In this document: positions 1-33,713 of the stretch, in pieces
Numbering within the stretch: the first letter of the stretch is position 1
Layout of the letters: every line of letters begins with the position of its first letter
NCBI GenBank assembly: GCA_035269475.1
Contig: DATFJD010000175.1
Location: 1-33,713, forward strand
Direction of reading: 5' to 3'
DNA from: Halalkalibaculum sp.
GTDB lineage: Bacteria; Bacteroidota; Rhodothermia; Balneolales; Balneolaceae
DNA: 33,713 nt
Position numbers and translations under genes: made by a program
The notes under the pieces: generated by a model
The model's database searches: none
Told to the model about the DNA's origin: nothing
Seen by the model: only the letters and a program-made list of their open reading frames with translations

Positions 1-2175
1 AAAGTCGGGTGTCGATAGTGAAAAGTTAATTGGCCCTATAAGCGTAAGGGCACCCAGGGATATGCCATAGCCCTGAGTCCAATCAAAATTATCGGGATTC
101 CAGGTACCTGAATCGGATAGATGCGCCGCATTCCACCCACCCTGCAAATAGATGTCACTGCCAAGATGAACTTGCAAAGCCCCGCGTACTGCCGCCAGGC
201 TCGATCCGCTCAACTGCTGAACGGCGTAGCCCCATAACAGTCCATGCCTGTCTGTAAACAGCGGATTTTCTGTTAGCCCCCCCTGGTAAAAACGGTAGTG
301 CAGTGGGAGGTTTGAAGTGCTTGACTGTCCCGCCATTGCCTGGGTTTGTAATACGAGGCCGTCATAGAGCGGGATGGCGGCATCAAGCTTCCCGAAGAGC
401 TGTGAAAAGGTAGCCTCGCTTAAATATCGCTTATCGCTGGCTTCACCGGTAACCTTCAATTTAAGCCCCCTGGTTGAAAAGTAGGGACGATTCAGATTAT
501 TAAATTCCAGGCTCCCGACTGCGGTAAAAAGAAACTGCCGGTCAGCCAGCAATACATTGTTCCCGATAGCCTCGTTCAGTTCGTAGTATTCGGCTTTCAG
601 GCCTGTATTCAGTTCCAGGTAGTTAAAGAGGCGTATTGAGAGGGAAGGCACAAATTCGGCACGGTCAATTTCTATCGTTGCCAGCTGCTGCCCGGAATCA
701 TAATAATCAATAGGCGAGCGGTGCAGGTTTAGATCCGCTTCTGCTGAAATGGCAGGAGCCAAGGAAATCGGTGCTTCATAATGAGTCCCCAGCCCGAGCA
801 CCTCTCCCAGTCTTAGGTTTGAACGAAGCTGATCGCCGAGCCCAAAAATATTTCGTGACTGTATCCCAAATAGCAATGAGGCCTTGTACCGGCTGTCGTA
901 GCGCATGCTGAAGCCCAGCCTGTCAGGTTCATTATCGGAAAAGCTAACGGTAAGATTTTTCCCGCCGGCCGATGTAGGGTCATCCTGAACACGGTATGAG
1001 ATCAGGCTAAAGTGTCCGGTTGCATAGAGCCGGTTTATTTTTCTTTCAATTTCGGAATAGGCAATTTTTTCAGGGGGATTGATATCAAAAATAATCCTCG
1101 CCTGATTAAGAAGCCTTCGATCGATATTCCGGTATTCCACATTGGTAACATTAATTTCCCTTTTACGGTCCGCTATCTCGGGTTTATCTTTCCTATCGGC
1201 CGTTTGCACAGAATCGAGCATGGCTTTGATACGGGGCATCATGGCGCGGGCTGCTTCTTCCCCGCTCTCTATGAGGGCTTCGACCTCCTCATAGCTGAAG
1301 CTCGTGAAATTTTCCATATCCGGACGCAGGTAAAAATCTGCAAGTTCTATCTGCGCTGAATCCGATTTCACCAGGTGAAAGCCTACCGATTGAAAAAGAA
1401 TGTCTACGAAGGTGTCTAAATCCTCGAGTGGCTTTACCGGTTCTCCTACGTCCGACACCAGTACGATATCCGCACCCATGGCACGGGCGTCTTCTGCCGG
1501 TATGCTGCGAATTACACCGCCGTCGATATAGAGCTCGCCATCAATGGAAACAGGCTTAAAAATACTGGGTATGGCGGCACTGGCCCGGATCACTTCCGGA
1601 AGATATCCGGTTTCGAACCTGCGGGGTTCTCCGGTGGATAGATTGGTGGCTACGGCGCCGAATGAAATCGGCAGTTCGGAAAAATCACTTACATCATGAA
1701 AGGGCAGCAACAGCCTGTAAAGCAGCATGGATAGATTTTGCCCCCTCACCAGGCCTGCAGGCAGTTGCGGCAAACCGTCGAGTATCGGGAAGGAGAGCAT
1801 ATAGGTGTCACGGGTAGAAATAAAGGTGCTCAGATCCCGGGAGCTTGGCTTCAGGTTATCATTAAAAAGGGCCTGCCAGTCGGTATTGACAGCTATCTCT
1901 TCAATCTGGGCGGGCGTATAGCCTGCGGAGTAGAGTCCGCCTATTACCGCGCCCATGCTGCTGCCCGTTACAATGTGTATGGGTATATTTTCCTCATCCA
2001 GCACCTTAAGAACTCCGATATGGGCAAAGCCTTTGGCGCCGCCGGCACTGAGAGCGACACCGATTTTACGCGGTGCTTCGGTTTCGCGGTCCGGTGACTG
2101 CTGCTGGGCTGAGCCAGGATATGGCATCAGCAGCAGGAGTATCATTGTAAAACCCAGAATTCTGAATAGCTTCAT
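1..2175 (-). CDS. Patatin-like phospholipase with probable POTRA and C-terminal outer-membrane beta-barrel (PlpD/type Vd-like); 3' end runs off the window
   Basis: Absent from the ORF track (no stop in window). Manual translation from ATG at 2175: MKLFRILGFTMILLLLMPYPGSAQQQ (signal peptide), IGVALSAGGAKGFAHIGVL (oxyanion loop), GSSMG (GxSxG), LYIDGG (DGG). The frame ends at the edge with GALTLIGPINFSLSTPDF, typical of Omp85-type barrels. 725 codons in window. Confidence 0.88.
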   Translation of the reverse strand, partial: MKLFRILGFTMILLLLMPYPGSAQQQSPDRETEAPRKIGVALSAGGAKGFAHIGVLKVLDEENIPIHIVTGSSMGAVIGGLYSAGYTPAQIEEIAVNTDWQALFNDNLKPSSRDLSTFISTRDTYMLSFPILDGLPQLPAGLVRGQNLSMLLYRLLLPFHDVSDFSELPISFGAVATNLSTGEPRRFETGYLPEVIRASAAIPSIFKPVSIDGELYIDGGVIRSIPAEDARAMGADIVLVSDVGEPVKPLEDLDTFVDILFQSVGFHLVKSDSAQIELADFYLRPDMENFTSFSYEEVEALIESGEEAARAMMPRIKAMLDSVQTADRKDKPEIADRKREINVTNVEYRNIDRRLLNQARIIFDINPPEKIAYSEIERKINRLYATGHFSLISYRVQDDPTSAGGKNLTVSFSDNEPDRLGFSMRYDSRYKASLLFGIQSRNIFGLGDQLRSNLRLGEVLGLGTHYEAPISLAPAISAEADLNLHRSPIDYYDSGQQLATIEIDRAEFVPSLSIRLFNYLELNTGLKAEYYELNEAIGNNVLLADRQFLFTAVGSLEFNNLNRPYFSTRGLKLKVTGEASDKRYLSEATFSQLFGKLDAAIPLYDGLVLQTQAMAGQSSTSNLPLHYRFYQGGLTENPLFTDRHGLLWGYAVQQLSGSSLAAVRGALQVHLGSDIYLQGGWNAAHLSDSGTWNPDNFDWTQGYGISLGALTLIGPINFSLSTPDF

Positions 2176-2420
2176 TGCAGCCGTCGATTACCGATTAATA
2201 TGTACTCAATATATTACTTTTATGGGAGCATATTGTTACAGTGCGATGGAGATCGAAAAATAATAATTCGCTAATATCAATCCATTGAGAGCAGGGACAA
2301 AAAGATTACCCAGGGTAATGTGGAAGATAGGCACACTTTACGGAACCGGTATACCTCTCATCGCCATCGAAATGTTCGTTACATATTGGCGAAATCGCCT
2401 TTGAAATTCATAAATATTTG

Positions 2421-2463
2421 CTATTTCACAGAGTTGCACGGAGATAAAATAAGTGGCGCAAAG
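2421..2463. repeat. Partial (single-arm) copy of the decamer CACAGAG repeat family
   Basis: CTATTTCACAGAG-TTGCACGGAG...GCGCAAAG. The 13-mer CTATTTCACAGAG recurs exactly at 5308-5320. Confidence 0.55.
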
Positions 2464-2478
2464 ATAGGTATATAGCAA

Positions 2479-2512
2479 AGCCGGAGATACCACTGGGGGG
2501 GGAGCTCCGGCT
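2479..2512 (-). terminator. Possible intrinsic terminator of the M28 peptidase gene
   Basis: AGCCGGAG (2479-2486) / CTCCGGCT (2505-2512) stem about 30 nt past the stop; long loop and short U tail. Confidence 0.45.
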
Positions 2513-2541
2513 AAAGAATGACTATTACAAAAAGTGCTGGT

Positions 2542-4104
2542 TTACCCGCCACTTCGATCGGCTTTTCTCGGTTCAGGCCAGGTTCGCTGCTCTCCGGTTC
2601 GGGGATTCACTGGCAGAACACGCTTATCGCGCGAGGTCATCTCGGGATCTTCGCTGGCCATGTAGGTTAGAATGGCTGTGAGTATCACATTATTCCGTAC
2701 ATCGTCAAAAACAATTTTATCATAAGTATCACGGTTGGTATGCCAGGTATAATTCCAGTACGACCAACTGAGAGAACTTAAGGAAAACGCCGGCGCTCCT
2801 GCCGCTACAAAAGAGGCATAGTCCGACCCGCCTCCTCCCGGCATCCCGGGGAACTCGGTCTCTATATGCCGGGTAATATCGCGAGGCACCTCCTCCAGCC
2901 AGCTGCCAAGGTAATCATAGGCATGCAGAAAACCCTGTCCGGAAATATTCACCACCCGTCCGGTACCGTTGTCCTGGTTAAATACAGCCTGTACACCGGC
3001 AACAATTTCAGGATGATCTTCCACGAAAGCGCGTGAGCCGTTCAGCCCCTGCTCTTCACTGCCCCAGAGGCCGACCAGAATCGTACGCTTGGGGTTGGGA
3101 TACATTTTCTTCAGGATGCGAGCGGCCTCCATCATGGTGATGGTTCCGGTACCGTTATCCGTAGCACCCGTGCCTCCATCCCAGGAATCAAAGTGGGCGG
3201 AGAGAATGACATATTCATCCGGTTTTTCAGTGCCTTTAATTTCAGCGATCGTGTTGAAAGCCGGAACCATGCCCAAATCCCTGGACTCGGCAACGACCTT
3301 GATTACCGGTTCATCACCGTATTCTACCATTCGGTAGAGCATGCCGTAATCTTCCAGTGCCAGATCAACAGTCGGTATGTTTTCGGTCCGTGCACTGAAT
3401 ATCTTATTCACACCAAAGCCTCTTGACCATCGCGACTGTATGATACCCACAGCTCCTGCTTCTTCAAGCACCGCAATGATGCTCCGGCTGTTATAGCCCG
3501 TTTTACTGATTTTTTCTCGCCATGCCCGGGTCTGCTCTTCACGCTCACGCTTCATCTTTTGAAACGACTCTTCGGTGGCAAATTCCTGCCAGTTATCGTC
3601 AGGCCTTCCGGTAGGTTCCGGCATGGAAACCAGAACAAACTTGCCTTTCACTTTGGGCAGCCATTCCCGGAAAGCGAGAGAATCTGCTACATCCGCAATT
3701 GTCACCATTCCCGCGGTTACGCCCTCTTTAGAAGTACCCGGACTCCAGGCCAGCTGCATGGCTTCCAGGGATACCACTCGCGGTGAAACCAAGTCAACAT
3801 GGGTGATGCCTCGCTCCCATCCCCGCCATTCTCCCCACTGTTCGTTACGTGCTTTAATGCCCCACTCTCCATAGGTATCCACCGCCCAGTCATGAGCCTG
3901 CTGCATTTGGGGCGTGCCCACCAGCCGCGGACCGATGACGTCCAGGAGTTCATGAGCCAGCCTTTCCAGCTGGGAATTTTCATTGGCCTCTTCTACAATT
4001 TCATCAATTACCCGGTCCGTTTGTACTTCCTGTGCGATTACGGCATTCCACTGCCATGCAAGCAGTAAGACAGTCAGTACTGTTTTCACTGGATATTTTT
4101 TCAC
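2542..4104 (-). CDS. Secreted M28 family metallopeptidase (carboxypeptidase Q-like)
   Basis: Signal peptide; SAHFDSW, GATDNGTG, GSEEQGL, NQDNG, SDYASF and WHTNRD motifs; GTG start preceded by AAGGAGA. Confidence 0.9.
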   Translation of the reverse strand: MKKYPVKTVLTVLLLAWQWNAVIAQEVQTDRVIDEIVEEANENSQLERLAHELLDVIGPRLVGTPQMQQAHDWAVDTYGEWGIKARNEQWGEWRGWERGITHVDLVSPRVVSLEAMQLAWSPGTSKEGVTAGMVTIADVADSLAFREWLPKVKGKFVLVSMPEPTGRPDDNWQEFATEESFQKMKREREEQTRAWREKISKTGYNSRSIIAVLEEAGAVGIIQSRWSRGFGVNKIFSARTENIPTVDLALEDYGMLYRMVEYGDEPVIKVVAESRDLGMVPAFNTIAEIKGTEKPDEYVILSAHFDSWDGGTGATDNGTGTITMMEAARILKKMYPNPKRTILVGLWGSEEQGLNGSRAFVEDHPEIVAGVQAVFNQDNGTGRVVNISGQGFLHAYDYLGSWLEEVPRDITRHIETEFPGMPGGGGSDYASFVAAGAPAFSLSSLSWSYWNYTWHTNRDTYDKIVFDDVRNNVILTAILTYMASEDPEMTSRDKRVLPVNPRTGEQRTWPEPRKADRSGG

Positions 4105-4208
4105 TATTGGTCTCCTTTTTTCTTAAATGGTTGGGAGGTAATATACTCAGGCGGGCTTAATATTAAACTGCCGGATTATTAAGGAATGTAAAAAAGGATA
4201 GAGGATGA

Positions 4209-4778
4209 TTAGCGGTTATCCGTATTGATATAAAGCGTGGAATCAATAATCTGTGAACTCACATCGTATTCAATCTTAACTTTTGTCTCGGTCCTGGCGA
4301 GGTACGTTTTTAAATGAGCAATAATCAAATTTTCAATACCTAAATTCGAAGGTAATATACAGCGGGCAAGGCCCATCGTTTCTCCGTTGGGACCTTCCGG
4401 GGAAAGCGCTCTCACCTTCACGTGCTGATATATATTCCGGGCTTGCTCAATAAGGTCATTGGGAAGGTAAACGTAATTTGTATAGTAAAGATATTTGGAA
4501 TTATTCTTTGGATTGGCCCAACTCACAAAACATCCAAATGAGGAAGGTGGCGGAAGATCGTTGCCATCAGGATTGAAACGATCGATAGACCCGGCAAAAA
4601 TATCATCAACGACTTTGGGTCCATATGGGGAGCGATAAGGAACCCGCACAATGGCGAAAGACATTTTTTCCGAGCTATCTCGGATCGCCACATCTTCCAT
4701 AACTATAGAATCATTGCAAGAAAATAGCAGCAGGCCCAGCGCAGATAGTATCAGTATGGAAATGGTTTTCATCAACAT
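4209..4778 (-). CDS. Hypothetical lipoprotein
   Basis: 189-aa ORF with lipobox-like LLLFSC; no family recognised; more AT-rich than the peptidase gene. Confidence 0.6.
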   Translation of the reverse strand: MLMKTISILILSALGLLLFSCNDSIVMEDVAIRDSSEKMSFAIVRVPYRSPYGPKVVDDIFAGSIDRFNPDGNDLPPPSSFGCFVSWANPKNNSKYLYYTNYVYLPNDLIEQARNIYQHVKVRALSPEGPNGETMGLARCILPSNLGIENLIIAHLKTYLARTETKVKIEYDVSSQIIDSTLYINTDNR

Positions 4779-4822
4779 ATTTGATATATCTAAAGGGTTT
4801 TGTTGGGTAAACTATATAATTA

Positions 4823-5197
4823 TTAAAAGAAAATACTCGTGATTTCTTCCAGGACGGAGCGCTCCCGGTATACGCTGATTATCGATAATGTCCAGATAAA
4901 AATATGCAGGAAGATATTCACCCCTTCGACACTGATTCCAACTATCCCTAAAACCGGACCGAAAAAAACCATAAATAAATACTTCACGCCAAACAGAAAG
5001 AGGTATAGGGGTATCATGGTACCCAGAAAAATTATAGCCCAAACCGTATATTTATTCCGGTCTTTCTCATGCTGCTCAGCAATTTCATTCTTCTGATCCT
5101 GAACCTTCAAATCCCGGTTTAGGTCAAACTCAAGCTCTCTTTCTGCCTGCTCTTTCTTTCGCTGCGCTACCAGTTTTTTTCTTTCCTCTTCATTCAT
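4823..5197 (-). CDS. Hypothetical membrane protein (charged N-terminal coiled coil plus 2-3 TM helices)
   Basis: 124-aa ORF; E/K/R-rich N-terminus followed by long hydrophobic stretches. Confidence 0.7.
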   Translation of the reverse strand: MNEEERKKLVAQRKKEQAERELEFDLNRDLKVQDQKNEIAEQHEKDRNKYTVWAIIFLGTMIPLYLFLFGVKYLFMVFFGPVLGIVGISVEGVNIFLHIFIWTLSIISVYRERSVLEEITSIFF

Positions 5198-5307
5198 GTA
5201 AAAGATCCCGCATATTTTTAGGCTCTATTTTTTAATCTAAGTGAATAGTCTTAATAAAGCCAAAGGGAGAATTTTTGTTAACTGAACTGGCAATGGGGAT
5301 TAACATA

Positions 5308-5351
5308 CTATTTCACAGAGCGGCAAAAAGGTGAGGAGAAGTTGCACAAAG
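5308..5351. repeat. Degenerate copy of the decamer CACAGAG repeat family
   Basis: CTATTTCACAGAG...GTTGCACAAAG, matching 2421-2443. Confidence 0.5.
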
Positions 5352-5407
5352 CAGTTCTTTCATAAACGATGACTTTCTCTATCTCTTGAAATCTTGTTTA
5401 ATATAAA

Positions 5408-5447
5408 TAAGGCTTCTGAATAGCTGCGAACAAATTCAGAAGCCTTA
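5408..5447 (-). terminator. Hairpin downstream of the fasciclin gene, likely terminator
   Basis: TAAGGCTTCTGAAT / ATTCAGAAGCCTTA 14-bp perfect inverted repeat, followed by a U-rich tract on the minus strand. Confidence 0.7.
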
Positions 5448-5479
5448 ACTTGTGTCAGTTCTAAATGTCGTTAACCTTC

Positions 5480-6037
5480 CTAGAAAAGGAAAACCTTGTC
5501 AACCACGTGTATGACCCCATTGGAAGCCGGAATAGAAGCCAGGACTTTTGCCCCGTTCACGTAGGTCTCGCCATCCTTGATTTCAACATTCACATACTGT
5601 CCCGTGGCAAGGTAAATTTGGCGGTCTTCAGTAAGCTGTTCTTTCTTGAGCGAAGCGGGAGAGGCATGAGAAGTCAGAATATTTGCCAGTTTCTGCTTGT
5701 TTTCAGGTTTTAAAAGATTATCAACGGTTCCTTCAGGCAAATTGCTAAAAGCTTTATCATTGGGTGCAAACACAGTTAACGGACCGGCATTAACCAGTAC
5801 ATTCTGTATCCCTGCCGCCTCAATTGCTGCAGCCAGTGTCTTATGATCGGGAGAGCTGTTGGCTATCTGAAGAATATTTTTTTTCGAATCTTCATCTTCA
5901 ACCCAAGCCTGCCCCCTGTTGGAAGATGCGATGTTTTCCGTACTTTTTTGATCCTGCTGATTTTTGCTGGTGCATGATAAGGTAACCGACCCGGCTAAAA
6001 TCAAAATCAACAAGAAGTATAAAGGCGTTTTTTTCAT
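5480..6037 (-). CDS. Fasciclin (FAS1) domain lipoprotein
   Basis: Lipobox TLSC; FAS1 H1 motif GPLTVFAPNDKAF and H2 motif ASNGVIHVVDKV. Confidence 0.92.
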   Translation of the reverse strand: MKKTPLYFLLILILAGSVTLSCTSKNQQDQKSTENIASSNRGQAWVEDEDSKKNILQIANSSPDHKTLAAAIEAAGIQNVLVNAGPLTVFAPNDKAFSNLPEGTVDNLLKPENKQKLANILTSHASPASLKKEQLTEDRQIYLATGQYVNVEIKDGETYVNGAKVLASIPASNGVIHVVDKVFLF

Positions 6038-6382
6038 AGCGTCACTGGGTTAAATTGTTATTAGGGAATAAAAGACCTTTTTATCTTTAATTGATATTAT
6101 TCATTCTTTAGCTTTTATTCAACAGAAAGTTTTATTTAGTCAACAACAAGGATATTTGAGGAGGTCACAATGTCACAGTTAATGGCGGGGCCTCCAATAA
6201 AGCTACATAAAGTTGATCACCCGGAAGCTATTAGCAGAATTTCCGGACAACCTTCCTGATTTGGGATGTAACTGCTTTAAATGCTGTGAAATGAATTAAA
6301 ATTAGGTGTGAGATCTTATTATATTGGCTGCCTTGTTTGATAAGGGATATATTCGACAGAATAGTAAAATTAAAGATCAGCA

Positions 6383-8122
6383 ATGAATTATAATTTTTTC
6401 GACCTGCTGCAGCTGGTAGGTTCGCTGGGCATCTTTATTTATGGGATGAAAGTATTCAGCGACGGCCTTCAGAAAGTCGCCGGTAATAAACTTAGAAGTA
6501 TTCTCAAAGGAATGACCAGCACCCGGTTTCGCGGCATATTAACCGGTTTTACTGCTACTACCATCACCCAGTCTTCTTCAACTACAACGGTAATGGTAGT
6601 CAGTTTTGTCAATGCCGGCCTGATCACCTTTCTGGAATCTACGGGGGTTATCATGGGCGCCAATATCGGTACCACGGTTACTGCCTGGATGATCTCAATA
6701 TTCGGCTTTAAGATGCAGATCACCCCTATCGCCGTTATGCTGATAGGTATCTTTTTCCCCTTCATGTTTTTCGGACGGGAAAAACTGCGCAATCTTGCCG
6801 AGGCCATGATCGGTTTCGGGATCCTGTTTATCGGCCTGGACTTTATAAAAAACGGGGTGCCCAATATTCAGGACAACCCCGAAATGTTTATGTTCCTGGA
6901 CCAATTTACCGAATTCGGTTTTCTATCCATCCTCATTTTTGTGCTTGCCGGTACCATGTTAACACTGATAACCCAATCTTCATCCGCGGCTTCAGCCATT
7001 ACTCTCGTCATGCTGTTCCAGGGCTGGATTGACTTTCCCATGGCTGCCGCAATGGTACTGGGTGAAAATATCGGGACGACGGTAACAGCTAATATTGCCG
7101 CTTTGGTTGGTAATGTTTATGCCAAGCGGGCCGCTCGGTTTCACTTCGTATTCAATGTCTTCGGCGTAGTTTGGATGCTGCTCCTTATTCAGCCCTTTAT
7201 CATAGGCATAGATACCGTGATGAGTTATTTCATTCCTGGTTCAGGCTCCATTCTTGCGGCTACCAGTGAGATCGGCAGAGCTAATGCCACCCTGGCGCTT
7301 TCCCTTTTCCATACAACCTTCAATGTGATCAACGTGCTTCTGCTTGTTGCCTTTGTACCGCATATTGTCCGGTTTGTCGAAAAGTATCAAAAGGAGAAGA
7401 AGGATACTCAGCACCGCCTGCAGTACATATCTTCGGGCATGATGTCATCACCCGAACTGTCTATGTCGCAGGCTCATAAAGAGATCGAGCTTTTCGCCAG
7501 GCTGATCGAAAAAATGCACTTCAGCATGCAGGGTTTGCTCTTTAAGAAGCAGAACAAGCAGGAAAAATTTCTGAAGAAGATTGAAAAACGTGAAGGCATC
7601 ACCGACAATATTGAACTGGAAATAGCTGAATACCTGACCAAAATATCCAGCTATAACCTCACAGAGGCAGCAAGCCGCCGTATACGGGGCATGCACAGCA
7701 TGATCAACGACCTGGAAAGGGTGGGCGATATTTATTACCAGATGTCAAAAACATTCGAACGCATGCAAAAAGAGGACAACCATTTACCCAAGTCGGCCAT
7801 GGTTAGAATCCGCAAGATGCTTGACTTGATTTACGAGTCAATACGCAACGTCCGGGAAAACCTGGAGCAGGATAATGGGGCTATTAACCTGGATAAATCC
7901 TTGCAGATCGAAGAGTCTATTAATGATTACCGTGACGAACTGCTTGAGTACCATTATGCTCAGCTTGAAAACAACGTTTATTCAACTAAGGTAGGATTTG
8001 TTTTCCTCGATTACCTGAATCGCCTTGAGAAAATCGGCGACCACCTGTTCAATGTCAATGAAGCCATCGCAGGGGTTAAAGTTAAAGCGGCCTACGAAGA
8101 GGTAGTTGAAGAAAGAAGGTAA
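6383..8122 (+). CDS. Na+/Pi cotransporter (NptA/YjbB family) with C-terminal PhoU-like helices
   Basis: Repeated QSSS motifs, GANIGTT and GENIGTT; DLERVGD and RLEKIGDH PhoU-type motifs. Confidence 0.93.
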   Translation: MNYNFFDLLQLVGSLGIFIYGMKVFSDGLQKVAGNKLRSILKGMTSTRFRGILTGFTATTITQSSSTTTVMVVSFVNAGLITFLESTGVIMGANIGTTVTAWMISIFGFKMQITPIAVMLIGIFFPFMFFGREKLRNLAEAMIGFGILFIGLDFIKNGVPNIQDNPEMFMFLDQFTEFGFLSILIFVLAGTMLTLITQSSSAASAITLVMLFQGWIDFPMAAAMVLGENIGTTVTANIAALVGNVYAKRAARFHFVFNVFGVVWMLLLIQPFIIGIDTVMSYFIPGSGSILAATSEIGRANATLALSLFHTTFNVINVLLLVAFVPHIVRFVEKYQKEKKDTQHRLQYISSGMMSSPELSMSQAHKEIELFARLIEKMHFSMQGLLFKKQNKQEKFLKKIEKREGITDNIELEIAEYLTKISSYNLTEAASRRIRGMHSMINDLERVGDIYYQMSKTFERMQKEDNHLPKSAMVRIRKMLDLIYESIRNVRENLEQDNGAINLDKSLQIEESINDYRDELLEYHYAQLENNVYSTKVGFVFLDYLNRLEKIGDHLFNVNEAIAGVKVKAAYEEVVEERR

Positions 8123-8314
8123 GGCTGATGCCCGGAATTATCAGGCCGGCAAGCCTTGGGCATACCCTCTCCCAAAGTTAGAAGACAGGTTATTAACGCA
8201 GTATTCCCTGTTTCGTAATTGAGCCCTGATATGACGGCCATACCCTTTCTATTAAAAATAGTAAAATCACATTGCGGGAATGATCTGCTTTAAAAAATGT
8301 TTATATTCCCTCAT

Positions 8315-8374
8315 ATGGTGACTCTACATTCACATACCCATTCCCTTCATCATGGTGGCTTCCACCACCAATAG
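8315..8374 (+). CDS. hisL: his operon leader peptide MVTLHSHTHSLHHGGFHHQ
   Basis: 19-aa ORF with 7 His codons, ending 84 nt before hisG. An in-frame upstream ATG at 8297 would add MFIFPH. Confidence 0.85.
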   Translation: MVTLHSHTHSLHHGGFHHQ

Positions 8375-8458
8375 CATATTCATACCCCGCAGCTTTTGCT
8401 GCTGTCCCCTCGATTGTTACCTTAAAACCCTTATTAAACAAATTAGTATAACTTTACC

Positions 8459-9340
8459 ATGCAACGAACTGCCGATTCAGAAACCTCACTACGCATTGCA
8501 CTGCAAAAAGACGGCCGGCTGACCGATAAAACCATTAACCTGCTGGAGGGCATTGGCCTTCAATTTGATAACTACAAACGCAGCCTCATGCTGAAATGCC
8601 GTAACTTTGATGTAGAGCTGCTCTTGATCAGAGACGATGATATTCCCGAATATGTTCAGGACGGTGTCTGTGACCTTGGTTTTGTAGGAGCCAACGTCAC
8701 TGCCGAGATGGGTGCCGACGTAACTACACTGCGGGGACTGGAATACGGCATGTGCCGGCTTTCCCTGGCGGCCAAAAAGAGCGGCGATATAAAATCCGTT
8801 AAAGATTTTGAAGGAAAAACCATAGCCACCAGCTATCCGAACCTGACCCGCAAATTTCTTGAGGGCAAGGGAGTAGAATCAAAAATTGTGACCATCTCCG
8901 GAGCCGTGGAAATTGCCCCGCGCCTGGAAGTTGCCGATGCCGTTTGCGACTTGGTCTCTACCGGAAATACCCTGAGGGCAAACGGGCTGGAAGAGATTGA
9001 AACCATTTTTGAATCTGAAACGGAGCTCATACGAACGAATAAAGATCTTTCTCCCGGCAAGAAAAAGCTGATTGAAAAATTTCTGATCCGTATTGACGGA
9101 CACCAACAGGCAGGGAGAAGCCGCTACATTATGATGAACGCTTCCGAAGAGAATGTAGAAGAGATAAAAGAGATTATCCCGTCGCTCAAAAGTCCGACGG
9201 TTATGCCGCTGGCAGAGAAAAACATGGTGGCCATACATACCGTAATTCCCATCGACAAGTTCTGGGAAGTTATGGAAGAGCTAAAATCTGCTGGCGCAAG
9301 CGGAATCGTGATTTTACCTATTGAAAGCATGATAGTTTGA
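8459..9340 (+). CDS. hisG: ATP phosphoribosyltransferase, long form
   Basis: RIALQKDGRL, RDDDIP, IATSYP, GAVEIAP, DLVSTGNTL, plus C-terminal regulatory domain (GASGIVILPIE). Confidence 0.97.
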   Translation: MQRTADSETSLRIALQKDGRLTDKTINLLEGIGLQFDNYKRSLMLKCRNFDVELLLIRDDDIPEYVQDGVCDLGFVGANVTAEMGADVTTLRGLEYGMCRLSLAAKKSGDIKSVKDFEGKTIATSYPNLTRKFLEGKGVESKIVTISGAVEIAPRLEVADAVCDLVSTGNTLRANGLEEIETIFESETELIRTNKDLSPGKKKLIEKFLIRIDGHQQAGRSRYIMMNASEENVEEIKEIIPSLKSPTVMPLAEKNMVAIHTVIPIDKFWEVMEELKSAGASGIVILPIESMIV

Positions 9341-9356
9341 GGAATGTTTTCGAATA

Positions 9357-9444
9357 GTTATCTCACGGAGTTACGCAGAGAAGCACAAAGGCACTATAGA
9401 CTTCGTGTAACTTTATGCAACTTTGTGAAGCTTTGTGTAATAGC
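9357..9444. repeat. Tandem-inverted decamer repeat element between hisG and hisD
   Basis: Left arm TCTCACGGAG TTACGCAGAG AAGCACAAAG; right arm CTTCGTGTAA CTTTATGCAA CTTTGTGAAG CTTTGTGTAA (reverse complement of nnnCACARAG). Confidence 0.8.
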
Positions 9445-9480
9445 CTTGGATTTATTATCGACTAACAATTATCCAATACG

Positions 9481-10761
9481 ATGAAAAAGTACGTTTACAA
9501 TGAATTATCCGAAGACGATTTAACCGATTTATGCCGGCGTCCGAAGATGGATTTTGAATCCATTTTTGCTACCGTAAGCCCTATCATTGAGGAGGTTCGC
9601 AACGAGGGCGACGCAGCGGTATTACAGTATACCGAAAAGTTCGACGGGCTAAAGCCCGACCCACTGACCTTTAGCCCGGAAGACCATGAGTTGCTACTGA
9701 AAGATGAAATCAGGGAAGCCATTGATACCGCGTTCAAGAATATCTACCGGTTTCATAAAGCCCAGCTTCCCAATGCCATGGAAGTTGAAACCATGCCCGG
9801 CGTGCGATGCATGCGGGTTGCTCGGCCAATAGAGAGAGTGGGCCTGTATGTACCGGGCGGTACGGCACTGCTGCCCTCCACGCTGATGATGCTTGGGATC
9901 CCCGCCGCTCTTGCAGGATGCAAAGAAATTGTCATTGCCACACCTCCGGGAAGGGATGGGCGCATAGCCGATGAGTTGATCTACATAGCAAAAAAAGTCG
10001 GTGCATCCGTTATTTTAAAGGCAGGCGGTGCACAGGCCGTAGCCGCAATGGCTTTCGGTACCGAGTCGGTTCCCAAGGTGGACAAAATTTTCGGTCCCGG
10101 CAACCAGTACGTAACGGCTGCCAAGATGCAGCTGCAAAACAGTGAAGCCCAGGTGGCTATTGACATGCCCGCCGGCCCTTCTGAAGTGCTCGTAATTGCC
10201 GACGATAACGCAGAACCGGCGTTTGTAGCCGCCGACCTGCTGTCGCAAGCCGAACACGGGTCAGACAGTCAGGCGGTTCTGCTGGCAACGCCTCATTTCA
10301 ACTGGGATCAGTGTCAGCTTGAGCTGAAAAAGCAGCTGGAAGGGCTGCCCCGAAAAGCGATGGCAGAAAAAGCACTGAATAACAGCTTCAGCATAGAAGT
10401 GGACTCACTGGAGCAGGCTTTTAGTTTTTCGAACAGGTATGCTCCCGAGCACCTCATCATTCAGTGTGAAAACGCGGAAGCTTATGTGGATGAAATTTAT
10501 AACGCCGGTTCGGTATTCCTAGGCAAATGGTCACCGGAAAGCGTGGGTGATTATGCTTCTGGCACCAACCACACATTGCCGACCTACGGGTATGCCAGAA
10601 TGTACAGCGGGGTTTCGGTTGATTCTTTCTGTAAATTCATTACCATGCAGCATCTTTCAAAGGAAGGATTGAAAAATATTGCTCCCTCCGTTGAAACACT
10701 GGCTGAACTTGAAGAACTTGAAGGTCACAAACGAGCGGTTTCAGTGCGCTTGCAAGAGTAA
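9481..10761 (+). CDS. hisD: Histidinol dehydrogenase
   Basis: GLYVPGG, GPGNQYV, DMPAGPSEV, SQAEH, APEHL, GDYASGTNHTLPT. Confidence 0.98.
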   Translation: MKKYVYNELSEDDLTDLCRRPKMDFESIFATVSPIIEEVRNEGDAAVLQYTEKFDGLKPDPLTFSPEDHELLLKDEIREAIDTAFKNIYRFHKAQLPNAMEVETMPGVRCMRVARPIERVGLYVPGGTALLPSTLMMLGIPAALAGCKEIVIATPPGRDGRIADELIYIAKKVGASVILKAGGAQAVAAMAFGTESVPKVDKIFGPGNQYVTAAKMQLQNSEAQVAIDMPAGPSEVLVIADDNAEPAFVAADLLSQAEHGSDSQAVLLATPHFNWDQCQLELKKQLEGLPRKAMAEKALNNSFSIEVDSLEQAFSFSNRYAPEHLIIQCENAEAYVDEIYNAGSVFLGKWSPESVGDYASGTNHTLPTYGYARMYSGVSVDSFCKFITMQHLSKEGLKNIAPSVETLAELEELEGHKRAVSVRLQE

Positions 10762-10799
10762 TTTACTGTAAGATCTACAAACAAGATATTAGCTAAAGG

Positions 10800-10888
10800 C
10801 CATCCCCCTGGATTCGGCCAGGGCCTCATCTGTCCCCCTTCGAAGGGGGACGATTCACGCCCGTTCAGGGGGTGTATCCGGGGGATGG
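10800..10888. repeat. REP-like GC-rich nested palindrome between hisD and hisC
   Basis: Outer CCATCCCCCTGGAT / ATCCGGGGGATGG; inner perfect 20-bp palindrome GTCCCCCTTCGAAGGGGGAC (10832-10851). Confidence 0.7.
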
Positions 10889-10942
10889 TTATTAAGAGAC
10901 AATTACATTAACTGAACATATATTCCTTTGCAGAGTAAATCC

Positions 10943-12001
10943 ATGAAGCCCGAAATCAGTATAGAAAACCTTGTCAGGCCCAACATCCGAAAGCTGGAGC
11001 CCTATCGAAGCGCACGCGATGACTACGAAAGCGGGCTGCTGCTAGATGCCAATGAGAACAGCCTTGGGGCGCCCTACCAGCAAGCTGACGGGCTTCATCG
11101 CTATCCTTCTCCCTATCAGCAAAAGCTCCGGGGGAAAATAGCCGGGCTGCGTGATCTTGAACCGGAAAATGTCTTTGTAGGGGTAGGCAGTGATGAAGCA
11201 ATCGACTTGCTGTACCGCATCTTTTGCGAGCCGAGAACCGATAACATCATTATCACCCCTCCTACCTACGGCATGTACAAGGTATCAGCCGGTATCCATG
11301 ATGTAGCGGTAAAAAAGGTGAATCTTGACCCAAACTTTCAGCCAAAAGTCGATGAGATACTTGATGCAGCGGATGAGCATTCTAAAATGCTATTTCTCTG
11401 TTCCCCCAATAACCCGACAGGGAATGAGTTTGAGCAGGAACGTATTGAAGCACTGGTATCAGAATTTCCCGGAATTGTAGTTATTGACGAAGCCTACATC
11501 GACTTTAGCGACCGAAAAAGCCGGGCGGAGCTTATTAAAACACATCCCAACCTGGTAGTACTGCAAACCTTGTCGAAATCATTCGGCATGGCAGGGATAC
11601 GAATGGGCATAGCTTTAGCCTCGGAAATCATTATTAAATTTATGCTCAAAGTGAAGGCGCCCTATAACGTTAACGCCCTCACAAGCAAATACGCACTGGA
11701 GGCCTTTGACCACCTTGATACCATTTCCTTTCATATTGATAAATTAGTTGAAGAGCGGGAAATGCTGCGAAATAAACTGCAAGAGGTACCCGGTGTTAGA
11801 AAAATTTATCCAAGCAACGCGAACTTTTTACTGGTCAAATTTGATGATGCCGTTAAGACGTACAAAGAACTGGCTAAAAAAGAGATCATTGTGCGGTACA
11901 GGGGCAATGAGCCTCTTTGTGAAAACTGCCTTCGAATTACCGTAGGCACGCCCGATGAAAATGAGAAACTAATCAATACCCTAAAAGAACTGGCAGAATG
12001 A
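10943..12001 (+). CDS. hisC: Histidinol-phosphate aminotransferase
   Basis: LLDANEN, HRYP, GVGSDEAID, CSPNNPTG, DEAYIDF, TLSKSFGMAGIRMG (PLP lysine). ATG at 10943 preferred over TTG at 10928. Confidence 0.97.
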   Translation: MKPEISIENLVRPNIRKLEPYRSARDDYESGLLLDANENSLGAPYQQADGLHRYPSPYQQKLRGKIAGLRDLEPENVFVGVGSDEAIDLLYRIFCEPRTDNIIITPPTYGMYKVSAGIHDVAVKKVNLDPNFQPKVDEILDAADEHSKMLFLCSPNNPTGNEFEQERIEALVSEFPGIVVIDEAYIDFSDRKSRAELIKTHPNLVVLQTLSKSFGMAGIRMGIALASEIIIKFMLKVKAPYNVNALTSKYALEAFDHLDTISFHIDKLVEEREMLRNKLQEVPGVRKIYPSNANFLLVKFDDAVKTYKELAKKEIIVRYRGNEPLCENCLRITVGTPDENEKLINTLKELAE

Positions 12002-12885
12002 AAATCCGTATCCAAACCGAAGCACTAAATGGATCAGGCAGCGAACTGTTGTGGGAAGGTGCTTTATACGGCCTCAAGCACCTGCAGGAACTCGGGCACG
12101 GAATTCAGTTTGATTTCGATCAGCTCTCGGAGCATCAGCAAAACCTGCTTGAAAATGAGCAGGTATCGAGCCACGCATTTCAGGAAGAAGAAATTGATTT
12201 GACCATAACTTCCGAAGACAACATTCTGGTCGCCTACAGCGATAATAACCAAGTAGCTGAAGCAGAAGACTGGATTCAGATCAGCAATTTAATATGCTTT
12301 CCCCGTCGCAAGGCAAGCCACACGCGTAAAACATCGGAAACACAGATCACGGTCTCGATAAATCTCGATGGTACCGGAAAATCCAGCATTGATACCGGCC
12401 TCGGCTTTTTTGACCATATGCTGGAGCAAATTGCCCGGCACGGGCTGATAGACCTCGACATCTCCTGCCAGGGTGACCTGGAAATAGATGAGCATCATAC
12501 CATTGAAGATACGGCCATCACGCTTGGTGAAACCATTGAAAAAGCACTAGGTGAGAAAGTGGGAATTCAACGTTACTCATTTGTGTTGCCCATGGACGAA
12601 AGCAAGGCTGAGGTTGCCCTGGACATCTCTGGCAGGCCTTATCTTGTGTTTGACGGCGAGTTCAATCGTGATGTGGTCGGGGATTTTCCCACTGAAATGA
12701 CAGAACATTTTTTTTATTCGCTGGCCATAAACATGAAGGCTACCCTGCACGTGTCTTTTGAAGGAACCAACGACCATCACAAGATTGAAGCTTGTTTTAA
12801 AGCTTTTGCACGCTGCCTCAGGGCAGCAGTTAGCAGAAGTGAACGTAATTTAAATATTTTACCTAGCACCAAAGACCTGCTGTAA
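11998..12885 (+). CDS. hisB: Imidazoleglycerol-phosphate dehydratase with degenerate N-terminal phosphatase-like domain
   Basis: RKTSET, FFDHML, DEHHTIED, NDHHKIEA, LPSTK. The first ~100 aa lack the HAD DxD motif. Confidence 0.95.
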   Translation: MKIRIQTEALNGSGSELLWEGALYGLKHLQELGHGIQFDFDQLSEHQQNLLENEQVSSHAFQEEEIDLTITSEDNILVAYSDNNQVAEAEDWIQISNLICFPRRKASHTRKTSETQITVSINLDGTGKSSIDTGLGFFDHMLEQIARHGLIDLDISCQGDLEIDEHHTIEDTAITLGETIEKALGEKVGIQRYSFVLPMDESKAEVALDISGRPYLVFDGEFNRDVVGDFPTEMTEHFFYSLAINMKATLHVSFEGTNDHHKIEACFKAFARCLRAAVSRSERNLNILPSTKDLL

Positions 12886-12886
12886 C

Positions 12887-13498
12887 ATGATCGCAATTAT
12901 TAATTACGATGCCGGTAATCTTGCCTCCGTATCTAATGCACTGGACAGGCTTGACGAGAAGTATATTGTTTCCAATAAGCCTGAAGAACTGGAAGCGTCG
13001 GACGCCGTTATTTTTCCCGGCGTAGGCCATGCCCTTCCTGCCATGCAATCGCTGAAAAAACAGGGGCTCGATCACTTTTTAAAGGAAACCGACAAACCGG
13101 TTCTGGGTATATGCCTGGGCATGCAGCTTCTTTTTGAGAGTTCCGAGGAAGGGGATACTGAGGGACTTGGTATCATACCGGGCAAGCTTAAAAAATTTGA
13201 CGAGACCAGAGACAAGGTACCGCATATGGGCTGGAATACCTTTACTGAGACCACTGACTGTCCGCTTCTCAACGGCATCAGCACCCGGCAGTATTTCTAT
13301 TACGTGCACAGTTTCTATGCCCCGGTGAATGAATATTCACTGGCTTCCTGCCATTATATCAATGACTTTTGTGCTGTTGTTGGAAAGGATAACGTGATGG
13401 GTGTACAGTTTCATCCTAAGAAATCCGGTACCACCGGCTCCCTGCTACTTCAAAACTTTCTGGAATTTGTTCATGACAGGGTTGCCAAGGTAAAATAA
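12887..13498 (+). CDS. hisH: Imidazole glycerol phosphate synthase, glutaminase subunit
   Basis: GNLASV, FPGVG, GICLGMQ, VPHMGWN, YYVHSF. The usual QFHPEKS motif reads QFHPKKS. Confidence 0.95.
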   Translation: MIAIINYDAGNLASVSNALDRLDEKYIVSNKPEELEASDAVIFPGVGHALPAMQSLKKQGLDHFLKETDKPVLGICLGMQLLFESSEEGDTEGLGIIPGKLKKFDETRDKVPHMGWNTFTETTDCPLLNGISTRQYFYYVHSFYAPVNEYSLASCHYINDFCAVVGKDNVMGVQFHPKKSGTTGSLLLQNFLEFVHDRVAKVK

Positions 13499-13577
13499 AA
13501 CCGCACCACACCCGGGTACTGCCTGCTTTTACCCATCTTCGGTTAATCCGCCCGGCTCACTGTTTTGCACCTTTTTA

Positions 13578-13606
13578 TTGACATTGCTGTATTTACCGAT
13601 TAGATT
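13578..13606 (+). promoter_or_regulatory. Sigma70-type promoter of the tetR-ABC operon
   Basis: TTGACA (13578-13583), 17-bp spacer, TAGATT (13601-13606). Confidence 0.7.
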
Positions 13607-13626
13607 TTGACTGAACGTTCAGTCAA
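13607..13626. promoter_or_regulatory. TetR operator (perfect 20-bp palindrome)
   Basis: TTGACTGAACGTTCAGTCAA directly after the -10 box and 9 nt before the tetR ATG. Confidence 0.8.
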
Positions 13627-13635
13627 CGTTAAAAT

Positions 13636-14217
13636 ATGTCTCCCAGAACGGCCAATCAGAACGAAGAAATCAGGCAGCAGGCACGACAGCAAATAAGGGA
13701 TGCTGCCTTTGAACTTTTTGCGGCAAAAGGCTTTGCCAATACCGGCGTCCGCGCCATTGCCAAAGAAGCCGGGGTATCGAAAGGGCTGATCTACCACTAC
13801 TTTGAAGGCAAGGATGACATACTGCACGCTATTTTTGACGATCTCACCGATCTGGGTGACCGGGCAATGGATTTTCCGGACAACCTCTCTTCTTCAGAAC
13901 GCCTGCACAAGATGCTGAACATGATTTTCGGCTATATTAAACAGTCTACCGAAGTCCTTAGGCTGATGATTTCCCTCGCACTTCAGCCGGATGCCGTTGA
14001 AAAGCTAAAAGCTTCTATTGAAGCGTACAACGAACGGCAGATACGAATCCTCGCTCCTCTTTTTGAAGATCTTGGATACGAGAGTCCGGAAGCGGAAGCC
14101 TACTACCTCGCAGCCAAGCTGGATGGCATAACCCTGGGCTATATTACACTTGGTGAGGACTATCCTTTTGAAATGATGAAACAAAAAGTAATGAATGACT
14201 ATGACTCTGAAACATAA
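13636..14217 (+). CDS. TetR/AcrR family transcriptional regulator
   Basis: N-terminal HTH AAFELFAAKGFANTGVRAIAKEAGVSKGLIYHYF. Confidence 0.95.
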   Translation: MSPRTANQNEEIRQQARQQIRDAAFELFAAKGFANTGVRAIAKEAGVSKGLIYHYFEGKDDILHAIFDDLTDLGDRAMDFPDNLSSSERLHKMLNMIFGYIKQSTEVLRLMISLALQPDAVEKLKASIEAYNERQIRILAPLFEDLGYESPEAEAYYLAAKLDGITLGYITLGEDYPFEMMKQKVMNDYDSET

Positions 14218-14959
14218 AAAAGCTGCTGTGTTCTGTTTAGTGATGTTAGCAAGTACGCTACTGGCTCAGGCGCAGGATGCAACGGAAATCGTACGCCGGG
14301 CCGATGAGAAGGTACGGGGTGAGAGCTCCCGGGCTGAAATAACGATGGAGATTATCCGCCCCACCTGGAAACGAAGCATATCCATGAAGGCCTGGTCCCT
14401 GGGCATGGATTACAGCCTGATACTGGTAACCGCTCCTGCCCGGGATGAGGGTACGGCCTACCTTAAACGGGGCAATGAAATCTGGAACTGGCTGCCCGAT
14501 ATCAACCGCACCATTAAAATGCCGCCATCTATGATGAGCCAATCCTGGATGGGGTCTGACTTTTCCAATAATGATCTCGTTGAGGAGTCATCTATCGTTA
14601 CCGATTACGACCATACCCTGGCCGGAGACAGTACGCTTAGCAGTTATTCGGCCTATATAATTGAAATGATCCCAAAGCCCCAAGCTCCGGTCGTTTGGGG
14701 GAAAGTGGTAAGTTTTATTACCAAAGAGGAGTACCTGCAGCTAAGAACCGAGTTTTATGATGAAGATATGGAGTTGATTAAAATCATGGAGGGATCGGAA
14801 ATTGAGGAAATGGGCGGCCGCACCATACCGACCAGGATGGAGATGATTCCTGTTGACAAGGAAGGGCAGAAAACGGTGCTCCACTACCGGGATATTGAAT
14901 TCAATATTGATCTTTCTGATCGCTTTTTCAGCATTCAGAATATGAAACGAGTACAGTGA
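14201..14959 (+). CDS. LolA-like outer-membrane lipoprotein-sorting protein
   Basis: Signal peptide ending AQA; APARDEGTAYLK, SQSWMGSDFSNND and FFSIQNMKR typical of the family; start at 14195 or 14201, overlapping the tetR stop. Confidence 0.88.
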   Translation: MTLKHKKAAVFCLVMLASTLLAQAQDATEIVRRADEKVRGESSRAEITMEIIRPTWKRSISMKAWSLGMDYSLILVTAPARDEGTAYLKRGNEIWNWLPDINRTIKMPPSMMSQSWMGSDFSNNDLVEESSIVTDYDHTLAGDSTLSSYSAYIIEMIPKPQAPVVWGKVVSFITKEEYLQLRTEFYDEDMELIKIMEGSEIEEMGGRTIPTRMEMIPVDKEGQKTVLHYRDIEFNIDLSDRFFSIQNMKRVQ

Positions 14960-15025
14960 ACAGTGGGTCAGTGGGTCAGTGTGTCAGGGAACAGTGTGTC
15001 AGTTATCAGTTATCAGTATTCAGAG
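14954..15025 (+). repeat. Left tandem array (CAG-initiated 7/8-mers) of the four-helix-bundle cassette
   Basis: CAGTGAA CAGTGGGT CAGTGGGT CAGTGTGT CAGGGAA CAGTGTGT CAGTTAT CAGTTAT CAGTATT CAGAG; the first unit contains the upstream TGA stop. Confidence 0.9.
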
Positions 15026-15056
15026 AAGAAAATCAGATGCATACTTTATATATCAG

Positions 15057-15407
15057 TTATTTTTCTATGCGGGTTTTTTTGAGAATAGTGAACATTATTT
15101 TTGCAAGTTCATCTGCGTCCTTAAACAAACTTTCATACTGTTCAACACTGATGAAATCAGTGTCTTTTAATAATGATATCCAGAATTTGGTTTCAAGGCA
15201 TTCTTTATATGAAATTGAAATTTTTGAAGAGAAATCGGCTTTTGAAATACCTCCGTTGGCTTCAGCAATATTTGCCCCAATACTGGTGCCACATTTTAAT
15301 AACTGCCTGGACAAAACAAATTCTCGTTTTTCTTTACACAGATATTGATTTGTCTCAATAATTCTTATAGCAAAACGATATGCTTTCTGATAAAGGTTAT
15401 TTTCCAT
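15057..15407 (-). CDS. Four helix bundle protein (TIGR02436 / 23S rRNA IVP / bAvd-like)
   Basis: MENNLYQKAYRFAIRII...LSRQLLKCGTSIGANIAEA...SKADFSSKISISYKECLETKFWISLL; 116 aa from ATG at 15407; GGAG upstream; AT-rich; antisense to the host operon. Confidence 0.92.
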   Translation of the reverse strand: MENNLYQKAYRFAIRIIETNQYLCKEKREFVLSRQLLKCGTSIGANIAEANGGISKADFSSKISISYKECLETKFWISLLKDTDFISVEQYESLFKDADELAKIMFTILKKTRIEK

Positions 15408-15510
15408 AATTAAAATCTCCAACTTACTATTCAGGTTCGAATTCATATTTGTAAGACCGACAAACAAAGAACTCCTTACCAATTAACTTTAAATAATCAA
15501 TCGTAAAATG

Positions 15511-15553
15511 TTCACTGACACACTGATCACTGTTCACTGATAACTGATAACTG
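15511..15553 (-). repeat. Right tandem array (inverted) of the four-helix-bundle cassette
   Basis: TTCACTG ACACACTG ATCACTG TTCACTG ATAACTG ATAACTG, reverse complements of left-arm-type units; ends 3 nt before the next ATG. Confidence 0.9.
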
Positions 15554-15556
15554 AAA

Positions 15557-16780
15557 ATGTTGATATTTAAACTTGCGTGGCGGAATATTTGGCGGAATAA
15601 GCGGAGGACGATTATAACTACGCTTTCCATAGTCGTAGCTGTATTTCTATCGGCCATCACCCGTTCTACGCAGGAGGGCCAGTATGATAATATGCTCGAG
15701 AATACTGTGGGCATCTTTTCGGGGTACATCCAGATTCACCAGGATGGCTATCAGGATAACCCTACACTGGACAACAGTTTTGAAATCAGTGATTCACTGA
15801 TGAATATCGTCCGGTCGAAACCGGCTGTCAGCTCGGTGGTACCGCGTATCGATTCCTACGCCCTTGCAGCGACGCAGCACCAGAGCAGGCCGGCAATGAT
15901 TATGGGCATTGATGTCGAAGCCGAGAAGCAGCTGAGCGACCCGGTAAAAAATCTTGAGGAGGGCAGCTATTTCAACTCCAATAACGAACAGGCGGTCATC
16001 ATCGGCAAGGACCTCAGAACACGGCTCAATGCCCGGATCGGTGACAGCCTGGTGGTGATCGGGCAGGGCTATCACGGCATGAACGCGACAGGGCTGTACC
16101 ATATCAAAGGAACCGTCTCATTTCCGAACCCGGAAATGAACAAAAGCCTGGTATATCTACCCCTGGAAACGGCACAGTATTTGTTCTCAGCTGATAACCG
16201 ACTAACTGCCCTGGCGATCAATATTGACCATCCTGACGAGCTTGGCAACACGGTCGAAGCCCTCAGACGGGAATTAGCTGCCGGCGGGTATGAAGTGCTG
16301 GGCTGGCCGGAAATAATGCCGGAGCTAAAGCAAGCTATCCAGGTGGACCGGGGGAGCGGTGTTATCATCATTATGATTCTCTATATGATTGTCGGTTTTG
16401 GCGTACTGGGAACCGTACTGATGATGATTGCCGAACGTTATTACGAGTTCGGGGTCATGCTCTCCGTGGGAACGCCACGCAAGACCATTGCAAAAATACT
16501 TTCCCTGGAGGTTATTATTCTGAGCCTGATGGGTACACTCTTCGGTATCCTGCTGAGCATTCCCGTTGCCTGGTATTTCAATGTCAATCCCATTGACCTC
16601 TCCGGGGCCATGGCTTCGGCGGCAGAGCAGTACAATATGTCTCCCGTTCTTCAGTTTTCGGTATCTCCCGAAATTTTCACATCCCAGGCCCTGATCGTCT
16701 TCATCATCACCCTGCTCTTCAGCATCTACCCCATACTGAAAGCAGCCAAGCTGAACCCCGTTAAAGCCATGAAATCCTGA
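15557..16780 (+). CDS. ABC transporter permease (MacB/FtsX/LolE family)
   Basis: LAWRNIWRNKRRT, large periplasmic domain, ERYYEFGVMLSVG, KLNPVKAM. Confidence 0.93.
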   Translation: MLIFKLAWRNIWRNKRRTIITTLSIVVAVFLSAITRSTQEGQYDNMLENTVGIFSGYIQIHQDGYQDNPTLDNSFEISDSLMNIVRSKPAVSSVVPRIDSYALAATQHQSRPAMIMGIDVEAEKQLSDPVKNLEEGSYFNSNNEQAVIIGKDLRTRLNARIGDSLVVIGQGYHGMNATGLYHIKGTVSFPNPEMNKSLVYLPLETAQYLFSADNRLTALAINIDHPDELGNTVEALRRELAAGGYEVLGWPEIMPELKQAIQVDRGSGVIIIMILYMIVGFGVLGTVLMMIAERYYEFGVMLSVGTPRKTIAKILSLEVIILSLMGTLFGILLSIPVAWYFNVNPIDLSGAMASAAEQYNMSPVLQFSVSPEIFTSQALIVFIITLLFSIYPILKAAKLNPVKAMKS

Positions 16781-18003
16781 TGATGATTTTTAGAATCATA
16801 TCGCTCGGCTGGAAAAATATCTGGCGAAATCCAACCAGAAGCGGTGTGGTCATCATTGCCGTTCTGCTGGGAATCTGGGCCGGCGTTTTTATTTCGGCCT
16901 TTTTTAACAGCCTCACCCAGAGCTATCTTCAGAACCAGCTCGACTTGATGGTGGGGCACGTTCAAATAACCAATCCGGAATTCGAAGACCAGTTTAACCC
17001 AAGGTACGACATTCAGGGTTCCGGGCTGCTGCTTGACAGCCTCAGGCAAAAGGAGTACATCACCGGAATTCAGTACGAAAGCCTGGCGGCCGGCCTGGCT
17101 CAAAGCGCCGCCAACAGCTATGGCGTTACCATACACGGTATTGATACCGCATCCGGACCCGTCCATCCTATCACGCAGCATATCCAGCTGGGAAATCTGC
17201 TCCGGGATATTAAAAGAAACCCCGTAGTAATAGGCCGTGCCCTCGCTGAGCGACTCGAACTTGATTTGCGGTCTAAAATGGTAGTCAGCTTCCAGGACGT
17301 CGAAGGCAATATCACCGCGGGCGCGTTTCGCATAGCCGGCATTTTTGATTCCTTTAATGACAACTATGATAAAGGAAATGTATTCGTTCTTCGGGATGAC
17401 CTGAACCGGCTGCTGGGAAAAGAACAGTTAATCCATAAAATCACCCTGAAAATTGATGATTTCAGCCGGGCGGGGATGCGGGCCGAATCCATACGGGAGA
17501 ACCATGGCGGGCTTAAGGTTTCAAGCTGGGGCGAGGTGGCCCCCGAGCTCGAATATGTGTTCAACTCCATGGACATCTCGCTATATATTGTCATGATTAT
17601 TATCATCATGGCTCTTGTCTTCAGCATCATCAATACCATGCTTATGGCAGTATTGGAGCGCACTAAAGAACTCGGCATGCTGATGGCTATAGGGATGAAT
17701 AAAGCCAGGCTCTTTACGATGATACTGTGTGAAACCTTTTTCCTGACTATGGTGGGGACCCCGATCGGACTCTTTTTAAGCTGGCTGACGGTTTGGACTT
17801 TCGGCAATATCGGGATAGACCTCAGCGCATTTTCCCAGGGGCTCAATGCCTACGGCCTGGATACGGTCATCTATCCCGAGCTGAGCGCAACCTATTACCT
17901 GAATGTCACCCTGCTGATTGCCGCTGCCGCAATCCTTTCGGCTATTTATCCTGCCTGGAAAACGCTTAAACTCAAACCCGTTGAAGCAATACGAAAAATT
18001 TAA
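16780..18003 (+). CDS. ABC transporter permease (MacB/FtsX/LolE family), second paralogue
   Basis: WKNIWRNPTRS, ERTKELGMLMAIGM, KLKPVEAIR. Confidence 0.93.
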   Translation: MMIFRIISLGWKNIWRNPTRSGVVIIAVLLGIWAGVFISAFFNSLTQSYLQNQLDLMVGHVQITNPEFEDQFNPRYDIQGSGLLLDSLRQKEYITGIQYESLAAGLAQSAANSYGVTIHGIDTASGPVHPITQHIQLGNLLRDIKRNPVVIGRALAERLELDLRSKMVVSFQDVEGNITAGAFRIAGIFDSFNDNYDKGNVFVLRDDLNRLLGKEQLIHKITLKIDDFSRAGMRAESIRENHGGLKVSSWGEVAPELEYVFNSMDISLYIVMIIIIMALVFSIINTMLMAVLERTKELGMLMAIGMNKARLFTMILCETFFLTMVGTPIGLFLSWLTVWTFGNIGIDLSAFSQGLNAYGLDTVIYPELSATYYLNVTLLIAAAAILSAIYPAWKTLKLKPVEAIRKI

Positions 18004-18012
18004 CTGCTGATT

Positions 18013-18699
18013 ATGGCTGTCATAGAAACCAAAGGCCTCAAAAAAACCTACAACCCTGACAAGGTACCCGTCCATGCACTCAATGGCGTGGACCTGAAGA
18101 TTGAAAAGGGCGAATTTACCGCAATTGTCGGTCCCTCCGGTTCAGGAAAAACGACCCTGCTTAATATCATCGGGGGGCTGGACGAGCCGACCGAAGGTAC
18201 CGCCATCGTTAAGGGCACAGATCTAAGCACGCTGTCTGATAGTGAACTGATAAAATTTCGACTTCAGCACATCGGTTTTGTATTCCAGGCCTATAACCTG
18301 ATTCCTGTTTTAACAGCCATAGAAAACGTGGCTTTTATCTTGCAAATGCAGGGACGGCCCTCCAAAGTCTGCCATGACAAGAGCAAGGCCTTGCTGGAAG
18401 AGGTGGGACTGGCAGATAAAATCAACAAGCGCCCGTCTGAGCTTTCGGGCGGACAGCAGCAGCGGGTTGCGGTGGCGCGGGCCCTCTCCTCCACTCCGGA
18501 TTTTGTGCTGGCCGATGAGCCTACCGCCAACCTCGATTCGGTTTCGAGCTCCGACCTGCTGGATATGATGGCCGAGCTCAATGAAAAAGAGGAGATGACT
18601 TTTGTCTTTTCAACCCATGACCAGCGCGTTATCGACCGCGCCCGGCGAGTGGTGACCCTGGTGGATGGCAAGATTGATAAGGATGAAATTCGAGGATAA
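18013..18699 (+). CDS. ABC transporter ATP-binding protein (LolD/MacB-like)
   Basis: GPSGSGKT, FVFQAYNL, LSGGQQQRVA, ADEPTANLD, STHD. Confidence 0.96.
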   Translation: MAVIETKGLKKTYNPDKVPVHALNGVDLKIEKGEFTAIVGPSGSGKTTLLNIIGGLDEPTEGTAIVKGTDLSTLSDSELIKFRLQHIGFVFQAYNLIPVLTAIENVAFILQMQGRPSKVCHDKSKALLEEVGLADKINKRPSELSGGQQQRVAVARALSSTPDFVLADEPTANLDSVSSSDLLDMMAELNEKEEMTFVFSTHDQRVIDRARRVVTLVDGKIDKDEIRG

Positions 18700-18701
18700 T
18701 T

Positions 18702-19961
18702 ATGTCAGGCTGTTACACAGAGTTACACCAAGGAGACACTGAGTTTTCCAGAGAAGTGCTTTTTGGCTCTTTGCGTCTTCTCTATGCTTCTTTATGCAAT
18801 AGTTTAAGTTACGCAGGCCTGATAACTGCTATAATACTTATAAGCAGTTACACCATTGAAGCACAGGATAATAGCAAATTTGACGTTGAACTTGGCGGTT
18901 ACATAAAGGAACTCGGGCAACTCTCGGCAAGCAATGATTTTTCCGATCTCCGCTATGATAACATCCTCCATCACAGGCTGGAATCTGACTGGACTATATC
19001 CGAGCATCTCGAATTCCGGGCAGACATACGCAACCGCCTTATATCGGGTTATACCATCAAGAATACTCCCGGCATTGAGCAGTTCTACGAACTGGATCCC
19101 AACTATCTTGACCTTACCAAGGTATGGTTCGATACCGACTACTCAATCTTGCAGTCACATATAGACAGGCTGCATGTCAGCTATATCAACGGCCCCTGGG
19201 AGGTGCATGCCGGGCGGCAGCGTGTAAACTGGGGAAGAACCTTCGTGTGGAATCCCAATGACCTGTTTAACAATTACGCATTTCTTGATTTTGACTATGA
19301 AGAACGGCCCGGGGTCGATGCCCTAATTGGCCGGTACAGCTGGAGCTATGCATCGGCCGTTGAAGCCGGTATCCGTATAGGTGATACCTGGGAGGAAACA
19401 GTCATTGGCGGCATGCTCAGAACCAGCCTGGGAAGCTATGACCTACAATTTATAGGAGGCCATTATCTGGATAAGCTGGCTCTCGGGGCGGGCTGGGCAG
19501 GATACCTGGAGGGTGCCGGTTTCAAGGGCGAGGTCACTTATTTCCACCCCGAAGATCAATTTTTCAAAAAAAGCGGCCATTTTACCGCCACGGCCGGTTT
19601 TGATTATATGCTCAATAATGGCTTGTACCTTCAAAGTGAACTCCTTTATAATGGCGGTTACAACCGTGGCGCCAATCCGCTTGACCGGCTGGTTCGCCCT
19701 CCCTCGGCTGACAACCTTTTTATCGCCACATCCGGTTTTCTGCTCAACGGTTCCTACCAGATTCATCCCCTGCTAAGCGGCAATTTCAGCTTCCTCGGCA
19801 GTTTTGACCGCTCAATCTTTATTGCCATACCGCAAATAAGCGTGTCCGTTTCAGAAAATGTTGATCTTCTGCTTCTATCCCAGCTTTTAAAGGGATCTGT
19901 ATTCAGACAAGCCGTCGAAACACCAAACCTGTTCTATTTCAGGCTTAAGTATTCTTATTAA
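18702..19961 (+). CDS. Probable outer-membrane beta-barrel protein of the ABC operon
   Basis: Signal-like hydrophobic stretch ending TIEA-Q; IDRLHVSY, GRQRVNWG, WNPNDLFN and ERPGVDA motifs; C-terminal RLKYSY. Start uncertain because a repeat occupies the N-terminus. Confidence 0.8.
   Translation: MSGCYTELHQGDTEFSREVLFGSLRLLYASLCNSLSYAGLITAIILISSYTIEAQDNSKFDVELGGYIKELGQLSASNDFSDLRYDNILHHRLESDWTISEHLEFRADIRNRLISGYTIKNTPGIEQFYELDPNYLDLTKVWFDTDYSILQSHIDRLHVSYINGPWEVHAGRQRVNWGRTFVWNPNDLFNNYAFLDFDYEERPGVDALIGRYSWSYASAVEAGIRIGDTWEETVIGGMLRTSLGSYDLQFIGGHYLDKLALGAGWAGYLEGAGFKGEVTYFHPEDQFFKKSGHFTATAGFDYMLNNGLYLQSELLYNGGYNRGANPLDRLVRPPSADNLFIATSGFLLNGSYQIHPLLSGNFSFLGSFDRSIFIAIPQISVSVSENVDLLLLSQLLKGSVFRQAVETPNLFYFRLKYSY
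18710..18802. repeat. Tandem-inverted decamer repeat element inside the 5' end of ORF 18702-19961
   Basis: Left TTACACAGAG TTACACCAAG GAGACACTGAG TTTTCCAGAG; right CTTTGCGTCTT CTCTATGCTT CTTTATGCAA TAG. CTTTATGCAA is identical to 9411-9420. Confidence 0.75.
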
Positions 19962-20068
19962 CAGTGTATCAGTTGTCAGGCTGACGCTTTTCAGGATTCC
20001 AGTCAAGTTTTTTTATGAAATTCTGACTCTTGACTCCTGAATTCCCAACTGTTCACTGATCACTGAAA
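19962..20068. repeat. Empty tandem-inverted repeat element of the CAGT family
   Basis: CAGTGTAT CAGTTGT CAGG right after TAA; inner TCAGGA..AGTCAAG / CTTGACTCCTGA; right CCAACTG TTCACTG ATCACTG AAA. Confidence 0.75.
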
Positions 20069-20114
20069 TGCTTACTTTCAGCACAGTTCCATATTAACAC
20101 CGGAAAAGAACATC

Positions 20115-20834
20115 ATGCTAGTTATCCCCGCAATTGATCTCCTCGACGGCAATGTAGTACGCCTGCAAAAAGGAGACTATGAAAAAGTAACCGTATACAA
20201 CGATAGTCCTGTGGCAGAAGCCCGAAAGTTTAAGGAGGCCGGCTTCGGCTATATCCATGTTGTAGATTTAAACGGCGCAAAAGAGGGCTCGTTCGTAAAC
20301 CTGAACGTCATAAAAAATATCATCTCAGAAACCGGACTATCTATTCAGACCGGCGGCGGCATACGCACTTTTGAGGATGGTAAAATGCTGCTCAAAAATG
20401 GCATTGAGCGAGTGATATGCAGTTCCATGGCGGTAAAAAATACCGGTGACTGGTACCGCCTGGTTGAAGCTTACCAAGACCGCGCCGTTTTGGGTATGGA
20501 CCTTAAAGACGGGCAAGTAGCCTATAGCGGCTGGCTGGAAACCTCCGATCAGTCGATAAGCAGTTTTCTGGAGCCGATGACCGATCGCGGATTGAAAACC
20601 GTGCTCAGCACTGACATATCAAGGGATGGCATGCTGTCCGGGCCTAACCTGGAACTATATAAGGACCTGCAAAATCAATTCCCCGAACTGCACTTCATCG
20701 CTTCGGGGGGCGTCAGCAATGCCGAAGACCTTAAAGAGTTGGAAGCGCTGGATCTATATGGCGTGGTAGTCGGCCGGGCCTATTACGAAGACCGGTTAAC
20801 GCTCGAGGAAATGACCAACTACCATACACCCTGA
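20115..20834 (+). CDS. hisA: ProFAR isomerase
   Basis: VIPAIDL, VVRLQKGDY, HVVDLNGA, QTGGGIR, TDISRDGMLSGPN, IASGGV. Confidence 0.96.
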   Translation: MLVIPAIDLLDGNVVRLQKGDYEKVTVYNDSPVAEARKFKEAGFGYIHVVDLNGAKEGSFVNLNVIKNIISETGLSIQTGGGIRTFEDGKMLLKNGIERVICSSMAVKNTGDWYRLVEAYQDRAVLGMDLKDGQVAYSGWLETSDQSISSFLEPMTDRGLKTVLSTDISRDGMLSGPNLELYKDLQNQFPELHFIASGGVSNAEDLKELEALDLYGVVVGRAYYEDRLTLEEMTNYHTP

Positions 20835-20850
20835 TTACTACCGGGGAATC

Positions 20851-21432
20851 CTAAAGATAAAAATTGAAGCCAAAGTGCAGGGCCTGGTAAAAATCGGCAT
20901 CATCATTGGCAGCCATATCCGCTTCCAGCACAAAATTGGTATTACTCCCCAGCGGTATGTCAAAGCCGACCGGTATGAGAAGCGGAGTCAGTTCATTGGG
21001 TTCGGAAAACAGCGGTTCAAACAACAGGCCCGAATAAAGGCTGATATCCCCGATCTTTTTGCTCAGCACCCCTCCTATTTTCAGTCCCAAATCTCCGAAA
21101 GCGTAAACGCCACCGATTAAAGAAAACGAAATTGGGTCAGAAGGTTCACCCGATAATTGATATTTAAAATGCCCGCCGAAATAGGTTTCATCCCTCAGCA
21201 AACCCACTTTAGCATGCATGCTAAGGCCCGGGTTTACCCCATAAGCCCCTCGCAGGTAAAGCATCAATTCATTATCAAGGTCCGTATAAATGGCCGGCTG
21301 CACACCCAGAGAGGCGGTTCCCTGCCTCAGCGTCTGTGCATCCGAGAAAAAACCGTCCTGGGAATATGCGCTGGTAAAGCCGGCAAAGAAGAGGATGCAT
21401 GCCGTTGCTGTGGCAACAAAAATCTTGTTCAT
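20851..21432 (-). CDS. Small outer-membrane beta-barrel-like protein
   Basis: Signal peptide (AYS-Q), alternating hydrophobic strands, C-terminal HFGFNFYL. Confidence 0.7.
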   Translation of the reverse strand: MNKIFVATATACILFFAGFTSAYSQDGFFSDAQTLRQGTASLGVQPAIYTDLDNELMLYLRGAYGVNPGLSMHAKVGLLRDETYFGGHFKYQLSGEPSDPISFSLIGGVYAFGDLGLKIGGVLSKKIGDISLYSGLLFEPLFSEPNELTPLLIPVGFDIPLGSNTNFVLEADMAANDDADFYQALHFGFNFYL

Positions 21433-21523
21433 ACTTCTATATTAATTCAACCTTCGTTTCCATCAATTGAATATAAATGCGCTTGGGATGTTCCCTTACC
21501 GGGTAAAATACCGGCAGGAGTAA

Positions 21524-22018
21524 TTAGCGGCCGAAATCATCCTGCACGCGCACGATATCATCTTCATCAGAAGGGTTAGCTGCATCGGTATGCTGCCAGA
21601 TCTCGGCCAGCACGCCCCAGTCGTCGAGACCGACCAGCCGGTGGCGTTCGCCCTGCTTCAACCTGATAGAGTCTCCTTTTTCATAGGTTTCCAGCGGACC
21701 CTCTTCATCCGTTTCGCTCCTGATAACACCCACCGGCCCGGAAAGCACTTCCCAGATTTCAGCACGGCGATGATGGTACTGCCAGGAGAGCCTCTTGCCG
21801 GGCTGAACCACAAGAATCTTTGGGCTCAGCTTTCCTGAGATCTTCAGCTCATCAGCCGACACATTATCGAAATAGCTCTTAGCAAATTCGGATGCCTGGC
21901 TCTCATCAATAACAAAAAATCCTCCCCATGGCCGTTCATGATCCTTGTCAACGATGGTAAATCCCTTCTCCTTTATTTGCTCTTCTACTTTTTTGAAAAC
22001 CTCTTCCTTCGATTGCAT
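21524..22018 (-). CDS. Cupin protein, mannose-6-phosphate isomerase type II C-terminal-like
   Basis: RPWGGF, KILVVQPGKRLSWQYHHRRAEIW, GERHRL, EDDIVRVQDDFGR. Confidence 0.88.
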   Translation of the reverse strand: MQSKEEVFKKVEEQIKEKGFTIVDKDHERPWGGFFVIDESQASEFAKSYFDNVSADELKISGKLSPKILVVQPGKRLSWQYHHRRAEIWEVLSGPVGVIRSETDEEGPLETYEKGDSIRLKQGERHRLVGLDDWGVLAEIWQHTDAANPSDEDDIVRVQDDFGR

Positions 22019-22372
22019 TAGGCTCCTCAGAATAATCTATTTTTTGTGACTGTTTGAAGAGCTGAAACTACGAATATACCCGAACAGTGTAAATTCAGAA
22101 TGGTACTTTCCCGGGAGTTCATCACCTTGGTAAAAAGATAGAGAGTGGCTAAAGAGTGAACAGGCCAATTAAGAATATGGTAACGGCCTGCAAATGGCCT
22201 TTAATGCAATACGATATTGTAAGTGAAACAGTAGCCGGTAGCACGATCGATAGCCTGATTCAAATCGCACAATGCATACTGTCCATAGCCATAGAGAACG
22301 GTTACTTCATTACAAAACTGAATACACGAGCGAATTTAACTTAAGTTCATATGCTCAAGATCATTCAGCTTT

Positions 22373-23161
22373 TCACCCATTTTTAACACTGTTAATGTAA
22401 TTTTCAATATGCTTATTGGTTTTCTGCGCCTTTTTAAATGAGTTGGGGGATTGAGTATTTTTTCTGGTGGTGCGTTTTTGCTGAGCCGGACCTGAGGAGC
22501 TCTTACCGTTTCCATTGCCGTTTGTAAAGGTGCCGGCGGTATTGATAACGGGAGCGGACCTGGAGCCGGATCTGGACCTCGAACCGGAGCTGGAACCGGT
22601 ACTCAAACTCGGGCTTGTGGCCGGCTTCGTTTCCGAAACAGGTTTGGTCAGCTTATTGGAACCTGCATAAATGCGCTCGCTCAGTTTGCGTTCCAGCCTG
22701 TTAAAGTAGGAACCCTGTCCTTTCTGTCGTGCAAAACGCAGTACCAGGCTGATCATGTACAATGACCCAAAAGAGAGGAATGCTGCAAAGAATGTCGAAA
22801 ATGGCTGATTGGCAAGGTTGCCCATTACCGTTTGAAAGTAGACTATGCCTCCATCCAAATAAGCAAACACATCGTTTACCGCATTCACCCCGTGTTTTGC
22901 ATTAAAAGCGTTGGTACTCATAACGTTAAAGTCGTGAATCATGGCAGCGATTCCCGAAACCTCACCGGCCTTTTCAAAAAATCCGCGCAGTGTTGGAGAA
23001 ATAGAAGTAAAACCCATTCCCAGTTTGGTGCCAAAACTCCCGTTTGTTGCTAATACTACCCCGGTAACCACAAATGCAGAAAGTTTAATACAATACTCAA
23101 GAAAAAAGAGGAACCCTTTTCCGGCTACTTTTCCAATACGTTCCCAGTTAATGACTGTCAT
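22373..23161 (-). CDS. Hypothetical membrane protein with S/G/K/N-rich disordered tail; paralogue of 23314-23829
   Basis: Two hydrophobic segments; shared motifs with the neighbour, e.g. RFARQKGQGS. Confidence 0.8.
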   Translation of the reverse strand: MTVINWERIGKVAGKGFLFFLEYCIKLSAFVVTGVVLATNGSFGTKLGMGFTSISPTLRGFFEKAGEVSGIAAMIHDFNVMSTNAFNAKHGVNAVNDVFAYLDGGIVYFQTVMGNLANQPFSTFFAAFLSFGSLYMISLVLRFARQKGQGSYFNRLERKLSERIYAGSNKLTKPVSETKPATSPSLSTGSSSGSRSRSGSRSAPVINTAGTFTNGNGNGKSSSGPAQQKRTTRKNTQSPNSFKKAQKTNKHIENYINSVKNG

Positions 23162-23313
23162 AATAAATTGCGTTGATTATAGGTGATAATTCAGTCTGTA
23201 AATGATGTAATACCGCTTCCGATGAATTGACTTGGTATTAACTAAGACCTCTTGGGAAGGCAAATGTTACATTTTTTTAACACTTAATCCCTCGATGACG
23301 CAAGCATATACTG

Positions 23314-23829
23314 TTACTCAGGATGGGAAGAGAATACTTTATCGCCTGCTTTTCGCTCCATTCTGTCTATGACGGATCCCTGTCCCCGCTGTCGAACGAA
23401 CCGTATCAACCTGCTGGAAAGGTAGAGCAGCATAAAAACAAAAAGGGCTGCCAGAACAGTACTGACAGGTTCGGCTGATAAATTCTGATAAACATTTTGC
23501 AGATATGACACCCCTTCGTTGAGATACTGCATAACATAATTGATGGCGTCTCCCCCATACTTCTCATTGAATGCGGCCGCAGTAAGCGAGTTATAGTCAT
23601 TGATAACCCGGGTTACGTAATCCGTGCTGTCTAGAGTGCGTACCAGTTCTCGAATCTTCTCAGGAAGAGAGCCGAAACCGGAGCTTACCTTCGAGAGGAA
23701 ACTGCCCGGGTCGCCGAGACTGATTGCTGCTGCAACCGGGGCCAGTATCTTAAAAACCATTTCAATGATCCAGAGCAATGCACTTGAGCCTGCACGGCCT
23801 GTCTTTTTTAAAACCTGTTGATCCGCCAT
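23314..23829 (-). CDS. Hypothetical membrane protein; paralogue of 22373-23161
   Basis: Two hydrophobic segments; RFVRQRGQGS motif. Confidence 0.8.
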   Translation of the reverse strand: MADQQVLKKTGRAGSSALLWIIEMVFKILAPVAAAISLGDPGSFLSKVSSGFGSLPEKIRELVRTLDSTDYVTRVINDYNSLTAAAFNEKYGGDAINYVMQYLNEGVSYLQNVYQNLSAEPVSTVLAALFVFMLLYLSSRLIRFVRQRGQGSVIDRMERKAGDKVFSSHPE

Positions 23830-23926
23830 ATCGATAACATTTCAATGTTCTATTGGGATAAGGGTATTTAGGTCACCAATGATAGTACCAATATATTAAA
23901 ACATTGAGCATTATTATGTTAGCCAT

Positions 23927-23960
23927 AAAAAAAGGCTGCAGGGATGAACCTGCAGCCTTT
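23927..23960 (-). terminator. Intrinsic terminator after the CPxCG micro-protein gene
   Basis: AAAGGCTGCAGG / CCTGCAGCCTTT 12-bp stem, 6-nt loop; A7 run at 23927-23933 gives a U tail on the minus strand. Confidence 0.88.
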
Positions 23961-23985
23961 AAAATCTAATCGATGTGAAAATGTC

Positions 23986-24090
23986 TTAGTTATCTTTTCT
24001 CAGACAGTCGTCTTTTGGGGGTTCCTTGTGACATGGTTCTACTGCTGTTGCTCCGCATTGCGGGCATTCAACAGGATCTGTTTCTTTCAT
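23986..24090 (-). CDS. 34-aa CPxCG cysteine-rich micro-protein (putative zinc finger)
   Basis: MKETDPVECPQCGATAVEPCHKEPPKDDCLRKDN; SD GAGGTGA 5 nt upstream of ATG; terminator 25 nt after the stop. Confidence 0.8.
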   Translation of the reverse strand: MKETDPVECPQCGATAVEPCHKEPPKDDCLRKDN

Positions 24091-24240
24091 ATTAATCACC
24101 TCGCGTAATTTTCTTAACGAGAACCTTTAAAATATGATTATCCGGTAAACATCTGAAATAACAGGATCAGTTTATAACTGTTTTAAATTGATTGATTACA
24201 ATTCTTATTTTAATACTCATGAATTTTAAAAGTATATGGG

Positions 24241-24248
24241 TATATTTG
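24241..24248 (+). promoter_or_regulatory. Candidate promoter element for hisF-hisIE
   Basis: TATATTTG (matches the Bacteroidota-type TAnnTTTG -7 box) 24 nt before hisF in an AT-rich divergent intergenic region. Confidence 0.4.
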
Positions 24249-24272
24249 CTACCCACTTAACTAAGTAAATCC

Positions 24273-25040
24273 ATGCTTGCAAAACGAATCATTCCCTGCC
24301 TTGATATTAAAGGCGGAAGAACGGTAAAGGGAGTAAATTTTGAGGACCTGAGAGATGCCGGGGATCCGGTTGAACTGGCAAAACGCTATTCCGGCGAAGG
24401 TGCCGATGAGCTGGTATTTCTGGACATCACGGCCACCAAGGAAAAGCGCAAAACCCTGGTAGAACTCGTGAGCCGGATAGCCCGTGAAATTAATATACCT
24501 TTTACCGTCGGCGGAGGCATTAAAACAGTAGATGAAATTGAAGACCTGCTGCATGCCGGTGCGGATAAAGTTTCGCTTAACAGTGCTATTGTCAAGGATC
24601 CGGATCTTATTAACCGCGCATCCGAGGCATTCGGTTCACAATGTATTGTTGCCGCAGTTGATGCCAAGAGGTCCGGCGACAGCTGGTCGGTATTTATCAA
24701 GGGAGGAACCGAAGATACCGGCATCGATGCCCTGGAGTGGATATCGGAAGTGGAACGCCGGGGAGCCGGAGAAATTCTGCTAACCAGCATGGATCGGGAT
24801 GGCACCAAAGAAGGCTTTGACATAGAGCTGCTTAGAAAGGTGAACGACCGGGTTCATATTCCGGTCATTGCCAGCGGCGGTGCGGGAAATATTGAACACT
24901 GCATCGAAGCTGTTAAAGACGGCGGTGCGGATGCCGTCCTAGCAGCCAGCATTTTCCATTTCAAGGAAGTGGAAATCAAGAATCTTAAAGAAAGATTTAA
25001 GGATCAATCGATACCGGTTCGCCTGGGCAACCACAACTGA
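24273..25040 (+). CDS. hisF: Imidazole glycerol phosphate synthase, cyclase subunit
   Basis: [56 protein letters not shown]. Confidence 0.98.
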
Positions 25041-25065
25041 ATTTTCGAAATTATTTGAGCAAGAA

Positions 25066-25707
25066 ATGGATATAAACAGTTTAGATTTTAAAAAAGGCGA
25101 CGGCCTCATTCCCGCAATTGTACAAGACGCAAAAACATACCGGGTGCTGATGCTGGGTTACATGAACGAAGATGCCGTGAAGCAGACCCTGGAAGATGAG
25201 CTGGTGACTTTTTTCAGCCGCAGCAAGGGACGCTTATGGACCAAGGGCGAGACCTCCGGCAACACCCTTCAGCTGGTGGACATGCAAGCCGACTGCGACA
25301 ACGACTCTATCCTGGTGCTGGCCAATCCAAACGGACCTACCTGCCATACCGGTGAAACATCCTGTTTCCATGAAAAGAAGTTTAAACCCAAAAAGCATAA
25401 ACTTGACTTCCTGCTCGACCTCGAAGCACTGATTTACGATCGCAAAGCGGAAATGCCCGACGGCTCCTACACAACTTACCTGTTCGATAAAGGCATCGAT
25501 AAAATTGCTCAAAAAGTAGGTGAAGAGGCCGTGGAAACCGTTATTGAATCAAAGAATAACAAGAAGAAAAAACTGGTGGGTGAGGTGGCCGACCTGCTAT
25601 TTCACCTGATGGTGCTGATGGCCGAGAAGGAGGTTTCCATAAAAAAAGTGGTGAAAAAGCTGAAAAAGCGGCACAAGAAAGGAAACCACAAACACTTGGG
25701 GGAGTAG
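25066..25707 (+). CDS. hisIE: Bifunctional phosphoribosyl-AMP cyclohydrolase / phosphoribosyl-ATP pyrophosphatase
   Basis: LWTKGETSGN, DCDND, PTCHTGETSCF, SYT, KVGEEAVE, ADLLFH. Confidence 0.97.
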   Translation: MDINSLDFKKGDGLIPAIVQDAKTYRVLMLGYMNEDAVKQTLEDELVTFFSRSKGRLWTKGETSGNTLQLVDMQADCDNDSILVLANPNGPTCHTGETSCFHEKKFKPKKHKLDFLLDLEALIYDRKAEMPDGSYTTYLFDKGIDKIAQKVGEEAVETVIESKNNKKKKLVGEVADLLFHLMVLMAEKEVSIKKVVKKLKKRHKKGNHKHLGE

Positions 25708-25711
25708 GTAG

Positions 25712-25998
25712 GAGGGATTGAGGGACTGAGGGATTGAGGGGTTGAGGGATTGATTTACTGATTTACTGAGGGATGGTATGGCAACCTATGCATTTTTTGG
25801 CAGCACCATTACCTCTGTTTCCACCGCTCTGCTGAGGAAACTAAGGGACAAAAAGTTGCCAAGCGCGAAAGCTTAACACAGCAAGTTGCTAAAAAAAGAG
25901 CGCCAACTTATTTCTATAGCAAAACTACTGAAATGGGAATTACCTCACCAACTCAGTAAATCAGTAAATCAATCCCTCAATCCCCCAATCCCTTCCTA
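25712..25998. repeat. Tandem-inverted octamer repeat element (GAGGGATT/GATTTACT) with ~180-nt spacer
   Basis: Eight octamers at 25712-25775; inverted array at 25952-25998; 25742-25770 and 25952-25980 are a perfect 29-bp inverted repeat. Confidence 0.9.
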
Positions 25999-26000
25999 AA

Positions 26001-26996
26001 TCAGTTCCTAAACACTTCCTTCGGCATGTGCATGGTTACCAGCATGTGGGGCACATCCACTACTTCTGCTATTTTAAGATCTCCGGCCAGGGAACAAAGC
26101 GCATAGGCATCATTGCGGTTCATGCCGTGTTCGGCTACCAGGTAATCAATCATGTACCGGGTTGCTTTCTTTGCTGCTTCATCAATGGTTTCTCCAAAGC
26201 CGGTAACCGCATAATAGTCTTCTGTCTCGTACTGTGGCTCCTCAAAACTCCTTCCTCCCTTAATGACTTCCACTTCGTACACTATATTCATCGGTGCTTC
26301 AATAGCGGTTCCGCAGACTTCCCCGGCGCCCTGTGTAGCGTGGGCATCACCGATCGAAAACAAGGCTCCTTCAACAAATACCGGGAAATAGACCACGGTG
26401 CCTTCGGTCATATTGGGGTCATCCATATTTCCGCCATTTGCCCTGGGTGGAATTGTTGAAAGCATGGAGTCGGTAGCCGGAGCCACGCCCATTACACCCG
26501 GGAATGGCTTAAGCGGTATATTAATGCCCTCTGAAAACTTTACCGATTTTTTATCTTTACCCAGTTCAAAGGTTTTCAGATATGGTTCCGTAAACTCATC
26601 GGCCAGGAAGCCGAATCCGGGAACAATAGCCGTCCAGCCCCAGTCGCCCATTTCAACTTTATGGAGGGTGACCTTCAAAACATCCCCGGGCTGCGCATTT
26701 TCTACATACACAGGACCGGTAAGCGGGTGGATGGGATCGAAGCTTATATTTTTCAGATCTTCAAGGGTTGAATTTACATTTAACTGCCGGTCGGATGCCT
26801 CTTCGGTCCCCGCCTCGATGATCGAGCCCGAGGGCACCCTGATCACCGGCTCTATGGCACTGCTCCAGCGGTTATGCGTTTGATCGCTGGTCAGTGTAAA
26901 ATCAGCTTCCGGAACCGTACGTTGTTCTCCCTGCTGCTCCTTGACGGTACAGCCGGCTATCAATAGAAATCCCAAACCATAGATAAGTTTTTTCAT
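26001..26996 (-). CDS. Acetamidase/formamidase family lipoprotein
   Basis: Lipobox IAGC; HPLTGPVYVENAQPGD, GGNMD, GDAHATQGAGEVCGTAIE; SD AGGAGG. Confidence 0.92.
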   Translation of the reverse strand: MKKLIYGLGFLLIAGCTVKEQQGEQRTVPEADFTLTSDQTHNRWSSAIEPVIRVPSGSIIEAGTEEASDRQLNVNSTLEDLKNISFDPIHPLTGPVYVENAQPGDVLKVTLHKVEMGDWGWTAIVPGFGFLADEFTEPYLKTFELGKDKKSVKFSEGINIPLKPFPGVMGVAPATDSMLSTIPPRANGGNMDDPNMTEGTVVYFPVFVEGALFSIGDAHATQGAGEVCGTAIEAPMNIVYEVEVIKGGRSFEEPQYETEDYYAVTGFGETIDEAAKKATRYMIDYLVAEHGMNRNDAYALCSLAGDLKIAEVVDVPHMLVTMHMPKEVFRN

Positions 26997-27036
26997 ATCT
27001 CCTCCTGTTTAATTGTTTAATATACTACTTCAGGCT

Positions 27037-27145
27037 CTTTCAAGCGTCCACGCTTGAAAGTAAAGGTGCAAAACGTGGATGCTTCTTCCCCACCCCTAAT
27101 TCTGATCTAGAACTTTCTCGATCAGAATTAGCATCTCCCGGGAGG
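27037..27145. repeat. Cluster of REP-like hairpins between the OPT and acetamidase genes
   Basis: CTTTCAAGCG-TCCA-CGCTTGAAAG (27037-27060); degenerate inverted copy AAACGTGGATGCTT; CTAATTCTGATC / GATCAGAATTAG (27096-27131); CTCCCGGGAG. Confidence 0.65.
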
Positions 27146-27208
27146 TAACTCTTCCATAGAGACTGATCGGTGATTCAAAATATATTATTTCAAAAGTGTT
27201 TTCCCTGT

Positions 27209-29257
27209 TTACCTTTTAATCGCTACTCTATATAGCCATATAATAAATCCGACTGCTGCAAAGGCACCCAGCCAGTCGGCGTAGGGTGCAAAGGTATCCG
27301 GCACCAGGTTCAGAACGCTGGTCGATTCAAAATAGGCAAAAGGGATTGCCAGTATAATACCTACCAGGGCTTCGCCGGTAATCAGACCAGATGAAAACAG
27401 CAGTCCGTTCCTCTCGGTCTTGGTTGCAGCTTCTTCTGCATCCTTACCCTCCCTTTCGGCGCGCCGAATGGCATTGCGTGTCGCTATCCAGGCAACCATA
27501 CCCCCGATAAATATGGGTACGGTAAGTTCCAATGGCAGATAAATCCCAACGGCTACAGCCAGCACCGGTGCCCTGAAATCTGTCCCCTTCGCTTCCAGTA
27601 TTTTATCCAAAATAATTATTGCGACTGCGATCACGCAGCCAATGATAATCATATTCCACTCCAGGTTACGGGCAAAAACTCCTTCGGCTACAGATTGCAT
27701 TAGCGTAGCCTGTGGCGCTGCCAGCATTTCTGAGGGGTCCATTCCTTCCCTGGGAAACACTCCACCCAGCCCGTAAGCATTAAACAGCAGTCCCAGTATC
27801 GGAGCTATAACCAGTGCTGCAGCTACTACTCCTACGATCTGCATGATTTGCTGTTTATAGGGAGTAGCCCCGACCAGCTGTCCCGCTTTGAGATCCTGCA
27901 TATTATCACCTGCTATGGCAGCTGCACATGCTACCATGGATCCGACGATTATTGCTGCCGCCGCAGCTGCTGTCGCCCGGTCGGTGTCAACATTAAAATC
28001 CAGCTGACTGCCCAAAATGACCAACAACAACAGTGAAGTCGCCAGAATAGTCGCTATAGTCACTCCTGAAATCGGATTATTGGAAGAGCCGACCAAACCG
28101 GCCATGTAGCCCGCCACAGATGAAAAAAGAAATCCGGCGATGAGTGAAAACACCGTACCGAAAAGCATCGTACTCCAGTATAAGCCACTGGAGACTGGCA
28201 GGTGCTGCGTATCAATTACACTCACAAAGACCATAAAAATTGGGATGGAGAGTGCAATAACGCCATAGAGCACATAGTTAACCGGGACATCTTTTTCCGT
28301 TCTAAGAACCGTATCTCCTTTGCCCGCGCTTCTTTTTTTTATGGCATCCAGGGAAGATTTTATACCGTCTACCAGCGGCTTGGCCAGAGAGATGAGCGCC
28401 CAAACACCCCCAACCACCATGGAACCGACCCCCATATACCTGATTTTTTGACTCCATATCTCCAGGGCGGCATCATAACCGGTACTCTCGCCCACTATTG
28501 CCGCTACTTCTGCCGGATCTGCCAGGGCCATGTAAATGGGTATGCCGAAAAGCCATGAAATGAGTCCGCCGGAAAATACCAGTACCGCAATATTCAACCC
28601 TACGATATAGCCAACGGCAAGCAGGGCTACCGAAAGGTCCGTTCCGTAAGCGAAAATTGAATCGCCTACCTTCTTCGCCCCGCCCAGAACGCTTGAAAAT
28701 ATTTTAAAACCGGTTTGAGACAGCTTATACAAACCGGCTGCAAGTGCGGCAATAGCGATCATCTTAACGCCCTTTCCTCCCTCGGTCCCCGCCTTAAGCA
28801 CTTCTCCGGTTGCGACGCCCTCCGGAAATTTCAGGTCCGTTTCAATGATCAGCGCTCTTCGTAACGGAATTGTAAACAAGACTCCCAGAATCCCGCCAAA
28901 CATGGCTATGCTCATGGTATCAATGAAAGGGAAATCATTCCAGTAGTTGAGCAGAATCAGGGCGGGCAGCGTAAATATGACCCCCGCCGCCAGCGATTCA
29001 CCTGCTGAAGCCGCAGTCTGCACAATATTATTCTCCAGGATATTCGACTCCTTGAACATCTTTAGCAATGCCATGGATATAACTGCCGCCGGAATAGAAG
29101 CGGAAACGGTCATCCCCACCTTAAGGCCCAGGTAGGCATTGGCGCCGGCCATTACCGCGGCTAAAACAAATCCCAGTATAAATGCCTTGAGTGTTATTTG
29201 GGGAAGGTCGTCGTCAGCGGTTATATAAGGCGTAAACTTCTGTTTTTTATCAGGCAA
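27209..29257 (-). CDS. OPT family oligopeptide transporter
   Basis: ANAYLGLKVG, ENNIVQT, FPEGVATGEVL, SNNPISG, MQDLKAG, APQATLM, SGLITGEAL; TTG start with GGAGA upstream. Confidence 0.95.
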   Translation of the reverse strand: MPDKKQKFTPYITADDDLPQITLKAFILGFVLAAVMAGANAYLGLKVGMTVSASIPAAVISMALLKMFKESNILENNIVQTAASAGESLAAGVIFTLPALILLNYWNDFPFIDTMSIAMFGGILGVLFTIPLRRALIIETDLKFPEGVATGEVLKAGTEGGKGVKMIAIAALAAGLYKLSQTGFKIFSSVLGGAKKVGDSIFAYGTDLSVALLAVGYIVGLNIAVLVFSGGLISWLFGIPIYMALADPAEVAAIVGESTGYDAALEIWSQKIRYMGVGSMVVGGVWALISLAKPLVDGIKSSLDAIKKRSAGKGDTVLRTEKDVPVNYVLYGVIALSIPIFMVFVSVIDTQHLPVSSGLYWSTMLFGTVFSLIAGFLFSSVAGYMAGLVGSSNNPISGVTIATILATSLLLLVILGSQLDFNVDTDRATAAAAAAIIVGSMVACAAAIAGDNMQDLKAGQLVGATPYKQQIMQIVGVVAAALVIAPILGLLFNAYGLGGVFPREGMDPSEMLAAPQATLMQSVAEGVFARNLEWNMIIIGCVIAVAIIILDKILEAKGTDFRAPVLAVAVGIYLPLELTVPIFIGGMVAWIATRNAIRRAEREGKDAEEAATKTERNGLLFSSGLITGEALVGIILAIPFAYFESTSVLNLVPDTFAPYADWLGAFAAVGFIIWLYRVAIKR

Positions 29258-29409
29258 AACCTATCTCCATAATTTTTAATTAAGCCGAAAGTTAAAAGAA
29301 GAGCTGAATAAAACAAGTAATCTATGATTCTACTTTTAAATCTGTCTTTATGAACTATATTTAACCAACTTATAGGTCACAGTAAATCTTGAGGTTAATC
29401 ATAATAGCC

Positions 29410-30234
29410 ATGTCACAAAAGTCACGGCACATCGCCATACTAGGAGCCGGAAATATTGGCACTGCAATAGCCGGCGGACTCTCTCAGTCTTCTAATTTCA
29501 AAGCCGGTAACATAACCTTAACCCGCAGAAAAGTGGAACTTTTAGACTCTTTGAAAAAGGCGGGTTTTATAGTTCAGTCTAATAATAAGAAAGCCGTACA
29601 AGGAGCTGACATCATAATAATTGCTGTAGAACCGCAGCAGCTCGATGGCTTGCTTGCCGAAATAAAAACGGTAATTGACGGCGAGCGCCATATCCTAATA
29701 TCCGTCGTTTCCGGCGTCACCATTAAAAGGATAAGAGAACAAGTTCAATCGGACGTTCCTATTGTTCGTGCCATGCCGAACACGGCAATTGCGATTAGGG
29801 AATCGATGACCTGTATCACCTCCGACGATGAACATTCGAAAGCTGTTGAAGCCACAAAGAATATTTTTGACACAGTAGGTGAAACACTGGTGATACATGA
29901 AGAACTGATGACTTCGGCAACTGCTCTTGGAGCCTGCGGTATAGCCTTTTTCCTGCGCGCCATACGCGCAGCATCTCAAGGTGGTATTGAAATCGGTTTT
30001 CATTCCCACGAAGCATTAAAAATAGCTTCTCAAACGGCAAAGGGTGCGGCCTCACTCTTAGGTAAAATGGAGAACCATCCTGAATTTGAGATCGACCGTG
30101 TTACCACCCCACGCGGCTGTACCATCTCCGGTCTTAACCAAATGGAACACCAGGGCTTCAGCTCGGCCATGATCAAAGGCATTCTTGTTTCTGCGGAGAA
30201 GGCAGCAAAGCTTTATCATCAAAATGACGAGTGA
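29410..30234 (+). CDS. proC: Pyrroline-5-carboxylate reductase
   Basis: GAGNIG Rossmann motif, RAMPNT, VTTPRGCTISGL; ATG at 29410 preferred over TTG at 29389. Confidence 0.95.
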   Translation: MSQKSRHIAILGAGNIGTAIAGGLSQSSNFKAGNITLTRRKVELLDSLKKAGFIVQSNNKKAVQGADIIIIAVEPQQLDGLLAEIKTVIDGERHILISVVSGVTIKRIREQVQSDVPIVRAMPNTAIAIRESMTCITSDDEHSKAVEATKNIFDTVGETLVIHEELMTSATALGACGIAFFLRAIRAASQGGIEIGFHSHEALKIASQTAKGAASLLGKMENHPEFEIDRVTTPRGCTISGLNQMEHQGFSSAMIKGILVSAEKAAKLYHQNDE

Positions 30235-30241
30235 ATTTCAA

Positions 30242-30400
30242 GTGAAAAGCGAGAAGCGAGAAGCGAGAAGCGAGAAGAGAAATGAAAATGAATATTAATA
30301 ATCTCCTAAACGAAAATTATATTTCGGATTTTCTCCCTTCTCCCTTCTCACTTTTCACTTTTCACGTCTGCCGTTTCACGTTTCACATTTCACGTTTGCC
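30242..30400. repeat. Tandem-inverted heptamer repeat element after proC
   Basis: Left GTGAAAA (GCGAGAA)x4; right ten heptamers TTCTCCC TTCTCCC TTCTCAC TTTTCAC TTTTCAC GTCTGCC GTTTCAC GTTTCAC ATTTCAC GTTTGCC. Confidence 0.9.
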
Positions 30401-30468
30401 AACTGTCAGCCTTCCCTAACTTTTCTTAATTTCTGCCATCCGATTATTCAATTAACAAATTAAAGATT

Positions 30469-30882
30469 ATGAAAGTAACCGTACAGAAACTGGAAAAAGA
30501 CCTGCACATGGAAGCTGAAAATGAAGAAGGCGGACTGGTCAGGATGGATGGAAATACCAAAATAGGCGGGCTGGAAGGAGGCTTCAGCCCTATGCAGCTT
30601 CTGCTTGCGGGAATAGGCGGCTGCAGCGCTATTGATATCATCGGTATCCTGGAAAAACAGAAGCAGGACCTGAAAGATTTACGGGTGGAAGTCAACGGAG
30701 ATAAACAGAAGAAAGAGACCTACTCGGAATTCAAAACCATACACCTCAAGTTTATTTTTTCCGGCGATCTCGATCCCAGGAAGGTGGAACGTGCCATTGA
30801 CCTTTCCATCAACAAATACTGTTCGGTCTCCAAGGCACTGGAACAAGGATCCAAAATCACCCACAGCTACGAGATCATCTGA
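30469..30882 (+). CDS. OsmC/Ohr family protein (YhfA-like)
   Basis: SPMQLLLAGIGGCSAID and KYCSVS conserved cysteines. Confidence 0.93.
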   Translation: MKVTVQKLEKDLHMEAENEEGGLVRMDGNTKIGGLEGGFSPMQLLLAGIGGCSAIDIIGILEKQKQDLKDLRVEVNGDKQKKETYSEFKTIHLKFIFSGDLDPRKVERAIDLSINKYCSVSKALEQGSKITHSYEII

Positions 30883-32510
30883 TTCCAGAGCCCGACAAAG
30901 TCGGGAAGAAGCCGGTGAGCAGCCAGTACCTGAACAACCAGATAGCCCAGTAAAAACGTGATAAGTGCAATAACCGACCAGTACCTGAGGGATTTGAGTT
31001 TCTTTAGCAGGGAATGGCTCTCTCCCTCTTGTGCCTGCTTTTCCTTTGCTGCTCGCTCTTCTTTGTTATCCTCACTTTCATCTTCCTCTTCCGAGAAGCC
31101 CGTACGATTCATCTCACCCCACTCCTTCTTGCCTTTGAAAAAATCTATGAGCCCTTTAAAGCGCCACCAGGTATGAATTTGACGGTATCCGATATTTTCA
31201 ATGAAGGCAAATAGGGTCAGGGTAGCCACATCTTTGATTGAGGGATAACGTCGATAGGTAAACTCTTCGCAAAGTACGGCAGATACGGAAAGTACCATGC
31301 CCAGCATGACAGCCACCGTAAAGAATAACAGCACAAAAGTAGAGTCAAGATTACCAAGGGCAAGTATGGCAAAGAAATAGGTAAAGCCAATCAGTTCTAC
31401 TATGGGGCCAAACATCTCAACAAAGACAAAATAAGGCATGGCCAGCATACCCAGGCGTCCGTACCTGGGATTAAACAGCATTTTCCGGTGGCGCCAGAGG
31501 CTGTCGGCCAAGCCTCTCTGCCAGCGATTTCTCTGCCTGCCCAGCCCTTCCCAGTCGGTAGGCACTTCGGTCCAGCATACCGGCTCCGGAAGAAACCGGA
31601 TATTGTACTTCTCCTCTTTCTCCCTGAAATACCGGTGAAGCCTAACCACCAGCTCCATGTCTTCTCCCACGGTATCATGCAGGTAACCGCCCACTTTCAA
31701 TACCGCTTCACGGTCAAATACCCCAAAGGCTCCTGATATTATCAGCAAGCTGTTAAAGTAGTCCCACCCCACCCTTCCAAATAGAAAGGCCCGCAAGTAT
31801 TCCACGGCCTGTATCCTGCCCAGAAATGAGTTGGGCATTCCAACTTCCTTGACAATATAATCCTCAATCTTGCAACCATTGGCCACCCTGACAATACCGC
31901 CTACAGCCACTACATTCTCGTTTTCGACGAAGGCGCGCAGCAGCTTCATCAGCACATCCGGATCCAGGATAGAATCGGCATCGATGGCACAAATAAGTTC
32001 TTTGGAGCTCATATTGACTCCGGCGTTCAGGGCATCCGCTTTTCTGCCGTTCTCTTTATCGATTACCAGCAGTTCGGTGTACCTGTTCGATTTATAGACC
32101 CCGCGGATCGGCTTGTGATCTATTGGCAGGTTTGCGGGTTTATCAATAGAATAGAGTTCAAAATGATCCTTGAGCTTTTCGAGCGTCCGGTCGGTGCTCC
32201 CGTCATTGATTACTATCACTTCAAAATCCGGAAACTTAATCTGAAGCAGGGCTTCAACCGACGAAATGATATTGGCTTCTTCATTATAAGCCGGGGTGAG
32301 TATGCTGACCGGCTTATACAGTTCAGAGCGGAAAAGGCCCGTTAGCTTATATACGTGACTGTAGTTCTTTTGTGACTGAATATAGAAATAAGAGACCCAG
32401 ACCAGGCCTATATATATCATGTTTACAAACAGGAAGTAGGAAATGAAGAACCAGTTGAACGGCTCCATCAGGTTTACAAATTCCTGTATGTATAAAGAAA
32501 AATCCGGCAT
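30867..32510 (-). CDS. Membrane-integral GT2 glycosyltransferase (PgaC/IcaA-like processive synthase)
   Basis: PAYNEE, INDGSTD, KADALN, IDADS, GEDMEL, RQRNRW (QxxRW); several TM helices; KEWGEMNRTGF. Confidence 0.93.
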   Translation of the reverse strand: MPDFSLYIQEFVNLMEPFNWFFISYFLFVNMIYIGLVWVSYFYIQSQKNYSHVYKLTGLFRSELYKPVSILTPAYNEEANIISSVEALLQIKFPDFEVIVINDGSTDRTLEKLKDHFELYSIDKPANLPIDHKPIRGVYKSNRYTELLVIDKENGRKADALNAGVNMSSKELICAIDADSILDPDVLMKLLRAFVENENVVAVGGIVRVANGCKIEDYIVKEVGMPNSFLGRIQAVEYLRAFLFGRVGWDYFNSLLIISGAFGVFDREAVLKVGGYLHDTVGEDMELVVRLHRYFREKEEKYNIRFLPEPVCWTEVPTDWEGLGRQRNRWQRGLADSLWRHRKMLFNPRYGRLGMLAMPYFVFVEMFGPIVELIGFTYFFAILALGNLDSTFVLLFFTVAVMLGMVLSVSAVLCEEFTYRRYPSIKDVATLTLFAFIENIGYRQIHTWWRFKGLIDFFKGKKEWGEMNRTGFSEEEDESEDNKEERAAKEKQAQEGESHSLLKKLKSLRYWSVIALITFLLGYLVVQVLAAHRLLPDFVGLWNQMIS

Positions 32511-32528
32511 ATAATACAGTTGAAGCGC

Positions 32529-33671
32529 CTAAAAAGTATTAACTATTGACTTTATATTGAGATGTTCCTCAACATGGGATGATTGCAGTAAAGCCTGTCC
32601 CTCTTCCCCGTTTTCATACAGGCTTTTAGCTGCCGCGACTTTGACTTCATAATCCCGGTCGTGCAGCAGCTCGTAAAGGGCTCCCAGGCTTTCTTCGTCC
32701 CCGAACTTGCCAAGACTAAAGGCTATAGATTTCCTTATTTGGGAATCGGGATGATCCACAAACCTTTTGATAAGGGGAAGTGCTTCCGAATTATAATAAT
32801 AGCCCTGGGCTTTAATAAGTGCCTTTAATATATCGGGATGCCTCCACCGCTTTTTCGCCGATTTGAGTTTGCCGGCCAGAAAGGGAAGCAGGTTCTGGTA
32901 CCCTATTTCGGAAGCGCCTTCCATCAATACGGCAGCATTTTTAGGAGGTATGCTTTCATCATCAATCAGGTTCAACAGGGCTTCTCCCTCCTTCTCCATC
33001 TGCTCGTTTTCACTGTCGTGGAAATTATAGACCATCTCAAGCAGCGCCATGCGCGAGTAGTGAAACTTGCCGGCAACAACCCGTAGCGCCTCTTCCCTGA
33101 TATCCACTTCTTTACTGGCCATCAGGCCCGAAGCCGCAGAAAAGACAAGCATTTTATTTTCTGAAGACAGCATGGCCTGCAGCCTTTTAATAACCTTGTA
33201 GTTTACCAGGCGTACGTAGCTGAAATAGTTACAGGCTTTGATGCGCTCTACATTATCAGATGAACTAAGCTGCTGGAAATGGTAGTTGAAGATCGGTGAA
33301 AGGTAAAGCAGCTGTCGCAGCTTATCGGCATCCTCTCCTTCCAGGTTTTCCAGCATATCAAATATGATATCTTCAAAGACTGAAAACTCAATACCCTGGC
33401 CCCTAAACTCCTGTTCGATATCCTCTTGGGTAAGTTCTCCCTCCAGGTAGTCGAGTATCAAAGGAAAATGTTTGTTTTGATAGGTTTTCACCAGCTGCTC
33501 ATGAGTCCAGTGACGGGTTCGGGCGATAATTGATGTCAGAAAAAGCAACAGTGTGAGCGCTGCCAGAATCACGGTGATAATCCACAGCAGCTTTACGGAC
33601 GAATCAAAGACAGGTATCTGGTAACTTAAAACGGTAAAGAAATCAGAATATATGGCAGGATTTGTATGCAA
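32529..33671 (-). CDS. Membrane-anchored HEAT repeat protein
   Basis: N-terminal TM helix; HEAT-like repeats (DHPDSQIRKSIAFSLGKFG, LHDRDYEVKVAAAKSL); TTG start 3 nt after the upstream stop. Confidence 0.85.
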   Translation of the reverse strand: MHTNPAIYSDFFTVLSYQIPVFDSSVKLLWIITVILAALTLLLFLTSIIARTRHWTHEQLVKTYQNKHFPLILDYLEGELTQEDIEQEFRGQGIEFSVFEDIIFDMLENLEGEDADKLRQLLYLSPIFNYHFQQLSSSDNVERIKACNYFSYVRLVNYKVIKRLQAMLSSENKMLVFSAASGLMASKEVDIREEALRVVAGKFHYSRMALLEMVYNFHDSENEQMEKEGEALLNLIDDESIPPKNAAVLMEGASEIGYQNLLPFLAGKLKSAKKRWRHPDILKALIKAQGYYYNSEALPLIKRFVDHPDSQIRKSIAFSLGKFGDEESLGALYELLHDRDYEVKVAAAKSLYENGEEGQALLQSSHVEEHLNIKSIVNTF

Positions 33672-33674
33672 GGG

Positions 33675-33713
33675 CTAGTTTAAAACTTTATTGATCCGCA
33701 GCACCAGTTCGGT
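33675..33713 (-). CDS. 3' end of a probable single-domain response regulator (partial)
   Basis: Minus strand reads TELVLRINKVLN*, resembling helix 5 of a receiver domain. Only 12 residues are visible. Confidence 0.55.
   Translation of the reverse strand, partial: TELVLRINKVLN

Follow-up and report, generated by a model that had tools for sequence, protein, structure and literature searches.

A four-helix-bundle gene cassette bounded by inverted heptamer arrays shares a promoter-like motif with DNA-uptake genes in Balneolaceae

The junction between a lolA-like gene and an ABC permease gene of Halalkalibaculum sp. (assembly GCA_035269475.1, contig DATFJD010000175.1) carries a small cassette in which an antisense four-helix-bundle gene is enclosed by inverted arrays of 7/8-nt repeats. 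This cassette shares a bipartite promoter-like motif with DNA-uptake and recombination genes, which is a new observation. The cassette is a real feature, one of a widespread class of which the literature searched offers hardly any description. The window, i.e. the whole stretch of DNA that was analysed, comprises 33,713 nt, and all coordinates below refer to it.

Anatomy of the cassette and states of its junction

The junction contains the following features.

14195..14959, plus strand: LolA-like upstream host gene (PF17131), whose last codon and stop (CAG TGA) form the first repeat unit
14954..15024, plus strand: left arm, nine whole CAG(T)-initiated units of 7 or 8 nt and a partial tenth
15057..15407, minus strand: gene for a four-helix-bundle protein of 116 aa (TIGR02436/PF05635), stop codon included in the coordinates, GC content 31.6%
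15449..15482, minus strand: bipartite promoter-like motif, GTAAGGA at 15479-15473 and GGTCTTAC at 15458-15451, 43 nt upstream of the start codon
15511..15553, minus strand: right arm, six CAGT-initiated units, of the TAACTGA type when read on the plus strand
15557..16780, plus strand: FtsX/MacB-type ABC permease gene, the downstream host gene, starting 3 nt past the right arm

The whole units of the left arm (14954-15020) are CAGTGAA, CAGTGGGT twice, CAGTGTGT, CAGGGAA, CAGTGTGT, CAGTTAT twice and CAGTATT, and the stop codon TGA of the lolA-like gene (14957-14959) lies inside the first of them. The initial annotation had described an AT-rich antisense gene for a 116-aa four-helix-bundle protein, boxed in by about 10 CAG-initiated units on the left and 6 reverse-complement units on the right, in a cassette that fills the gene junction exactly. 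All of this is borne out by the arrangement above, by the family profiles (see below) and by the GC content of the gene, to be compared with 48.2% for the lolA-like gene and 50.9% for the permease gene. The annotation did not mention the promoter-like motif, which lies between the right arm and the start codon. The neighbours of the cassette are TetR, LolA-like and FtsX/MacB-type genes. Since its only cargo is the PF05635 gene, with no transposase inside the element, it was rejected as an insertion sequence or MITE. No target-site duplication was seen by eye between filled and empty junctions, the empty ones being those of relatives rather than strain-level alleles. Same-species strains differ by the insertion of whole repeat units. 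No Rfam family came close to its cut-off at the cassette, and a sigma-70 scan gave 4 matches (3.0 expected), none of them on the cargo strand.

To assess how unusual this arrangement is, gene flanks were scored for inverted 7/8-periodic chains of one 4-mer. The cassette scored 6, while none of the 1946 other ORFs of the genome exceeded 4 and only five reached 3. The genome holds 10 members of the four-helix-bundle family, one of them at a contig end. Among the nine assessable paralogs, six score at least 3, each with its own unit, and the other three have arrays by eye. The same score was reached by 61 of 80 close homologs from other species, and among 28 more distant family paralogs, 11 score at least 3 and 21 at least 2. 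The layout is thus a general one in the family, which agrees with the cassette proposed in the initial annotation. The arm begins at the stop codon of the gene that ends at the cassette in 55 of 78 cases. Of 298 CAGT units that are 7 nt long, 267 have A as their sixth base, and positions 5 and 7 are variable. Many arrays lie away from any such gene: the genome contains 238 arrays of at least four units (218 outside ORFs) against 15 in a shuffled sequence, and among its 31 inverted array pairs, 21 are short and gene-less and four surround a family gene.

The lolA-like/permease junction was then surveyed in 64 loci chosen by the host gene, leaving aside 9 of 73 loci that had been chosen through the cargo. 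The junction was empty (15 nt or less) in 21 loci, short in 27 and occupied by a four-helix-bundle gene in 12 (8 antisense, 4 sense); the remaining loci held DUF559 nuclease genes (two) or permease duplicates (two). Both DUF559 genes carry their own hairpins and are nested inside the same CAGT arms, so that the different cargo looked for on the suggestion of the initial annotation does occur. Together with the empty junctions, the arm-only remnants and the two orientations found in relatives, this agrees with its proposal of a transposase-free cassette, and the junction is patchily occupied rather than stably syntenic. The states are scattered over the host tree and sister genomes disagree: the junction is 1 nt long at locus L153 and holds a full cassette at L155, and in a genome of the same genus (G001) it measures only 46 nt. 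At L006 the arms are unchanged, but everything between them, the motif too, is inverted. Gln-stop, which is also the first repeat unit, closes the host gene in 12 of the 21 filled junctions and in none of the 21 empty ones. Taken together, these comparisons indicate that the cassette may have been gained, lost, inverted and replaced at this junction among the relatives.

Close homologs also occupy other junctions in related genomes, e.g. L035, in a genome whose lol junction (L005) has short arms only. On the protein tree, cargo genes of the lol junction are mixed in among homologs that lie elsewhere; there are 11 label changes, and well-supported branches force 4 of them. The correlation between cargo and host distances at the junction is weak (Mantel rho 0.11, p 0.19), and within-genus pairs agree. 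Long vertical residence with repeated loss would therefore fit as well as lateral spread. Broken cassette copies also exist, e.g. L046 and L400. In eight metagenome assemblies, no strand-change joints indicative of an inverted junction were found; three arm-to-arm skip joints were seen in metagenome contigs, with sides of 22-27 nt that may stem from other loci, and these were not counted. Phage records gave 2 weak matches among 50,697, and plasmid records 30 among 72,556. As the matches are so few, phages and plasmids of the collections searched are not its main vehicle.

By its anatomy the cassette is a variant of the S23p-bearing intervening sequences (IVS), located outside rRNA. In Coxiella burnetii, the 23S rRNA IVS contains an S23p ORF, has heptameric repeats in its 5' part and is cleaved by RNase III (PMC4990558). 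Both elements have a four-helix-bundle ORF within terminal inverted repeats, a GC content below that of the host, a sporadic distribution, and tandem heptamers whose copy number varies by strain. The cassette departs from the Coxiella IVS in its place between protein genes, in occurring in both orientations, in having a predicted promoter to itself, and in a stem that is an imperfect periodic array. The Coxiella ORF is reported not to be made in vivo, and the available text of that paper describes no link to competence. The cassette was rejected as an rRNA intervening sequence in the strict sense, being placed between protein genes and without Rfam match, even with its stem-forming terminal inverted repeats. 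In the literature searched, largely main texts outside subscription journals, the Coxiella IVS was the only published case of this gene-plus-heptamer layout. The available text on the heptanucleotide elements of Geobacter (PMC2700814) does not mention S23.

A promoter-like motif shared with DNA-uptake and recombination genes

The motif upstream of the cassette gene reads GTAAGGA-N14-RGTCWTAC, the cassette copy being GTAAGGA-N14-GGTCTTAC. With a matrix trained on 24 sites, all from other genomes, the cassette site scored 25.0 bits. At a threshold of 19 bits, 23 sites were found in the genome and none in three shuffles. The genes that follow these sites are six four-helix-bundle genes and genes for an integron integrase, radC, ssb, comM, comF (whose own profile score is under the model cut-off), recN, a TPR protein followed by ruvB, and Y1/RAYT and GIY-YIG proteins. 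The motif also heads several genes for secreted proteins and for proteins without known function. Lower-scoring sites precede a GxxExxY gene (18.4 bits), a seventh family gene (17.0 bits) and comEC (14.6 bits). The motif was thus detected at 7 of the 9 assessable paralogs, compared with 22 of 2027 ORFs overall, and an eighth paralog lies directly behind radC. G001 has 21 sites and adds comEA, and another genome (G104) has 16 and adds recA, each of these two genes being seen with a site in that one genome. RAYT, IS200-type and integron integrase genes bear the motif in three genomes (G000, G001 and G104).

The pattern is found in 17 of 17 Balneolaceae genomes (2-30 copies) and mostly 0-2 times in genomes from other families of the phylum. 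Of 30 family genomes, 16 have it before comEC at a threshold of 14 bits and 21 at 10 bits, against none on the other strand. When cassettes were grouped by their upstream neighbour, it was present in 29 of 36 with a neighbour on the other strand against 10 of 41 with one on the same strand, counts that include kin and training sites. All 17 antisense junction cassettes carry it, a largely circular result in that most of these are training sites and the source-genome site alone is independent. In an independent set of 28 family paralogs, seven have the motif within 300 nt, and the matrix matches none of 62 homologs outside Balneolales; the link of the cassette to competence therefore rests on one family.

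Fixed spacing, asymmetry and a short distance to the start codon are the pattern of ECF-type promoters. The motif has a fixed spacing, is asymmetric and lies 17-60 nt from most starts. In 21 of 25 loci a copy of the motif lies at the 3' end of a candidate ECF sigma gene (TIGR02937, 48.3 bits), which never has one upstream; the 3' copy precedes a gene for a TPR protein that could be an anti-sigma factor. The motif is thus very likely a promoter read by an alternative sigma factor, for which this ECF sigma is the candidate.

In Streptococcus pneumoniae, the late-competence regulon of ComX has one motif before comEA, comEC, comF, radC, ssb and recA (PMC6560143). The Balneolaceae gene set coincides with that list for these six genes. 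It differs from the ComX regulon in the motif itself and in the sigma candidate, in not covering dprA, and in including four-helix-bundle, GxxExxY, GIY-YIG, RAYT and integron integrase genes. Although dprA belongs to the core of late competence, the motif was absent within 1500 nt before it in all 28 loci. It was also absent before uvrA (0/20), dinB/umuC (0/14) and S24/lexA genes (0/10). An SOS reading was rejected on this absence and on the difference of the motif from the LexA box of Balneolaeota (PMC7739468), and we hold with good confidence that the regulon is one of competence rather than SOS. No description of such a competence-type regulon in Balneolaceae was found in the literature searched, which was mainly open main text.

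Both IntI and RAYT proteins act on single-stranded hairpin DNA. The company of the motif (integron integrase, RAYT, and small nucleases in their own hairpins) fits elements of the single-stranded-hairpin kind.

The cargo protein and the repeats it may recognize

The 116-aa ORF (15060-15407) matches TIGR02436 with 98.3 bits (cut-off 24) and PF05635 with 98.6 bits (cut-off 33.8). Its alignment-based structure model has four helices (pLDDT 95.1). It matches BT_0352 (2RLD) in sequence (E 1e-28) and in fold (TM 0.90-0.93 to its chains), and there is a structural match to XCC0516 (2GSC) too. Both entries belong to the same PF05635 family and contain five chains, from which a pentameric ring is predicted for the cargo protein. 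Their titles give no function or ligand, and the repeats and their regulation are not addressed there. The protein also has the same fold as Avd (4DWL and the 8UB series; TM about 0.75, 15% identity), the accessory protein of diversity-generating retroelements, whose pentamer holds flipped-out bases in crevices between protomers (10.1101/2023.10.23.563531). Unlike Avd, it is encoded next to genes that include no reverse transcriptase. Its identity as a retroelement Avd was rejected, as it scores 19.6 bits with the Avd model NF033474 (cut-off 80) and neither a reverse transcriptase nor a template repeat is found in the adjacent genes. Similarly, an integron-cassette reading, based on the GTT...AAC ends, was discarded because the arms of the paralogs do not have these triplets.

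The repeat follows the protein rather than the genome. A CA[GAT]T core flanks 77 of 87 homologs with at least 55% identity, from eight named phyla, against 0 of 36 homologs below 40%. The arm profile of the cassette is more similar to those of homologs in other phyla (0.34) than to those of the paralogs in its own genome (0.03). The fifth residue of the protein is Thr in 19 of 19 loci with CATT arms and in 0 of 58 with CAGT or CAAT arms. The mutual information between residue 5 and the repeat is 0.81, and all 300 within-phylum shuffles gave lower values (maximum 0.60). On the best tree, made after removal of the first eight columns, this association requires 8 changes, with one independent pair on well-supported branches. 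Because just this one pair is well supported, a residue-to-base code is suggested by the alignments as a lead.

The right-arm unit is the TAACTGA heptamer reported as direct repeats in Beggiatoaceae, Cyanobacteria and Bacteroidetes (PMC4679880), here located just upstream of a gene's start codon, and close homologs of the cargo protein occur in the same three groups. That study proposed the repeats as binding sites of a translational regulator and considered that a repeat-binding protein could itself be the mobile element. Its main text contains none of the terms "helix bundle", "S23" and "intervening", and its supplements could list repeat-adjacent genes. In Beggiatoaceae, the presence of the protein does not follow the abundance of TAACTGA: matches were obtained for 3 of the 17 genomes rich in the repeat and for 3 of the 38 poor in it (p 0.36), these being drafts that may break at arrays. 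Separately, 1518 and 2001 tandem TAACTGA matches were counted in two cyanobacteria with CAGT cassettes, and 2 in an acidobacterium with the CATT type.

The initial annotation had also proposed that the arms pair in the operon mRNA or in single-stranded DNA and loop the cargo out, bringing stop and start codons together. The fold calculations are in part favourable. The two arms folded together reach -48 kcal/mol against -25.7 +/- 3.5 for 300 shuffles, while the whole 631-nt region is less distinctive (z = -1.71 only). The own right arm pairs better than a foreign one in 4 of 10 Balneolales loci (p 0.43), so that no selection for in-register pairing is seen in the arms of this order. Across all 30 loci the own arm is better in 22 (p 0.002), an excess that lineage-specific unit usage can explain. 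Moreover, the predicted promoter of the antisense gene lies inside the arms, and the transcript of this gene would accordingly carry one arm only. The looping of the cargo out of the operon mRNA is thus unsupported so far, and the arms resemble a periodic array for binding rather than a stem under selection.

Proposed explanation and its alternatives

From these features we propose, as a tentative reading to which we give slightly less than an even chance, that the cassette is a competence-timed, transposase-free element whose ring protein would bind its own repeats. When the host turns on DNA uptake, the cassette gene would be turned on together with the uptake genes, as the shared motif suggests. 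The ring protein would then bind its own heptamer arrays on single-stranded DNA, and host recombination via the flanking genes or resident arrays would keep, flip, replace or insert the cassette. The parts of this reading differ in strength. Binding of the arrays by the protein is probable, and each subunit of an Avd-like pentamer would take one unit. That this binding would act on DNA taken up or recombined in transformation, with the conserved flanks or resident arrays as homology, is a possibility we rate a little below even. With such homology neither a transposase nor a target duplication would be needed. According to a published model, transformation preferentially removes insertions (PMC4774983), so that a small insert would have cause to act just then. 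Against the proposed reading stand the absence of the motif before dprA, its presence at only 7 of the 28 independent paralogs, and the Beggiatoaceae genomes, in which the protein does not follow the repeat. A broader and rather doubtful extension is a whole class of transposase-free cassettes riding transformation, each with a competence promoter and with arrays read by its own pentamer via a residue-to-base code (Thr5 for CATT). In this extension, the protein on incoming single-stranded DNA would tilt recombination towards keeping or inserting the cassette, and the hundreds to thousands of heptamer arrays in such genomes would be its landing sites and scars.

We consider it unlikely that the element acts at the RNA level as an intervening sequence, in which, once the two arms have paired in the mRNA of the operon, the cargo would be looped out or cleaved by RNase III, the insertion thereby kept harmless and the stem chaperoned by the protein. 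The long stem that the arms make, the Coxiella precedent of an S23p ORF with heptamers and RNase III cleavage (PMC4990558) and the frequent start of the arm at the stop codon of the preceding gene all speak for it. It is opposed by the lack of an in-register pairing advantage in the ten Balneolales loci and by the many cassettes between convergent or divergent genes, where there is no read-through operon. Unless the cut ends were religated, the operon mRNA would fall into two pieces and its genes would not be coupled. The shared promoter motif would also be left unexplained. A role in host regulation is comparably unlikely. Here competence-induced ring proteins would bind RNA at gene-less arrays that adjoin stop and start codons and so adjust translation or termination, in the way that TRAP binds periodic RNA repeats; in a variant of this explanation, expression of the transporter operon could also be damped by the antisense transcript. 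The excess of arrays over the shuffled genome, the short gene-less inverted pairs, the translational-regulator sites proposed for TAACTGA (PMC4679880) and the conservation of the protein across phyla (59-76% identity) are what a host regulator would lead one to expect. However, occupancy and orientation are patchy among sister genomes, a nuclease gene takes the place of the cargo within the same arms, and the repeat-rich Beggiatoaceae genomes mostly have no match to the protein.

Mobilization in trans could be due to a co-induced RAYT/Y1 transposase or integron integrase, the cassette being non-autonomous and its protein an Avd-like accessory. Like the REP/REPIN elements moved with RAYT (PMC3116915, PMC3733652), the cassettes are small intergenic inverted-repeat elements with many gene-less copies; they differ in having arms built as periodic 7-nt arrays and in enclosing a gene that does not encode a nuclease. 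The genes of such enzymes share the motif in the three genomes named above, and two Nostoc cassettes (L129 and L133) follow a gene judged by eye to be Y1-transposase-like. However, the Y1 genes of the source genome are flanked by other hairpins and not by CAGT arrays, and one enzyme would need to accept the differing arms of paralogs in the same genome, which makes this explanation quite improbable. We give least credence, and very little, to a near-neutral relic, i.e. an old vertical gene with many losses, whose arrays would arise by slippage and be homogenized when the template switches from one arm to the other. A relic is compatible with the gain or loss of whole units from strain to strain, with the within-genus match of cargo to host and with the broken copies. 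It does not account for a repeat core that tracks the protein across phyla, nor for a promoter motif kept on the cargo strand at L006 even though the interior is flipped.

The proposed competence-timed cassette bears on two subjects. One is PF05635, a large family that has been met in structures and in rRNA inserts, with no function assigned; the other is the tandem heptamers of the TAACTGA kind, still a puzzle in the published record (PMC4679880). The two come together at this locus, and the motif shared with DNA-uptake genes adds to them a time at which the gene would act. A competence-type regulon of Balneolaceae takes shape from the same motif. If the full reading is true, a gene can spread even though it brings along no transposase, integrase or nuclease. 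Since the promoter is of the competence type and the junction has four states, the function of the cassette can be tested directly.

Other occupants of the lolA-like/permease junction

Several relatives hold something else at the junction between the lolA-like and permease genes. At two loci (L164 and L166) the occupant consists of C/G-run hairpins nested within the CAGT arms, with a DUF559 gene inside the hairpins; a third, L159, retains the arms and one hairpin but has no gene. The L143 junction is a remnant without a gene, which retains the right arm and the antisense motif (32.6 bits). Four further junctions (L002, L011, L029 and L145) are occupied by another hairpin type of longer period, which by eye looks like the sequence bordering the GxxExxY gene of contig C126 in the window's genome (G000).

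Arrays and cassettes at other sites

In G000, the ABC ATPase/permease junction (C405:6110-6310) bears arrays only, with no gene, and the same junction in G026 (L035) carries a complete CAGT cassette. In the Nostoc cassettes L129 and L133, a gene judged by eye to be Y1/RAYT-like stands immediately before each. In the Beggiatoaceae-family genome G328, which has 679 TAACTGA tandem matches, a broken homolog of the cassette protein (L400, 61% identity) lies inside arrays of reversed polarity.

Inverted heptamer arrays without a gene were also seen in the window at 25700-25992 (GGGA/TCCC type) and 30247-30469 (GAGA and TCAC types), and inverted TGAG arrays surround a 312-aa gene, transposase-like by eye, at G000:C477:7352-8936.

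In the hisH-like protein of the window (12887-13498) the residues read FHPKK at a site where FHPEK, whose Glu is catalytic, would be expected; the difference could be natural variation or stem from a mistake in the assembly.

Genes under the motif and a candidate regulator

The loci are as follows:
G000:C301:2665-5222 (L227-L229; L342-L366), an ECF sigma gene followed in turn by the motif at its stop, a TPR protein and ruvB
G000:C555:12714-13673 (L218; L206), chromosomal integron integrase preceded by the competence-type motif, not a LexA box
G000:C12:3794-7213, C230:21-2450 and C493:2399-3196 (L188, L193, L201), an unknown lipoprotein together with lamin-tail and type IX-secreted proteins, all under the motif
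G000:C126, C187, C127, C38, C365, C420, C205, C224 and C505, GxxExxY, DUF559, GIY-YIG and Y1/RAYT genes

The last group has its own inverted-repeat type around each gene, and several also bear the motif. The integrase scores above the TIGR02249 cut-off. In L239, L244, L247, L248 and L249 dprA lacks the motif and is directly preceded by a GTPase gene that resembles obgE.

Placement of the motif at the ECF sigma gene stop is conserved in 21 of 25 loci. This sigma gene is a candidate regulator of the motif regulon, and the TPR protein that follows is possibly its anti-sigma factor, a target of feedback in the regulon. The lamin-tail, type IX-secreted and lipoprotein genes are candidates for a role in capturing DNA at the surface.
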